Assembly: GCA_934273635.1 (NCBI GenBank)
Contig: CAKQSV010000008.1
Coordinates: forward strand, 30-64,029
Length of the DNA stretch: 64,000 nucleotides
Direction: 5' to 3'
Source of the DNA: an uncultured Alphaproteobacteria bacterium
Lineage (GTDB): Bacteria > Pseudomonadota > Alphaproteobacteria > RF32 > CAG-239
In this document: positions 1-64,000 of the stretch, in pieces
How positions within the stretch are numbered: position 1 is the stretch's first letter
Layout of the letters: every line of letters starts with the position of its first letter
Notes under the pieces: generated by a model
The model's database searches: none
The model's input: the letters and a program-made list of their open reading frames with translations, nothing else
Told to the model about the DNA's origin: nothing
Position numbers and translations under genes: made by a program

Positions 1-42
1 AAAAAAGCACCGTAAGGGTGCCTTTTTGTTTATTGGAGCGGG

Positions 43-58
43 CAACGGTTATACGCTT
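43..58 (-). repeat. Duplicated fragment of the tRNA-Gly 3' end (16 nt ttggagcgggcaacgg identical to 244-259), also followed by an A-run/hairpin/T-run
   Basis: Direct comparison of 36-58 with 218-259: both read A-run, hairpin, T-run, t(t/a)tggagcgggcaacgg. Confidence 0.6.
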
Positions 59-221
59 TTTTCAAAAGCTCGGGAGTTTGTTTTGTAACATTTGCGTTCG
101 TCGCTGTCGCTTGTCCGCAAATTAACAAAACTGCACTGCAAAGGTTTCGCGGCCACGTCGGTGGCTGCTCACCACTTTGCACCCCAAGGGGTTCGCTTCC
201 CGTGTCCATATCCATAAAAAA

Positions 222-244
222 ACGACCCGAAGGTCGTTTTTTTA
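222..244. terminator. Rho-independent terminator hairpin acgacc-cgaa-ggtcgt flanked by A-run and T-run (bidirectional), immediately downstream of tRNA-Gly on the minus strand
   Basis: Perfect 6-bp stem and 4-nt loop; A7 on one side and T7 on the other. Confidence 0.6.
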
Positions 245-318
245 TGGAGCGGGCAACGGGAATCGAACCCGCATTATAAGCTTGGGAAGCTCACGTTCTA
301 CCATTGAACTATGCCCGC
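245..318 (-). tRNA. tRNA-Gly (anticodon CCC), 74 nt including the encoded CCA
   Basis: The reverse complement GCGGGCATAGTTCAATGGTAGAACGTGAGCTTCCCAAGCTTATAATGCGGGTTCGATTCCCGTTGCCCGCTCCA folds as a cloverleaf: 7-bp acceptor stem, D arm GTTC/GAAC, anticodon loop TTCCCAA with U33 and A37, T-loop TTCGATT. Confidence 0.85.
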
Positions 319-435
319 AATGCTCACAAGCCTTTCTTAATATACAAAGTCGCCTTTATTTTGCAAGCGCTTTTTTCTTTTTGCGCAAAAAAAGCGCCGA
401 TTGCTCGACGCTCTTCGTTGTGTTTATTAAGCCTT

Positions 436-1074
436 TTAGAAGGTGTAACGCAAGCCACCGTAAACTTCGTGGTTGTGAACGGCACCGCTGTCCAAGTCGC
501 CCATATCGTAGTAACGATAACCAAGGTCGATGTTAAAACGCGTGGTGACTTGAGCTGAAATACCGCCGCCTACCGACCAAGTGAAGTTGTCTTTATCGTA
601 TTTAACGGTATTGTTGTAAGAGTCGTTCATCTTAAAGGTGTATTCCAAACTGGTGACACCTAAACCGGCTGAAAGATACGGGGTGAACATGGTGTACGGT
701 GACAAATCCCAGTAAACGTTAGCCATATATGATTTTGAAGAAAACTCAGAACTGCGACGGCTGGCAACCATACCTCCGCTCGGAAGCTCGGCAAAACTGG
801 TGTTGCTGTCTTCAGCATCTTGTCTGTAAACATATTCAGCCTCAAATCTGAAATATTTGTAACGGTAACCTAACGCACCGCTGAACATTCCGGAATTGTC
901 ATCAATGTCTAATTTTTTGTCTGTTGCGACATTTTCGTCCTTGTCGCCGAGAGTGTGGTTGGCAACGCCGCCACGAACCGCTAAATAAGGACCGTCACAA
1001 GAGGCTAATGCTGCATTTTCGCAGGAAAAAATCATCCCAAACAAAGCTGCTGCCGATAATAAAAGTTTTTTCAT
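436..1074 (-). CDS. Outer-membrane beta-barrel protein (Omp25/Omp31/OmpA-like porin family)
   Basis: Signal peptide MKKLLLSAAALFGMIFSCENAALA; alternating aromatic/hydrophobic beta-strand pattern; C-terminal ...GGLRYTF with terminal Phe. Paralogous to the ORF at 24736-25287. Confidence 0.75.
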   Translation of the reverse strand: MKKLLLSAAALFGMIFSCENAALASCDGPYLAVRGGVANHTLGDKDENVATDKKLDIDDNSGMFSGALGYRYKYFRFEAEYVYRQDAEDSNTSFAELPSGGMVASRRSSEFSSKSYMANVYWDLSPYTMFTPYLSAGLGVTSLEYTFKMNDSYNNTVKYDKDNFTWSVGGGISAQVTTRFNIDLGYRYYDMGDLDSGAVHNHEVYGGLRYTF

Positions 1075-1533
1075 TTAACTGACTCCAAAGCTGTACAAAT
1101 TCAAAATTTTTGTCTAATATATCGCAAAAATTCTAAAATGCAATACTTTTTTTGTATAATTTGCTGTTTTTATAGCACAATAGTATTAATAGCTTGTTAA
1201 TAAGGCGTGATTTTTTGCAATAATTATACTTTTTTACCGAATCTGTGGGTAGAATCGGGGCTGAAGATTTTTTTTACTTGAAGAATCTGATTAAGTGTTA
1301 TAGATTCGCGTCAGTTCTGGTGGGTGACGCTGGGAATCTGTTTTTTTTGCCGTAGGTGCTGTGGCTTGGTGATTGCGGTGCGATGATTGTTATCGTGCTC
1401 CTTTTGCAAAGTCGGTGCCGTAGAGATGCGGAACTCGGAGCCGCCCGAATTAGTCTCTCCCTGCTTTTTTGAAGGGACGGATGATTTTTATTTAACATAT
1501 TTAATGATATAGCTAATAGGAGCTTAACAAACC

Positions 1534-4230
1534 ATGAGTAAATGGGTATATACATTCGGAAACGGAGCTGCTGAAGGCGACGCTTCTATGAGAAATCTCC
1601 TTGGCGGTAAGGGCGCTAACTTGGCCGAAATGAATAAGGTCGGTTTGCCTGTGCCTCCTGGATTTACTGTAACGACTGAAGTTTGCACATACTACTACGC
1701 AAACAACAAAACTTATCCTGCTGATCTGAAAGATCAAGTTCGCGCTGCGGTTGCCGGTGTTGAAAAAATTATGGGCAAAAAGTTTGCTGATGCCGAAAAT
1801 CCGCTGTTGTTCTCTGTTCGTTCAGGTGCTCGCGTTTCTATGCCGGGTATGATGGATACGGTATTGAACTTGGGTTTGAATGACGAAACCGTTAAGGCTT
1901 TGGCTAAAGCTTCTGGCTCTGAGAGATTTGCTTATGACTCTTACCGTCGTTTCTTGCAGATGTTCTCTGACGTGGTTTTGGGTGCTGATTTGGACTTGTA
2001 CGAAGAAGCTCTTGAGAATATGAAAAAGTCTAAAGGCTACAAATCTGATACTGATTTGACTGCTGAAGACCTCAAAGAATTGGTTAAAGAATACAAAGAA
2101 ATCGGTCAAAAATTGGGTAAAGTTGTTCCTCAGGATCCTTGGGATCAGTTGTGGGCAGGTATTGGCGCCGTATTCGGTTCTTGGATGGTTGACCGCGCTA
2201 TCACCTATCGTAAATTGAACAACATCCCCGGTGACTGGGGTACAGCTGTTAACGTTCAGACCATGGTATTCGGTAACGCCGGCGATGACTGCGCTACCGG
2301 TGTTTGTTTCTCTCGCGACCCTGCTACCGGTGAGAACGTTTACTACGGTGAATATTTGGTTAATGCTCAAGGTGAAGACGTTGTTGCCGGTATTCGTACA
2401 CCGCAACCGATGGCTTCTAAGGGCGACGGCACTTCTTTGGAAGAAAAATGGCCTCATCTGTATAAAGAATTGGTAGACGTTCGTAACAACCTCGAACAGC
2501 ACTACAAAGATATGCAGGATATGGAATTCACCATTGAACACGGCAAATTGTGGATGTTGCAATGCCGTAACGGTAAGCGTACGGCACAGGCTGCTGTTCG
2601 TATGGCTGTTGAGATGGTTGAAGAAGGCTTGCTGAATAAAGAAGAAGCTATTATGCGCGTTGGCGCTGAGCAACTCGACCAGTTGTTGCACCCAATGTTG
2701 GATCCGAAGGCTAAAAAAGTTGTTATCGCAACTGGTTTGCCGGCTTCTCCTGGTGCTGCTGTCGGTCGTGCCGTATTTAATGCCGAAGACGCTGAATCTT
2801 GGGCTGCTAAAGGTGAGAAAGTTATCTTGATCCGTAACGAAACCTCTCCGGAAGATATTGGCGGTATGCACGCTTCTCAGGGTGTGATTACTGCTCGCGG
2901 TGGTATGACCTCTCACGCTGCTGTTGTGGCTCGTGGTATGGGTACCCCTTGCGTATCCGGTTCTCATGACATTGTCATCAGCTACAAAGACAAAACCATG
3001 ACCACCAAGTCCGGCGCCGTTATTAAAGAAGGCGACTGGTTGTCTTTGGACGGTGGTAAAGGTCAAATTTTGGAAGGCGCTGTTCCGACCGTTAAGGCTG
3101 ACACCAACACCGGTAACTTTGGTAAATTGATGAGCTGGGTTGATGAAATCCGCACTTTGGAAGTTCGTGCCAACGCCGAGACTCCGAAAGACGCTCAACA
3201 AGCTCGTGACTTTGGCGCACAGGGTATTGGTTTGGCTCGTACCGAACACATGTTCTTTGACGCAGAGCGTATTCCTGATATGCGCGCTATGATTTTGGCT
3301 AATGACGAAGCCGGCCGTCGTGCTGCTTTGGCTCGTTTGTTGCCGTATCAAAAGCAAGACTTCAAAGATTTGTTCAAAATTATGGACGGTCTGCCGGTTG
3401 TTATCCGTTTGTTGGATCCGCCGCTCCACGAATTTTTGCCTCATACCGATGCAGAAATGCAGGAATTGGCTGACAAAATGGGTATGACTTTGCAACAGGT
3501 TAAGACTCGCGCAGATTCTTTGCACGAAGCTAACCCGATGTTGGGTCACCGTGGTTGCCGTCTGCCGATTACATATCCTGAAATTTGCGAAATGCAGACT
3601 CGCGCTATTATTGAAGCTGCTATGGAATGCGCTGATGCCGGAATCCATGTTGTTCCGGAAATCGAAGTTCCGTTGACAGGTTCTAAGAAAGAGTTGGATA
3701 TTGTTAAAGACATTATCGACACCACAGCCGAGAAGATTTTTGCTGAGAAAGGCAAAAAGATTGAATATCAGGTTGGTTCTATGATTGAGTTGCCGCGTGC
3801 GGCTCTGAAAGCTGACGAACTGGCTAAATCTGCTGAATTCTTCGGTTTCGGTACCAACGATTTGACACAAACCACCTTGGGTATGAGCCGTGATGATACC
3901 GGCGCTATCCTTGATGAATATCGCGCTCGCGGTGTTTATGTGGCTGATCCGTTTGCTTCTATCGATGTTGAAGGTGTTGGTATGTTGGTTAAGATGGCTT
4001 GCCACAAAGCTCGTTGCTCTAACCCGAACATTTGGTTAGGTGTATGCGGTGAGCACGGTGGTGATCCGGCATCTATCGACTTCTTCCAGACCTGCGGTAT
4101 GAACTATGTTTCATGCTCTCCGTTCCGTGTTCCTGTTGCTCGTTTGGCCGCTGCACAAGCTGCAGTTCGTCACAAAAACGATGCTCAAGAAAATGCAGGG
4201 AGTGGGTGTTGTTGCAAGAAGTCTGCCTAA
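1534..4230 (+). CDS. ppdK: Pyruvate, phosphate dikinase
   Basis: 898 aa with PEP-utilising-enzyme motifs (GGMTSHAAVVARGMGTPCV, LGHRGCRL, NDLTQ). RBS GGAGC lies upstream of the ATG. Confidence 0.95.
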   Translation: MSKWVYTFGNGAAEGDASMRNLLGGKGANLAEMNKVGLPVPPGFTVTTEVCTYYYANNKTYPADLKDQVRAAVAGVEKIMGKKFADAENPLLFSVRSGARVSMPGMMDTVLNLGLNDETVKALAKASGSERFAYDSYRRFLQMFSDVVLGADLDLYEEALENMKKSKGYKSDTDLTAEDLKELVKEYKEIGQKLGKVVPQDPWDQLWAGIGAVFGSWMVDRAITYRKLNNIPGDWGTAVNVQTMVFGNAGDDCATGVCFSRDPATGENVYYGEYLVNAQGEDVVAGIRTPQPMASKGDGTSLEEKWPHLYKELVDVRNNLEQHYKDMQDMEFTIEHGKLWMLQCRNGKRTAQAAVRMAVEMVEEGLLNKEEAIMRVGAEQLDQLLHPMLDPKAKKVVIATGLPASPGAAVGRAVFNAEDAESWAAKGEKVILIRNETSPEDIGGMHASQGVITARGGMTSHAAVVARGMGTPCVSGSHDIVISYKDKTMTTKSGAVIKEGDWLSLDGGKGQILEGAVPTVKADTNTGNFGKLMSWVDEIRTLEVRANAETPKDAQQARDFGAQGIGLARTEHMFFDAERIPDMRAMILANDEAGRRAALARLLPYQKQDFKDLFKIMDGLPVVIRLLDPPLHEFLPHTDAEMQELADKMGMTLQQVKTRADSLHEANPMLGHRGCRLPITYPEICEMQTRAIIEAAMECADAGIHVVPEIEVPLTGSKKELDIVKDIIDTTAEKIFAEKGKKIEYQVGSMIELPRAALKADELAKSAEFFGFGTNDLTQTTLGMSRDDTGAILDEYRARGVYVADPFASIDVEGVGMLVKMACHKARCSNPNIWLGVCGEHGGDPASIDFFQTCGMNYVSCSPFRVPVARLAAAQAAVRHKNDAQENAGSGCCCKKSA

Positions 4231-4240
4231 TTAAGTAGGT

Positions 4241-4420
4241 AGACGCGCTAAAGGGCTGTCATACTGGTTATTTTTTCGCTTATGTACTAGTTGTACACTG
4301 CGCTCAAAAATAACTTCGTAGCACAGCCCTTTTTCGCGTCTATATGGTGGAAGTTGGTGTTGTGTGGTGCGCTTAAAATTCCCGTCGCAGCATGGGGTTT
4401 TATTGTGTCTACAATAAAGT
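4241..4420. repeat. Tandem repeat unit 1 (~170-180 bp) containing a nested palindromic element (agacgcg...gggctgt-[conserved core with tgtacac]-acagccc...cgcgtct)
   Basis: Inverted arms 4253-4259/4324-4330 and 4241-4247/4335-4341. The unit repeats at 4421-4595 with ~90% identity. Confidence 0.8.
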
Positions 4421-4595
4421 AAGGGCTGTCATACCGGTTATTTTTTTTCGCTTATGTACTAGTTGTACACTGCGCTCAAAAATAACTTCGTAGCACAGCC
4501 TTTTTTTGCGTCTATATGGCGGAAGTTGGTGTTGTGTGGTGCGCTTGAAATTTCCGTCGCAGCACGGGGGTATTGTGTCTGTGGGGAAGATTAAA
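4421..4595. repeat. Tandem repeat unit 2 (copy of 4241-4420)
   Basis: gggctgt at 4423, core ...ttgtacactgcgctcaaaaataacttcgtagcacagcc..., then the shared non-palindromic tail tatatggcggaagttggtgttgtgtggtgcgctt. Confidence 0.8.
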
Positions 4596-4658
4596 AAAAG
4601 TTTGAAATTTTTGTTGTGGTGTGTGACACTTATTTAGCGGTTGAGGAAAGTGGCGGCA

Positions 4659-5342
4659 ATGAAAATAGAAGAGCAGATATTCAAACGAATCCAAATTAAT
4701 TTTAGGGTATTGTCTGATTTTGGTTTTGAACAGTCAGATGGCAAGTGGATTTATGTTCAAGATTTTTTGGATGGGGCTTTTCGCGCCGTTATCGAAATTG
4801 ATGACAACGGGCTTATTACCGGTAATGTTTATGAGACGGACAGCAACGAAATATATATTCCTTTGCGCGTGGAGAGTATGGATAGCGGGTTTGTCGGCAA
4901 AGTGCGTGGTGAATATGTTCAAATTTTGGAAAATATAAAATCTCGTTGTTGTGTGGCAAATTATTTTATTTATCCGCAAGCCAATCGCTTGGCTCAGGCT
5001 ATTTATCAAAAATATGGAGACAAGCCGACGTTTCCGTGGGAGAAACTGTCAGGTTTCGGCGTTTTCAGAAATCCGGATAATCGTAAGTGGTATGCGGTTG
5101 TTATGAATCTTAACCGGCAAAAATTTGATAAAGGTCGTTCGGGCGAGTTTGAAGCGGTCAATATCAAACTAAATGAGGCCAAAATTTCTGAATTGCTCGG
5201 TCAAAAAGGTTTTTATCCGGCGTATCATATGAATAAAAAGAACTGGATAACTGTTTCTTTGGATGACACTTTGCAAGATGATGTGATATTTTCTTTAATT
5301 GAGGAAAGTCATCGATTGACCGAAAAAAGAAAAAATAATTAA
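4659..5342 (+). CDS. Two-domain protein: N-terminal domain of unknown function fused to a C-terminal MmcQ/YjbR-family domain
   Basis: C-terminal HMNKKNWITVSLDDTLQDDVIFSLIEESH matches the YjbR motif HLNKAHWSTVYLDGSLPDSQIYYLVDASY. Start placed at the ATG with GAGGAAAG 12 nt upstream; a TTG at 4641 is the alternative. Confidence 0.6.
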   Translation: MKIEEQIFKRIQINFRVLSDFGFEQSDGKWIYVQDFLDGAFRAVIEIDDNGLITGNVYETDSNEIYIPLRVESMDSGFVGKVRGEYVQILENIKSRCCVANYFIYPQANRLAQAIYQKYGDKPTFPWEKLSGFGVFRNPDNRKWYAVVMNLNRQKFDKGRSGEFEAVNIKLNEAKISELLGQKGFYPAYHMNKKNWITVSLDDTLQDDVIFSLIEESHRLTEKRKNN

Positions 5343-5421
5343 GTTGTTAAATGAAATTTGTTTTACAACAATTATATAGTGATAGCGATGACGATGTTTT
5401 AATTTGTTATGGAGGTATAAA

Positions 5422-5772
5422 ATGAGAAAAATGTTTTTGACTTTATTGGCGGTGTTTGCCGGTGTAAATGTTGCTAACGCTCAAGTAACAGGCGGTTTGG
5501 GGGCTGAGCCGACGGTGGTTATAACCGTGAAGGAGGCTTTGTCTCTTAATGATGACTCCAAGGTGGTTTTGCAAGGCAATATCGTTAACAATCTTGGCGA
5601 TGAAAAATATATTTTCAAAGACGCCACCGGAGAAGTTGTGGTTGAGATTGATGATGAAGATTGGATGGGACGGAAAGTCACGGCTGAAAATGTTGTTATC
5701 ATTAGTGGCGAAGTTGATAAAGATCACAATGAACCGACCAAAATTGATGTTGACACTTTTACCATAAAATAA
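5422..5772 (+). CDS. Periplasmic BOF (YgiW/YdeI, DUF388) OB-fold protein
   Basis: Signal peptide MRKMFLTLLAVFAGVNVANA; OB-fold pattern ...VVLQGNIV...DATGEVVVEIDDEDW...VIISGEVDKD...IDV. Strong RBS GGAGG 8 nt upstream. Confidence 0.65.
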   Translation: MRKMFLTLLAVFAGVNVANAQVTGGLGAEPTVVITVKEALSLNDDSKVVLQGNIVNNLGDEKYIFKDATGEVVVEIDDEDWMGRKVTAENVVIISGEVDKDHNEPTKIDVDTFTIK

Positions 5773-5814
5773 TCGTTAGCTTAAAAATGTTTTTATGGTG
5801 AGATAGAAAAAATA

Positions 5815-5842
5815 TTGACAAAAAAGAGTAAGTCAATATACT
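5815..5842 (+). promoter_or_regulatory. Sigma70-like promoter (TTGACA, 16-17 nt spacer, TATACT) for the 5891-6823 gene pair
   Basis: TTGACA at 5815-5820 and TATACT at 5837-5842. Confidence 0.45.
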
Positions 5843-5890
5843 TATTTTTCGTGTTAAATATTATTTTTTTAATTATTAAATATCAATGCA

Positions 5891-6331
5891 ATGAAAATTA
5901 AGCAATTATTGGAGCTTTATGCGTCAACATTTGAGGTAGACGCGGTTCTGAAACATTATGCGGTGGATTTTTTTGTTGACTCCGACGGTCCTGAATTATG
6001 GAGTGATTTCTCCAAAGATGTCAGAGCCAAACTGAAGGAGCAGCGCAAGATTATCATGCAAGAGTTGGTGCGTCAGTTTCCACTTTCGGCGATTGATTTG
6101 CGCGAGAACGGCGGCTTTGCCAAACCGCAGGATTTTTTTGCTGAGATGCAGAAGTATCCGGATTTGGTCAAGGCTTGCAACGGCGGGTTGAAATCTCTTA
6201 TCGGAGATTTTGAACGTGCCCTGCACACCAAGGTCAGAAGCCAATTCTTCGGGTATTCCGATGAGGCGGTTTATGGCTGTTTGGAGAGTATGGTTAGTTA
6301 TCTTAGTGAGTGGCAAAACAAAAATTTTTAA
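5891..6331 (+). CDS. Hypothetical protein (146 aa), no recognisable domain
   Basis: ORF with own promoter; stop at 6331 is 4 nt before the next ATG, suggesting translational coupling. Confidence 0.55.
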   Translation: MKIKQLLELYASTFEVDAVLKHYAVDFFVDSDGPELWSDFSKDVRAKLKEQRKIIMQELVRQFPLSAIDLRENGGFAKPQDFFAEMQKYPDLVKACNGGLKSLIGDFERALHTKVRSQFFGYSDEAVYGCLESMVSYLSEWQNKNF

Positions 6332-6334
6332 GTT

Positions 6335-6823
6335 ATGACGTTTACGGAAATTAAGGCAGAATATGCTAGATTGAGACAGGACAACAGACGAATCAAAACG
6401 GTTAATGAGCTGTTGCCAGTATGTGACTTTAAAGTGGTAAAGGCGACAGATGAGCTTCAATCGTCTAATGTTCAGGCGCAAAAACAGTTGATAACACTGG
6501 CGCAACGCAAGTTCCCGACAGTTTCAAACGAGGTTAAGAATCTCTCAAAAGACGAGTTTGACGCTTGGGTAAGGTTATTAAGATGTTATCCTGCGTTTCT
6601 CAAGGGCAAAGAGAAAGCCGTTATCGGCGTTTTCAGCACATTTGTTCCTGAAAAATCCGAGGACTTGGCTTATCTGAGCGCAATGTTGCCGATTGTGCAG
6701 AATCCGAGAATCGAAAAAGCGATTGAGGCGGAAAAATGCTGTACGCTTGAGTTTTGGAGAGCGCGGGTTGCGCAGGTGCAAAACAGTTGCCGTTTGGAAA
6801 AATCGGCGGCTGAAGAGGCTTAG
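6335..6823 (+). CDS. Hypothetical protein (162 aa), no recognisable domain; coupled to the upstream ORF
   Basis: ORF immediately follows the 5891-6331 stop. Confidence 0.55.
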   Translation: MTFTEIKAEYARLRQDNRRIKTVNELLPVCDFKVVKATDELQSSNVQAQKQLITLAQRKFPTVSNEVKNLSKDEFDAWVRLLRCYPAFLKGKEKAVIGVFSTFVPEKSEDLAYLSAMLPIVQNPRIEKAIEAEKCCTLEFWRARVAQVQNSCRLEKSAAEEA

Positions 6824-6889
6824 TTTTTCTATCTTATTTTAAAACGGAGTGAAAGGTGAGGAACTTTTCGCTCTGTTTTTTTATAAATA

Positions 6890-6918
6890 TTGACAAAAAT
6901 GTGTTTGCAGTGTATAAA
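6890..6918 (+). promoter_or_regulatory. Sigma70-like promoter (TTGACA, 17 nt spacer, TATAAA) for the 6956 gene
   Basis: TTGACA at 6890-6895 and TATAAA at 6913-6918. Confidence 0.45.
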
Positions 6919-6955
6919 CGGCTCAACAATTAATTATTAAAGAGATTATTTTTTT

Positions 6956-7645
6956 ATGTCGGTGCCGTTTGTGGTATTGACAGTGTTGTGTAACTTAAAA
7001 AATTTATTTTTTATGAACGAGACAGCTATTATCATGGTTGGCGATAAGAAGAGTTCTTGTCATTCGCCTTTTGCCGTATTTGAGACCCTTAAAGGTTGGA
7101 CAACGACGCGTGCTACCAAGGTTATTCCAGATGGAGCCTATTTTGCGGTATTAATCCGTCAGGATGGGGGCAATGTTGATGTTCACCCCAACTTGTTTGT
7201 GCAGGGGTATCGTCCGCACAGATCTTTTGCTAAGCTGTATGTTGACAAACGACGTTATGGTCGTTTTGTGAAGGCCGAGGAAAAGAAGTATCCTGATGAT
7301 GTGGTTTTTGCTGCGGTGCAGCTTTATCAGGTTGTTGGTGATCGTGAAGTGCGCTTGGTGCTAAAAGATGGTGAGAGCCACGACCTTGCTAAGGTGACTG
7401 AACTGTCCGATCAGATTTGTCAGGAGCTTAAGTTGGAGCTTTTGGGCAAATTGCAGTTGGTGGAGTATTATTGCCCTGTTTCGTCCGGATATTTTCTGGG
7501 AGGCTACCATTACAAGGTTTGGGCTGCGGTTGTCGGTGAGCGTAATGGTCTGAAATTGGACAAGAAAGCGCTGATATTCGACTATGACACAGGTATCCCA
7601 GGCGTGGTAGAATATGACGACCGTCACTTTGAGACGATTGGGTAA
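6956..7645 (+). CDS. Hypothetical protein (229 aa; alternative start at 7013), no recognisable domain
   Basis: Long ORF with its own promoter and a strong downstream terminator. Confidence 0.55.
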   Translation: MSVPFVVLTVLCNLKNLFFMNETAIIMVGDKKSSCHSPFAVFETLKGWTTTRATKVIPDGAYFAVLIRQDGGNVDVHPNLFVQGYRPHRSFAKLYVDKRRYGRFVKAEEKKYPDDVVFAAVQLYQVVGDREVRLVLKDGESHDLAKVTELSDQICQELKLELLGKLQLVEYYCPVSSGYFLGGYHYKVWAAVVGERNGLKLDKKALIFDYDTGIPGVVEYDDRHFETIG

Positions 7646-7659
7646 CACAATGACTTAGA

Positions 7660-7722
7660 AAGCGGTGTTCGGCAGACTCTTTTTTTGATGAAAAGAGACT
7701 CGCCCAACACCGCTTTTTTTTG
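7660..7722 (+). terminator. Long imperfect hairpin followed by T8 (rho-independent terminator)
   Basis: agcggtgttcggcagactct ... agagactcgcccaacaccgct, then tttttttt. Confidence 0.7.
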
Positions 7723-7932
7723 TGCGCGAATCGCAAATTTTAAAACATTAAATTTGATATAGACCTTTTTTATATGTTTTTTTGTTTATAAAACAAAAAA
7801 TAATGTAGCATTTTGTAATTTTTTAGAGAAATTATCATTTTTGTTATTGAAAATTATTTTTTTATTGCTTAAGTTAGTGCTTGTATTAGTTGTTTAGCAA
7901 TTAAAAAAGTAAACCCATATGGAGAAAATAAA

Positions 7933-8394
7933 ATGAAAAAACTTTTAAGTTTATTCGCAGTTGTTGTTTTGTCTGGTTGTTCTTTGTTCGGTGCCAATGG
8001 CGGTTTGTTCGGCGGTAGCGAATGCGAATCTAAATTAGCTCGTGATTTTATGGCTAATGCTGAAGACAAAATTTACTTTGCTTTCGATAGCTCTGCTATC
8101 AACGATAATTCAGCTGAAATCCTGAACACTCAGGTTAAATGGTTGAAGAAACACGAGAAAGTAAACGTAATCGTTCAAGGTTACTGCGATGAACGTGGTA
8201 CAAGAGAATACAACTTGGCATTAGGTGCTCGTCGTGCAAACTCTGTTAAACAGTACTTGGCATCTCAGGGCATTGCTGCTGACAGAATCTCTACGATTTC
8301 TTACGGTAAAGAAAGACCGGCTGTTTTGGGTAACAACGAAGCAGCTTGGGCTCAGAACCGTCGTGCAGTTACCGTTGTTAAAGCCGGTAACTAA
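7933..8394 (+). CDS. pal: Peptidoglycan-associated lipoprotein (OmpA-like domain)
   Basis: Lipobox LSGC; OmpA C-terminal-like motifs (GYCDERGTREYNLALGARRANSV...). Confidence 0.9.
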   Translation: MKKLLSLFAVVVLSGCSLFGANGGLFGGSECESKLARDFMANAEDKIYFAFDSSAINDNSAEILNTQVKWLKKHEKVNVIVQGYCDERGTREYNLALGARRANSVKQYLASQGIAADRISTISYGKERPAVLGNNEAAWAQNRRAVTVVKAGN

Positions 8395-8420
8395 TCTCAA
8401 GGTTTGAGAAGTTGTTGAAA

Positions 8421-8447
8421 GGGGCGTCCGTTTGGATGCCCCTTTTG
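8421..8447 (+). terminator. Terminator hairpin ggggcgtcc-gttt-ggatgcccc followed by TTTT
   Basis: 9-bp stem with one mismatch. Confidence 0.6.
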
Positions 8448-8545
8448 CTATGCGCTTGTTATTATTGTGTGTTTTAGGCTTGAGATTAGATTTTATTCGT
8501 ATTATCTTAAGTGCGTTAATGGGCAATTTTAAGGATTTGAAAAAG

Positions 8546-9385
8546 ATGTATAATGTTAAGTATTGGTTGGCGGTCGCGGTGATGTGTTCAATGAGTTGCA
8601 ATGCCGGCGCGCAGAGTCTGGTTTCGTTGCAAAATGATATTGATACATTGCGTGAAGACGTGTTGTCTTTGCAACGCCAAAACTATCGTGATAATGCCGA
8701 GAATCCGCAAAAGTCATCTGATGTACAGGTGCGTTTGAGCCAAATTGAGGAACAAATGCGCACTCTGAACGGTAAAGTGGAAGAGTTGGAATATCGTATT
8801 AAGACATTTGATGACAAAGTTGCTCTGATAAACAAAGATATTGATGTCCGTTTCAGCATGTTGGAAGGAAAGGCCGTTGCCGGTAATGGCGCGGCTAATA
8901 CAACGGCTCCGAAGTTTGATGCACCGCAGGCGCAAAATGCTCCGAAGTCGGTAGTGGGCGACAGTGTTAAAGGTGATGTGTTGGAGCCTATCGGCAGCAA
9001 GGAAGTCGCCGAGATTTATCAAAACGGTTTGAACGCTCTAAAAGCGAACGATTATGTGACCTCGGAGCAGAATTTTAGTAAAATTGTCAGCCAGAATCCT
9101 AATGATAAACTAGCGGGCAATGCGCAGTATTGGTTGGGCGAAGTCTATTATGCCAAAAAAGATTATGCCAAAGCGGCGGTGGCGTTCGCTAAGGGGTATC
9201 AAAACTATAAGGATGGCGCTAAGGGGGCTGACAGTTTGTTTAAGCTCGGGATGTCGATGAAGTCGTTGAAGAAAAACACCGACGCTTGCGCGGCTTTTAG
9301 TAGCCTGAAAAAAGAGTTTCCGAAAGCAAATGCCGAACTGTTGAAAAAAGCCGCAACTGAGGCTAAGAACCTGAAATGCAAGTAG
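8546..9385 (+). CDS. cpoB: Cell-division coordinator CpoB/YbgF (tol-pal associated TPR protein)
   Basis: Signal peptide, coiled coil, then TPR-like YbgF domain (AQYWLGEVYYAKKDYAKAAVAF...). Position pal-cpoB-tilS. Start moved to ATG 8546 because the ORF-track start at 8432 overlaps the pal terminator. Confidence 0.8.
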   Translation: MYNVKYWLAVAVMCSMSCNAGAQSLVSLQNDIDTLREDVLSLQRQNYRDNAENPQKSSDVQVRLSQIEEQMRTLNGKVEELEYRIKTFDDKVALINKDIDVRFSMLEGKAVAGNGAANTTAPKFDAPQAQNAPKSVVGDSVKGDVLEPIGSKEVAEIYQNGLNALKANDYVTSEQNFSKIVSQNPNDKLAGNAQYWLGEVYYAKKDYAKAAVAFAKGYQNYKDGAKGADSLFKLGMSMKSLKKNTDACAAFSSLKKEFPKANAELLKKAATEAKNLKCK

Positions 9386-10512
9386 ACGCGGCGTTAGCGC
9401 AGTTTTGGAAAAAATATAATCTTAAGGATGATGTTATTGCCGCCGGTGTTTCCGGCGGCGCTGATTCTTTGGCGTTGGTGTTGGGGTTGCATAAGTTGCT
9501 ATCCGCGCAAAACAAAAGGGTGGTGACGCTGACGGTTGACCACGGTTTGCGTGCCGAATCGGCTCAAGAAGCGGCGTATGTGGCGCAGGTTATGGCGCGG
9601 TTCGGAATTGAACATCATATTTTGGTATGGCAAGGGGACAAGCCTCGGCGCGGTGTGGAAGATGCGGCGAGGAAAGCGCGTTATGCCTTGTTGGAAGAGT
9701 GGTGTGTGGCGCATGGCGTCAAGACTTTGGCGGTGGCTCATCATGCGCTTGATCAGGCTGAGACGTTTTTTTTGCGCTTGCAACGCGGCAGCGGGTTGTT
9801 TGGTTTGTGCGGGATGTTACCGGTCAGCCAATTAGGCAAAATGATGGTCGTTCGTCCGCTGTTGGCTTGTGAGCCCGAGGACTTGAAAGATTATTTGCGT
9901 GAACGGCAGATTAAGTGGGTGGAAGATCCGTCCAATCAGTGCGAAGATTTTATGCGTGTTAAAATTCGCAAGCGTTTGCCGTTGTGGCTGCGGGATTTGA
10001 ATTTGCCGTTGCCGCGTATTGGCAAAACAATGAGCGAGTTGGCGCGCGCGAGAGATTTTATACAGAGCAAAACCGACGGTTTTATTAAAAATCACGCGCG
10101 GATGTTGGAAGATTGGGTTGCCATGGTGCGTTTTGATGATTTGGCGGCGCAACACGACGAGTTGATTTTTCAGGTGATGGCGATGCTTATTCGCAAAGTC
10201 GGCGGCAACACTTATATTCCGCGGGCGGAAGATGTTGAGCGGTTGATTGTGCGGATTTTTCCGCAATATAAGGCTATCGGAGATGTGCGCTGTGAAGAGA
10301 AAAAGCCTTTTGCGGGGGCGACGCTCGGTGGTTGTGAGATTTTGTTGCAGAGCGGTAAAATCTGGGTGATTCCGGAGCTGAAAACAACGCGTAAAATGCC
10401 TCGGACGCTATGGGAGCGGTTCTGTGAGCTATACCCGAGTTATCAAAAACAAAAATTCCCCTACAAAGTTCGCGCGGTCTTGGTAAAAAACAAAATGAAG
10501 GTTGAGTTTTAG
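9376..10512 (+). CDS. tilS: tRNA(Ile)-lysidine synthetase
   Basis: PP-loop motif GVSGGADS; conserved position upstream of ftsH. Confidence 0.85.
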   Translation: MQVDAALAQFWKKYNLKDDVIAAGVSGGADSLALVLGLHKLLSAQNKRVVTLTVDHGLRAESAQEAAYVAQVMARFGIEHHILVWQGDKPRRGVEDAARKARYALLEEWCVAHGVKTLAVAHHALDQAETFFLRLQRGSGLFGLCGMLPVSQLGKMMVVRPLLACEPEDLKDYLRERQIKWVEDPSNQCEDFMRVKIRKRLPLWLRDLNLPLPRIGKTMSELARARDFIQSKTDGFIKNHARMLEDWVAMVRFDDLAAQHDELIFQVMAMLIRKVGGNTYIPRAEDVERLIVRIFPQYKAIGDVRCEEKKPFAGATLGGCEILLQSGKIWVIPELKTTRKMPRTLWERFCELYPSYQKQKFPYKVRAVLVKNKMKVEF

Positions 10513-10563
10513 TTTTGCCTGCCCTATATATTGATATAGGTATTTATGGGAAAAGGATAAAAG

Positions 10564-12429
10564 ATGAAATCTGGTAAAAATCTGGTGATTTGGCTGGCGG
10601 TGATTTTGGTGTTGTCGGCTTTGATGAGTGGTTTTGACAATGGGTTGAAGCACGCGGCGTCGGCTAATTTGGCGTTTTCTGACTTTATGAACGAGGTTGA
10701 GGACAAGCGTGTGTCCGAAGTGACAATCGCCGGCGCTCATGTGACGGGTATGCTGTCGGATGGACGGGCTTTTTATACCTATGCGCCGCAAGACCCTTCA
10801 ATGGTTGAGACCTTGCGTAAAAACGGCGTGGTGGTTAAGGCTGAGCCGGAGGATACTTCCGCCAATACGTTTTGGGGAATCGTCATATCGTGGTTTCCGA
10901 TGATTCTGTTGGTGGGCGTGTGGATTTATTTTATGCGTCAGGCCAACTCAGGCAACAACAAGGCGATGAGTTTCGGCAAATCGCGCGCCAGATTGATTGA
11001 AAACACCAAGAAGGTGACGTTTGCCGATGTGGCGGGCTGTGACGAATCGAAACAAGAGTTGGAAGAGATTATCGACTTTTTGAAAGATCCGACCAAGTTT
11101 CAGCGTTTGGGAGGGCGAATCCCGCGCGGCGTGCTGATGGTCGGCCCTCCGGGAACGGGTAAAACGCTGTTGGCGAAAGCTGTCGCCGGCGAAGCTAATG
11201 TGCCGTTTTTCTCTATTTCGGGGTCGGACTTTGTGGAGATGTTTGTGGGCGTGGGCGCGTCTCGTGTGCGCGATATGTTCCAACAAGCCAAAAAGAACGC
11301 GCCGTGCCTTTTGTTTATTGACGAGATTGACGCGGTCGGTCGTCATCGTGGCGCCGGTTTGGGCGGCGGCAATGACGAGCGTGAGCAAACGCTTAACCAG
11401 TTGTTGGTGGAGATGGACGGTTTTGACGACAACCAAAATGTGATTGTGATTGCGGCGACCAACCGTCCCGATGTGTTAGACCCCGCTTTGCTGCGTCCGG
11501 GGCGTTTTGACCGTCAGGTGACGGTGTCGAATCCGGATAAAAAAGGGCGTGAAGAGATTTTGAAAGTTCACGTTAAAAAAGTGCCGTTGTCAAAAGATGT
11601 TAATTTGTCGGTTATTGCGCGTGGAACGCCAGGGTTTTCGGGCGCGGATTTGGCCAATCTGGTCAATGAGGCGGCATTGTTGGCGGCGCGTAAAAACAAG
11701 CGCAAAGTGACCTCCAAAGACTTTGACGAGGCTAAAGATAAGGTCCTGATGGGAAATGAGCGCAAGTCTATGGCAATGGATGATAAAGAGAAAGAATTGA
11801 CGGCTTATCATGAGTCCGGACACGCGATTTGTTCGTTGTTTACGGAAGAATCAGACCCAATTCACAAAGCGACGATTATTCCGCGCGGACGGGCTTTGGG
11901 TATGGTGCAGCAGTTGCCTGAAAAAGACCAATACTCTTATTCTAAGACCAAAATGTTGTCGCGATTGGTGATTTGCATGGGTGGTCGTGTGGCCGAAGAG
12001 CTTAAATTTGGTGCCGACAAGGTTACTTCGGGGGCGTCTTCGGATATTGCCGCCGCCACGAATCTGGCGCGCTCCATGGTGACCGAGTGGGGCATGAGCG
12101 ACAAGCTCGGACCGGTGCTGTATGCCGAAAACTCGGGCGAGGTGTTCTTGGGCAAGTCGGTGACGCAAAACAAGAACATTAGCGAAGACACGGCTAAGTT
12201 AGTTGACGCAGAAATTAAACGTTTGGTAACCACGGGTTATGAGCGTGCCAAAAAACTCTTGGAGGAAAAAAAGACCGAGTGGGAGACTTTGGCTAAGGCG
12301 TTGATAGAATATGAAACATTGACAGGCGAGGAGATTAAGGACGTGATTGCCGGCAAGGCGATTGATAAATCTGACGAAGCGCCGGTCAGTGAGGAAAAAA
12401 GAACGCACGCTTCCGTGCCCGAGCTTTAA
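10564..12429 (+). CDS. ftsH: ATP-dependent zinc metalloprotease FtsH
   Basis: Walker A GPPGTGKT, second region of homology, and HEXXH (HESGHA) zinc site. Confidence 0.95.
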
Positions 12430-12444
12430 GCGGGTGTGGCTTGC

Positions 12445-12474
12445 AAAAGGGGCGGGAGACCGCTCCTTTTTTGT
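12445..12474 (+). terminator. ftsH terminator hairpin (aaggggcgg-gaga-ccgctcctt) followed by TTTT
   Basis: 9-bp stem with one mismatch and a T-run. Confidence 0.55.
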
Positions 12475-12595
12475 GCCCAGAAACAGGCGCAAAAAGAATC
12501 TTGTGAACAAAGTGAAGACTCAAATTGCGAATCAAAGCAAGCTTATTTATGAATCAATTATTAATGAATAGTTAATAAATTGAGGGAATCGTCAG

Positions 12596-13003
12596 ATGTT
12601 TGATGAGAGCAATTTGGTATCCACCGAAGTTGATGATATTGTGATTTCCGCCGGCTCGTCGTTGGTGGAAGAAAACGCCGCTAAAAAGGAGTTTTTGTGG
12701 GGCTATTATTTTTGCATTGAAAACAACTCTAATCACAAAATCAGTCTGGTGGGGAAAAATTGGCGTATCACCGATGACAAGGGTAATAGTTATTCGGACA
12801 GCAGTGACGGTTTTAAGGGCGAAATTCCTGATTTGGAACCTGGGGAAAGCTATGAGTTTAGTAGTATGGCGCCATTAGAATCGCCGCAGGCGGTGTTTTA
12901 TGGCAGTTGTCGGATTAAAACCGCGGACAGTGCGGAGAAAGATATTAAAATCCCGACGTTTCAGTTATCGGCAAATAAGCATAATCCCAGAGTTTTGAAC
13001 TAA
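12596..13003 (+). CDS. apaG: ApaG-domain (DUF525) protein
   Basis: GKNWRITDDKGNSY...GEIPDLEPGESYEFSS...IKIPTFQL aligns with E. coli ApaG (GRYWLITNGNG...PLIAPGEEYQYTS...IDIPVFRL). Confidence 0.8.
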   Translation: MFDESNLVSTEVDDIVISAGSSLVEENAAKKEFLWGYYFCIENNSNHKISLVGKNWRITDDKGNSYSDSSDGFKGEIPDLEPGESYEFSSMAPLESPQAVFYGSCRIKTADSAEKDIKIPTFQLSANKHNPRVLN

Positions 13004-13034
13004 AAAATAAAGGCCTCACCCGAGGCCTTTGTTG
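13003..13034. terminator. Bidirectional terminator (aggcctc-accc-gaggcct with A-run and T-run)
   Basis: Perfect 7-bp stem between convergent genes. Confidence 0.65.
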
Positions 13035-13038
13035 TGCT

Positions 13039-13656
13039 TTAGTAGCTTTGCGCCGACGTGTCGTTGGCAATATACATATTCAGGTATTTGTGGATGTTGT
13101 AATCCATACGCTGATTGTAGTCATTGAAGAGGTCATAAACCATTTTGTTCCAATATTTTTCTTTTTCTTCAATGGTGGTGTCGGCCGGAATTGTCAGCTC
13201 TCGCCATGCCTCAACCTCGGTGCCGGCGCTTGACAGTTGGTTGGTGTCGGTCACGCGGATAACAATATAGAGGTTGGCGCGGTATTTGATACGGTCTTTC
13301 TCAAACAAGCCGTCAACCGGTTCAAGCTCTTCGGTTACGCTGGCGTCTTTGATGATGACCTGAGCCTGCTTGGTGGAGGAAAAGTCAACGGCCTCCAAGC
13401 GGTCTTGCGCCCACAAACGCGCGGTCTTCTCGATAGAAATCGGGAACAGGTGCTCAACGTTTGGACGACGGAAAGACGGCGTGAACTCGGAGATAACGTC
13501 AATTTTGTTGACTTTCAGCTCAATTTTGCCAGAGTTGGAGAAACGTGGTTCGGCATAGCCTTCGTTTGATTCTAACGGGGCTTTTTGAAAAAAGCCGCAA
13601 CTCGCGCTCAGACCGCAAGCGATTAAAATGCTCAAAAATTTGCTTATTTTAGTCAT
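13039..13656 (-). CDS. Lipoprotein of unknown function
   Basis: Lipobox LIACG after a signal peptide. Start placed at the second ATG, which has AAGGA 9 nt upstream. Confidence 0.55.
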   Translation of the reverse strand: MTKISKFLSILIACGLSASCGFFQKAPLESNEGYAEPRFSNSGKIELKVNKIDVISEFTPSFRRPNVEHLFPISIEKTARLWAQDRLEAVDFSSTKQAQVIIKDASVTEELEPVDGLFEKDRIKYRANLYIVIRVTDTNQLSSAGTEVEAWRELTIPADTTIEEKEKYWNKMVYDLFNDYNQRMDYNIHKYLNMYIANDTSAQSY

Positions 13657-13723
13657 GTGCATATATCCTTAATTTACCTACTTTTAGCGGTATCATAAGG
13701 CGGATAGATTAAAATATGCTTAA

Positions 13724-14638
13724 TTAGTGGGCTAACAACTCACCTTTATCAAAACTATATTGCGTGCCGCAAAAGTGACAAGTGGCGGTGATTTTGTTGT
13801 TTTCGCACATATCGTCAATGTCTTCGGGTTTCATGCCGTGCAGGGTGTTGAGCAATTTTTCACGGCTGCAGCGGCAGGCAAAAGCGTATTGCCGCGTGGT
13901 GTTGATTTCAAGCCCGTCGGCATAATACAGACGGTGCAAAATTTCTGCCGAACTCAGAGACGAATCGAAAATTTCGCTCTCTTGCAGGCTTTGCATAAAG
14001 ACCACGGCCTGATTCCAAGCCTCGTCGGCCTGTTCGTCGGTCTCGGTTTCTTTGCCGCCTTTGGTGGGGATTTTTTGCAACAGCACACCGGCGGATTTCC
14101 AACCCTCGTTTTCATTTTGCGGGGCTTGGAGATAAAGCTGCAAATAGGTTTCGATTTGCTCGGACTGCTTGAAGTAGCGCATGGCGCACTCGCTCAAGTT
14201 TTTGCCCTGCAAGTCAACAATGCCCTGATATAAATCGGTTTTAGGACCTTGATCAACCGTAAATGCCAAAATGCCTTCGCCCATAAAGTGCGGCGCGGGC
14301 TCAATCTCGCCAACGGTTTTACGCAACTCTTGAGCTTTGATGATTTTTGTTTCGTCATAATCGGCACAAGCGCGCATTCTGCCGTCAGAACGGACATCAA
14401 CCACAACCATGGGGACAGGGCCGTTGCTTTTGGTCTGTAAGGTGAACAAGCCGTCATATTTGATGGTGCTTGACAACAGCGCCGCCAATGCCGAGCTTTC
14501 GGCCACCACGGCGGAAACCTGCCGCGGATATTTATGTTTGGCTAAAATGGTGTTGATGACTTTATCCAAGCGCACAATGCGTCCCAGAAAAGCGCCGCCG
14601 TTAATGTGAAACGATACACAGTTGTCAAAATTATCCAA
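13724..14638 (-). CDS. hslO: Redox-regulated chaperone Hsp33
   Basis: C-terminal zinc centre CRCS...CHFCGTQY and Hsp33 fold motifs. Confidence 0.85.
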   Translation of the reverse strand: MDNFDNCVSFHINGGAFLGRIVRLDKVINTILAKHKYPRQVSAVVAESSALAALLSSTIKYDGLFTLQTKSNGPVPMVVVDVRSDGRMRACADYDETKIIKAQELRKTVGEIEPAPHFMGEGILAFTVDQGPKTDLYQGIVDLQGKNLSECAMRYFKQSEQIETYLQLYLQAPQNENEGWKSAGVLLQKIPTKGGKETETDEQADEAWNQAVVFMQSLQESEIFDSSLSSAEILHRLYYADGLEINTTRQYAFACRCSREKLLNTLHGMKPEDIDDMCENNKITATCHFCGTQYSFDKGELLAH

Positions 14639-14649
14639 TTGCTTATTCC

Positions 14650-15246
14650 TTGTGTTGTTATATGATGTCTGTTGTTCTATTTAATCTAATTTTTGGGGAT
14701 TTGCAAGTGTCTGAAGAAACCGAAAAATCAAAAAAAACACGGTTGCCGAAAAAAATTACAAAACTGCGGCTGAAAAACATTGCGCTGTATTATCTTAAGC
14801 GGTTTGATTCGTCGGTCGAAAATTTGCGGCAGGTGTTGCAAAAACGCGTGACGGAATATGCCTATTATAATCCCGAGTGGGACAGGAGTGAGGCTTTGGA
14901 CTGGATTGAGGAGATTTTGAGCGATTTTTGCCGCTATGGCTATTTGGACGATGCGCGTTATGCCGAAATCAAAATCAAAAACTATGCGGCGGCGGGAAAA
15001 TCCGCCCGTTATATCGCCGGCAAGCTCAAACAAAAAGGTATTGGCGAATCGGCGGTCGCCACGGTTTTGGACGAGATTGAATATGACCCGTTGGCGGCGG
15101 CGCTGCATTTGGCGAATAAGAAGAAAATCGGTCCTTATCGCGCGGCGGAATTGCGCGGAGAGTATCGTCAGAAGGATATGGCGGCGTTGCTGCGCGCCGG
15201 CTTTGACTATGACACCGTGCTCGAGGTGTTGAGTTATGAGGTATAA
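14650..15246 (+). CDS. recX: RecA regulator RecX (start possibly GTG 14707)
   Basis: RecX three-repeat helical pattern (LKNIALYYLKRF...YLDDARYAE...). Confidence 0.7.
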   Translation: MCCYMMSVVLFNLIFGDLQVSEETEKSKKTRLPKKITKLRLKNIALYYLKRFDSSVENLRQVLQKRVTEYAYYNPEWDRSEALDWIEEILSDFCRYGYLDDARYAEIKIKNYAAAGKSARYIAGKLKQKGIGESAVATVLDEIEYDPLAAALHLANKKKIGPYRAAELRGEYRQKDMAALLRAGFDYDTVLEVLSYEV

Positions 15247-15322
15247 CATATAAAAAAATCTGGTAATTTGGCGCAAAAACTTTTAATCTGGCTGAAGAAA
15301 ACTGTTAAGGAGTATGTAATTT

Positions 15323-16684
15323 ATGCATGTGAGATTACCCAGTAAAATGGACAACCTCGTGCGGTATCTGAAACTTAAGATACTGCCGAAAAAGTTGTTC
15401 TTTAGAACAATGTTGCTGATTTTTGTGCCGCTGATTGTGGTGCAGGTGGTTTCGATTGTGGCCTTTTTTGACGGCACTTGGGGGCGTTTGGGCTCTCGTT
15501 TGGCCAACAACCTGACCTCGGATATGGCCATGGTGATGGATATGATTAATAAATCACCCGACCATTTGCAGGACATTAAACGCATTTCCAAAGACAATTT
15601 GGATATGGAAGTGACGGTCTATTTGAGCAAAGACAAGCACAAGGCTGTCAACAACGTGATTAAGAAAAACAATAATGAATTGGTGACCGGCTTTTTGGAG
15701 AAAAACCTCAAACGCAAGTTTCCGGCTGATTTGACGAGCGTTTATTGGAACCGTCACAGTTCGACGTTGACGGTGTTTATTGACACGCCGGAGCGGTTGT
15801 TTAAGTTTGTGACCTCGTCCAAAAATATTTTCTCAACCTCGATTTTCGGATTTGTGGCGTGGATGGTCGGCACCTCAATTTTGCTGTTTTTGGTGGCGGT
15901 GCTGTTTTTGCGGATTCAGGTGCGCTCGATTGCCGATTTGGCCAAGGCTGCCGAAGACTTCGGTAAAGGTATCGACAATAAAGACTTTAAGCCATACGGC
16001 TCGTCCGAGGTTAGAACCGCGGCGTTGGCGTTTATTAAAATGAAGGAGCGTATTCAGCGCCAAATTTCTGAAAGAACGCAAATGCTGGCGGGTGTGTCTC
16101 ATGACCTGCGCACGCCGTTGACCCGTATGAAGTTGCAGGCGACCATGCTCAAAGGTCAGGACAAGGAAGATATGTTGCAGGATATTTCCGAAATGGAAAA
16201 AATGCTGGAAGGTTATCTGTCTTTTGTGAGCGGTGAAGGCGGAGAAAAGTCGTCGTTTATTGATATGAACGAGCTGATTTTGAGCGTGCTGAACAAATAT
16301 CGCACCAAAGACGCGTTTATTCGCTACAAAACCAACGATCAGGTCAGCGCAATTCAGGGACGCGAACAAGCTCTTAAGCGCGCGATTACCAATGTGATTT
16401 CCAATGCTTTGAAATATGGTAAGACCGTGGCGGTGGATTTGGAAAGCAACGACCGCAAGTTGGAAATTACTATCGACGACGATGGTCCGGGAATCCCCGC
16501 AGATAAGAGGGAAGAAGTTTTTAAGGCGTTTTATCGTCTTGAAGAGTCTCGCAACAAAGAAACAGGAGGCATCGGTCTCGGTTTGGCTATCACTAAAGAT
16601 GTTATTACATCTCATGGTGGTAAGATTGAGCTGGCTGACAGTCCTTTAGGAGGTTTGAGAGTTCTCATTTCTATTCCCTTATAG
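15323..16684 (+). CDS. Sensor histidine kinase, EnvZ-like (2 TM, periplasmic domain, HisKA, HATPase)
   Basis: H-box MLAGVSHDLRTPLTRMKL is nearly identical to EnvZ; N-box NALKYG; G-box GLGLAI. No response regulator adjacent. Confidence 0.8.
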   Translation: MHVRLPSKMDNLVRYLKLKILPKKLFFRTMLLIFVPLIVVQVVSIVAFFDGTWGRLGSRLANNLTSDMAMVMDMINKSPDHLQDIKRISKDNLDMEVTVYLSKDKHKAVNNVIKKNNNELVTGFLEKNLKRKFPADLTSVYWNRHSSTLTVFIDTPERLFKFVTSSKNIFSTSIFGFVAWMVGTSILLFLVAVLFLRIQVRSIADLAKAAEDFGKGIDNKDFKPYGSSEVRTAALAFIKMKERIQRQISERTQMLAGVSHDLRTPLTRMKLQATMLKGQDKEDMLQDISEMEKMLEGYLSFVSGEGGEKSSFIDMNELILSVLNKYRTKDAFIRYKTNDQVSAIQGREQALKRAITNVISNALKYGKTVAVDLESNDRKLEITIDDDGPGIPADKREEVFKAFYRLEESRNKETGGIGLGLAITKDVITSHGGKIELADSPLGGLRVLISIPL

Positions 16685-16849
16685 CTCGCAAATTCGTAAA
16701 TTTATGGCTTGGATTAAATAGAATTTGCGCCATATTCTTAAAAGCGGACAGAGGTTGTTTTCTGTTCGCTTTTTTGTTAAAGTGATGTTAATACATCATA
16801 CATTATAATCGGTGTATTGTGTTTTTTGGTGCTCGTTGTGAGGGATAAT

Positions 16850-18901
16850 ATGTTTGGTTTTAAGAAAAATACAGAGAAAAAAATTGAACCCGAATTTACG
16901 GACAATTATGAGCAAAATGGCAATGAGCCAAAAGATTTGGCCGATATTTTGGGCGCGCAGGAAAATGACACGAACATTACCGCCGGCGTTGACGCTATTC
17001 TGGACGAAAGCGGCGATATTTCGGAAGAGCAGGCGGGGATTAATCACAATACGGTTGATTTTGGCGCTATTCATCCTGATGACGAGCCGTTGGATTTGGA
17101 CTCATACGATGAGCCGATTATGCAAAATTCTTATGAAGAACCGTTAGCGGCGGCATCCCTTGAGGCACCGGAAGTTGCGCCGTTTGACGAGCCTGCGGCA
17201 GAGCCCAAGCCGGTGTTTGAGGCGGAACCAGAGCCGGTTGTTGACGAGCCTGTGACAGAGCCTGAGCCGGTGTTTGAGGCAGAACCAGAGCCGGTTGTTG
17301 ACGAACCGGCGGCAGAACCTGAGCCGGTTGTTGAGGCACAGAATAATGCGGCGGCGGTCATGCCTGCCGAGCCCGAAAACGCGGTGCCGGATATTGATAA
17401 CATAACCGCGGCGCCTGCCGATGACGAGATTGAAGATATTTTGTCCGACGAGGTCGGCGATTTGAGCCTTGATGATATTCTGGGGGCGGAAGAAGACGCC
17501 TCTCTGGATGATATTTTACAAGAAGAAACAAATACGCCTGAAGACAATCCGATAGCGGATTTGCAAGATTTGGCACCGGCGAACCCTGTGCCGGAATCCG
17601 AGCCGGAGGCGGAGATTGACAGGCCTGAAGATGTGATTTTGGAAGAACCGGAGCCGGCATTTTCCGAAGAGCCGCAAGCGGAGGTTATGCCCGAGCCTGA
17701 ACAAGAAATTGCGGAGCCAGAAGATTTTGTGATGGCTGAACCCGAACCGGTGTTTGAGGAAGATAGTCCAACTGAACCGATTGAGGCGCAGAAGTTTGGG
17801 GTTGAGCCTGAGCTTGAGGCTAAGGATGTTGCACCTGAGCCGGTCGCAGTGCCGGAATTTGAGCCTGAGCCGGTTGTGGCGCCCGTGGTCGATGAGGTTG
17901 TGACGGAGACAGCAGAAGATGTTGTGGCACCGGAAGTGCCGGAAAGCGGTTTTATTCCCGCGGCGCCGGTGACGTTTGTGAACGTGGCTGATGAGACCTC
18001 GGCAGAGGCTAAGCAGGTTGAGCCTAAGGCTGATTTGTGGACGGTTGAGGATATGGGTATCCTGTCCGCCTCGCCAAAGGTGATTAATGACAATAGTGGC
18101 TGTGTTACTTGGTGCGGTGATAAATATCAGAGCGATTTGAAAATTGCGGTTGATAGTTTTCAGGCGCTTAAAAATTGGTCTTTGATGATTATTAACGAAT
18201 TTTCGGTGCCTCTGGTTGATGTTGGCTCGGAGGTTGTGATTGAAAAAGCAGACAATGTGGTGCGTTATGCCTCTTTGGTGCGCAACGGTGTGGAAAAATT
18301 GCAGATTTTTAATCAGCGTTCGTATAAATTTGTGACGCCGCAAAATGAATTTTTTACGGTGCAGGGTAATGTTATTTGCGGGCGGATTGATAATTCTTTT
18401 GCCTTGAATATTCGAGATTACGTTACCGTGGCTTTGGAAGACAAGGTCAACAAATATATTCGTTTTGAACGTCCGATGTCCGGCTTTATTAACGGCGCCA
18501 ACGGCGTCAGAGTGTTTTTTGCCAATGCCAAAGGTGTGGCGCTGACAGTGGCCGGTGTTATTCCGGAGCCCGAAGTTTTTGAGTATCAGCCGCCGCTTAA
18601 AGAGTTTGACACCAAGGCTTGTTATGTGTTTGACGAGAGCAGCGAAGACCAAGAATTTACGGCGGATAATCGCAAAAAGATTTTGGTGGTGAACGTTGGG
18701 GCGTCATTATATGGTTGGAACGTTCATTTTGACAATGAGGCTTATATGAGTTTGCGTGACGCTCTTGAATATCAATCTCGTTACAAGCAATTACCCTCAT
18801 CCAACGGCGAGTTGCTTCACGGTGCTCGCAAGCTTAAGTTCTATGGCATAGAGCAGTTAAAAACGAGGGTGCGGGTTGTGTATTACTCCTACGGCTCTTA
18901 A
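16850..18901 (+). CDS. Large acidic Pro/Glu/Val-repeat protein with a ~300-aa C-terminal globular domain of unknown function
   Basis: Repeats EPEPVVDEPAAEPEPVFEAE...; no signal peptide; RBS GAGGGA before ATG 16850. Confidence 0.6.
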   Translation: MFGFKKNTEKKIEPEFTDNYEQNGNEPKDLADILGAQENDTNITAGVDAILDESGDISEEQAGINHNTVDFGAIHPDDEPLDLDSYDEPIMQNSYEEPLAAASLEAPEVAPFDEPAAEPKPVFEAEPEPVVDEPVTEPEPVFEAEPEPVVDEPAAEPEPVVEAQNNAAAVMPAEPENAVPDIDNITAAPADDEIEDILSDEVGDLSLDDILGAEEDASLDDILQEETNTPEDNPIADLQDLAPANPVPESEPEAEIDRPEDVILEEPEPAFSEEPQAEVMPEPEQEIAEPEDFVMAEPEPVFEEDSPTEPIEAQKFGVEPELEAKDVAPEPVAVPEFEPEPVVAPVVDEVVTETAEDVVAPEVPESGFIPAAPVTFVNVADETSAEAKQVEPKADLWTVEDMGILSASPKVINDNSGCVTWCGDKYQSDLKIAVDSFQALKNWSLMIINEFSVPLVDVGSEVVIEKADNVVRYASLVRNGVEKLQIFNQRSYKFVTPQNEFFTVQGNVICGRIDNSFALNIRDYVTVALEDKVNKYIRFERPMSGFINGANGVRVFFANAKGVALTVAGVIPEPEVFEYQPPLKEFDTKACYVFDESSEDQEFTADNRKKILVVNVGASLYGWNVHFDNEAYMSLRDALEYQSRYKQLPSSNGELLHGARKLKFYGIEQLKTRVRVVYYSYGS

Positions 18902-18939
18902 AACCTGTTAAAACCTCGTCTAATGTGTTTCTAGTGCAG

Positions 18940-19080
18940 ATTTATCAAGAAGAAAAAATGCTCACGTACGCTTTAGTACGCTGCGCTTTTTTCTCTCTCA
19001 AATCTTACTATAAACGCATTATCCGAGGTTTTGGGGTAAGGTGTACGCTGTGCTTTTTTCTCTTTCAAATCTTCTTTGAT
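18940..19080. repeat. Short direct repeats upstream of the LRR gene (gtacgctg(c/t)gcttttttctct(c/t)tcaaatctt twice; taaacgcattatccgaggttt shared with 20289)
   Basis: Direct sequence comparison. Confidence 0.7.
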
Positions 19081-29548: not shown

Positions 29549-30055
29549 CTATTTTGCCAAAATAGAAATGAGTTTTTTTGTGGCGTCTTCGGGCGAAATA
29601 TTGTCGCAAACGGCAACCTCATTTGCCAAGCGGTCTAAAGCCTGCTCATAAATTTGGCGTTCGCTGTATGACTGTTCGGCCAAATTTTCGCTACGGTACA
29701 AGTCTCTGACAACTTCGGCGATGGCGACCGGATTGCCGGAATTGATTTTGTTTTCATATTCCTGCGCGCGGCGAGACCACATAACTTTTTTGACTTTGGC
29801 TTTACCTTTCAAAACCGAGAGAGCGTCGTTCATGGTGGAGGTTTCGGAAATACGGCGCAGACCGCTGTTCTCAGCCTTGGTCATAGGAATACGCAATGTC
29901 ATTTTATCTTTGTCAAAATTGACGACAATTAACTCAAGCTCGGTGCCGGCAACTTTTTGTTTGGTGATGTCGGCAACTTTGCCCACACCATGAGCCGGAT
30001 ATACAACATAATCACCGGAATTAAATGCGTAAGCTGATGAGATTTTTTTATTCAT
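29549..30055 (-). CDS. carD: CarD/CdnL-family RNA polymerase-binding transcription factor
   Basis: N-terminal RNAP-interacting Tudor-like domain (GDYVVYPAHGVGKV...LELIVVNF) and C-terminal helical domain. Confidence 0.85.
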   Translation of the reverse strand: MNKKISSAYAFNSGDYVVYPAHGVGKVADITKQKVAGTELELIVVNFDKDKMTLRIPMTKAENSGLRRISETSTMNDALSVLKGKAKVKKVMWSRRAQEYENKINSGNPVAIAEVVRDLYRSENLAEQSYSERQIYEQALDRLANEVAVCDNISPEDATKKLISILAK

Positions 30056-30167
30056 TGAACTGTCCTATTGTTAAATTTTAAACTGCATTTTTGCAATACG
30101 GACATACCATACCACATTTTTAAGGTGAAAGCTAGTCTAATTTTTATATTTTTTGTCAAAAAAGGTT

Positions 30168-30953
30168 TTAAACCGAAACTTGCCCCTTAATCGCCGGCCA
30201 TGGGTCGTAGTCGGTGAGCTCAAAATCGTCAAACTCAAAGTCGTCTATCGAATCGTGGTGGCGTTTGATATGCATGTGCGGCAAGTGACGCGGGGTGCGG
30301 GTCAGCTGTTCTTTGACCTGCTCAAAGTGATTGTGATAAATGTGGGTGTCGCCCAATGTGTGCACAAATTCGCCGAGCTCAAAGCCGCAGACATCGGCAA
30401 TCATCATGGTGAGCAGGGCATAGGAGGCAATGTTGAACGGTACGCCCAGAAACGTGTCGCAACTGCGCTGATAGAGCATGCACGACAACTTGTTGTTGGC
30501 AACGTAAAACTGAAACATCATGTGGCACGGCGGCAGAGCCATATCGTTGATTTTGGAGGGATTCCACGCTGTGACAATCATCCGGCGGTCGTTGGGATTG
30601 GTTTTGAGCGTGGCAATGAGGTTTTTGATTTGGTCAATGCCGTCATTGTTCCAGTTGCGCCACTGCGCGCCATAGACAGGGCCGAGGTTGCCGTTTTCAT
30701 CCGCCCACTCGTTCCAAATTCTCACGCCGTGTTCTTGCAGATAGTGAACGTTGGTGTCGCCTTTCAAAAACCATAACAACTCATAAATAATGCTCTTTAG
30801 GTGCAGTTTTTTGGTGGTGAGCAGGGGAAAGCCCTGAGATAAATCGAATCGCATTTGACGACCGAAAACAGAGCGTGTGCCAGTTCCTGTACGGTCGGCT
30901 TTGTCAACGCCGTTGTCCAAGATGTCTTGCAACAAATCCAGATATTGTTTCAT
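30168..30953 (-). CDS. thyA: Thymidylate synthase (ThyA type)
   Basis: MKQYLDLL...; catalytic LPPCH; ...DTHIYHNH. Confidence 0.95.
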
Positions 30954-31022
30954 AATATTTCACTCTAGCAAAAGTTAAACACGGGGCGATGTTAGCATAG
31001 CCGCGGTGAGAGTCAACGGCAA

Positions 31023-31691
31023 TTAGTGATAGGTGCGTAACAAGCCGGCGAGCACGCCCTGAATCTTAACGCGGGCGGCGGGAAGCGTGCGGGTTTGGTA
31101 GTCTTTGTTGCAGGGGATAAGATGAATCAGCTCGCCTTCTTTTTTGATGACTTTCAAGGTGGCTTCGGCATCGTCAACCAGAGCGACGGCAATGCGGCCG
31201 TTGTCGGCGGTGTCGGCTTTTTTGATGATGACGGTGTCGCCGTCCATAATGCCGGCCTCAATCATTGACTCGCCTTCAATGGTCAGAGCATAAAACTGAC
31301 CGTGCGCCACCATCTCAAACGGCACGGGGACGACCTCGGTTTCGTTGGCAATCGCCTCAATCGGGGTGCCGGCGGCGATTTTGCCATAAAGCGGAATTTG
31401 CGCGGCGCTGTTTTGCAAGGCAATCTCGCGCTTTTTTTCCTCGGCAATAATGGCGTTGGGTTTGAATCGTGGCATACGCAATACCTCAAGCGCGCGGGCT
31501 TTGTGGGGCAGTTTTTTGATAAAGTTTCGTTCTTCCAATGCCTCAATCAAAGCATGAATTCCTGATTTTGATTTTAAACCGACGGCTTGTTTCATCTCTT
31601 CAAAAGACGGGGAACAACCCGTCTCTTTGAGGACTTTGTTGATGAAAATGAGTAGTTTGTATTGTTTTTCCGTCAGCATATTTTTCTCCAA
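31023..31691 (-). CDS. lexA: SOS repressor LexA
   Basis: N-terminal wHTH (LTEKQYKLLIFINKVLKETGCSPSFEEM); S24 peptidase with Ala-Gly cleavage site and Ser/Lys dyad region. Confidence 0.9.
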   Translation of the reverse strand: MEKNMLTEKQYKLLIFINKVLKETGCSPSFEEMKQAVGLKSKSGIHALIEALEERNFIKKLPHKARALEVLRMPRFKPNAIIAEEKKREIALQNSAAQIPLYGKIAAGTPIEAIANETEVVPVPFEMVAHGQFYALTIEGESMIEAGIMDGDTVIIKKADTADNGRIAVALVDDAEATLKVIKKEGELIHLIPCNKDYQTRTLPAARVKIQGVLAGLLRTYH

Positions 31692-31696
31692 AAAAA

Positions 31697-31735
31697 GTAG
31701 AACAAAACCGATATGATTTTGTTCTACTTTAGTTC
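31697..31735 (-). promoter_or_regulatory. LexA operator upstream of lexA: GTTC-N7-GTTC (31721-31735; GAAC-N7-GAAC in lexA orientation) overlapping a 12-bp-arm palindrome agtagaacaaaa-N7-ttttgttctact
   Basis: Matches the alphaproteobacterial SOS box direct repeat GTTC-N7-GTTC and lies within 45 bp of the lexA start. Confidence 0.65.
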
Positions 31736-31755
31736 TTAAACAGAGTCAAGAATAA

Positions 31756-32925
31756 TTAAGCGCGGCTGTTACGCTTTTTGAGTTGTAACGCGCGCAACTG
31801 AGCCTCTTTGACATCGGCCAAGGTTTTTTCAGATTTGGCAACGGTGCGGCGGGCGGGCGCTTTTCGGGTGCCGTCATGGCGCGAGACCGAAACCGTAGCA
31901 TCGGCCAACTCCAGTTTGCCGCTGTTTAATTCTTTGACTGAAATTTCGCGAACGTTGAGTTTGGGGAGCTCGTGCGTGTCATTTTCGTTTTGTGCCAGTT
32001 GTTTGCGGCTGCTCAGCTCGTTGTAGATGCGGGTTGCGCTCTGAACTTTGATGATGTCTTCCAACAAGCTCTTTTCTTGTGTGTAACGGGTTTTTTGTCC
32101 CCACTTGGCGGTTTTAATGTCATAGGTTTTGAGGGCTACGGCATTTAAACCGGCTTTGGAGCCAACTCTTTGGTGCGCCTGCAGAAAAATTCCGGCAGTG
32201 CCGCGCGGACTTTGGTTGGCGCAAGAGATGACGGCCGCGGTATAAACAATGTTGTCAGGGTCGTTATAGTTGTCTAAATTAATTTCTGGAAACTTGCCGC
32301 TTTTGTGCAGGTTGTCAAAAATGTTTTTATAAACTTTGTCCCACATAAAACTGAACTGGCTGTTCTCAAACTCTTGAGCCTTGTCGCCGTAGCTGTATGT
32401 CTTCCACGCTTTCATGAAAGCAGATGAACGAACGCCGCTTCTTTTGATGGCCTGTTGCAAAGCCGGAAACTCTTTCTCGCAACTTTTGGCATAGTTTTGC
32501 ATGGTGCCGTTGAGGCTTATTTGGCACAAGCCCAAATAAGACGCGCTTGAAATCGGTTTGTTGCCGTTGGTAATGCAGGGGTTCATTCCCGATTCAAAAA
32601 CGTGGGCGACATCTTGCGCCTTAATGGTGCGCAGGTCAAGTTTGACACCTTTGTAGGTGACAGTTGCCAAGCGGTCAACTTGCACTTTGGCTTCGGCAAC
32701 GGTTTTCGCCTCGCTGAAATTGATGGTTTTGGCTTTGTCTGCGCCACGGGGAGCGGTTGCTTTTTTCACATAAGTGGTGCGGGCTTTAACGCCGTGGCTT
32801 TTATTGGCCGCCGCCGCGCCGCCGGCGGGGCTGTGCGCTCCGAACAATGTCATCATGCCGGCAAGTACCAGTGTTTTGCCTTTTGTCCACCAGCCTGATG
32901 ATTTTTCCTCTTTTTTATCAGACAT
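31756..32925 (-). CDS. Secreted lytic transglycosylase-like protein (SLT domain, VirB1-like motif) with a basic C-terminal tail
   Basis: Signal peptide; FESGMNPCITNGNKPISSASYLGLCQIS resembles the SLT catalytic block (E-S-x-x-N-P ... G-L-M-Q-I). Confidence 0.5.
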   Translation of the reverse strand: MSDKKEEKSSGWWTKGKTLVLAGMMTLFGAHSPAGGAAAANKSHGVKARTTYVKKATAPRGADKAKTINFSEAKTVAEAKVQVDRLATVTYKGVKLDLRTIKAQDVAHVFESGMNPCITNGNKPISSASYLGLCQISLNGTMQNYAKSCEKEFPALQQAIKRSGVRSSAFMKAWKTYSYGDKAQEFENSQFSFMWDKVYKNIFDNLHKSGKFPEINLDNYNDPDNIVYTAAVISCANQSPRGTAGIFLQAHQRVGSKAGLNAVALKTYDIKTAKWGQKTRYTQEKSLLEDIIKVQSATRIYNELSSRKQLAQNENDTHELPKLNVREISVKELNSGKLELADATVSVSRHDGTRKAPARRTVAKSEKTLADVKEAQLRALQLKKRNSRA

Positions 32926-33072
32926 AAATTTTCTCCTTACTATTTCTACTACAATATAGAGTTTTTTGGGTGTTTTGTCTAGTTTAAATTTGCAAATTTT
33001 TATTGAAAAATCGTGCGCTTGCGGTTATAGTCTGCGGTTAGTGATAATTTTTTGTTGAAATGGAATTTTTTT

Positions 33073-34545
33073 ATGACTGAAGAGAGCAATATTCATCGCG
33101 AATCCCGCTTGGCTAAGCTCAAAACTTTGCAAGAGCACGGCTATAATCCGTATCCTTATATTTTTGAACCAACCGCCTATGCGGCTGATTTGCAGAAAAA
33201 GTATGAGAGTCTGGAGAACGGAACAGATACCGAAGACAGATATACCATTGCCGGTCGCGCTATGGCCGTGCGTAACAGCGGTATGTTTATTGACGTGAAA
33301 GACGCCAGCGGCAAAATTCAGGCCTTTTGTCATAAAAACCATTTGTCGGAAGAGGCTTTGGAGCGTCTTAAATGTTTGGATGTGGGCGATATGGTCGGCA
33401 TTACGGGATATATCCGCCGCACCCCGCGCGGAGAGCTTTCCATTGCCGCCGAATCTTTCGATATTATCTCAAAATCGCTGCAGCCATTGCCGGAGAAGTT
33501 TCACGGTTTGACTGACGTTGAGGCGCGCTATCGTCAGCGTTATGTCGACTTTATTATGAACGACGACAGCCGTGAGATTTTTCAAAAACGTTGCCAGATT
33601 ACCTCGGCTGTTCGCCGCTATTTTGAGGAACATAACTTTTTGGAAGTTGAAACGCCGATGCTGCACCCAATTATGGGCGGCGCCAACGCCAAGCCGTTTA
33701 TTACGCATCATAACTCTTTGGATATGGATTTGTTTTTGCGTATTGCGCCGGAATTGTATTTGAAAAAACTGGTTGTCGGTGGTTTTGAGCGCGTGTTCGA
33801 AATCGGGCGCAACTTCCGTAACGAGGGTATTGATAAGAGTCACAATCCTGAATTTACGGGGTTGGAGGCTTATCAGGCTTATGCCGACTACAACACCATG
33901 GCCGATTTGATTCCAGATTTGATTGCCTATGTGGCGCAGCGGGTTTTGGGAACAACCAAAATTATGGTCGGCGAGCGTGAGATTGATTTGGGCAAGCCGT
34001 TTGCCCGCAAATCAATGATCGATTTGGTTAAGGAGTACGCCGGCGTTGACTTTATGAGTGTTGAGACACTGGCAGACGCTAAGGCTTTGGCTCGTTCGGT
34101 CGGTGTGAACGCCGATGACTGTATCTCTTGGGGTAAGGTTATCTCGGAAGTGTTTGACGCCAAGGTCGAAGAGCATTTGATTGACCCGATTTTGGTTATG
34201 GATATGCCGAGAGATATTTCGCCGTTGGCTAAAACTCATCGTTCTAACCCGCGCTTGGTGGAGCATTTTGACGCTTATATCGCCGGTATGGAAATGGGGT
34301 GCGCTTATTCGGAACTGTCTAATCCTTTGGAGCAAAGAGAACGTTTTGAGGCGCAGTGCGTAGACCGCGAGGCCGGTGATGACGAAGCCCAGATGCTTGA
34401 TGAGGACTTTATTTGCGCCTTGGAAAACGGTTTTCCTCCGTCGGGCGGTATGGGTATGGGAATCGACCGTTTGGCAATTTTGCTGACAGGCGCGTCGACT
34501 ATCCGTGATGTGATTGCGTTCCCGACTTTGCGTAAGCGCGATTAA
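33073..34545 (+). CDS. lysS: Lysine--tRNA ligase (class II)
   Basis: OB anticodon-binding N-terminus and class II motifs ([15 protein letters not shown]). Confidence 0.95.
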
Positions 34546-34554
34546 GGTGATGTT

Positions 34555-35658
34555 TTGAAAAAACGCCGGCAGAAAAAGCAACCTATGTTGAGAGTTTGTT
34601 GTTCTTGGATGAAGAATAACGCCTCAAAGCTGTGGTTGCTTGCTGTCGGCGTTATTGTATGCGCTTATTTTTATCATTGGGAGAATTTGCCCAAGCGAAT
34701 CCCGCAAAACGCAGAGGTTATAACTTTTCAACCTACGGATGATTTTGATTCAACCGATATTGAGGCGGCAGAGGTTGTTGACGCGTCGCCGTATGCGCGG
34801 TTGGAACAGGAGATTTTGCGCCAAAACGGCTTGTTGCCTAATGTGGCTGAAGTTCCGGATATGCAACAGGTGGTGCATACCAGTAAGTTGATGAGACTGC
34901 CCAAAAAAATTGTGTATGAAGAACAATTGCCGCATGATGTGGTGCCGCACGCGCCGGTGGTTAAGACTGTTACGCCCAAGCGGGGGCAGAGAGTGCGAAT
35001 CGCGATTGTGATTGATGATATGGGCGGAAGTCCGAAGCGCACCAAAGAAATTACGGCGCTTAAAGCTCCGTTGACAGCGTCTTTTTTGACTTTTGCACCG
35101 CATTTGCAACAACAGGTGGCGCAGTCAAAGCAGGCGGGACACGAGATTATGATTCATGTGCCGATGCAACCGCAATCGAATATTTATGTTTCGGAAGATG
35201 TGCTGAAGGTTGATATGTCTGCGGCGCAAATTGAAAACGGTTTTGCCCAAATGTTGCAAAAGTTTGACGAGGTGAAAGGTATTAACAATCATATGGGGAG
35301 CCGTTTTACCGAGCATGGTGACAAGTTGGCGCCGGTGATGAAGTTGTTGGCTGAAAAGCATTTGTTCTTTTTAGATTCTAAAACCACGCCAAAGTCTGCG
35401 GCGGAAAAGGTCGCGCGACAATATAAGGTGCCGTATTTGCATCGGCACGTTTTTTTGGATAACAATAACGATTTTGACTATATTATGGGGCAGTTGGCGC
35501 AGACCGAAAAAATTGCCCGCAAAAACGGCTATGCGATTGCTATCGGACACCCCAAAAGCCAAACGAGCAAGGCGTTGCAGGTTTGGCTCAAGACTTTGGA
35601 TGATAAGAAAATCGAGTTGGTGCCGTTAAGCGCGCTGGCAATAGAACCGCAGCCTTAA
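34555..35658 (+). CDS. Divergent polysaccharide deacetylase (YibQ family) protein; TTG start, or ATG at 34585
   Basis: RIAIVIDDMGG...IMIHVPMQPQ...NNHMGSRFTE...AIGHP pattern of PF04748. Confidence 0.7.
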   Translation: MKKRRQKKQPMLRVCCSWMKNNASKLWLLAVGVIVCAYFYHWENLPKRIPQNAEVITFQPTDDFDSTDIEAAEVVDASPYARLEQEILRQNGLLPNVAEVPDMQQVVHTSKLMRLPKKIVYEEQLPHDVVPHAPVVKTVTPKRGQRVRIAIVIDDMGGSPKRTKEITALKAPLTASFLTFAPHLQQQVAQSKQAGHEIMIHVPMQPQSNIYVSEDVLKVDMSAAQIENGFAQMLQKFDEVKGINNHMGSRFTEHGDKLAPVMKLLAEKHLFFLDSKTTPKSAAEKVARQYKVPYLHRHVFLDNNNDFDYIMGQLAQTEKIARKNGYAIAIGHPKSQTSKALQVWLKTLDDKKIELVPLSALAIEPQP

Positions 35659-35972
35659 TCGTTTTCTACCGATTCATTAATTTCAACGGCGTCAATTTCA
35701 TCAGGCGACGGGTGGTCGCTCGGAATTTCGGGCATGGGCGCGGAGGTCGGCGCGGTTGATTGCGGTTGCATATCTGTCGGCGGCGTTGCTTGAGGCGCGG
35801 TGGTGGTGACAATGCCGTAGGTTTCTTCTATCATAACGGTATTATTGGAATCGGGGTTGCCAACCACGGCGGAGTTGGAGTTTTGGGCGTTGGCGTTACC
35901 CGTATTGCTTAGTAATAATGCGGCGCACAGCCCACAGGCAAAGCCGCAAGTAAAAATAAAATATTTTTTCAT
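35655..35972 (-). CDS. Small secreted Pro/Thr-rich protein (105 aa), unknown function
   Basis: Signal peptide MKKYFIFTCGFACGLCAALLLS; low-complexity mature region. Confidence 0.45.
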   Translation of the reverse strand: MKKYFIFTCGFACGLCAALLLSNTGNANAQNSNSAVVGNPDSNNTVMIEETYGIVTTTAPQATPPTDMQPQSTAPTSAPMPEIPSDHPSPDEIDAVEINESVEND

Positions 35973-36031
35973 CTGTCATATCCTTCGGGTTGTTGAATAC
36001 CTTAAGGGATATAAGGACAGAACGGCAAAAA

Positions 36032-36745
36032 TCAATGCTGGCGTTTAGTATTATTAAAGTTAGTGCAAATGTCGCTTTCCATTTGATATTGCTTGCGATT
36101 GTCGAGTTTGTGCTGCTCTTCCAAAATTGCTTGTTTGAAGTTGTCCACCACATCATTGATTTGTTTGGCATAAAACGCGGTCATGTCATAAGTGCCGGAT
36201 TTGGCTAATTTGGGGGTGGAAACATACATCGGGCGCATGGCGGCGACAATGCCTTTAACCTGCTGATAAATTTGCGGAATAAAATATTCAAGCGCGTTGA
36301 CGTTGATTTGTTGGTGCACTTGTTCGTGCCGTACCACCAGATTGTATAAACAGGTGTCGGGCTGCAGGTCTTGCGCCAGATAAATGACCGGATTTTGAAA
36401 GCCGATGTAGACGGTGAGTTGTTGCGGAATAATGCAGACGGCGCCGTTTATCATCGGGCGGCTTTCGGTGTTGAGTTGGTATTCTGACGCCACGTCAACC
36501 AGCGCCAAGCCAGAAGCGAGCGCTCCTTCCTCAAAAATGCCAAATTTACGCCCCAGTGCCGAGAGTTGCTGGCGAGCAAGAGTTTTGTCGTAACGGAGTT
36601 TGCCGTATGAGGTGTAAAAAATAATTTCAGGGTCAACGCTCAAGTCCTCGCAAGCGGCGCGCAGATCAGTATCCGCGGTGGTCGAGGCTTGAGGCGACAG
36701 GCAGACAAAATTTAAAATTATTAATATAAAAAAAATCTTTTTCAT
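36032..36745 (-). CDS. Secreted hypothetical protein (237 aa)
   Basis: Signal peptide MKKIFFILIILNFVCLSPQAS. Confidence 0.5.
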   Translation of the reverse strand: MKKIFFILIILNFVCLSPQASTTADTDLRAACEDLSVDPEIIFYTSYGKLRYDKTLARQQLSALGRKFGIFEEGALASGLALVDVASEYQLNTESRPMINGAVCIIPQQLTVYIGFQNPVIYLAQDLQPDTCLYNLVVRHEQVHQQINVNALEYFIPQIYQQVKGIVAAMRPMYVSTPKLAKSGTYDMTAFYAKQINDVVDNFKQAILEEQHKLDNRKQYQMESDICTNFNNTKRQH

Positions 36746-36790
36746 GGTATAGTAGTTTACATTGATATTGTTAATTTAGGTTTAAGGCAA

Positions 36791-37510
36791 ATGCAGATGA
36801 AAGGTGTTTGGTCGGTTGTGACCGCTTTAGTGTTGACGTCAAGTATGAACGTTGGGGCGGTAGAGCCTGAAAATCGTCCGGAGTATCAAAAAGAATATGA
36901 GGCGTATATGCATGATTTGGCAGTGATTGCGCAAACCGGAAAAGCGCCGGAGAATCCTAATTTGGCGGCGGATTTGGCTAAGATGTCATCTGAGAAGAAA
37001 ATCCGTTTGACAGCGGCAACCGACAATGAGCCGGTGTTGTTTAGTGCGCGTATGCAAAGTTTGGCGCCGATGGCGTTTGCGCAAATGTCGTCAGAGGCAG
37101 AGATTGTGAACAGTGTGGAAATTATCCGTGTGCCGGAAGAGTTCAGAAACCAATATTCTGATGTGTACGGCGAGCAAAAAAAGATGATTTCAACGCAGGA
37201 TGTGGCAGATGCACAGCGCGGTATGCGACAGTTTGCGGCTCATGATGAAAAGGCTGAGCGTCTTGCCTCGCATATTAATCCGTTTCGTTTTTTGAAGGAA
37301 ATTCCGTTGACGCCGCTCAAACAAGAGGGCGAAACGGAAAGACGGTCGTATAATCCGATGGTTGACGCTTATTTTAACCAGTTCGGGAGACCTTATGCCG
37401 CGGGTGGAAACTCTGCGCCGGCGCCGGAGCCTCAACCGCAAAAAAAAGAGGAGCAAGGCGGCTCCATGTTGGAGAATCTGAGTTTGCGGAAGTCGATGTT
37501 TGTCAACTGA
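36791..37510 (+). CDS. Secreted hypothetical protein (239 aa)
   Basis: Signal peptide MQMKGVWSVVTALVLTSSMNVGA. Confidence 0.5.
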   Translation: MQMKGVWSVVTALVLTSSMNVGAVEPENRPEYQKEYEAYMHDLAVIAQTGKAPENPNLAADLAKMSSEKKIRLTAATDNEPVLFSARMQSLAPMAFAQMSSEAEIVNSVEIIRVPEEFRNQYSDVYGEQKKMISTQDVADAQRGMRQFAAHDEKAERLASHINPFRFLKEIPLTPLKQEGETERRSYNPMVDAYFNQFGRPYAAGGNSAPAPEPQPQKKEEQGGSMLENLSLRKSMFVN

Positions 37511-38564
37511 TGTTGCCGCTCAGGTAGCGGGTTAAAAACCGCCAATAAATTTCTTGCAGGTTTACGATATTTTCTTTGGTGTTGTTGTGATTGCCCAGAG
37601 CCAGACCAAGCTCGGCAAACGGGCAGTAGTTTTTGATAAAGTCGGAGAACTCACTGGTGCAGTTGGTGTGATAGTGCGGGTGGCGTCCGGATGCTGCGGC
37701 AGACTGTTTGAGCAGGTCGGTAACCGCGCTGATGTCGGATACATAGGGCGCCGAGAGAATCTGACTGTTCAGCTCAAAACGACCATTACTGAAGTTGATG
37801 TTGTTTTGCATCCAGTTGATAATGTCCTGCGGGGTGTGGCGGTTGTTGTAGCGCACGTGCACAATGGCGCTGGCTGTATCGGGCGACTGCAGCGGGTAGG
37901 GGTGCGTGGCGTTCAGCTGCAAAATATTGATAGTGGAGGAGGAGTAAATCTCATCACCGTTATCAAGCAGATTGCTTTTGAGCTTGTAGAGCAGGTTGAG
38001 CAGATTCTGCACCACGTTGGTGGCTTGACGAGCGTCTTCGGCCAAAGGTTTGAGTGCTGTTATGGTGAATAAAATATCACCCAGACTGCCGATGTTGATT
38101 TCTTGTCCAGTGCGGGAGGCTTGATTGGGCTCGCCGATAATGCAAAAGTCAATATCTTTGGAAGACAGGCGGATTTGCCGAAAAATGTTGGTGAGGTTGG
38201 ACGAGACTTTGTGGTTGTCCTTGTTTTGGATGAAAATGCTGATTTGACCGCGAATCGTTTTGGTTTTGAGCAGGCGTTCGCAGGCGTTGACAAAGCACAT
38301 CAGCGCGGTGTGTTTGGCTGAAAGTTCTACCCCGCAGGAGATGTTGAGACATTGCGGGGTAGAAAGGTTGGCAATGAATAAAACATGCGGGTGGCCTTTG
38401 CCTACAACGGCATAGAGGCTTTGGCTTTCCATTTCGTTAAAGCGCCGCGACTTAAAGCCCAGTTCAGCCAACATTTTAGAAATCAGCGGAAAAGAGTTGT
38501 CCACGCCCGAAGAACACGGTTTGGGGTGCGACAAGGTTGGTGTCTGCTCAGTTTCGGTCAGCAT
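37503..38564 (-). CDS. DapE-like M20-family protein with degenerate metal-binding residues (possible pseudoenzyme)
   Basis: Alignment to E. coli DapE: AFAGHTDVVP becomes LFIANLSTPQ (His67 lost) and the SDEE block becomes QNKDNH. GEPN and the C-terminal ...HNNTKEN...L..L...Y motif are retained. Confidence 0.5.
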   Translation of the reverse strand: MLTETEQTPTLSHPKPCSSGVDNSFPLISKMLAELGFKSRRFNEMESQSLYAVVGKGHPHVLFIANLSTPQCLNISCGVELSAKHTALMCFVNACERLLKTKTIRGQISIFIQNKDNHKVSSNLTNIFRQIRLSSKDIDFCIIGEPNQASRTGQEINIGSLGDILFTITALKPLAEDARQATNVVQNLLNLLYKLKSNLLDNGDEIYSSSTINILQLNATHPYPLQSPDTASAIVHVRYNNRHTPQDIINWMQNNINFSNGRFELNSQILSAPYVSDISAVTDLLKQSAAASGRHPHYHTNCTSEFSDFIKNYCPFAELGLALGNHNNTKENIVNLQEIYWRFLTRYLSGNIS

Positions 38565-38624
38565 AAAACACTCCTGTGATAATATCTTGCCAATCAGATA
38601 TATCTAATGAGAAAAGGTAAAATA

Positions 38625-39356
38625 TCAATATGACGCGATTTTTTCATAATCTAAAAAGACCGGACGGCGTCCTTCGCGCAGGGCTTTGCGCTGATATTTG
38701 GTTTGTACCCAGTCGGCGGGTTCGTGTTTCCAGTCATTGCCACACCGAGCCGTCCACCGAAAACAGGGACAGTCGTGCATTTGGTGCAGTGTCCAATGTT
38801 TGTAAACCTTGTGGTCGGTGGCAACGCGCAGAATACCGCCGGTTTTGAGGCAACGGGCAATCTCTCGGAGGTTGTCGGGGTTGATAAAACGGCGGGAGGC
38901 ATGGCGTTTTTTCGGCCATGGGTCGGGGAACAGCACAAACACTTTGTCTAAAAAATTATCGGGGATGCGGGCAAACAGCAGGCGCATATCATCGTCAAAA
39001 ACTCTGATATTATCCACGCGCTCGGGGCTTAGGGTTATGGTCTCGGGCAGTTCGTCTTTGATTTTGATGCCGGTTATCAAACTGAGCAGATTGGCCACGC
39101 CGTTTTGAAAAACTTCGGCACCGATAAAACCAACTTCGGGATTTTTCAGGGCTTGTCCGGCGAGATGTTCGCCATTGCCGAACCCGATTTCAAGATAAAC
39201 TTTTTGCACCGGCGCGCCGAACATATTTTGACTGATTTCGGTGTTGGGAGAAATACGAATTTGCGGTAAAAATTTTTGCAATAAAGTTGTTTTAGCGCAG
39301 TGAATTGTACGCCCTTTACGGCGTCCGAAGAATTTTGGCGCGTTGTTTTGAAACAT
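38625..39356 (-). CDS. trmB: tRNA (guanine-N7)-methyltransferase
   Basis: EIGFGNGEHL SAM-binding motif and VLFPDPWPKKRH. Confidence 0.9.
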   Translation of the reverse strand: MFQNNAPKFFGRRKGRTIHCAKTTLLQKFLPQIRISPNTEISQNMFGAPVQKVYLEIGFGNGEHLAGQALKNPEVGFIGAEVFQNGVANLLSLITGIKIKDELPETITLSPERVDNIRVFDDDMRLLFARIPDNFLDKVFVLFPDPWPKKRHASRRFINPDNLREIARCLKTGGILRVATDHKVYKHWTLHQMHDCPCFRWTARCGNDWKHEPADWVQTKYQRKALREGRRPVFLDYEKIASY

Positions 39357-39483
39357 TGTGATTAAACCTTAGTTTTTTTATGATAAGGCTAATTTAGCCA
39401 ATTTTGCGCATATTGCAATCTTTTTATGCGTCAGATACAAAAAAAGCCGACGTTGTGTCGGCTCTGCTTGAAGCTAAGAACGT

Positions 39484-39993
39484 TTATTTGTCCTCATCCT
39501 CAACCTCGTCATTATTATAGACGGCGCTTTTTGACATGGTGACAATCAAGTCAAACAAATATTTAGCGGCTTTGCGGTTGGGGATTTTGTAATAAGCTTT
39601 AACCAACTCAATCGTTTCTTGACGGAGCATGGGATCGGCGTTGAAGTCGGTCTCATCTTCTGCCAAAGATAAGTCAGCGTCACTGCCAAGGCTGAAAGTA
39701 CGCGGGCTTTGGCTGGCAACCTCTTTGTCCATATCCTCATAAAAGAAGCTGATGGGGGCTTCTAAAACCTTGCTGATGTCCCACAGGCGACTGGCGCCAA
39801 CGCGGTTCATACCTTTTTCATATTTTTGAACCTGTTGGAAAGTCAAGCCCAAAAGGCTCGCCAATTTCTCCTGACTTAAACCAAGCAGGGTACGACGCAG
39901 GCGGATTCTGTTGCCTACGTGAACATCAATCGGATTGGGCTGACCAGTCGGCGTACGACCGCGGCAGGCTTTTCTTGATATATCAGAATTCAT
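39484..39993 (-). CDS. XRE-family HTH transcriptional regulator (conserved alphaproteobacterial lnt-adjacent regulator)
   Basis: HTH LGLSQEKLASLLGLTFQQVQKYEKG; position next to lnt. Confidence 0.8.
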   Translation of the reverse strand: MNSDISRKACRGRTPTGQPNPIDVHVGNRIRLRRTLLGLSQEKLASLLGLTFQQVQKYEKGMNRVGASRLWDISKVLEAPISFFYEDMDKEVASQSPRTFSLGSDADLSLAEDETDFNADPMLRQETIELVKAYYKIPNRKAAKYLFDLIVTMSKSAVYNNDEVEDEDK

Positions 39994-40111
39994 GTTTTAG
40001 CACCTCGTTGGCAAATCTGTAAATTAATTTTTAGGCATTTCGTAACCTCGATTACATAATATTTTATATTACGAAAAATGCAACGATTAATTTTATATTT
40101 CTTCTTTGTTC

Positions 40112-41653
40112 TTATATAATTATTCTTTTACGACAATTAAAGAGCATTGCAATCAAAATGTTGATAAAACACAATGTAAGCGTTAAAAGCCCGCCAAAAC
40201 GGTTGAATACTGTGGATATTTGCAAGTCTCGGGGTAAGGTGACATCTAGAATCGCGCTTTGATTCAGGTCAAGAGAGCTGATGACACGTCCGGTGCGGTC
40301 TATAACGGCGCTGATGCCGCTGCCGGCGCTGCGTACAATGGTTAATCCTTCTTCAACGGCGCGGAGGCGGGTGCTGACCAAATGTTGATATGGTCCGGCG
40401 CTGATGCCGTACCAACCGTCGTTGGTGAGATTGAGCAGCCACTCGGGTTTAGAATCGGAGTCGATAATTTGGTGCGGAAAAATAATCTCGTAGCAAATTT
40501 GAATCCCAAACGGCGGCAGATTCGGCACTTTTAAGGTTTGAGGTCCGTTGCCGGAAAGAAAGGTGCCGATGGTGTTGGCTATCGGTCGAATAAATGTTGG
40601 CAGGTATTCACGCAGGGGAATATATTCACCAAAAGGAACCAGATGGCTCTTGTCATAAGAGGCTTCAATTATGCCGTCTGCGTTGATGACTAAAGATGAG
40701 TTGAGCGGTTTGTAGCCGCCGTAATAATCAGTTTGGTAGCGGATAACACCGGTGGTCAGGTAACCCCGCGGATTGATAATGGGTTGTAATTGCCGCATGG
40801 CTTCGGGGTCAGAATCCAGACTATAAGGACTGGCGGTCTCGCTCCAAACCACCATATCGATATTATCCAACGGCTGACTGCGGGTGAGGTTGATATATTG
40901 CTCAAAGTGTTGCTGGCTCAACTCGGGCGACCATTTTTGTCCTTGCGGAATGCTCGGTTGTACCAGACGGATGGTGATGTCGCCTTGCGGGGAGTTTAAC
41001 TGCGTCAATCGCCAATGCCCGAATCCCCACATGAGGGACGGAACAAGGATGAGAATCGCAACGGTGCTCCAAGCCGTTACACGGCGGAGGTCGGTGAGCA
41101 ACAGTGCCGGAGCGGCGGTCACGGCTATCAGTGCAAAAGAAAGCCCATACGTTCCAAAAATCGCGGAGCTTTGCAATAATTCATCGCTGAACGCCAAACA
41201 ACTGCCCCACAGATTCCATGGAAAACCGGTCAAAATCCAACTGCGAATCCACTCAAAAACCACAATCCAACTGCATAGGGACAGGTATCGACCGAATCGG
41301 CTACGGATAAGGCTTGCCAATAAGGCTGGCAGACCGATGAACAGACCAAAAAACGCGCCCGAGGCTAAAAACACAATCGGAATCAGCCACGCGGTTTGCT
41401 CCGGATTAATCAGCAGGGCGTTGTTTATCCAAAACAGACCAAAGGAAAAAAAACCGAACCCATACCACCAACCGAGTTTGAACGCTTGCTTGTGGTTGTC
41501 GGCACTAAACAACAGCCCCAGCAAGCCACTGAAGCTCGCAAACAGCAAATACCAGTGATAAAACGGCGGCAAGGCTTGCACCGCTAAAGAGCCTAGCGCC
41601 CATGCGGTCAGGTTGCGGTGTTTTTGAAAAAAACGGGTGAGAGTTTGCAACAT
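40112..41653 (-). CDS. lnt: Apolipoprotein N-acyltransferase
   Basis: Polytopic N-terminus plus CN-hydrolase domain (…WSET…, ICYE). Confidence 0.9.
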   Translation of the reverse strand: MLQTLTRFFQKHRNLTAWALGSLAVQALPPFYHWYLLFASFSGLLGLLFSADNHKQAFKLGWWYGFGFFSFGLFWINNALLINPEQTAWLIPIVFLASGAFFGLFIGLPALLASLIRSRFGRYLSLCSWIVVFEWIRSWILTGFPWNLWGSCLAFSDELLQSSAIFGTYGLSFALIAVTAAPALLLTDLRRVTAWSTVAILILVPSLMWGFGHWRLTQLNSPQGDITIRLVQPSIPQGQKWSPELSQQHFEQYINLTRSQPLDNIDMVVWSETASPYSLDSDPEAMRQLQPIINPRGYLTTGVIRYQTDYYGGYKPLNSSLVINADGIIEASYDKSHLVPFGEYIPLREYLPTFIRPIANTIGTFLSGNGPQTLKVPNLPPFGIQICYEIIFPHQIIDSDSKPEWLLNLTNDGWYGISAGPYQHLVSTRLRAVEEGLTIVRSAGSGISAVIDRTGRVISSLDLNQSAILDVTLPRDLQISTVFNRFGGLLTLTLCFINILIAMLFNCRKRIII

Positions 41654-41680
41654 AGAATCCGGTGCTTTCGTTGTGTTCGG

Positions 41681-42217
41681 CTAATCCATATCCTGATAAG
41701 GGTTGGCAATGTTCAAAAGATTAAGAATCCGAATCTCAAAGTTTTCCATGTGTTCGGCGTCGTTGTCCTCAATATGGTCATAGCCCAAAAGGTGCAGGAC
41801 GCTGTGGGTCAGCAGATGGCAAAAATGGTCGCGCAGGCTGATGCGTTTGAGCTCAGCTTCGCGTTGCATGGTCTCAAGCGCAATAATCATATCGCCCATT
41901 TCAATTTCAGGCTCGGCGGCGACCATATTGTCAAAGTCTTCGTCATCAATGTTGGCAAAAGACAAAACATTGGTGGGCTTGTCCATGCCTCTGAACTCGC
42001 GGTTGAGAGTGTGTACCTCGTCATCGTTGCTGAGGCAAAGATTGAACGTCAACGGCTTGCCTAAGGCAAAAAAGTCGAGCGGTTCGTTGTCGTTGACAAA
42101 GTTGACCGCAAGGGAGACAACTTGTGAGCCCAATTCTTCTAAATCGGGTAAAGCGGTCTCCCACAGCGGTTCGTTTATGCTCAGGTTAAGGTTGGTATTA
42201 ATCATGTTTTTTGTCTT
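41681..42217 (-). CDS. ybeY: rRNA maturation endoribonuclease YbeY
   Basis: HxxxHxxGxxH motif (HSVLHLLGYDH). Start trimmed to the Met at 42217 to avoid the long overlap with phoH; alternative starts at 42205 or 42259. Confidence 0.85.
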   Translation of the reverse strand, partial: KTKNMINTNLNLSINEPLWETALPDLEELGSQVVSLAVNFVNDNEPLDFFALGKPLTFNLCLSNDDEVHTLNREFRGMDKPTNVLSFANIDDEDFDNMVAAEPEIEMGDMIIALETMQREAELKRISLRDHFCHLLTHSVLHLLGYDHIEDNDAEHMENFEIRILNLLNIANPYQDMD

Positions 42218-43148
42218 CATAAGCCTTAACGATTTTGGCAACCAAACCATGGCGGACAACGTCGTTGGCGCTAAAGGTTACCGAGCCGATGCCGTTGACG
42301 TGCGACAGGGTGTCAATCGCGTCTTTAAGACCGGAGATAACACCGCGCGGCAAGTCAACCTGACTTAAGTCGCCATTGACAACCATACGAGAGTTTTCAC
42401 CCAGACGGGTTAGAAACATTTTCATCTGCATGGGAGTGGTGTTTTGTGCCTCATCCAAGATGACAAAGGCATTGGACAGGGTACGTCCGCGCATAAACGC
42501 CAACGGAGCAATCTCAATCTCGCCCAAGGCCAGTTTTTTATCAACCTGTTCAGCCGGCAACATTTCGTACAAGGCGTCATATAAAGGGCGCAGGTAGGGG
42601 TCGACTTTGTCTTTGAGGTCGCCGGGGAGAAAACCTAAGTTTTCACCGGCTTCCACTGCCGGACGAGACAAAATAATCTTGTCAATTTTGCCTTCCAACA
42701 TCATCGAAACAGCCAATGCTACCGCCAAATAGGTTTTACCGGTACCGGCAGGGCCTAAGCCGAAGACCATCTCGTTTTTCATCATCTCTTGGATGTATTG
42801 CGCTTGGGTGGCGGAGCGAGGATAAATGTGGCGTTTTTTGGTTTTGAGCACAATTTCGCTCAAGTTTTCCGAGACTTCTTTTTCGCGTCCGTCGCCACAC
42901 ATTCTGACCGCGGCTTTAACTTCTTGCTCATTGACGGCAATGCCGCGGCTGACTTTGTTATAAAGCAGCTCAATAGCGTTTTTAGCCTGCTCAATGGCGT
43001 CTTTGTCGCCGGTAATGTTCATTTGGTTGCCAAACGAGCCAATCTCAACGTTAATCATCTGCTCAATCAGTTTGAGGTTGCAGTCTTGCGGACCGACAAG
43101 CTGTTGAACCAGTTGATTGTTGAATAATTCAAAATTCAGTTCTGCCAT
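42198..43148 (-). CDS. phoH: PhoH-like ATPase
   Basis: Walker A GPAGTGKT; PhoH family. Confidence 0.9.
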   Translation of the reverse strand: MAELNFELFNNQLVQQLVGPQDCNLKLIEQMINVEIGSFGNQMNITGDKDAIEQAKNAIELLYNKVSRGIAVNEQEVKAAVRMCGDGREKEVSENLSEIVLKTKKRHIYPRSATQAQYIQEMMKNEMVFGLGPAGTGKTYLAVALAVSMMLEGKIDKIILSRPAVEAGENLGFLPGDLKDKVDPYLRPLYDALYEMLPAEQVDKKLALGEIEIAPLAFMRGRTLSNAFVILDEAQNTTPMQMKMFLTRLGENSRMVVNGDLSQVDLPRGVISGLKDAIDTLSHVNGIGSVTFSANDVVRHGLVAKIVKAYEDKKHD

Positions 43149-43164
43149 GATATTATCCTCCTGT

Positions 43165-44496
43165 TTATATCAGCTCGCCGCTCAAAGAGTTGGTGGTGGC
43201 TTCGGTTACTTTAATGTTTACAATTTTATTCAAATAAGTTTTATCAAGTTTGGCATGCAGGTTTTGCATATACGGGGTGCGACCGACCAGTTGTTCGGCA
43301 TGGCGACCTTTGCTCTCAAACAAAACCGGCATGGTTTTGCCCAGACATGAGTTGTTGAATTGTTCTTGCAATTCAAATAAGCGCGCTTGCAAAATCTCAA
43401 GTCGTTCTTTTTTGACTTTTTCTTCAACCTGATTGGGCATTATGGCTGCGGGTGTGCCGGGGCGCTTGCTGTATTTGAACGAAAACGCCTGAATATATTG
43501 CACGCGGTTGACCACATCCATGGTGTCTTGAAAATCTTTATCCGTTTCTTCCGGAAAGCCGACAATGAAGTCAGACGACATCCGCACATTCGGGTTGGCG
43601 GTCATTAACTTGTCAACCACACAGAGGTAGTCGTCTTTGGTGTGGCGGCGGTTCATGGCTTTAAGCACTTTGTCAGAACCAGACTGAATCGGTAGGTGCA
43701 GGTATGGCATTAATTGCGGCAGGTCGCGGTGGCAGGCTATCAGCTCATCGGTCATATCTGCGGGGTATGAAGTGGTATAACGCAGGCGTTGCAGACCATC
43801 AATCTCGGCTAAGCGGCGCAGAAGATAAGCCAAATCACGCTCTTTGCCGGACTGGTCTTCACCGTGGTAGGAATTGACGTTTTGCCCCAAAAGATTAATT
43901 TCCAATGTTCCGGCGGCAACCAAGCGACGCGCTTCGGCAACGACTTGCTCAATCGGGCGAGAGTATTCAACGCCGCGGGTATAGGGTACAACGCAATAAG
44001 TGCAGAAGTTGTTGCAACCTTCCTGAATTGCTAAAAATGAGCAACCGCCTTCAGACTGATTTTCGGGCAGAAAGTCAAATTTTGATTCGGCGGGGAACTC
44101 GGTGTCAATGATGGTGTTGCCGCGGGCGCGATAAATACGCGCCAAAATTTCGGGAATACGGTGATAGGTCAGGGGACCGGTGGCAAAGTCGACAAACGGG
44201 GCGCGTTTGGCGATTTGTTCATCTTCAGCCTGAACCACACAACCACAGACGCCAATGACGGTATCTAAGCCTTGTTTGGCTCGTTCGTTCTTAATCAAAA
44301 GAGCGCGTCCGAGGTCGGAAAAGACTTTTTCCGCCGCTTTTTCACGAATATGGCAGGTGTTGAAGATGATGATGTCGGCGGTCGACGGAGAGGAAGTCTC
44401 TTCGTAACCTAAGGACTGTAAAATATCGGCAATGCGTTTTGAATCATAGACGTTCATTTGGCAACCGAAGGTTTTAATATAATATTTTCTACTCAC
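43165..44496 (-). CDS. miaB: tRNA-i6A37 methylthiotransferase
   Basis: MSRKYYIKTFGCQMN; radical SAM CNNFCTYC; TRAM domain. Confidence 0.95.
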   Translation of the reverse strand: MSRKYYIKTFGCQMNVYDSKRIADILQSLGYEETSSPSTADIIIFNTCHIREKAAEKVFSDLGRALLIKNERAKQGLDTVIGVCGCVVQAEDEQIAKRAPFVDFATGPLTYHRIPEILARIYRARGNTIIDTEFPAESKFDFLPENQSEGGCSFLAIQEGCNNFCTYCVVPYTRGVEYSRPIEQVVAEARRLVAAGTLEINLLGQNVNSYHGEDQSGKERDLAYLLRRLAEIDGLQRLRYTTSYPADMTDELIACHRDLPQLMPYLHLPIQSGSDKVLKAMNRRHTKDDYLCVVDKLMTANPNVRMSSDFIVGFPEETDKDFQDTMDVVNRVQYIQAFSFKYSKRPGTPAAIMPNQVEEKVKKERLEILQARLFELQEQFNNSCLGKTMPVLFESKGRHAEQLVGRTPYMQNLHAKLDKTYLNKIVNIKVTEATTNSLSGELI

Positions 44497-44682
44497 AGCG
44501 GTCTCAAATTTATGGTTAATATATCTGTTTAGTTTAAGTTAATATTCGGATTTTTTCAAATGTTATTTGTGGTTTTTGCCGAAATATTCCGTGTTTGGCA
44601 AAGGTTGTGCGCTTTTTTGTTGCGAAAGTTGTTTTTATAATGGTATCATAACCTCAGTTTAGTGAGAATTAGGGAGCGAATT

Positions 44683-45129
44683 ATGACGGATGTAAATGTG
44701 GATATGGATGCGAATTGTGTGAAAATGCTCAGTGAAGAGCAAAAGTTGGTGTTTTTGCGGGTGTTTGCAAAAATGGCAAGCGTGGACGGGCATTTTGACG
44801 ACTGCGAGAAGTTTTTTATTAAAAATATGGGTGTTTGTTTCGGGCTGAGCGATGATAAAATTGAAACCGCGCTCGCCAATATGGACGAAGAAGAAATCAT
44901 CAAACAGGTGGCCGAGATTAAAAACCGCCGCGTGGCGCTGGAGCTGATTAAGGAAATGTGTATGTTGGCGCACGCCGATGATGAAATGACCGATGACGAG
45001 ACAATGTTTATCGGCAGGGTTGGTTTGGCAATGGGCGTCGAACTTGAAAAAATTGAGCAAATCAGTAATTGGGTGATTGACCGATTGATTTGGCTTGATG
45101 AAGAAAAAATTATTTTTGAAGAAGTTTAA
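44683..45129 (+). CDS. TerB-like (tellurite-resistance TerB family) domain protein
   Basis: ASVDGHFDDCEKFFI...AHADDEMTDDE pattern; AGGGAG RBS before ATG 44683. Confidence 0.6.
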   Translation: MTDVNVDMDANCVKMLSEEQKLVFLRVFAKMASVDGHFDDCEKFFIKNMGVCFGLSDDKIETALANMDEEEIIKQVAEIKNRRVALELIKEMCMLAHADDEMTDDETMFIGRVGLAMGVELEKIEQISNWVIDRLIWLDEEKIIFEEV

Positions 45130-45156
45130 GCCGCTGAAAGTGAAAGGAAAAAGCTG

Positions 45157-46161
45157 ATGGAAGATATTGCTGCACGCCGTTTGAGTTATTTGCGCCGTTT
45201 GAACGAGTTTAACCGCTCGGTCAATGCCCAAAACGTTAAGCCGCCGAGGGAGATGATTGCCGCGGGTGTGCGCAAAAGCACGGGTATCAGTGATGACAAG
45301 ACGGTGGCGGAGCTGACCAATCGCGCGCTGAAAGGCGAAAATTATGTGAAAAACGGCGACTATGACACGTTTTTGTTCTCAATAGCCGAGTCTTTGGAAA
45401 ACACACGTTGCGAAACCACCTCGCAAAACGAGTATTTTACTTGGATTGACGAGGGTGAAACGATTATGAAACACATGACCGACGGTTTTGTGGACGCGGC
45501 GGACTTGGCCGAGAAAGAGAACTTTATTAAAGATTCTTATCAGCGCGAGGCCGAGCTGTTGACCTGTTTGGGATTGTATGAGAAGAGTAATAATCCGTTG
45601 GCCAAAAAGCGTCATCAGGAGCTGATGATTAAGTTGCAGCGGTTGCGCCAAATTCGCAGCGCGTTGGAAAACGGTACCAAAAAAGTGGCAGATAAAGAGC
45701 CGTTGACGCCAGATGAACAAGCCAGAATGCGGGCAACGGTGCAGACGCTTGAAGATATTCGCGAGGCGGACGAGCGCGGCGATTATCAAAATGCCGATAT
45801 TTTACAGCGGATGCAAGAACTGCATTTTGCACATACGGCCGATGTGGAATTTTATGCCGGATATAGTTTTTATACCCGTTTGTTGGAGGAGCAACGCCGC
45901 GCCGAGGCTCAAAATCAGGCTGAGTTGGAGCAGGTGAACGCTTATGCTGAGCATCCGGATGAATATTTGGTGATGTTGCGACACAAAGACGACAGCCGTG
46001 ATGCTGTGCGCGAGCGTATTCTGCGCCTGACCGGACGCAAAGCTCCGCAGGAACAACGCCAAGCCTCAATTGATGATGCGGCTATGCGGGCACGGCATTT
46101 TGACGCGCAAAACTTTTTGCGGCTGAAGAAAATGCGTGAGGAAGAGGAATATCGGCGGTGA
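45157..46161 (+). CDS. Hypothetical charged helical protein (334 aa), same operon as the TerB-like gene
   Basis: 27-bp gap after the TerB-like gene; AAAGGAAAAAG RBS. Confidence 0.55.
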   Translation: MEDIAARRLSYLRRLNEFNRSVNAQNVKPPREMIAAGVRKSTGISDDKTVAELTNRALKGENYVKNGDYDTFLFSIAESLENTRCETTSQNEYFTWIDEGETIMKHMTDGFVDAADLAEKENFIKDSYQREAELLTCLGLYEKSNNPLAKKRHQELMIKLQRLRQIRSALENGTKKVADKEPLTPDEQARMRATVQTLEDIREADERGDYQNADILQRMQELHFAHTADVEFYAGYSFYTRLLEEQRRAEAQNQAELEQVNAYAEHPDEYLVMLRHKDDSRDAVRERILRLTGRKAPQEQRQASIDDAAMRARHFDAQNFLRLKKMREEEEYRR

Positions 46162-46254
46162 TATTTTTGTGAATCATCACAAAGAAATGTTGCCAATTTG
46201 CGGACGGTGTTTTATATAATTTAACTGAGTTTTGTTTTTTTAGGAGATATTCTA

Positions 46255-46554
46255 ATGGGTGTTATTGTTGAGCCTTTTGTTTATGTGTTGGCTTTTTTGG
46301 TCGATATTTATTTTAAGGTTGTGGTGGTTGAAGTTGTTTTGCATTGGCTGATTCATTTTAAGATTTTGGAAGCCGACAACAAGTATGCCAAGAAGACTAT
46401 GGAAATTTTGGAACAACTGACCGCGCCGGTTTATGCTAAAATCAGCGCTAAAATGCCAAAGTTGGCCGGTATTGACGTTTCGCCGTTTGTGCTGTTGTTG
46501 GGCTTGATGTTGATCAGCCGCATCCTGCACAATCTGGGCGAACTGTTCATGTAG
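46255..46554 (+). CDS. yggT: YggT-family membrane protein
   Basis: Small 2-TM protein (YggT/Ycf19 family). Confidence 0.7.
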   Translation: MGVIVEPFVYVLAFLVDIYFKVVVVEVVLHWLIHFKILEADNKYAKKTMEILEQLTAPVYAKISAKMPKLAGIDVSPFVLLLGLMLISRILHNLGELFM

Positions 46555-46563
46555 ACCGACGCG

Positions 46564-46878
46564 TTGGTTTATGACACTTTAAATGATGGGATTTTGTTGC
46601 GAGTTAGGCTTATGCCTAACTCGTCTTGTTGTCGTTTAAACGGCGTTTTTACGGATGCTGAGGGTGCGGCGTATTTGAAAATATGTATTGTCAGCGTGCC
46701 GGAGAAAGGCAAGGCCAACAAAGAGTTGTTGGCCTTGTTGGCAAAAAAGTTGAGAACGGCAAAGTCGGCGTGCGAGATTGTGAGCGGAGAACTTGACCGC
46801 TACAAAAAGATTAAAATTTCGGGTGAGCCTGAGAAAATACAACAAAGTTTGGAACAATGGCTGGCGGGAGAAAATTGA
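46564..46878 (+). CDS. yggU: DUF167 (YggU) protein
   Basis: ...ILLRVRLMPNSS...LKICIVSVPEKGKANKEL... typical of DUF167; follows yggT. Confidence 0.7.
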   Translation: MVYDTLNDGILLRVRLMPNSSCCRLNGVFTDAEGAAYLKICIVSVPEKGKANKELLALLAKKLRTAKSACEIVSGELDRYKKIKISGEPEKIQQSLEQWLAGEN

Positions 46879-47723
46879 TGACGGCACAGATTATTGACGG
46901 TAAGAAAATTGCCGCGGAATTGCGGAAAGAATTGGCGCTTAAAATTGCACAAGACGGCGCTAAGCCTAAGTTGGCGGTGATTTGGGTCGGTAACAACGAG
47001 GCCAGTCGGGCTTATGTGCGCAACAAACAAAAGGCTGCGGAAGAAGTCGGCATTGCCTGCGATGTTTATCATTTGGCGGAGGATGCGGAAACGCCCGAGC
47101 TGATGATGTTGATTGAACGCTTGAATATGGACAGATTGGTGAACGGCATTATCGTGCAATTACCTTTGCCGGCGCAGTTGCATGAAGGGCAGATTTTGGA
47201 GGCTGTGCGTACGGATAAAGACGTGGACGCCTTTAAGCAGATTATGACCGGCGCTTTGTGGCAAAACAAGGCGGTTTGGGCTTCGGCTACGCCGCAGGGG
47301 ATTATCCGTTTGTTGAAGACGGTGTGCGATGATTTGAGCGGCAAGCACGCGGTGGTTATCGGACGTTCGAATATTGTGGGCAAGCCGGTGGCGGCGCTGT
47401 TGCTTAATGAAGACTGCACGGTGACAATTGCGCACTCTAAGACGGTTAATTTGCCACAGTTGGTGCGCGAGGCCGATATTGTGGTGGCGGCGTGCGGCTG
47501 TCCGAAAATGGTTAAGGCGGACTGGGTTAAAAAAGGCGCGATTGTGATTGATGTGGGCATTACCCGCGTGGACGGCAAGTTGTGCGGCGATGTTGATTTT
47601 GACGAAGTGGCGGAAGTTGCCGATGCGATAACTCCTGTTCCCGGGGGCGTGGGGCCGATGACGGTGGCCATGCTGTTGCAAAACACCTACACAGCCTATC
47701 TAAAACAGATTGATAGCCTGTAA
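46878..47723 (+). CDS. folD: Bifunctional methylene-THF dehydrogenase/cyclohydrolase
   Basis: MTAQIIDGKKIA...; NAD(P) motif GRSNIVGKP; the ATG overlaps the yggU stop (TGATG). Confidence 0.95.
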   Translation: MTAQIIDGKKIAAELRKELALKIAQDGAKPKLAVIWVGNNEASRAYVRNKQKAAEEVGIACDVYHLAEDAETPELMMLIERLNMDRLVNGIIVQLPLPAQLHEGQILEAVRTDKDVDAFKQIMTGALWQNKAVWASATPQGIIRLLKTVCDDLSGKHAVVIGRSNIVGKPVAALLLNEDCTVTIAHSKTVNLPQLVREADIVVAACGCPKMVKADWVKKGAIVIDVGITRVDGKLCGDVDFDEVAEVADAITPVPGGVGPMTVAMLLQNTYTAYLKQIDSL

Positions 47724-47780
47724 AAGGCAGAGGGCTGACTATATTATCTTGCAAGTGAAAAAATATTGCGGGGTAGTAAG

Positions 47781-48401
47781 ATGTTTAAAGCAGGAACAAT
47801 TTGCATTTTCAGTGAAGATACGGATTTGCTCTATGAACAAGCGGCGCGATTGCAAGACAAAGGGTATTTGGTTTTTGCAACATCCAATGTCTATAAGTTT
47901 GTAAAATATACATGGGAGCTACAGCCGGAGCTGTTGGTAATTGATGTTGACGCTTCGGCGTTGAACGACCGGCGGGTGCAGGCCTATTTGCGGCGCTATC
48001 ATACTTTATATCGTCGACCGATACTTATGGTGGGCAGGCGGTTTGACCGTTGTTATCACGGTATTGCCCACTATTTGCAAAAACCTTATTCTTTGGCGAT
48101 GTTTGATGATATTGTGGAGAGCTATTGCGGCGGGCACAAGCAACATGATGTGTTGTTGATTGATGAGTGCGATAGTCGTGACGAGCGGATTAAAGATGAG
48201 ATTAATCGCCAACATTTGTCGTTTTTTGAGGTCAGCGACGCCGAGGCGGCACGCTATTATTTGATGAAAAATCATCCGAAGTGCGTCTGCTTAAATATGC
48301 CGTATGATAAATGCGCGGCAATGGAAGACAAGTTTCCGCATGAGAAAATATTTTTTGTTGAAAACTATAAACAAGTTAAAAATTTAGCTGGGCTAATCTG
48401 A
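47781..48401 (+). CDS. Hypothetical protein with a degenerate receiver (REC)-like N-terminal domain
   Basis: ICIFSEDTDLLYEQAARLQDKGYLVFATSNVYKFVKYTWELQPELLVIDVDA resembles a REC fold but lacks the canonical DD pair. Confidence 0.4.
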   Translation: MFKAGTICIFSEDTDLLYEQAARLQDKGYLVFATSNVYKFVKYTWELQPELLVIDVDASALNDRRVQAYLRRYHTLYRRPILMVGRRFDRCYHGIAHYLQKPYSLAMFDDIVESYCGGHKQHDVLLIDECDSRDERIKDEINRQHLSFFEVSDAEAARYYLMKNHPKCVCLNMPYDKCAAMEDKFPHEKIFFVENYKQVKNLAGLI

Positions 48402-48448
48402 TTTATGTTGTTATACCTCAGTTATGCAAAATAATTGAGGTATTGAAA

Positions 48449-49045
48449 ATGAATTGGATGAGCCGTTGGATACATCAGGTTTATGATGGAGTGTTGGCAT
48501 TGTCAACCAGACAAAGCGCCATGTATTGGTTGTTTGCGGTGGCGTTTGTTGAAAGTTCGTTTTTTCCTATTCCGCCGGATATTATGATTATCCCGATGGT
48601 GTTAGCCGCGCCGGAGCGGGCGTGGAAAATTGCAGGTTGGGCAATGATCGCCAGTGTGGTGGGCGGTTATTTCGGCTATGCTATCGGGATGTTCGGTTAT
48701 GAGGTTATTGCCAAACCGCTGATTGCATTTTACGGTTACACGCAGGCGTTTGCCGAGTTTAGCGACTATTACCACGAGTGGGGAGCTTGGATTGTGTTTT
48801 TTGCCGGCTTAACGCCTTTTCCTTATAAGGTTATCACCATCACCAGCGGGGTGTTGGGGCTCAATCTATGGGTGTTTGGGGTCGCGTCGATTTTGGCACG
48901 CGGATGTCGGTTTTATCTGATTGCGTTTTTGCTCAAGCGTTACGGCGCGCCGATGAAGATATTTATTGAAAAAAATCTCGGCATGTTGACCGTGGTGTTT
49001 GTATTGTTGCTGTTTGGCGGATTTTATGCCATTAAATATCTTTAA
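48449..49045 (+). CDS. YqaA/DedA-like (SNARE-associated) inner-membrane protein
   Basis: ...FVESSFFPIPPDIMIIPMVL... motif; multiple TM helices. Confidence 0.7.
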   Translation: MNWMSRWIHQVYDGVLALSTRQSAMYWLFAVAFVESSFFPIPPDIMIIPMVLAAPERAWKIAGWAMIASVVGGYFGYAIGMFGYEVIAKPLIAFYGYTQAFAEFSDYYHEWGAWIVFFAGLTPFPYKVITITSGVLGLNLWVFGVASILARGCRFYLIAFLLKRYGAPMKIFIEKNLGMLTVVFVLLLFGGFYAIKYL

Positions 49046-49051
49046 GGTTAA

Positions 49052-49085
49052 ACAAAAAGCTCTCAGTTGAGAGCTTTTGTTTTAG
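49052..49085. terminator. Bidirectional terminator (aaaagctctc-agtt-gagagctttt)
   Basis: 10-bp perfect stem between convergent genes. Confidence 0.7.
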
Positions 49086-49303
49086 TCTTTGTGGCGGAAA
49101 GTAATACGCCCTTTGGTCAAATCATAAGGCGTCATTTCAATATCAACTTTATCGCCAACCATAACACGGATGCGAAATTTGCGCATTTTTCCGGCTGTGT
49201 GCGCCAGAATTTCAACGCCGTTTTCCAACTTTACACGAAACATGGCGTTGGGCAATTTTTCAACAACTTCTCCGGTCAGTTCCAGAAGTTCTTCTTTACT
49301 CAT
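49082..49303 (-). CDS. infA: Translation initiation factor IF-1
   Basis: [29 protein letters not shown]...[10 protein letters not shown]... Confidence 0.95.
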
Positions 49304-49373
49304 TTAGTTTTCCTTATATCAAAACTTTTACGGGTTGCCTATGTATATAAATCAAAAAATGCGCTTTGGCAAT

Positions 49374-50927
49374 TTATTTCTTGTTTTTATAAGGAAATTT
49401 TAGCCTAAAAGTTGTGCCTTTGCCAATTTGGGAGCTGACTTTGATGTCGCCGCCAAAGTTGTGCAACAGGGATTTGACAATCGCCAAGCCCAAACCGGTG
49501 TGTTTGTGATCGGCGTCGTTGCTGTAAAACGGCTCGAAAATATGCGGCAGTTGTGGTTTGGCAATGCCCTCGCCGCTATCGGTAATTAATATCTCTAAAA
49601 AACGCGGGTGACCGATAACAGAAAAGTCAAGTTTGCCACCGTGAGGCATGGCTTTGACGGCATTTTGCGCCAGATTGAGAATAATCATTTTAAAATCGGT
49701 TTCGTTGCCATGCACAGGGGCAGGTTCACCGCTTTGTTCAAGGCTGACGGCAATGCCGTTGCGCGTCGCCTCATAGTCCAACAGGGCGCAGATTTCGTTA
49801 ATGTTTTCCACGCAGTCAATCGGCTGATTATTATCGGGGGAAAATTGCGCCAGTTTGAGCAGACGCTCGGGGATTTTTATGCACTCCAACAGTTGGTCAT
49901 AGATGAGTTCAAGGTATTTTTGCTGTGAAGTTGGCGGCAGGTTGCTTTGCAACAGGCTTTCAAATATCAGGCGCATGGAGCCGAGGTTGTTTTTGATTTC
50001 GTGGGCAATGGAGGCTGTCAAAAAGCCCAGAGAAGAAATTTTTTCCTGATGAGAAAACTTGATGTCATCGCTGAGGTCGCGGAAAGATTCAATTATCAGC
50101 GGTTGGTCGGTGGCGTCTATGCGCGCGGCGTTGACTGACAGATATTGCTTTTGACCACTGTGAAGCTGTTGGATAAAACGGATGTTGTTTTTGGTTTGCA
50201 GGTTTTTCAGCGGGCAGTCAACCATACTCGGCGGGCAGGGGGTGTGACGTCCGAGCAATGAAGCATAGCATTTGACGCCGATATTTGTATCTCCGAATTT
50301 TTGGCGGTAGGTGCGGTTGGTCATGATAATACCTCCGGAAAAATCAATAACACGCAGGGCATCCGGTAAACCGTCAATAATGTTTTGCAAAAATTCTTTT
50401 TGGTTGTTAATGCGGGCAATTTGCTCCTCAATGTTGCTCAACATACCGTTGTAGGTGTGTTCGAGGGTGTTAAACTCGTCACTGAACAGGCGTTGCGGCA
50501 AGTGCAGTCGCTGCGAATAGGTACCTTGCTGTACGATTTTATTGATTTTGGAAAAGTGGCGGACAGGGCGCAGTATCAGGCGGTGCAAAAACAAAATCAG
50601 CAGCATAATCATCAGGCTGAAAAGGCTCAGACTGACCAAAATGAGGGTCAAATTCTGCTCCAGCATATTGTAGCGCTGCGCCTCTTGCTCAACCAATTTT
50701 TGTTTGGTGAGGTTGTCGCCGGCAGTGTCGGGCGTTTGCTCGGCTTTCAGGCTGTTGTAACGATACAAAAGTTCGTTATATTGCGTGTTTCTTAAATGTA
50801 AAAATTGCTGGTCTTCTTGAAGTTTGCTGTTGTAGAGACTATATAGCGTGTATCCGAAGATGCTGAAGCTCAGAACGAAAAAAGCAACGATGGATATTAT
50901 TATCTTTTTATTGAGACTGAGAAACAT
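49374..50927 (-). CDS. Sensor histidine kinase, NtrY-like (TM, HAMP-like, PAS, HisKA, HATPase); no adjacent response regulator
   Basis: H-box IAHEIKNNLGSMRL (NtrY-like HEIKNPL); G-boxes GLGLAIV. Confidence 0.75.
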   Translation of the reverse strand: MFLSLNKKIIISIVAFFVLSFSIFGYTLYSLYNSKLQEDQQFLHLRNTQYNELLYRYNSLKAEQTPDTAGDNLTKQKLVEQEAQRYNMLEQNLTLILVSLSLFSLMIMLLILFLHRLILRPVRHFSKINKIVQQGTYSQRLHLPQRLFSDEFNTLEHTYNGMLSNIEEQIARINNQKEFLQNIIDGLPDALRVIDFSGGIIMTNRTYRQKFGDTNIGVKCYASLLGRHTPCPPSMVDCPLKNLQTKNNIRFIQQLHSGQKQYLSVNAARIDATDQPLIIESFRDLSDDIKFSHQEKISSLGFLTASIAHEIKNNLGSMRLIFESLLQSNLPPTSQQKYLELIYDQLLECIKIPERLLKLAQFSPDNNQPIDCVENINEICALLDYEATRNGIAVSLEQSGEPAPVHGNETDFKMIILNLAQNAVKAMPHGGKLDFSVIGHPRFLEILITDSGEGIAKPQLPHIFEPFYSNDADHKHTGLGLAIVKSLLHNFGGDIKVSSQIGKGTTFRLKFPYKNKK

Positions 50928-51014
50928 GTCTGCTTTTCCTGAAAATATTAGCTAATATTTAAGGATTGTAGCACTATTGTATTAATAAATTGAAAATATA
51001 CCGGACTGGAAGAT

Positions 51015-51245
51015 ATGACACAAAAAATTACTGAAACTGAATTTGACGTTGATTTGGAACTGCAAGAGGTTGGCGAAAACGTCTATCAAGACAATACTGT
51101 TTTTATTAAGGAAGATTTGCAAAACGGTAAGTGTTTTTGGGGAATTTATGACGCGGAAGGCAACCGTATGGCAGTGACCGAAAATCGCGATTGCGCTTTT
51201 GTGGTGGCGCGGCAAAATGACTTTGAACCGTGCAGTGTTCACTAA
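51015..51245 (+). CDS. DUF1150-family small protein
   Basis: 76 aa ending ...FEPCSVH, as in alphaproteobacterial DUF1150 members. Confidence 0.45.
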   Translation: MTQKITETEFDVDLELQEVGENVYQDNTVFIKEDLQNGKCFWGIYDAEGNRMAVTENRDCAFVVARQNDFEPCSVH

Positions 51246-51251
51246 GCACAC

Positions 51252-51286
51252 AAAAAAAGAGTTCCAAATTCGGAACTCTTTTTTGT
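51252..51286. terminator. Bidirectional terminator (aagagttcc-aaatt-ggaactctt followed by TTTTT)
   Basis: 9-bp perfect stem. Confidence 0.7.
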
Positions 51287-51300
51287 TGGTGCCATAAAAT

Positions 51301-51744
51301 TTAGCTGTTTAATAAGGCGTAAACTTCTTCTTTGTCGGTAGCGTCACGCAGTTTGTCGACCATGGCGCTGTCTTTTAACAGGCGGGAAACCTGAGCCAAT
51401 GCGGTCAGGTGGTCGGCGCCGCTGCTCTCGGGTGAAAGCAGCAAAAACAACGTGTCTACCGGTTTGCCGTCAATGGCGTCAAAGTCCACCGGCGTGGCCA
51501 AACGAGCAAAGAAAACATAAACTTTATCAAGCTCGGGCAGGCGACCGTGCGGCAGAGCCGTACCGTTGCCAAAACCGGTCGAACCCAAATTTTCGCGCTC
51601 TAAAAGGGCGTCAAAAATGGTGCGGTCATTAACTTTAGTAATGCCGGCGGCAAACTGTGACAGCTCTTGAAGCAACTGACGTTTGTTTTTGGCTTTGACC
51701 GACAACAAAACAGAATCGACAGACATTATGTCAGAAATTTTCAT
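51301..51744 (-). CDS. ptsN: Nitrogen-regulatory PTS EIIA-Ntr
   Basis: EIIA-2 fold with the active-site His region (GNGTALPHGRL). Confidence 0.85.
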   Translation of the reverse strand: MKISDIMSVDSVLLSVKAKNKRQLLQELSQFAAGITKVNDRTIFDALLERENLGSTGFGNGTALPHGRLPELDKVYVFFARLATPVDFDAIDGKPVDTLFLLLSPESSGADHLTALAQVSRLLKDSAMVDKLRDATDKEEVYALLNS

Positions 51745-51764
51745 CTTATAACCTTATGACTAAA

Positions 51765-52331
51765 TTAATTTTCAGTTTTGGGCTCAACCCAACCGATGTT
51801 ACCGTCTTTGCGGCGGTATACCATGCTGATGTGGTTGTTGGCGCTGTTGCGGAACATCAAAGCGCACTCGTTGACCAAATCCATGTGCATAACGGCTTCA
51901 CTCACCGTACATACCGGAATATTAGCTTCGGTCTCGGCAATCGTCAAAGGTGCGTTCTCGTCAATTTCCATCTCGTCTTCGGAAATATGCAACGGATAAA
52001 CAGCCTCGCTAGCCATTTCAGCCAAACCGGTTTTGCCTTTGTGGTCGTTCAATTTGGTTTTGTGGCGGCGCAAACGGGTCGCGATGTGGATGTTGGCATC
52101 GTCAAATGCAGAATAAGGATCACTTGCAATACCTGAACCTTTTAAGACAATGTTGCGAGCCGGATGAACTGTAACTTCGGCACTGAAGTTGTCGCCTTCT
52201 TTTGAAAAAGCAACGGTGCAGCTAATCGGGGCAGGAAAATATTTATTAACGGAGTTCAAAACGCCTTCTTCAACGTGTGAACGGAGCTTTTCTCCGATGT
52301 CTACTTGTTTGCCTGTTAATGTAATTTGCAT
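51765..52331 (-). CDS. hpf: Ribosome hibernation-promoting factor (long form)
   Basis: MQITLTGKQVDIGEKLRSHVEE...; position between rpoN and ptsN. Confidence 0.9.
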   Translation of the reverse strand: MQITLTGKQVDIGEKLRSHVEEGVLNSVNKYFPAPISCTVAFSKEGDNFSAEVTVHPARNIVLKGSGIASDPYSAFDDANIHIATRLRRHKTKLNDHKGKTGLAEMASEAVYPLHISEDEMEIDENAPLTIAETEANIPVCTVSEAVMHMDLVNECALMFRNSANNHISMVYRRKDGNIGWVEPKTEN

Positions 52332-52460
52332 GATTTTTCCTCATTTCTATTAAAAAAATTCTACCATATCAATTTACCATTGATAAATATGGATTTCAAT
52401 CAGTAAAACAGATAATAACAGATTTGTGCAAAAGTCAAGCCCTAAAACCGCAGGCACGGC

Positions 52461-53936
52461 TTATATTTGCCGTTCGCGGCGGCTGCGTTTGCGCTGTGCC
52501 GAGGTGGGGATGCCCATTTCGTCACGATATTTGGCAACCGTGCGACGGGCGATTTTAATGCTTTGCGCCGCCAGTTTTTCAACCAACGCGTCGTCGGACA
52601 AAATGTGGTCGCCCTCGTGGTCTATCAGCTGTTTGAGCAGGTGTTTGATGCGGGTGGTGGAGGTTTGCTCGTCACCGTTATACATGCCGGCTTTGGCGCT
52701 GAAAAAATATTTGAGCTCAAAAGTGCCGCAGGGGGCGTGCAGGTATTTATGCGCGGTGGCGCGGCTGACGGTGCTTTCGTGCATTTCTACAGCCTCGGCA
52801 ACGTCTTTGAGCAACATGGGGCGGATGTGGTCAATACCGTATTCAAAAAAGTCATGTTGGCGTTTGACAATCTCGGTGCTGATACGCAATATCGTTTCGG
52901 CACGTTGGTGCAAAGCCTTAACCAAAAAATTGGCGCCGGAAAGTTGTTCTTTGAGGTATTTTTTTTCGGCTTTGGCTTTGGCGGAAAAACGCAAGGTGTC
53001 AATGTATTCGCGGTTTATCAGCACACGGGGGAGGGTGTCTTGATTGAGCTCAACCGTGTAGTCGCCATATTTGCCGCGGCGGACAAAAACATCGGGCACA
53101 ATATAACTGTTGCCGTCTGTTTGGTAGTTAGCCAAAGGTTTGGGGTTGAGCGCTTTGATGTCGGCAATCATTGAGGCTAAGTCATCATCGTCCGCGTGGC
53201 AGAGCTTTTTGAGGGCTTTAAAATTACGCGCCGCGAGCAAGTCTAAATGCTCCAGAAAAATCAGCATCATAGCGTCAAGGCGGTTGGCGTCTCGCAGTTG
53301 CGCGCTCAAACACTCCTTGAGGTTGGTGGCAAAAATGCCGGAAGGCTCGAAAGTTTGCAGAACACTTAAAATTTTTTGCAGGTCGGGGAGGGCAATATGA
53401 GTTTGGGCGCTGATTTGCTCTAAGTTGCCGGTAAAGTAGCCGGCGCCGTCCAAAAAACTGCACAGGCGCGAGGCAATCAGGCGGTCGCGGGCTGTGGTAA
53501 AACGTCCCGAGATTTGGCTGTCAAGCAACTCATAAACCGATTGCGGGCGGGCGGCTTTTTGTGATAGATAGTCAAAATCTTCATCGGTGTCTTTGCCTTT
53601 GCCGCTTAACTGAGCGTCCCAACTCGGCTCATAGCCCTCACGGTCGCTGCCATAGTCGTCAAAGGCGTTGTCTTCATCTATATCGGGGGCAAAATCTTCG
53701 GTATTTGAAGTTTGTTCGGCGTTATAATCGTCGATGGTTTGCTCGCCGGTTTCGGCGTCGGCCATGCGGTCGTCTTCCCGCTCCAACAACGGATTGCTTT
53801 GCAGTTCTTGCTCAACTAATTCGGTCAGCTCAAGATTGTTCAGTTGCAACAAACCGATTGCCTGCCGCAACTGCGCGGTCATGAGCAACGACTGTGACTG
53901 TTTTATTTCAATCCTTGGGGTGACAGCCATGGCCAT
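52461..53936 (-). CDS. rpoN: RNA polymerase sigma-54 factor
   Basis: Gln/Leu-rich N-terminus; RpoN box ARRTVAKYR; HTH. Confidence 0.95.
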   Translation of the reverse strand: MAMAVTPRIEIKQSQSLLMTAQLRQAIGLLQLNNLELTELVEQELQSNPLLEREDDRMADAETGEQTIDDYNAEQTSNTEDFAPDIDEDNAFDDYGSDREGYEPSWDAQLSGKGKDTDEDFDYLSQKAARPQSVYELLDSQISGRFTTARDRLIASRLCSFLDGAGYFTGNLEQISAQTHIALPDLQKILSVLQTFEPSGIFATNLKECLSAQLRDANRLDAMMLIFLEHLDLLAARNFKALKKLCHADDDDLASMIADIKALNPKPLANYQTDGNSYIVPDVFVRRGKYGDYTVELNQDTLPRVLINREYIDTLRFSAKAKAEKKYLKEQLSGANFLVKALHQRAETILRISTEIVKRQHDFFEYGIDHIRPMLLKDVAEAVEMHESTVSRATAHKYLHAPCGTFELKYFFSAKAGMYNGDEQTSTTRIKHLLKQLIDHEGDHILSDDALVEKLAAQSIKIARRTVAKYRDEMGIPTSAQRKRSRRERQI

Positions 53937-53945
53937 GCCCTTGGG

Positions 53946-54692
53946 TTACATTGAGAAATTATCGCCGAGGTAGACTTTGCGAACTTCTTTGTTGTTGACG
54001 ATTTCGTCCGGCGTGCCTTCCATCAGCACAGTGCCTCCATGGAGAATATAGGCGCGGTCGGTAATGTCCAAGGTTTCACGAACGTTGTGGTCGGTTATCA
54101 ACACGCCCAAGCCACGCAGTTTGAGCTGAGCCACCAGATTGCGGATTTCACCAACGGCAATCGGGTCAATACCCGCCAACGGTTCGTCAAGCAAAATAAA
54201 GTTCGGCTGGCTGGCTAAGGCGCGGGCAATCTCAAGACGGCGACGCTCACCGCCGGATAGGGCAATTGCTGGAGATTTACGCAAGTGGGCGATTGAAAAT
54301 TCCGACAACAGTTCTTCCAACATATTCTCGCGGCGGCTTTCATCCTCAATAACCACTTCAAGAATCGCTTTGATGTTGTCTTCAACACTCAGTGAGCGGA
54401 AAATAGAAGCCTCTTGCGGCAGATAGCCAATACCCATACGGGCGCGGCGATACATCGGCAAGTTGGTAATGTCTTGTCCGTCAATATGCACGTCGCCGTA
54501 GTCAGGGGTTATCAGTCCGGTCACACAATAAAAACAGGTGGTTTTACCGGCGCCGTTAGGACCCAAAAGTCCCACAGCCTCGCCACGTTTGACATTGAGC
54601 GAAACATTGCGCAACACCGGACGGTTTTTATATTTTTTGCCGATGTTGAAGACTTCAAGAGTCGAGACGGGAGTGGTGTTTTTGGTTCTCAT
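53946..54692 (-). CDS. lptB: LPS export ABC transporter ATP-binding protein
   Basis: Walker A GPNGAGKTT; LSGGERRRLE; Walker B ILLDEP. Confidence 0.95.
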   Translation of the reverse strand: MRTKNTTPVSTLEVFNIGKKYKNRPVLRNVSLNVKRGEAVGLLGPNGAGKTTCFYCVTGLITPDYGDVHIDGQDITNLPMYRRARMGIGYLPQEASIFRSLSVEDNIKAILEVVIEDESRRENMLEELLSEFSIAHLRKSPAIALSGGERRRLEIARALASQPNFILLDEPLAGIDPIAVGEIRNLVAQLKLRGLGVLITDHNVRETLDITDRAYILHGGTVLMEGTPDEIVNNKEVRKVYLGDNFSM

Positions 54693-54704
54693 GAGCTTAG
54701 CCTA

Positions 54705-55493
54705 TTATTGTTTTTTCTTTTTGTTGTGGAACACGCCGGAAACGCGGCTACCTTTATTTTTGCCTGCCAACAGGCGACTGATGCCGGTTTTGAGGTCGGT
54801 CTCGGCGTATTCGCCTTTTAAAATATCGTTATTTTGATTTATTACAACATTTTCAAATATTTTCAACTTGTTTTCAAGCGGAAAATAAACACCGCGTCGG
54901 CCGGTGACGGTCGATTGTTTGTTGACAATTTTAACCGGTTTGCCTTTGGCATAAATCTCAACGCGGTTCAGGGTCTTTTTGCCTTGTTTGTCGGTGTCAA
55001 AATAACTAATCATTTTGTCGGCGTAGACGGTGTAGTCGGGGTTCTTGGCCACAACATCGCCTTCGGCAATCGACTTGTTCTCGGCACCCAGATAAGTGAT
55101 GCTGCCGGTGGCGGTAATCTCACCGGTGGCGTTTTCAAGTCGAGCGGGAGAGCCGGTCAATACGGCGGTTTGGGTGGGTAGGTCGTAGTTAAAATGCTCG
55201 CCTTTGCCGTTGGCGCCGTCAACCTCCAAACGCACCGCGCCGTCAGAGAGAATTTTTTGTATTTGGTTCTTCTGTTCGCCGTTTTCCAACATGACTTTTT
55301 CATAAATCATAGTCAGAACGTTACCTTTCAGAGTATTGGTGTTTTTGGTGGCAACAGCGTTGCCGATGGCCACAATTTTTTGCTCGTCGCGATACCACTC
55401 GACACGCTCGTCGGCATCAATATTAATGTCATTGGCGCGCGCCTGAAATGACAGCAGGCAGAGGGCGGAAAGCAGGATAATTTTTTTCATCAA
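54705..55493 (-). CDS. lptA: LPS transport periplasmic protein LptA
   Basis: Signal peptide and OstA-like beta-jellyroll repeats; position between lptC and lptB. Confidence 0.8.
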   Translation of the reverse strand: MMKKIILLSALCLLSFQARANDINIDADERVEWYRDEQKIVAIGNAVATKNTNTLKGNVLTMIYEKVMLENGEQKNQIQKILSDGAVRLEVDGANGKGEHFNYDLPTQTAVLTGSPARLENATGEITATGSITYLGAENKSIAEGDVVAKNPDYTVYADKMISYFDTDKQGKKTLNRVEIYAKGKPVKIVNKQSTVTGRRGVYFPLENKLKIFENVVINQNNDILKGEYAETDLKTGISRLLAGKNKGSRVSGVFHNKKKKQ

Positions 55494-56164
55494 AATCCTC
55501 CCTCGGCGGCGTCTGACTGAATATTTATATGGCTTTTACCGGTATAAATCAGCAGATTTTTATCTTTGTAATATTCAAAACCCTGCGCGGTGATTTTGGC
55601 TTTTTCGGCGGTGGTGACAATCGGGGTGTTGCCATAGGCTTTACCGGTGTTAAAGTCAACAAACATCTCGGCGGTGTCGGTGGTGAGACCCGCGCTGTAT
55701 TCAATGTTGACGCCGTTGGTCAGGCGCAGCATTTGGGTGTTTTGGTCATAAAAACCTAACGGCGACTTGATTTTGACTTCATCTTGCGCGGCGGTCGGAA
55801 TCGTGCCGCGAGGATTTATCATTTTGATGATTTTGGAACCGGCCTCGGTTTCGTCCAATGTGTCGGCGTTAAAGTTGTTGACCATATTTTTATAGTCGGT
55901 GATGTAAAACACGCTTTTTTCCATGTGAAATTTTTCCAACTCGCTTTTGTTGGGCGTAATCACCTCGGCGGCAACATCGTTCAGGTTTTTTTTGAGCTGT
56001 GGCATAACAATCAAAAAACCGGTCAGCAACGCGGCCAAAGACGGCAGCGCCAACTTGACAAAGGTCATCACGCGCTTGCGGCGGTTGGGTTTGGAAACAA
56101 GCTTAAAAGTGAGCTGTTGCGGTTGCTCTGAAAAGTAGTTGTCAATTTTTTGCGAATCGAACAC
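55490..56164 (-). CDS. lptC: LPS export protein LptC
   Basis: Single N-terminal TM; 4-bp overlap with lptA; position. Confidence 0.7.
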   Translation of the reverse strand: MFDSQKIDNYFSEQPQQLTFKLVSKPNRRKRVMTFVKLALPSLAALLTGFLIVMPQLKKNLNDVAAEVITPNKSELEKFHMEKSVFYITDYKNMVNNFNADTLDETEAGSKIIKMINPRGTIPTAAQDEVKIKSPLGFYDQNTQMLRLTNGVNIEYSAGLTTDTAEMFVDFNTGKAYGNTPIVTTAEKAKITAQGFEYYKDKNLLIYTGKSHINIQSDAAEGGF

Positions 56165-57124
56165 TTAGGCCACTCCCGCGCGTAAGCAGTCATGCAAGTG
56201 GATAACGCCCAACGGGGTGTCGTTGTCATCAATTACAAACAACTGCGTAATTTTTTTGGTGTTCATAATGTTGACCACTTCAGCCACCAACATATCGGGA
56301 GTGGTGGTTTTGGGGTGGCGTGTCATTACTTCGGTAACGTTTTTGCTCAAAACATCGGGCGCAAGGCACCGGCGCAAGTCACCGTCAGTGATGATGCCTT
56401 GCAAGTGATTTTGAGCGTCAACAACGCCAACGCAACCCAACATTTTAGAGGTCATCACCAACAGAGCCTCCTGCATATCGGCGGTCTCGGAAACAAGCGG
56501 CATTTCATCGCCGCGGTGCATGAGGTCAGACACTTTTTGCAAAAAGGCGCCAAGTTTGCCGCCGGGGTGGCGTTGTTTGAAGTCGGTTTTGGAAAAGCCT
56601 TTGCGCTCCAACAGACAAACCGCCAAAATATCACCTAATACCGCGGTGGCGGTGGTGGATGATGTCGGCGCCAAACCTAACGGACAAGCCTCGCCGTCAT
56701 CGGGCAGGCGCAAGACAAAATCTCCGGCTTTGCCTAACGAACTGTCGGGATTTTTGGTCATGGCAATCAGTGGAATACCGTAGCGCTTGCAGTATATAAT
56801 AATGTCGGAAAGCTCTTTGGATTCACCGCCGTTAGATATGGCGAGAACACAGTCGTTTTCGGTCAACATACCGAGGTCGCCGTGGCTGGCTTCGGCCGGA
56901 TGAACAAAAAACGACGGCGTGCCGGTCGAGGCCAAAGTGGCGGCAATTTTGCGCCCGATATGCCCCGATTTGCCCATGCCGGTCACAATCACGCGGCCTT
57001 TGATGTTTTGCATTAAGTCCAGAGCCTTGGTCAGACTGTCATCAAGCTCGCTACGCATCATGTTGAGAGCTTCGACTTCCTTGTCTATGGTGCGGCGGGC
57101 GGAGGTTATGTCTTGGTTTTCCAC
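56165..57124 (-). CDS. kdsD: Arabinose-5-phosphate isomerase (SIS + tandem CBS)
   Basis: SIS motif GRVIVTGMGKSGHIG plus C-terminal CBS pair. Confidence 0.9.
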   Translation of the reverse strand: MENQDITSARRTIDKEVEALNMMRSELDDSLTKALDLMQNIKGRVIVTGMGKSGHIGRKIAATLASTGTPSFFVHPAEASHGDLGMLTENDCVLAISNGGESKELSDIIIYCKRYGIPLIAMTKNPDSSLGKAGDFVLRLPDDGEACPLGLAPTSSTTATAVLGDILAVCLLERKGFSKTDFKQRHPGGKLGAFLQKVSDLMHRGDEMPLVSETADMQEALLVMTSKMLGCVGVVDAQNHLQGIITDGDLRRCLAPDVLSKNVTEVMTRHPKTTTPDMLVAEVVNIMNTKKITQLFVIDDNDTPLGVIHLHDCLRAGVA

Positions 57125-57362
57125 AGCGGGTCTCCTAAAAATTTTATAATAGTTCCATGTTGCCGAGATTATTATCTTGTTGCGGTAATAGCAAGGTTTT
57201 TTTAGCGGTTATACAGCTCAAACCTTAATTTTTGACAAAGCAAACGGCTTTTTCGGAAAATATCAGAACGGAATCTTGGCGCAAAAAGAGTCGGTTAACG
57301 GCTCTATGATAGTTTAAAAGAACTTTTTTAGACTCAAAAAGAAGGTTTTTCGCAAAAAGCGG

Positions 57363-57391
57363 TTGACTTATTGAAAATATGAATCTAGTAT
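57363..57391 (+). promoter_or_regulatory. str-operon promoter candidate (TTGACT, 17 nt spacer, TAGTAT)
   Basis: TTGACT at 57363-57368 and TAGTAT at 57386-57391, about 90 nt upstream of rpsL. Confidence 0.5.
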
Positions 57392-57483
57392 GCCCAGACT
57401 CTTTGAAAAAGGCATGGGTTGTCTGTGCCCTTTTTGAACTGGATAAAAAGAACAATTTAATTTTAATTTTAAGGAAATTAGTG

Positions 57484-57855
57484 ATGCCTACAATTAATCA
57501 GTTAATTCGTAAATCACGAACACCAAAAGTGAAGAGAAACAAAGTTCCGGCTTTGAAAGCATGCCCACAAAAACGCGGTGTTTGTACAAGGGTTTATACA
57601 ACTACCCCGAAAAAACCGAACTCCGCTTTGCGTAAAGTGGCTCGTATTCGCTTGACAAACGGCTTTGAAGTAATCAGCTATATCCCTGGTGAAGGTCACA
57701 ACCTGCAAGAACACTCAGTGGTGCTGATTAGAGGAGGCCGTGTAAAAGACTTGCCTGGTGTTCGTTATCATATCATTCGTGGTACCTTGGATACTCAAGG
57801 TGTTTCTAAACGTCGTCAACGTCGTTCTCTGTACGGCGCAAAGAGACCTAAATAG
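57484..57855 (+). CDS. rpsL: 30S ribosomal protein S12
   Basis: [10 protein letters not shown]...; RBS AAGGA. Confidence 0.97.
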
Positions 57856-58338
<483 letters not shown>

Positions 58339-58359
58339 TCTAATTACAGGAAAACGAAA

Positions 58360-60435
58360 ATGGCTCGTACACATAAACTTGAAATGTATCGAAACATCGG
58401 TATCATGGCTCACATCGATGCCGGTAAGACAACAACCAGTGAGCGAATCCTTTATTATACAGGTCAAACCCACAAAATCGGTGAAGTGCATGACGGTGCC
58501 GCTACCATGGACTGGATGGAACAAGAGCAAGAGCGTGGTATTACCATTACTTCTGCCGCGACCACCTGTTACTGGAAAGGCTACCGCATTAACTTGATTG
58601 ATACTCCGGGACACGTTGACTTTACTGTTGAGGTAGAGCGTTCTTTGCGCGTTTTGGATGGTGCAATCACTGTATTTGACTCTGTTGCCGGTGTTGAACC
58701 GCAGTCTGAGACCGTATGGCGTCAGGCTGATAAATATGGTGTTCCCCGTATTTGTTTCTGCAACAAAATGGATCGTATCGGCGCTAACTTCTACCGCTGC
58801 TTGGATATGATTGTAGACCGTTTGGGCGCCCGTCCGATGGCTTTGCAGTTGCCAATCGGCGCAGAATCTGAGTTCCGCGGCGTTGTTGATTTGTTGAATA
58901 TGAACGCTATCATTTATACCGGTGATACCGCAGATTCTCCTATCGAAATTAAAGAAATTCCGGCTGATTTGAAAGAAAAGGCCGAGGAATATCACCACCA
59001 GTTGGTTGAAATGGCTGTTGAAGAAGACGAAGACGCCATGAACGATTATCTGGAAGGTAACGAGGTTTCGGTTGAGACTTTGAAAAAGTGTATTCGTAAA
59101 GGTGTGTTGAGTAGCAGCTTTGTTCCGGTATTGTGCGGTACTGCATTTAAGAATAAAGGTGTTCAGCCGTTGTTGGATGCCGTTATTGATTACTTGCCGT
59201 CTCCGGTTGATGTTCCGTCTATTGAAGGTACTTTGCCTGGGACTGATACCGTTGCCGTTAGACATCCGAGTGATGACGAGCCTTTAGCCGCTTTGGCATT
59301 TAAGATTATGAACGACCCGTTCGTTGGATCTTTGACCTTTACTCGTATCTATTCCGGTACCATGACCGCCGGTTCTTATATCTATAACTCTGTTAAAGAT
59401 AAAAAAGAGCGCGTTGGTCGTATGCTGTTGATGCACTCTAACAAACGTGAGGATTTGAAAGAGGCTCATGCCGGCGATATTATCGCTTTGGCAGGTTTGA
59501 AAGATACCACCACCGGTGATACTCTTTGCGATGCTTCTAAGCCTATCGTTTTGGAAAATATGGAGTTTCCGGATCCGGTTATTGAATTGGCTGTTGAGCC
59601 GAAGACCAAAGCTGACGTTGAGAAAATGGGCTTGGCATTGTCTCGTTTGGCAATGGAAGACCCGTCTTTCAAAGTAAGCTCTGATCCGGACAGCGGACAA
59701 ACCATTATTAAAGGTATGGGCGAATTGCACTTGGATATTATCGTTGACAGACTGCGTCGCGAATTTAAGGTTGACTGCAATGTCGGCGAGCCGCAAGTGG
59801 CTTATCGTGAAACCATTACCAAACCTTGCGATATTGAATACACCCACAAGAAACAATCCGGTGGTGCAGGTCAGTTCGCTAAAGTTAAAATCAAATTTGA
59901 GCCGATTGAAGGTTATAACGGTTTTGAATTTGAAAACACCGTTGTTGGCGGTAACGTTCCTAAGGAATATATCCCCGGTGTTGAAAAAGGTTTGCGCACA
60001 GCTATGGATGCCGGTGTTATCGCCGGATATCCGGTAAGCGGTGTTAAATGTACCTTGTATGATGGTGCTTACCACGAAGTCGACTCTAACGTTATGTGCT
60101 TTGAAATTGCTGCCCGCGCTGCTTTCCGTGAAGGTATGCGTCAGGCAAATGCCAAATTGTTGGAGCCGGTTATGAAGGTTGAAGTTGTTACCCCTGAAGA
60201 ATATATGGGTGATATCATCGGTGACCTGAACTCCCGTCGCGGTATGGTGAACGGTATGGATCAGAGAGCTAACGCTCGCGTTGTTGATGCGATGGTTCCT
60301 CTGGCCAATATGTTTGGTTATGTAAACACTCTGCGTTCTTTGTCTCAGGGTCGTGCTCAATTTACTATGGTATTTGATCACTATCAGGAAGTTCCGAAGG
60401 ATATCGCAGACAAAGTTAAAGCTAAAAATGCTTAA
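58360..60435 (+). CDS. fusA: Elongation factor G
   Basis: [13 protein letters not shown]..., DTPGHVDF. Confidence 0.97.
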
Positions 60436-60556
60436 AACTTGTGATTGATAAACGTTTGGCGGTGTTTGGGAAAGTTCCTTTTTCTGCAAACGCCGCGGAT
60501 GTTTTGATTGTAAAATTATTAGCAAAATTTGATTAATTTTATTTGGAGAGAAATAA

Positions 60557-64000: not shown

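Follow-up and report, generated by a model that had tools for sequence, protein, structure and literature searches.

Palindromic hairpin repeats downstream of ppdK, tuf and other genes in gut and rumen Alphaproteobacteria

Repeats found after ppdK and tuf

The window, which is the whole 64-kb stretch of DNA that we have analyzed, contains two arrays of palindromic elements. The first one follows ppdK and the second one follows tuf, the last gene of the series rpsL-rpsG-fusA-tuf. The position of all these features is shown in Table 1. A previous sequence-only reading of this DNA had described five elements at these two places, and all five are present where it had placed them. The names it gave to the upstream genes are correct, as shown by the Pfam domains of PPDK and EF-Tu, and the arm pairs it quoted (gggctgt/acagccc, agcccccat/atgggggct and agggtcgt/acgaccct) are exact. 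The interior it considered to be shared by the elements is also real: A degenerate 24-nt core pattern gives six matches in the window, where 0.05 would be expected. The same applies to the tandem duplications, with a spacing of 170–172 bp after ppdK and of 173 bp after tuf, their units being 93–96% identical. The length is a different matter, since the elements are longer than the suggested 80 bp. They extend for about 99–102 bp, because an outer helix, called P0 in what follows, prolongs the hairpin.

Each of the five copies folds as one hairpin of about 85–95 nt, with a dG of -31 to -38 kcal/mol and z values of -5.7 to -7.5. None of the shuffled sequences folds as well. Measured from one P0 arm to the other, most of the copies are bounded by TA. 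The apparent spacers between them are partial copies of a second subtype which have lost their 5' part, so only the 3' half is present. When the partial copy found after tuf is folded alone no significant fold is obtained (z +0.46).

Table 1. Genes, full copies, partial copies and a distant relative in the window. Scores are those of the R2 model, dG in kcal/mol.
Feature	Position	Strand	Description	Score (bits)	dG; z
ppdK (pyruvate, phosphate dikinase)	1534..4230	+	Pfam PPDK_N, PEP-utilizers and PEP-utilizers_C on an identical protein; homologues so named; stop codon 11 nt ahead of the first element		
B-type full copy after ppdK	4242..4340	+	P0 GACGCG/CGCGTC; P1 AAGGGCTGT/ACAGCCCTT; all helices fully paired; TA at 4240-4241 and 4341-4342; T run behind	117	-34.7; -6.7
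5'-deleted partial A' copy	4343..4409	+	3' half CGCTTAAAATTCCCGTCGCAGCATGGGG...TGTGTC; aligns to the 3' half of the full A' copy at the same locus in strains L011 and L042		
B-type copy 2 after ppdK	4412..4512	+	5' P0 arm missing or degenerate; P0 paired at 4 of 8 positions	87	
Second 5'-deleted partial A' copy	4515..4579	+	tandem unit 93% identical to 4343-4409 plus flanks		
Distant relative, 113-nt hairpin	18915..19027	+	directly 3' of ORF 16817-18901; first 16-17 nt (AAAACCTCGTCTAATG) common to the L011 copy after an ABC-F gene	28 (E 4e-4)	-42.2; -7.6
S12 gene, upstream of tuf	57379..57855				
tuf (EF-Tu), last gene of rpsL-rpsG-fusA-tuf	60557..61747	+	Pfam GTP_EFTU domains; the preceding gene has EF-G domains		
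A-type full copy after tuf	61757..61858	+	P0 AAATACG/CGTATTT; P1 AGCCCCCAT/ATGGGGGCT; fully paired; TA at 61755-61756 and 61859-61860; no T run, ends in TTATC	110	-37.8
B-type copy 1 after tuf	61869..61970	+	P1 AAGGGTCGT/ACGACCCTT; P0 AGATATG/CGCGTCT, paired partly by wobbles; TA at 61867-61868 and 61971-61972	102	-37.8; -7.4
5'-deleted partial A copy	61980..62031	+	from the tip (GATGTGCGC) to the 3' P0 arm		
B-type copy 2 after tuf	62042..62143	+	96% identical to B copy 1; TA at 62040-62041 and 62144-62145	104	

The table also includes a more distant relative, found between both arrays. An ORF of the window (19170-20204) had no match when it was looked up in other assemblies.

Structure of the hairpin and variation of its arms

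We have made alignments of 10, 22 and 24 copies, including those from other genomes (loci L001, L002 and so on). They show an unbranched hairpin with five helices, P0 to P4. The outer helix P0 has 7–8 bp. It leads to an internal loop in which CAA or CTA faces TAT or TTT. P1, of 9–10 bp, leads to a small loop with CA facing GC. P2 is a 3 bp helix, UAC/GUA, whose 3' arm is part of the motif CGTAGCA. P3 is an A/U-rich helix of 8–10 bp, followed by P3b, and P4 (UGUAC/GUACA) closes a loop of 5–9 nt, the tip being TGTAC-N5-6-GTACA. Copies have a size of 99–110 bp and a GC content of 0.29–0.51, and any ORFs overlapping with them are spurious ones of 43 aa.

Hardly any change is seen in P2, P4 and the loops. 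The helices P0, P1 and P3 are variable, yet they remain paired. In P3, for example, we find the pairs GTTATTTT/AAAATAAC, GGGAATTT/AAATTCCC, GTAGATTT/AAATCTAC and AAAGATTT/AAATCTTTC. In the alignment of 24 copies, 92% of the cells are paired, compared with 76.4 ± 0.9% in shuffled alignments, none of 500 shuffles reaching the observed value. When the partners are slid along each other, 55% at most are paired. Changes on both sides are found in 21 of the 32 pairs.

The nine copies L001-L009, which come from other genomes, all have P0 and P1 arms which are different but complementary. Since the patterns used to retrieve them specified only the interior and not the pairing, this is an independent confirmation. 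The sequence-only reading had made itself depend on two points, that the elements should not be restricted to the two loci of the window and that stem complementarity should be present in other copies: Both of them hold. Comparison of the window copy with L009 is a good example: The interior is about 92% identical, as read by eye from the alignment, the P0 and P1 arms differ and the identity of the whole element is 81%.

Within the species of the window, arm variants differ only by transitions. P0 may be GACGCG/CGCGTC, GACACA/TGTGTC, AACACG/CGTGTT, AATACG/CGTATT or GATATG/CGCGTC, while P1 of B-type copies may be GGGCTGT/ACAGCCC, GGGTTGT/ACGACCC or GGGTCGT/ACGACCC. G.T(U) intermediates are found among these variants, variation through them is the classic stepwise route of compensatory change. 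The orthologous copies found after yebC (L003, L008) have one uncompensated transition each. On the sense strand, G.U pairs are more frequent than A.C mismatches (32 vs 19), an excess which is only suggestive because the copies are related and not independent. The 5' P0 arm of L035 and L002 consists of the last codons of rplA, therefore their 3' arm matches the host coding sequence.

We have considered whether the variable arms might be an old terminator, split by an insertion in its loop. This idea was rejected: The conserved frames (CAA/CTA...TAT/TTT) lie outside P1, and P0 travels with the element, both in an insertion described below (L039) and in the B copies found after ppdK and tuf.

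Distribution in other genomes and differences between strains

A strict pattern, specifying only the interior, gave five matches, one per genome, among 185,579 species genomes. The same approach gave four further loci among metagenome contigs. The five genomes are MAGs of uncultured Alphaproteobacteria, from human (Hadza) gut, mouse gut and roe-deer rumen. PpdK proteins which are either identical or 94–95% identical to that of the window are found in human-gut metagenomes and MAGs called "Azospirillum sp.", "Rhodospirillales bacterium" or "Alphaproteobacteria bacterium". No match was found in viral contigs by a pattern scan, nor in plasmids and phages by blastn. Rfam 15 has no family matching the elements with either gathering or permissive thresholds: A single tRNA is found in the window, and the element sites only give noise. 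A search of the literature did not find any description of this repeat family.

The species of the window has at least five loci: after ppdK, at two tuf loci, after an ABC-F gene (in L011) and after ORF 16817-18901. In the DNA we have examined there is roughly one locus per 10–30 kb. Copies begin 7–25 nt 3' of the upstream stop codon and are read in the same sense as the upstream gene in 13 of 15 gene contexts. Besides those of the window species, sense contexts include rplA (L002, L007, L035), rplJ (L035) and ctc/L25 (L009), as well as tuf (L004), nusA (L005), yebC (L003, L008), fabZ (L006) and a hypothetical gene (L001). The two remaining contexts contain divergent copies in antisense orientation, located between atpB and atpE (L020, L021, L023) and downstream of engB (L039, L040).

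Between strains, copies appear or disappear, sit inside one another, lose a part, are duplicated in tandem or recombine, and the junctions are found at TA. The clearest case of gain is the comparison of L039 and L040, whose RplA protein is the same. A complete copy of the family, bounded by TA on both sides, accounts for 108 bp which L039 has and L040 lacks: It interrupts the tip loop of a resident copy, with CGTG-TA before it and CC behind it. Neither the resident nor the inserted copy is present in L038. This is the only clean comparison between a filled and an empty site. TA bounds 10 of 21 other copies, several copies lack it. Since TA..TA is itself palindromic, its presence at the ends of other copies does not prove a target duplication.

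Strains with the same proteins have different arrays. After ppdK, strains with PpdK proteins which are identical or 99% identical have either A'(full)-B-A'3'-B-A'3' (L011, L042) or B-A'3'-B-A'3' (the window, L010, L041). Strains with identical EF-Tu have at least five layouts in the two tuf loci: A', A-B, B-A'3'-B, A'-A3'-B and A-B-A3'-B, the last one being common to the window and L044. This makes a total of at least seven layouts in strains with identical PpdK or EF-Tu. Every junction in the arrays after tuf is found at TA. Even when the layout is the same the copies may differ. The first copy of L044 is a chimera, because its P0 and P1 are of A type but its interior is of A' type. Its first B-type copy has GGGCTGT/ACAGCCC as P1, a pair also seen after ppdK. 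The first B-type copy after tuf in the window has GGGTCGT/ACGACCC instead.

The origin of the pattern formed by a full copy and a 3' half copy has also been considered. Neither unequal crossing-over between tips nor simple tandem duplication at a microhomology reproduces the junctions. A deletion inside the element, reaching from its 5' frame as far as the loop of the tip, would fit L045 and is a possible origin.

Copies are also absent in close relatives. Sister species whose PpdK is 94–95% identical lack the element behind ppdK: What follows the gene is a short terminator hairpin, whose tip motif is the same. A copy is found behind rplA in three species (L002, L007, L035), while none is found in L038-40. 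We should also note that the copy located between rplJ and rplL in L035 was compared with the empty site of L038, and that the two are too diverged to set the ends of the element.

Relationship to known repeats and possible explanations

The family is previously undescribed, but it falls within a known class of small bacterial repeats. We consider it probable that these elements are a clade-specific, uncatalogued MITE-like family of non-coding palindromic repeats of about 100 bp, of the Correia/ERIC/RUP class, which would insert at TA in gut and rumen Alphaproteobacteria and would form 3'-UTR hairpins. Bacterial MITEs have been defined as non-coding, A+T-rich elements shorter than 200 bp, with TA termini, target-site duplication and long stem-loop transcripts (PMC2229807). 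Our elements are also shorter than 200 bp, non-coding and A+T-rich, and the whole element folds as one long stem-loop. They do not have conserved terminal inverted repeats, P0 and P1 being different between copies and species. In MITEs the terminal repeats are normally the conserved part, where the transposase binds. The sequence-only reading had suggested elements of either MITE or REP type. The first alternative is favored by the TA-flanked insertion polymorphism, the allelic arrays, the chimeric copy and the absence of copies in sister species, but they are not REPs in the strict sense.

Among the known families which resemble ours are the Correia elements of Neisseria (CREE/NEMIS). They are non-coding palindromes of about 100–155 bp, with TA ends and TA duplication, found in intergenic regions near genes, co-transcribed as long hairpins and polymorphic for insertion between strains (PMC2229807, PMC2649163). 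They differ from the elements described here by having conserved terminal inverted repeats of 24–26 bp, an IHF site in the long form and ends which form promoters. Our family has variable termini, a conserved interior and another host clade, and no sequence similarity to Correia elements was found. ERIC/IRU in enterobacteria and RUP in Streptococcus pneumoniae are likewise imperfect palindromes of small size, rich in A+T, which end in TA, duplicate their target and give transcripts with long stem-loops (PMC2229807). However, their ends are conserved throughout each family, and the strong sense bias is a feature of the family described here. RUP was reportedly linked to IS630-Spn1 by Oggioni and Claverys in 1999.

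REP sequences, their BIME arrays and the associated RAYT are described in PMC3733652 and PMC2817692 as extragenic palindromes found at the 3' end of genes. They form mosaic arrays of two subtypes which expand and contract, and similar roles in termination and mRNA stabilization have been proposed for them. Nevertheless, REPs have only 20–40 nt, and one end of their hairpin carries a GTAG or CGTC tag (PMC3733652). Their orientation alternates in BIMEs. We have rejected such identity: The hairpin of our elements has about 100 nt, its GTAG belongs to the 3' arm of P2 and is therefore internal, and the units of an array are all on the same strand. YPAL/RU-2 of Yersinia is another mobile palindrome, of about 168 bp, whose targets are at or near dyad symmetries and whose mobility is known from filled and empty sites (PMC2229807). 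It differs by its lack of TA termini, target duplications of 3–26 bp and a composition which is not A+T-rich. Alphaproteobacteria have palindromic repeats of about 100–150 bp with predicted long stem-loops, such as RPE in Rickettsia and CIR in Caulobacter and Brucella (PMC2229807). RPEs insert in frame into coding genes, unlike our family, and are set apart by their description. CIR was rejected since it requires a GANTC motif in a terminal loop and a two-arm structure: A and B copies have no GANTC and form a single unbranched hairpin. Integron attC sites, which lie behind cassette ORFs and combine conserved outer core sites R''/R' (RYYYAAC/GTTRRRY) with a variable interior, were rejected as well: Our elements have no such pair of sites, their interior is conserved and their outer arms are variable, and the flanks are housekeeping genes.

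New copies of a MITE-like family would arise by insertion at TA, duplicating it, by means of some enzyme. Such an enzyme would have to recognize the conserved interior or the shape of the hairpin, because the ends of the element are variable. Copies would then diversify by transitions, with G.T/G.U intermediates, and segments would be swapped by gene conversion. The hairpin may be kept either because it must be intact in order to propagate, or because it is of use once transcribed. Some results do not favor a MITE-like origin. There is only one clean filled and empty site, and the termini (P0) are the most variable part. Neither a transposase nor a parent insertion sequence has been found among the genes called at the loci we have examined, including ten proteins of the window analyzed by Pfam for a transposase. 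The strict pattern is rare, with one match per genome in only five genomes, besides four matches in metagenome contigs. In L035 and L002, one of the P0 arms belongs to the end of rplA. Finally, a conserved interior with different arms and the persistence of orthologous copies would also agree with an RNA motif selected by the host, which is discussed below.

A further suggestion, quite speculative and improbable in our opinion, is that mobility or use of the element depends on its structure: A clade-specific protein, either a recombinase acting on hairpins or single-stranded DNA or a factor binding RNA, would recognize the conserved internal loops together with the TGTAC/GTACA tip, while the stems could vary freely. 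Other hairpins might then receive the insertions in their single-stranded loops, for instance in tip loops and in terminator regions. If true, this mechanism would be distinct from that of classical MITEs, which rely on terminal inverted repeats. It would also account for an interior which is conserved between ends which are variable, for the nested insertion, for the sense bias and for the tip motif shared with a second element family of the sister species.

Position and orientation suggest that the element is co-transcribed with the upstream gene, as a hairpin in the 3' UTR of its mRNA. B-type copies end in CCCUUUUU and may plausibly be considered as terminators, judging from their sequence. 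Being followed by UUUUU, they would act as intrinsic terminators and would also hold back 3' exonucleases. The end of A-type copies is UUAUC, and a separate canonical terminator hairpin is found behind the copy in L003, L007, L008 and L009. Since this hairpin comes afterwards, A-type copies lie inside the 3' UTRs and do not end them, and they might be processing or stability elements ahead of the terminator. The role of terminator or mRNA stabilizer put forward in the sequence-only reading is thus plausible for B-type copies, in view of their U tract, but it does not fit A-type copies. A simple terminator scan of the element sites only flagged small sub-hairpins.

A first alternative is that the complementarity of the arms is kept by mutation, without any selection. 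Hairpin-templated repair, by template switching at quasipalindromes during replication, would copy changes from one arm to the other, and gene conversion of whole elements would spread the resulting pairs. Some observations agree with this: the allelic first B copies after tuf, which differ in both arms at once between the window and L044, the chimeric copy with A-type arms and an A'-type interior, and the 3' P0 arms which complement the host coding sequence in L035 and L002. On the other hand, intermediates with wobbles or single mismatches (L003, L008, L045, L046) would not survive an instantaneous templated correction, and the conserved internal loops keep their mismatches, which have not been corrected to perfect palindromes. 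This process would explain pairing, but neither the conserved interior nor the placement after genes. We consider it rather unlikely as a full explanation. In any case, the existence of chimeric and converted copies means that matched arm pairs have also been spread by copying. The proposal of selection rather than simple copying, made in the sequence-only reading, should be qualified accordingly: Compensation is far above the shuffle and slide controls, but some arm differences between copies of the window species are better explained if subtypes which already existed were copied or converted into one another.

The elements might also be a cis-acting RNA motif of the 3' UTR, selected by the host and mostly inherited vertically, which would be the site for a clade-specific RNA-binding protein or for RNase III, the arrays being by-products of recombination. 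The interior and the internal loops are conserved at about the level of the tuf coding sequence, while the stems drift with compensation. Different species have the element in the same position after rplA, tuf and yebC, with a strong sense bias and a start 7–25 nt past the stop codon. Variation limited to transitions with wobble intermediates, the predominance of G.U over A.C on the sense strand, and the similar interiors of the window and L009 copies with different arms, as well as the persistence of orthologous copies across species, all point in this direction. However, the excess of G.U is weak and the copies are not independent, no Rfam family matches the elements and two copies are antisense to their neighbors. 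The resident motif would be wrecked where a whole copy has entered its tip loop, tandem and truncated copies differ between strains, and close relatives lack the element at ppdK and rplA. We regard such a motif as an unlikely explanation for the family.

The possibility that the elements act at the DNA level seems very doubtful to us. They would be a cruciform or a protein-binding repeat similar to REP/BIME, the tip GTGTAC-N5-GTACAC being the operator of a dimeric protein, and they would relieve supercoiling downstream of heavily transcribed genes. REP/BIME sequences bind gyrase and IHF. Copies are indeed found behind highly expressed genes (tuf, rplA, rplJ, nusA, ppdK), and two subtypes alternate in the arrays, giving a mosaic as in BIMEs. 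No other part is as conserved as the tip palindrome, which is shared by a second family of elements, built in a different way, in the sister species. Nevertheless, the stems covary along some 45 bp, which would be needless for a binding site in duplex DNA, orientation does not change within an array, whereas REPs alternate in BIMEs, and no candidate protein was found. Finally, it is extremely unlikely that the elements are independent small-RNA genes, a family of small RNAs having been suggested in the sequence-only reading: Stable hairpins, in some cases with a U tract behind them, would agree with this, but there is no promoter-like site upstream, copies start 7–15 nt after stop codons, Rfam has no match, and truncated and nested copies exist.

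The repeat family described here is documented in a widespread, uncultured lineage of the human gut, whose MAGs are labeled "Azospirillum sp." or "Rhodospirillales bacterium" in NCBI. The largest published census of MITEs left out MAGs which were putatively contaminated, and took its bacterial genomes from RefSeq (PMC11602168). Among small bacterial repeats, this family is unusual for its conserved interior, its variable but complementary ends and its strong sense bias after stop codons, a pattern of conservation which provides a handle for finding the protein that recognizes it. It is also a natural example of compensatory evolution through wobble intermediates, together with the exchange of modules between copies. 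Assemblies break inside the arrays, which interrupts metagenome contigs beside tuf and ppdK. The arrays could serve as strain markers, because they differ between strains with identical proteins.

Possibly exchangeable modules in a sister-species element

The sister species, relatives with 94–95% identical PpdK, have a differently built element, found downstream of ppdK, tuf, fabZ and a protease gene. Besides a variable outer helix it comprises a TATAAYGG frame, a short hairpin with a U tail, and a second frame, YTCNTTCTCC. The tip of this hairpin, CATGTAC-N6-GTACAC, is the same as in the main family, the palindromic repeats found 3' of ppdK and tuf in the window. In two loci from other assemblies that encode the same RplA (L039 and L040), the copies contain the interior of the main family within the outer frames of the sister-species element, which suggests that both belong to a superfamily of exchangeable modules.

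Features considered (window positions, or positions in loci fetched from other assemblies, L-numbers; L006 is a fabZ locus)
Feature	Position	Location and remarks
Differently built element	L016:12694-12827; L026:2651-2784, 12693-12828; L036:925-1060, 1300-1400; L006:1760-1880	
Second palindrome family, CCTCTCTAAAAATTTAGAGAGG and variants	20383-20423, 62199-62239, 62258-62287, 62515-62555, 62620-62660	
Third short repeat, gcgggcgtggc[a/g]atccaagtgtaaag	20350-20378, 62690-62718	
Long terminator-like hairpin, agaaagcggtgttcggcagactc...gagactcgcccaacaccgcttttttt	7653-7725	3' of ORF 6956-7645
57-nt in-frame tandem repeats (Glu/Pro-rich)	17184-17354	Inside ORF 16817-18901
63-nt in-frame tandem repeats (21 aa, LTSLxGAP-like)	19357-19769	Inside ORF 19170-20204
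113-nt hairpin	18915-19027	Directly 3' of ORF 16817-18901; dG -42.2, z -7.6
Partial 3' repeat, 31 nt	19043-19073	3' of the 113-nt hairpin

Repeats at the two tuf loci

The window's species has two tuf genes with an identical EF-Tu product, as seen by comparing the window with loci from other strains (L043-L048). One of them lies 3' of fusA; the other has a SIS-domain gene on one side and a pilin-like gene on the other. Both tuf genes have arrays of the same elements after them, so the repeats may lie within a tuf gene-conversion tract or border it.

The arms of P0, the outermost helix, were compared between the tuf copies of subtype B (61869-61875, 61964-61970, 62137-62143) and the ppdK copy (4242-4247, 4335-4340). 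They differ by C-to-T and G-to-A changes: from ppdK to tuf, GACGCG becomes GATATG and CGCGTCT becomes CGTGTTT. The changes are concentrated at CpG, a hint of a CpG-biased transition process.

Repeats make up almost all of the 1.1 kb that separate tuf from ORF 62858-63505. The second palindrome family is unrelated to the main one; its copy at 62199 forms a perfect 13-bp hairpin, and other strains (L045, L046, L048) also have copies 3' of their second tuf locus. The third repeat adjoins the CTCTCTAAA palindromes.

Other hairpins and coding repeats

The terminator-like hairpin is unrelated to the main family, its 26 bits in the first covariance model come from structure alone. The two large adjacent ORFs with in-frame tandem repeats have no Pfam match, and no exact copy of the 344-aa protein encoded by the second was found in the public gene index. 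The 113-nt hairpin is weakly matched by the main-family model, and its first 16–17 nt are identical to those of the copy 3' of an ABC-F gene in another strain (L011). Together with the partial repeat, it has the layout seen in the main arrays, a full copy plus a 3' fragment.

Follow-up and report, generated by a model that had tools for sequence, protein, structure and literature searches.

Several two-component systems work with an accessory third component: LpqB with MtrAB, PhoU with PhoR, CpxP with CpxA, MzrA with EnvZ, and WalH/WalI with WalK. Among these, only PhoU, a compact helical protein, is cytoplasmic, and the others are periplasmic, membrane or lipoproteins. We are not aware of any two-component system with an accessory protein that is both cytoplasmic and disordered. 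In Caulobacter, kinases are positioned by scaffolds that recruit or activate one specific kinase, namely SpmX for DivJ and PodJ for PleC. PopZ, by comparison with the protein described here, is to our knowledge not locked to a histidine kinase gene. The PopZ linker has a net charge per residue of −0.28, an acidic fraction of 0.29 and a proline fraction of 0.23–0.29, and its C-terminal oligomerisation domain is helical (helices 2–4) (PMC9512792).

The locus examined here lies in a 64-kb stretch of alphaproteobacterial DNA (the window, meaning the whole stretch that was analysed) and encodes a 683-aa protein, referred to as X (Table 1). X has an established three-part anatomy, is under purifying selection, has no known relative and is strictly linked to a histidine kinase gene. 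Like the accessory proteins listed above, it is encoded directly after regulator and kinase genes, which form a tight operon with it in distant clades, and this adjacency is kept over wide divergence. In contrast to these proteins, X is polyanionic and disordered over most of its length. It lacks a signal peptide and any membrane segment, and has no domain in common with the accessories. X resembles SpmX and PodJ in its large size and in its extended disordered regions, which are rich in proline or acidic residues and vary in length. However, those two scaffolds are not encoded next to kinase genes and carry a muramidase domain, coiled coils and membrane segments, features that X lacks.

X is laid out like PopZ: a folded C-terminal domain is joined to a short, conserved N-terminal module by a disordered linker that is acidic and rich in proline. 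The net charge per residue (−0.27 to −0.29) and acidic fraction (0.31) of its linker are close to those of PopZ, while its proline content (0.16) is lower. X is also much larger (683 aa with a ~335-aa linker, compared with 177 aa and a 78-aa linker), its linker being 4–5 times longer. Its C-terminal region of ~290 aa is nearly all beta, whereas that of PopZ is short and helical, and there is no sequence or fold relationship between the two; the helical oligomerisation domain of PopZ (DUF2497-type) was absent from X in both the Pfam search (E ≤ 0.1) and the AlphaFold model. The N-terminal module of X, MFGFKK...LADILGA.ENDTNITAGVDAILDE, also differs from the N-terminus of PopZ, a short helical client-binding region (residues 1–23). 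The initial annotation had compared X with PopZ. That comparison holds for the layout, the linker charge and the acidic fraction, but not as homology, given the beta C-terminal domain and the lack of a Pfam match.

Table 1. Features of the X locus (window coordinates)
Feature	Position	Strand	Basis or detail
EnvZ/CenK-like sensor histidine kinase, 453 aa	15323..16684	+	Pfam: two transmembrane segments, HAMP, HisKA, HATPase
Near-invariant hairpin/inverted repeat just 3' of the kinase stop, CGCAAATTC-N25-GAATTTGCG	16687..16729	+	Alignment A4
Intrinsic terminator of the kinase gene, 15-bp stem and T-run	16740..16777	+	RNA fold
Conserved block, putative X promoter	16774..16812	+	A4 conservation and consensus match
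X coding sequence, 2052 nt (683 aa and stop)	16850..18901	+	ORF list, translation, orthologues
N-terminal module, aa 1–60	16850..17029	+	Alignment of 10 orthologue N-termini
LADILGAQE motif, N-terminal module	16937–16963	+	
GVDAILDE motif, N-terminal module	16985–17008	+	
Acidic Pro/Glu/Val/Ala-rich disordered linker, aa 61–396	17030..18037	+	Composition, charge-hydropathy, low orthologue identity
Sole true tandem repeat, 57-nt (19-aa) unit, 2.7 copies, 87% matches	17184..17338	+	Tandem Repeats Finder; direct-repeat family D2
Mid-linker motif cluster IEDIL, LDDILGAEE, LDDILQEE, aa 194–226	17429..17527	+	Echo of N-terminal LADILG
First C-terminal subdomain, predicted beta-sandwich, aa 397–567	18038..18550	+	AlphaFold2 model mba3bca816e25, strands E7–E177 (model numbering)
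Family-defining C-terminal core, aa 577–683	18578..18898	+	Alignment A3, model

Gene, N-terminal module and acidic linker

X is a genuine protein-coding gene. A Shine–Dalgarno sequence, GAGG, lies 6 nt 5' of the ATG at 16850, and a longer TTG-initiated frame from 16817 is the less likely start because orthologues begin with the same MFGFKK. The product is 683 aa, the stop codon completing the 2052 nt, and not 684 aa as initially annotated. Compared with the closest relative (P0005/L018, 84% identical; dS ~0.47), dN/dS was 0.15 overall, and 0.16 for the N-terminal module (~60 aa), 0.21 for the acidic disordered stretch (~335 aa) and 0.09 for the all-beta C-terminal region (~290 aa). These values indicate that the gene is under purifying selection. 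The initial annotation had considered that the C-terminal domain might belong to a well-known family or that the ORF might be a mere repeat artefact; we found no known-family match, and the ORF is conserved, with dN/dS of 0.09–0.21. The 320-aa Ser/Gly/Thr-rich ORF on the minus strand opposite X (17131–18093) is a shadow of biased codons.

A hydropathy scan of X revealed neither a signal peptide, as had been noted before, nor a transmembrane segment. The N-terminus reads MFGFKKNTEKK, and the highest 19-residue Kyte–Doolittle mean (1.51) falls within a strand of the beta domain. Three other protein types were considered and rejected: a TonB/TolA-type spanning protein, on account of this same maximum (no hydrophobic segment) and the lack of a Pfam match; a HubP/FimV-type landmark, as LysM, the FimV motif and a membrane segment were all absent (Pfam, NCBIfam, hydropathy); and an RTX/type I secretion substrate, the defining features of which (GGxGxD nonapeptide repeats, linked transporter genes) X does not show.

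The N-terminal module holds the sole basic cluster in the acidic part of X. Eight of its residues (L30, I33, L34, V47, D48, A49, L51 and D52) are at least 90% conserved among 10 orthologue N-termini, and mean identity per 20-residue block among orthologues was 0.50–0.69 in the module versus 0.15–0.34 in most linker blocks. The module was not found on any other architecture by word-indexed homology search, a method that is insensitive for the X family (4, 8 and 2 matches). The short motif hxDIL occurs four times in X, against 0.26 expected from shuffles. It is present two to four times per sequence in 9 of 12 orthologues and once in the other three, where 0.13–0.43 copies are expected. The mid-linker cluster of such motifs coincides with a local conservation peak (0.44), its LDDILG copy is present in most orthologues, and the motifs stand at conserved places. 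At the N-terminus, the motifs vary by clade of the family (LADILG, EYEYIEL, DEFNFDDL, FPSFLR), and clients may thus differ between clades.

Residues 1–396 carry a net charge of −105 (pI 4.05; 0.268 net charge per residue) and are disordered by the charge-hydropathy rule; residues 101–390 consist of 21.7% E, 9% D, 16.2% P and 12.1% V. The first part of X had been described as acidic, Pro-rich and disordered, in agreement with these values. The accompanying statement that the N-terminal two thirds are built of repeats was exaggerated, as true tandem repetition is limited to 2.7 copies of a single 19-aa unit. Elsewhere, degenerate EPEP(V/A)F motifs are dispersed, and the remainder of the acidic region is low-complexity compositional bias, not periodic repeats. 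Length variation through the repeats, also proposed in the initial annotation, was borne out: the closest relative is 20 aa shorter, with 15 of 24 gap columns in the tandem-repeat region, and in the window clade the lengths of complete orthologues span 503–811 aa. One orthologue contains a long unbroken (EP)n run of ~90 copies, counted by eye. Although the linker evolves fast in both sequence and length, its dN/dS of 0.21 means that it is still constrained as coding sequence.

C-terminal region and the X family

The globular region extends from aa 397 (WTVEDMG, nt 18038) to the C-terminus (287 aa). The AlphaFold2 model of the C-terminal 293 aa reached a pLDDT of 92 overall in a 58-sequence run and is nearly all beta, helix being confined to two short stretches (5 and 11 residues). 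The beta-sandwich subdomain occurs only in a longer branch of the family, where 64 local-set sequences (including near-duplicates) cover it, and is missing from the short family. More than 80 local-set proteins, comprising representatives and near-identical members of one cluster, match only the core. A possible origin of the beta-sandwich as a diverged copy of the core received only a weak hint from hhalign (E 0.007 in a single comparison, probability ~6%), and we do not claim it.

The core, modelled as five short strands, one helix and three strands, always lies at the extreme C-terminus and follows the pattern ...VNVG.S.YGWNV.FDN...MSL.D..EYQ....LP...G....G...L.F......YYSYG. In an alignment of 43 diverse members (A3), G, W, F, P, G, F and Y are invariant, and Y, N, M, D and Q are near-invariant. 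X carries every invariant position of this alignment and of alignment A2, and its core fits the shorter family pattern ...YGWN..F.N...M...D...Q......P...G....G.....F......Y..Y. The family alignments show no His, Cys, Ser or Lys of catalytic type conserved in the core. Invariant G, W, F, P and Y without a catalytic-type residue favour binding over catalysis, and we infer that X binds rather than catalyses.

Neither Pfam (E ≤ 0.1 for X), NCBIfam, PADLOC nor PHROGs gave a match for X, its C-terminal domain or its family members. Sequence searches of the PDB returned only chance C2c1 matches (E 0.04) with the single X sequence and nothing with a 43-sequence profile, and a PDB fold search with the confident C-terminal model (pLDDT 92) found no fold relative. 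The C-terminal ~300 aa, which could not be assigned at first reading, thus matched nothing in these databases of families, sequences and folds.

Exhaustive HMMER searching placed X in a family of at least 235 representative clusters at 50% identity, and the profile search retrieved 204 representatives at E ≤ 1e-10. Their common feature is a ~95-aa C-terminal core ending in YFSYG. Ahead of the core, representatives contain 20–35% D+E and 2–8% K+R in a region of variable length; across 150 of them, the high negative charge is kept while the sequence drifts freely. A single cluster comprises 206 member sequences, which come from dozens of metagenome contigs, human-gut assemblies among them. Wherever a source is named, it is an alphaproteobacterial MAG from gut, rumen or faeces. 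On sequence evidence, the X family is previously undescribed and confined to Alphaproteobacteria of these habitats. The organisms that carry it are uncultured.

Linkage to an EnvZ/CenK-like kinase

In NCBIfam, the kinase upstream of X matches EnvZ best, over the full length, at 231 bits against an equivalog cutoff of 415 bits; the kinase and regulator of the family gave EnvZ/OmpR-like full-length matches below the equivalog cutoffs. No OmpR-type response regulator was detectable by tblastn within the window. The description of X as following an EnvZ-like orphan kinase was therefore correct, there being no adjacent regulator. A cpoB-tilS-ftsH cluster lies 3–8 kb upstream of X in the window.

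An EnvZ-like kinase gene lay directly upstream of X on the same strand at all 33 loci with upstream sequence (the window and 32 fetched loci), and these kinases were 46–99% identical. The gap between kinase and X is 165 nt in the window. In distant clades the order is uvrC-pgsA-regulator-kinase-X, a tight operon with 4–30 nt between the last two genes. The pair has outlasted an inversion of the downstream block at one locus (L012) and, in the window clade, the disappearance of the neighbouring regulator gene. The kinase is the invariant partner of the X family and not an incidental neighbour, a point overlooked in the initial annotation. Because X always stands directly after the same kinase gene, it probably serves this signalling system as a partner not described before. 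Gene order kept within one lineage can, however, partly reflect shared ancestry rather than function. X also evolves far faster than the kinase (dN/dS 0.09–0.21 versus 0.017), with C-terminal domain identity of 27–59% where the kinase is 66–90% identical (52–53% in L010/L013, where only the core aligns), which is unusual for an obligate partner.

The spacer between kinase and X in the window clade contains conserved elements (Table 1). The hairpin that follows the kinase stop has a single occurrence in the window, against 0 expected by chance, and is found at the same place in L001, L004, L005, L006 and L018. Rfam gave no match near any gathering score for the spacer, and RNAalifold detected no covariation in this hairpin, because it hardly varies. 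Together with the terminator, it folds at −30.8 kcal/mol (z = −5.5). The terminator stem differs in sequence among orthologues, but a hairpin and T-run are kept in each. The conserved block downstream comprises a −35-like GTGATG (16782–16787; TTGATA/TTGATT in L001/L005), a 16-nt spacer and a −10 TATAAT (16804–16809), and is probably the own promoter of X; a simple promoter scan of the window did not call it. Since the kinase gene ends in a terminator and X has a promoter-like block of its own, co-transcription would not be required in the window clade. Inspection of the spacer by eye revealed no conserved CenR-type TGA-N8-TGA box upstream of X, and the palindrome TGATGT-N4-ACATCA of the window spacer is not kept in orthologues.

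Proposed role of X and rival explanations

We tentatively propose that X serves the preceding EnvZ/CenK-like two-component system as an accessory or scaffold protein, presumably located in the cytoplasm and functionally tied to the kinase pathway. The C-terminal beta-rich region, especially the ~95-aa aromatic-rich core, would act as a binding or self-association module that docks X onto the kinase, its regulator or X itself. The acidic Pro-rich region would form an extended, salt-sensitive spacer, conserved in bulk charge rather than in sequence. A scaffold role also fits the agreement in net charge and acidic fraction with the PopZ linker, which tunes how that scaffold behaves. The LADILG, GVDAILDE and LDDILG motifs at the N-terminus and mid-linker may recruit one or more clients multivalently.

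X might instead be a PopZ-like hub independent of the kinase, with a self-assembling C-terminal domain, a linker that keeps the assembly fluid and N-terminal motifs that bind clients at the pole or another site, the kinase adjacency being inherited gene order. The three-part layout, the PopZ-like linker charge and acidic fraction, the multivalent hxDIL motifs and the family-wide polyanionic character of a non-conserved sequence are all consistent with such a hub. We nevertheless consider it unlikely, as it leaves the adjacency at 33 of 33 loci, kept through two rearrangements, unexplained, and as X shows no homology to PopZ: its ~290-aa C-terminal region is beta and lacks a Pfam match, and its linker is 4–5 times longer than the 78 aa of PopZ.

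A link between envelope signalling and division was also considered, in which a D-F-P-S-F-L-R/K mimic of the FtsZ C-terminal peptide competes for or recruits FtsZ-binding proteins, and in which X itself would take part via a diverged motif. A putative mimic of this kind, an FPSFL[RK]-type motif, is present in 11 family representatives, mostly at residues 16–20; it takes the form [DE]-x-F-P-S-F-L-[RK] in an acidic disordered context near the N-terminus, whereas the FtsZ peptide is C-terminal. The motif resembles DIPAFLR, contained in the tail of E. coli FtsZ (PMC4117426), and CenKR-type systems regulate division and Tol-Pal genes in Rhodobacter (PMC9275681). The cpoB-tilS-ftsH cluster upstream of X in the window points in the same direction. 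However, the motif is absent from X and its clade, the resemblance is limited to 5–7 residues, and the upstream kinase is only putatively a CenK. We therefore regard this link as distinctly improbable.

The polyanionic region could itself be the active part, either as a DNA mimic sequestering the DNA-binding domain of the OmpR-type regulator or as an ionic-strength or cation sensor reporting to the kinase, with hxD(I/L)L motifs contacting receiver domains as CheZ and FliM peptides contact CheY. The conservation of high negative charge amid free sequence drift in 150 representatives and the tight regulator-kinase-X operon of distant clades would fit such a role. The family motifs LDDILG, VDAILDE and LDDLLDNE resemble the CheY-binding peptides of FliM and CheZ, the latter with a leading V (VDDLLDSLGF). 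The fragments in the literature read DDLLDSLGF (CheZ) and EIDALL (FliM). Since this proposal is a pure analogy, draws on short motifs of low information content and leaves the large conserved C-terminal domain without a function, we assign it a low probability.

Export of X without an N-terminal signal, to the cell surface or beyond, is very improbable; X would then resemble type I secretion substrates, which are very acidic and carry a C-terminal signal, and would act on the host or environment. A non-coding artefact of repetitive, biased DNA, for which the biased codon content and the long opposite-strand shadow ORF might speak, is already refuted by dN/dS of 0.09–0.21, the conservation of both terminal modules in hundreds of homologues, the Shine–Dalgarno sequence and the confident C-terminal model.

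The proposed accessory or scaffold role can be taken further, to a form that we think rather unlikely as a whole. X would then represent a new class of signalling scaffold, a polyanionic disordered protein of new fold, hard-wired at the gene level into an EnvZ/CenK-type envelope system of host-associated Alphaproteobacteria as its third component. Via multivalent motifs, and possibly as a condensate, X would organise the kinase, regulator or division proteins, and an FtsZ-tail mimic would couple envelope sensing to division in some lineages.

The X family is missing from Pfam, NCBIfam and the PDB despite its at least 235 clusters, and the C-terminal domain, confidently predicted and with no relative among solved structures, could merit a domain entry of its own and may represent a new fold. 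As a natural experiment in PopZ-like design, X may be useful for understanding how bacterial scaffolds are tuned through their disordered regions, in both length and charge. The kinase linkage gives a concrete, testable hypothesis for an otherwise 'hypothetical' protein, and suggests that two-component systems of little-known gut and rumen Alphaproteobacteria may include a cytoplasmic disordered accessory protein.

Architecture of protein X and its family

Protein X, encoded directly downstream of an EnvZ/CenK-like sensor histidine kinase gene, is a real, conserved and lineage-restricted protein of three parts, the last of which is a domain without a known relative. Its start was placed at 16850 rather than at an upstream TTG (16817) because orthologues share the MFGFKK start; a GAGG ribosome-binding site precedes the ATG by 6 nt. 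Residues 1–396 carry a net charge of −105 (pI 4.05), and residues 101–390 contain 22% Glu, 9% Asp and 16% Pro. By the charge-hydropathy rule, the acidic region is disordered and residues 397–683 fall on the folded side. The initial annotation had described the acidic region as repeats, which was overstated: one tandem array is present, the only one reported by Tandem Repeats Finder, and the remainder is biased composition with scattered EPEP(V/A)F motifs. A 320-aa Ser/Gly/Thr-rich ORF opposite this region (17131–18093, − strand) was rejected as a shadow of GAR/CCN-rich codons. As proposed earlier, X has no signal peptide; it contains no hydrophobic segment able to act as one or as a membrane anchor.

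The earlier view that the C-terminal domain is unassignable also held. Pfam, NCBIfam, PADLOC and PHROGs gave no match for X, this domain or family members, and PDB sequence searches with a single-sequence query returned nothing beyond chance matches, and those with a 43-sequence family profile returned none. The AlphaFold2 model (58-sequence alignment; mean pLDDT 92, pTM 0.67) comprised a predicted beta-sandwich (residues 397–567) and a predicted compact core (residues 577–683) in which five short strands are followed by a single helix and another three strands. Foldseek found no solved structure matching this model at E ≤ 0.001, with TM-scores ≤0.17.

X belongs to a new protein family. An exhaustive HMMER search based on a profile of the C-domain retrieved 235 representative clusters at E ≤ 0.001, including 204 at E ≤ 1e-10. 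In the fetched local set, near-duplicates included, 64 sequences spanned the entire ~280-aa C-terminal region and >80, from proteins of 110–580 aa, matched the final ~95 aa only. This ~95-aa core always occupies the extreme C-terminus, with invariant G-W, F, P, G, F and Y and a YFSYG-like terminal sequence; it has no conserved catalytic-type residues, suggesting a module for binding or assembly. In every member, it is preceded by a strongly acidic region (20–35% D+E, 2–8% K+R) of very variable length. All named sources were alphaproteobacterial MAGs, recovered from the rumen of roe deer and cattle, from horse faeces, and from the gut of mouse or human.

N-terminal short motifs were clade-specific and kept within each clade: the window clade has LADILG...GVDAILDE, and others have (D/E)YEYEYIELEEG, DINLDEFNFDDL, DFPSFL(R/K) or PKPPPF. 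In the window clade, hxDIL reappears mid-linker. X has four copies of this motif, versus 0.26 expected by shuffling, and an LDDILG copy is present in most orthologues. FPSFL(R/K), absent from X itself, occurred in 11 relatives, with D-x-F-P-S-F-L-(R/K) at residues 16–20 in P0062, P0067, P0068, P0097, P0121, P0126, P0140 and others. As leads only, this motif is closely similar to DIPAFLR, the C-terminal peptide of FtsZ, and LDDILG and VDAILDE recall the peptides through which CheZ and FliM bind CheY.

Selection and length variation

X is a genuine gene under selection. Against its closest relative, P0005 of locus L018 (84% overall identity; dS about 0.47), Nei-Gojobori dN/dS was 0.16 for the N-terminal module, 0.21 for the disordered linker and 0.09 for the C-terminal region, and 0.017 for the upstream kinase. 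Mean identity to X per 20-residue block across 12 orthologues was 0.50–0.69 in residues 1–60, 0.15–0.34 in most of the linker (local peak 0.44 at residues 201–220) and 0.37–0.81 in the C-terminal region.

The length variability suggested by the initial annotation is real: orthologues in the window clade range from 503 to 811 aa, and 15 of the 24 gap columns against P0005, which is 20 aa shorter, lie in the tandem-repeat region. In a roe-deer rumen MAG (locus L004, ~5300–5900), the linker contains a long uninterrupted (Glu-Pro)n run of ~90 copies by eye. Two other assemblies are interrupted within the acidic region, by a run of unknown bases (L001) or by an uncalled stretch together with split gene calls (L016). 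Family genes are therefore prone to mis-assembly and splitting in metagenomes, and database counts underestimate family size.

Linkage to the kinase gene and surrounding genes

The main new result of genomic context was strict linkage of X to the kinase gene. The same kinase (46–99% identical) lay directly upstream of X on the same strand in all 32 loci with upstream sequence among 42 related loci fetched; many of these loci are near-duplicates, and together they cover roughly 15 distinct lineages. In clades sharing the core only, the order is uvrC-pgsA-regulator-kinase-X, and the kinase-X gap of 4–30 nt indicates one operon. The pair is kept in locus L012 despite an inverted downstream rplU block, and in the window clade despite hslO-recX replacing the regulator and uvrC-pgsA. 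The window order is cpoB-like, tilS, ftsH, apaG, an unassigned ORF, hslO, recX, kinase, X, a leucine-rich repeat (LRR) protein gene, a lipoprotein gene, a nuclease gene, rplU and, downstream, obg; in related loci, rpmA lies between the last two. The kinase (453 aa) gave a full-length alignment to the EnvZ model with a score below the equivalog cutoff, and no OmpR-type regulator was found in the 64-kb window.

Features of the X locus in the window
Feature	Position	Strand	Description
cpoB/ybgF-like, tilS, ftsH	8432–12429	+	first with TolA-binding trimerisation domain plus TPR; 3–8 kb upstream of kinase
Hairpin	16687–16729		43 nt, CGCAAATTC-N25-GAATTTGCG; just past kinase stop codon, upstream of terminator
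Terminator	16740–16777		hairpin kept among orthologues, stem sequence varies
Conserved promoter-like block	16774–16812		kinase-X spacer, window clade
X CDS	16850–18901	+	683 aa plus stop codon
Tandem repeat in X	17184–17338		57-nt unit, 2.7 copies
LRR protein gene	19170–20204	+	344 aa, ~23-aa leucine-rich repeats (LTSLEGAPREVGG.F.C..N)
Lipoprotein-like protein gene	20434–21291	−	284–285 aa, Cys at residue 21 (...AAGC, lipobox-like)

In the window clade, the kinase-X spacer (165 nt in the window) holds three elements. The first hairpin was nearly invariant across orthologous loci, with adjacent X proteins only ~50% identical. No Rfam match came close to a gathering score, and the element occurs only once in the window; it could act as an RNA element of the 3'-UTR or as a site bound by protein. 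The terminator and promoter-like block suggest that X is probably transcribed from its own promoter in this clade.

The LRR gene, whose product weakly matches internalin-J (E 1.3e-5), is an insertion that separates X from the conserved lipoprotein gene and was absent from 42 of 42 related loci. Because the surrounding DNA falls to 36–37% GC, horizontal acquisition of this gene is probable. The lipoprotein-like protein represents a further lineage-specific, uncharacterised family (55–75% identity in all related loci), with no significant Pfam or NCBIfam family and one sub-threshold DUF5625 match (E 0.043). Its gene always adjoins the nuclease-rplU-rpmA-obg block in related loci, travelling with the rplU block and not with X.

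We take the cpoB/ybgF-like, tilS and ftsH genes to represent the end of the tol-pal cluster as it occurs in Alphaproteobacteria. Such genes near the kinase are notable given that, in Rhodobacter, envelope and division genes, including tol genes, are under CenKR-type control (PMC9275681).

Putative function of X

The initial annotation, largely right in observation and partly right in interpretation, had likened the composition of the acidic region to the disordered regions of polar-organising proteins such as PopZ. The three-part layout of X is PopZ-like, but the two proteins are not homologous: X lacks the helical C-terminal domain that defines PopZ, and its own C-terminal domain is unrelated and structurally unmatched. 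The anatomy of X and its kinase linkage are solid. As to mechanism, we infer that X would be cytoplasmic, that its core may bind or self-assemble, that the polyanionic linker would act through bulk properties, and that the short motifs may recruit partners. The best-supported function, put forward tentatively, is that of an accessory or scaffold protein of the EnvZ/CenK-like two-component system. X is best regarded as adding a third component, of a new kind, to a two-component system.
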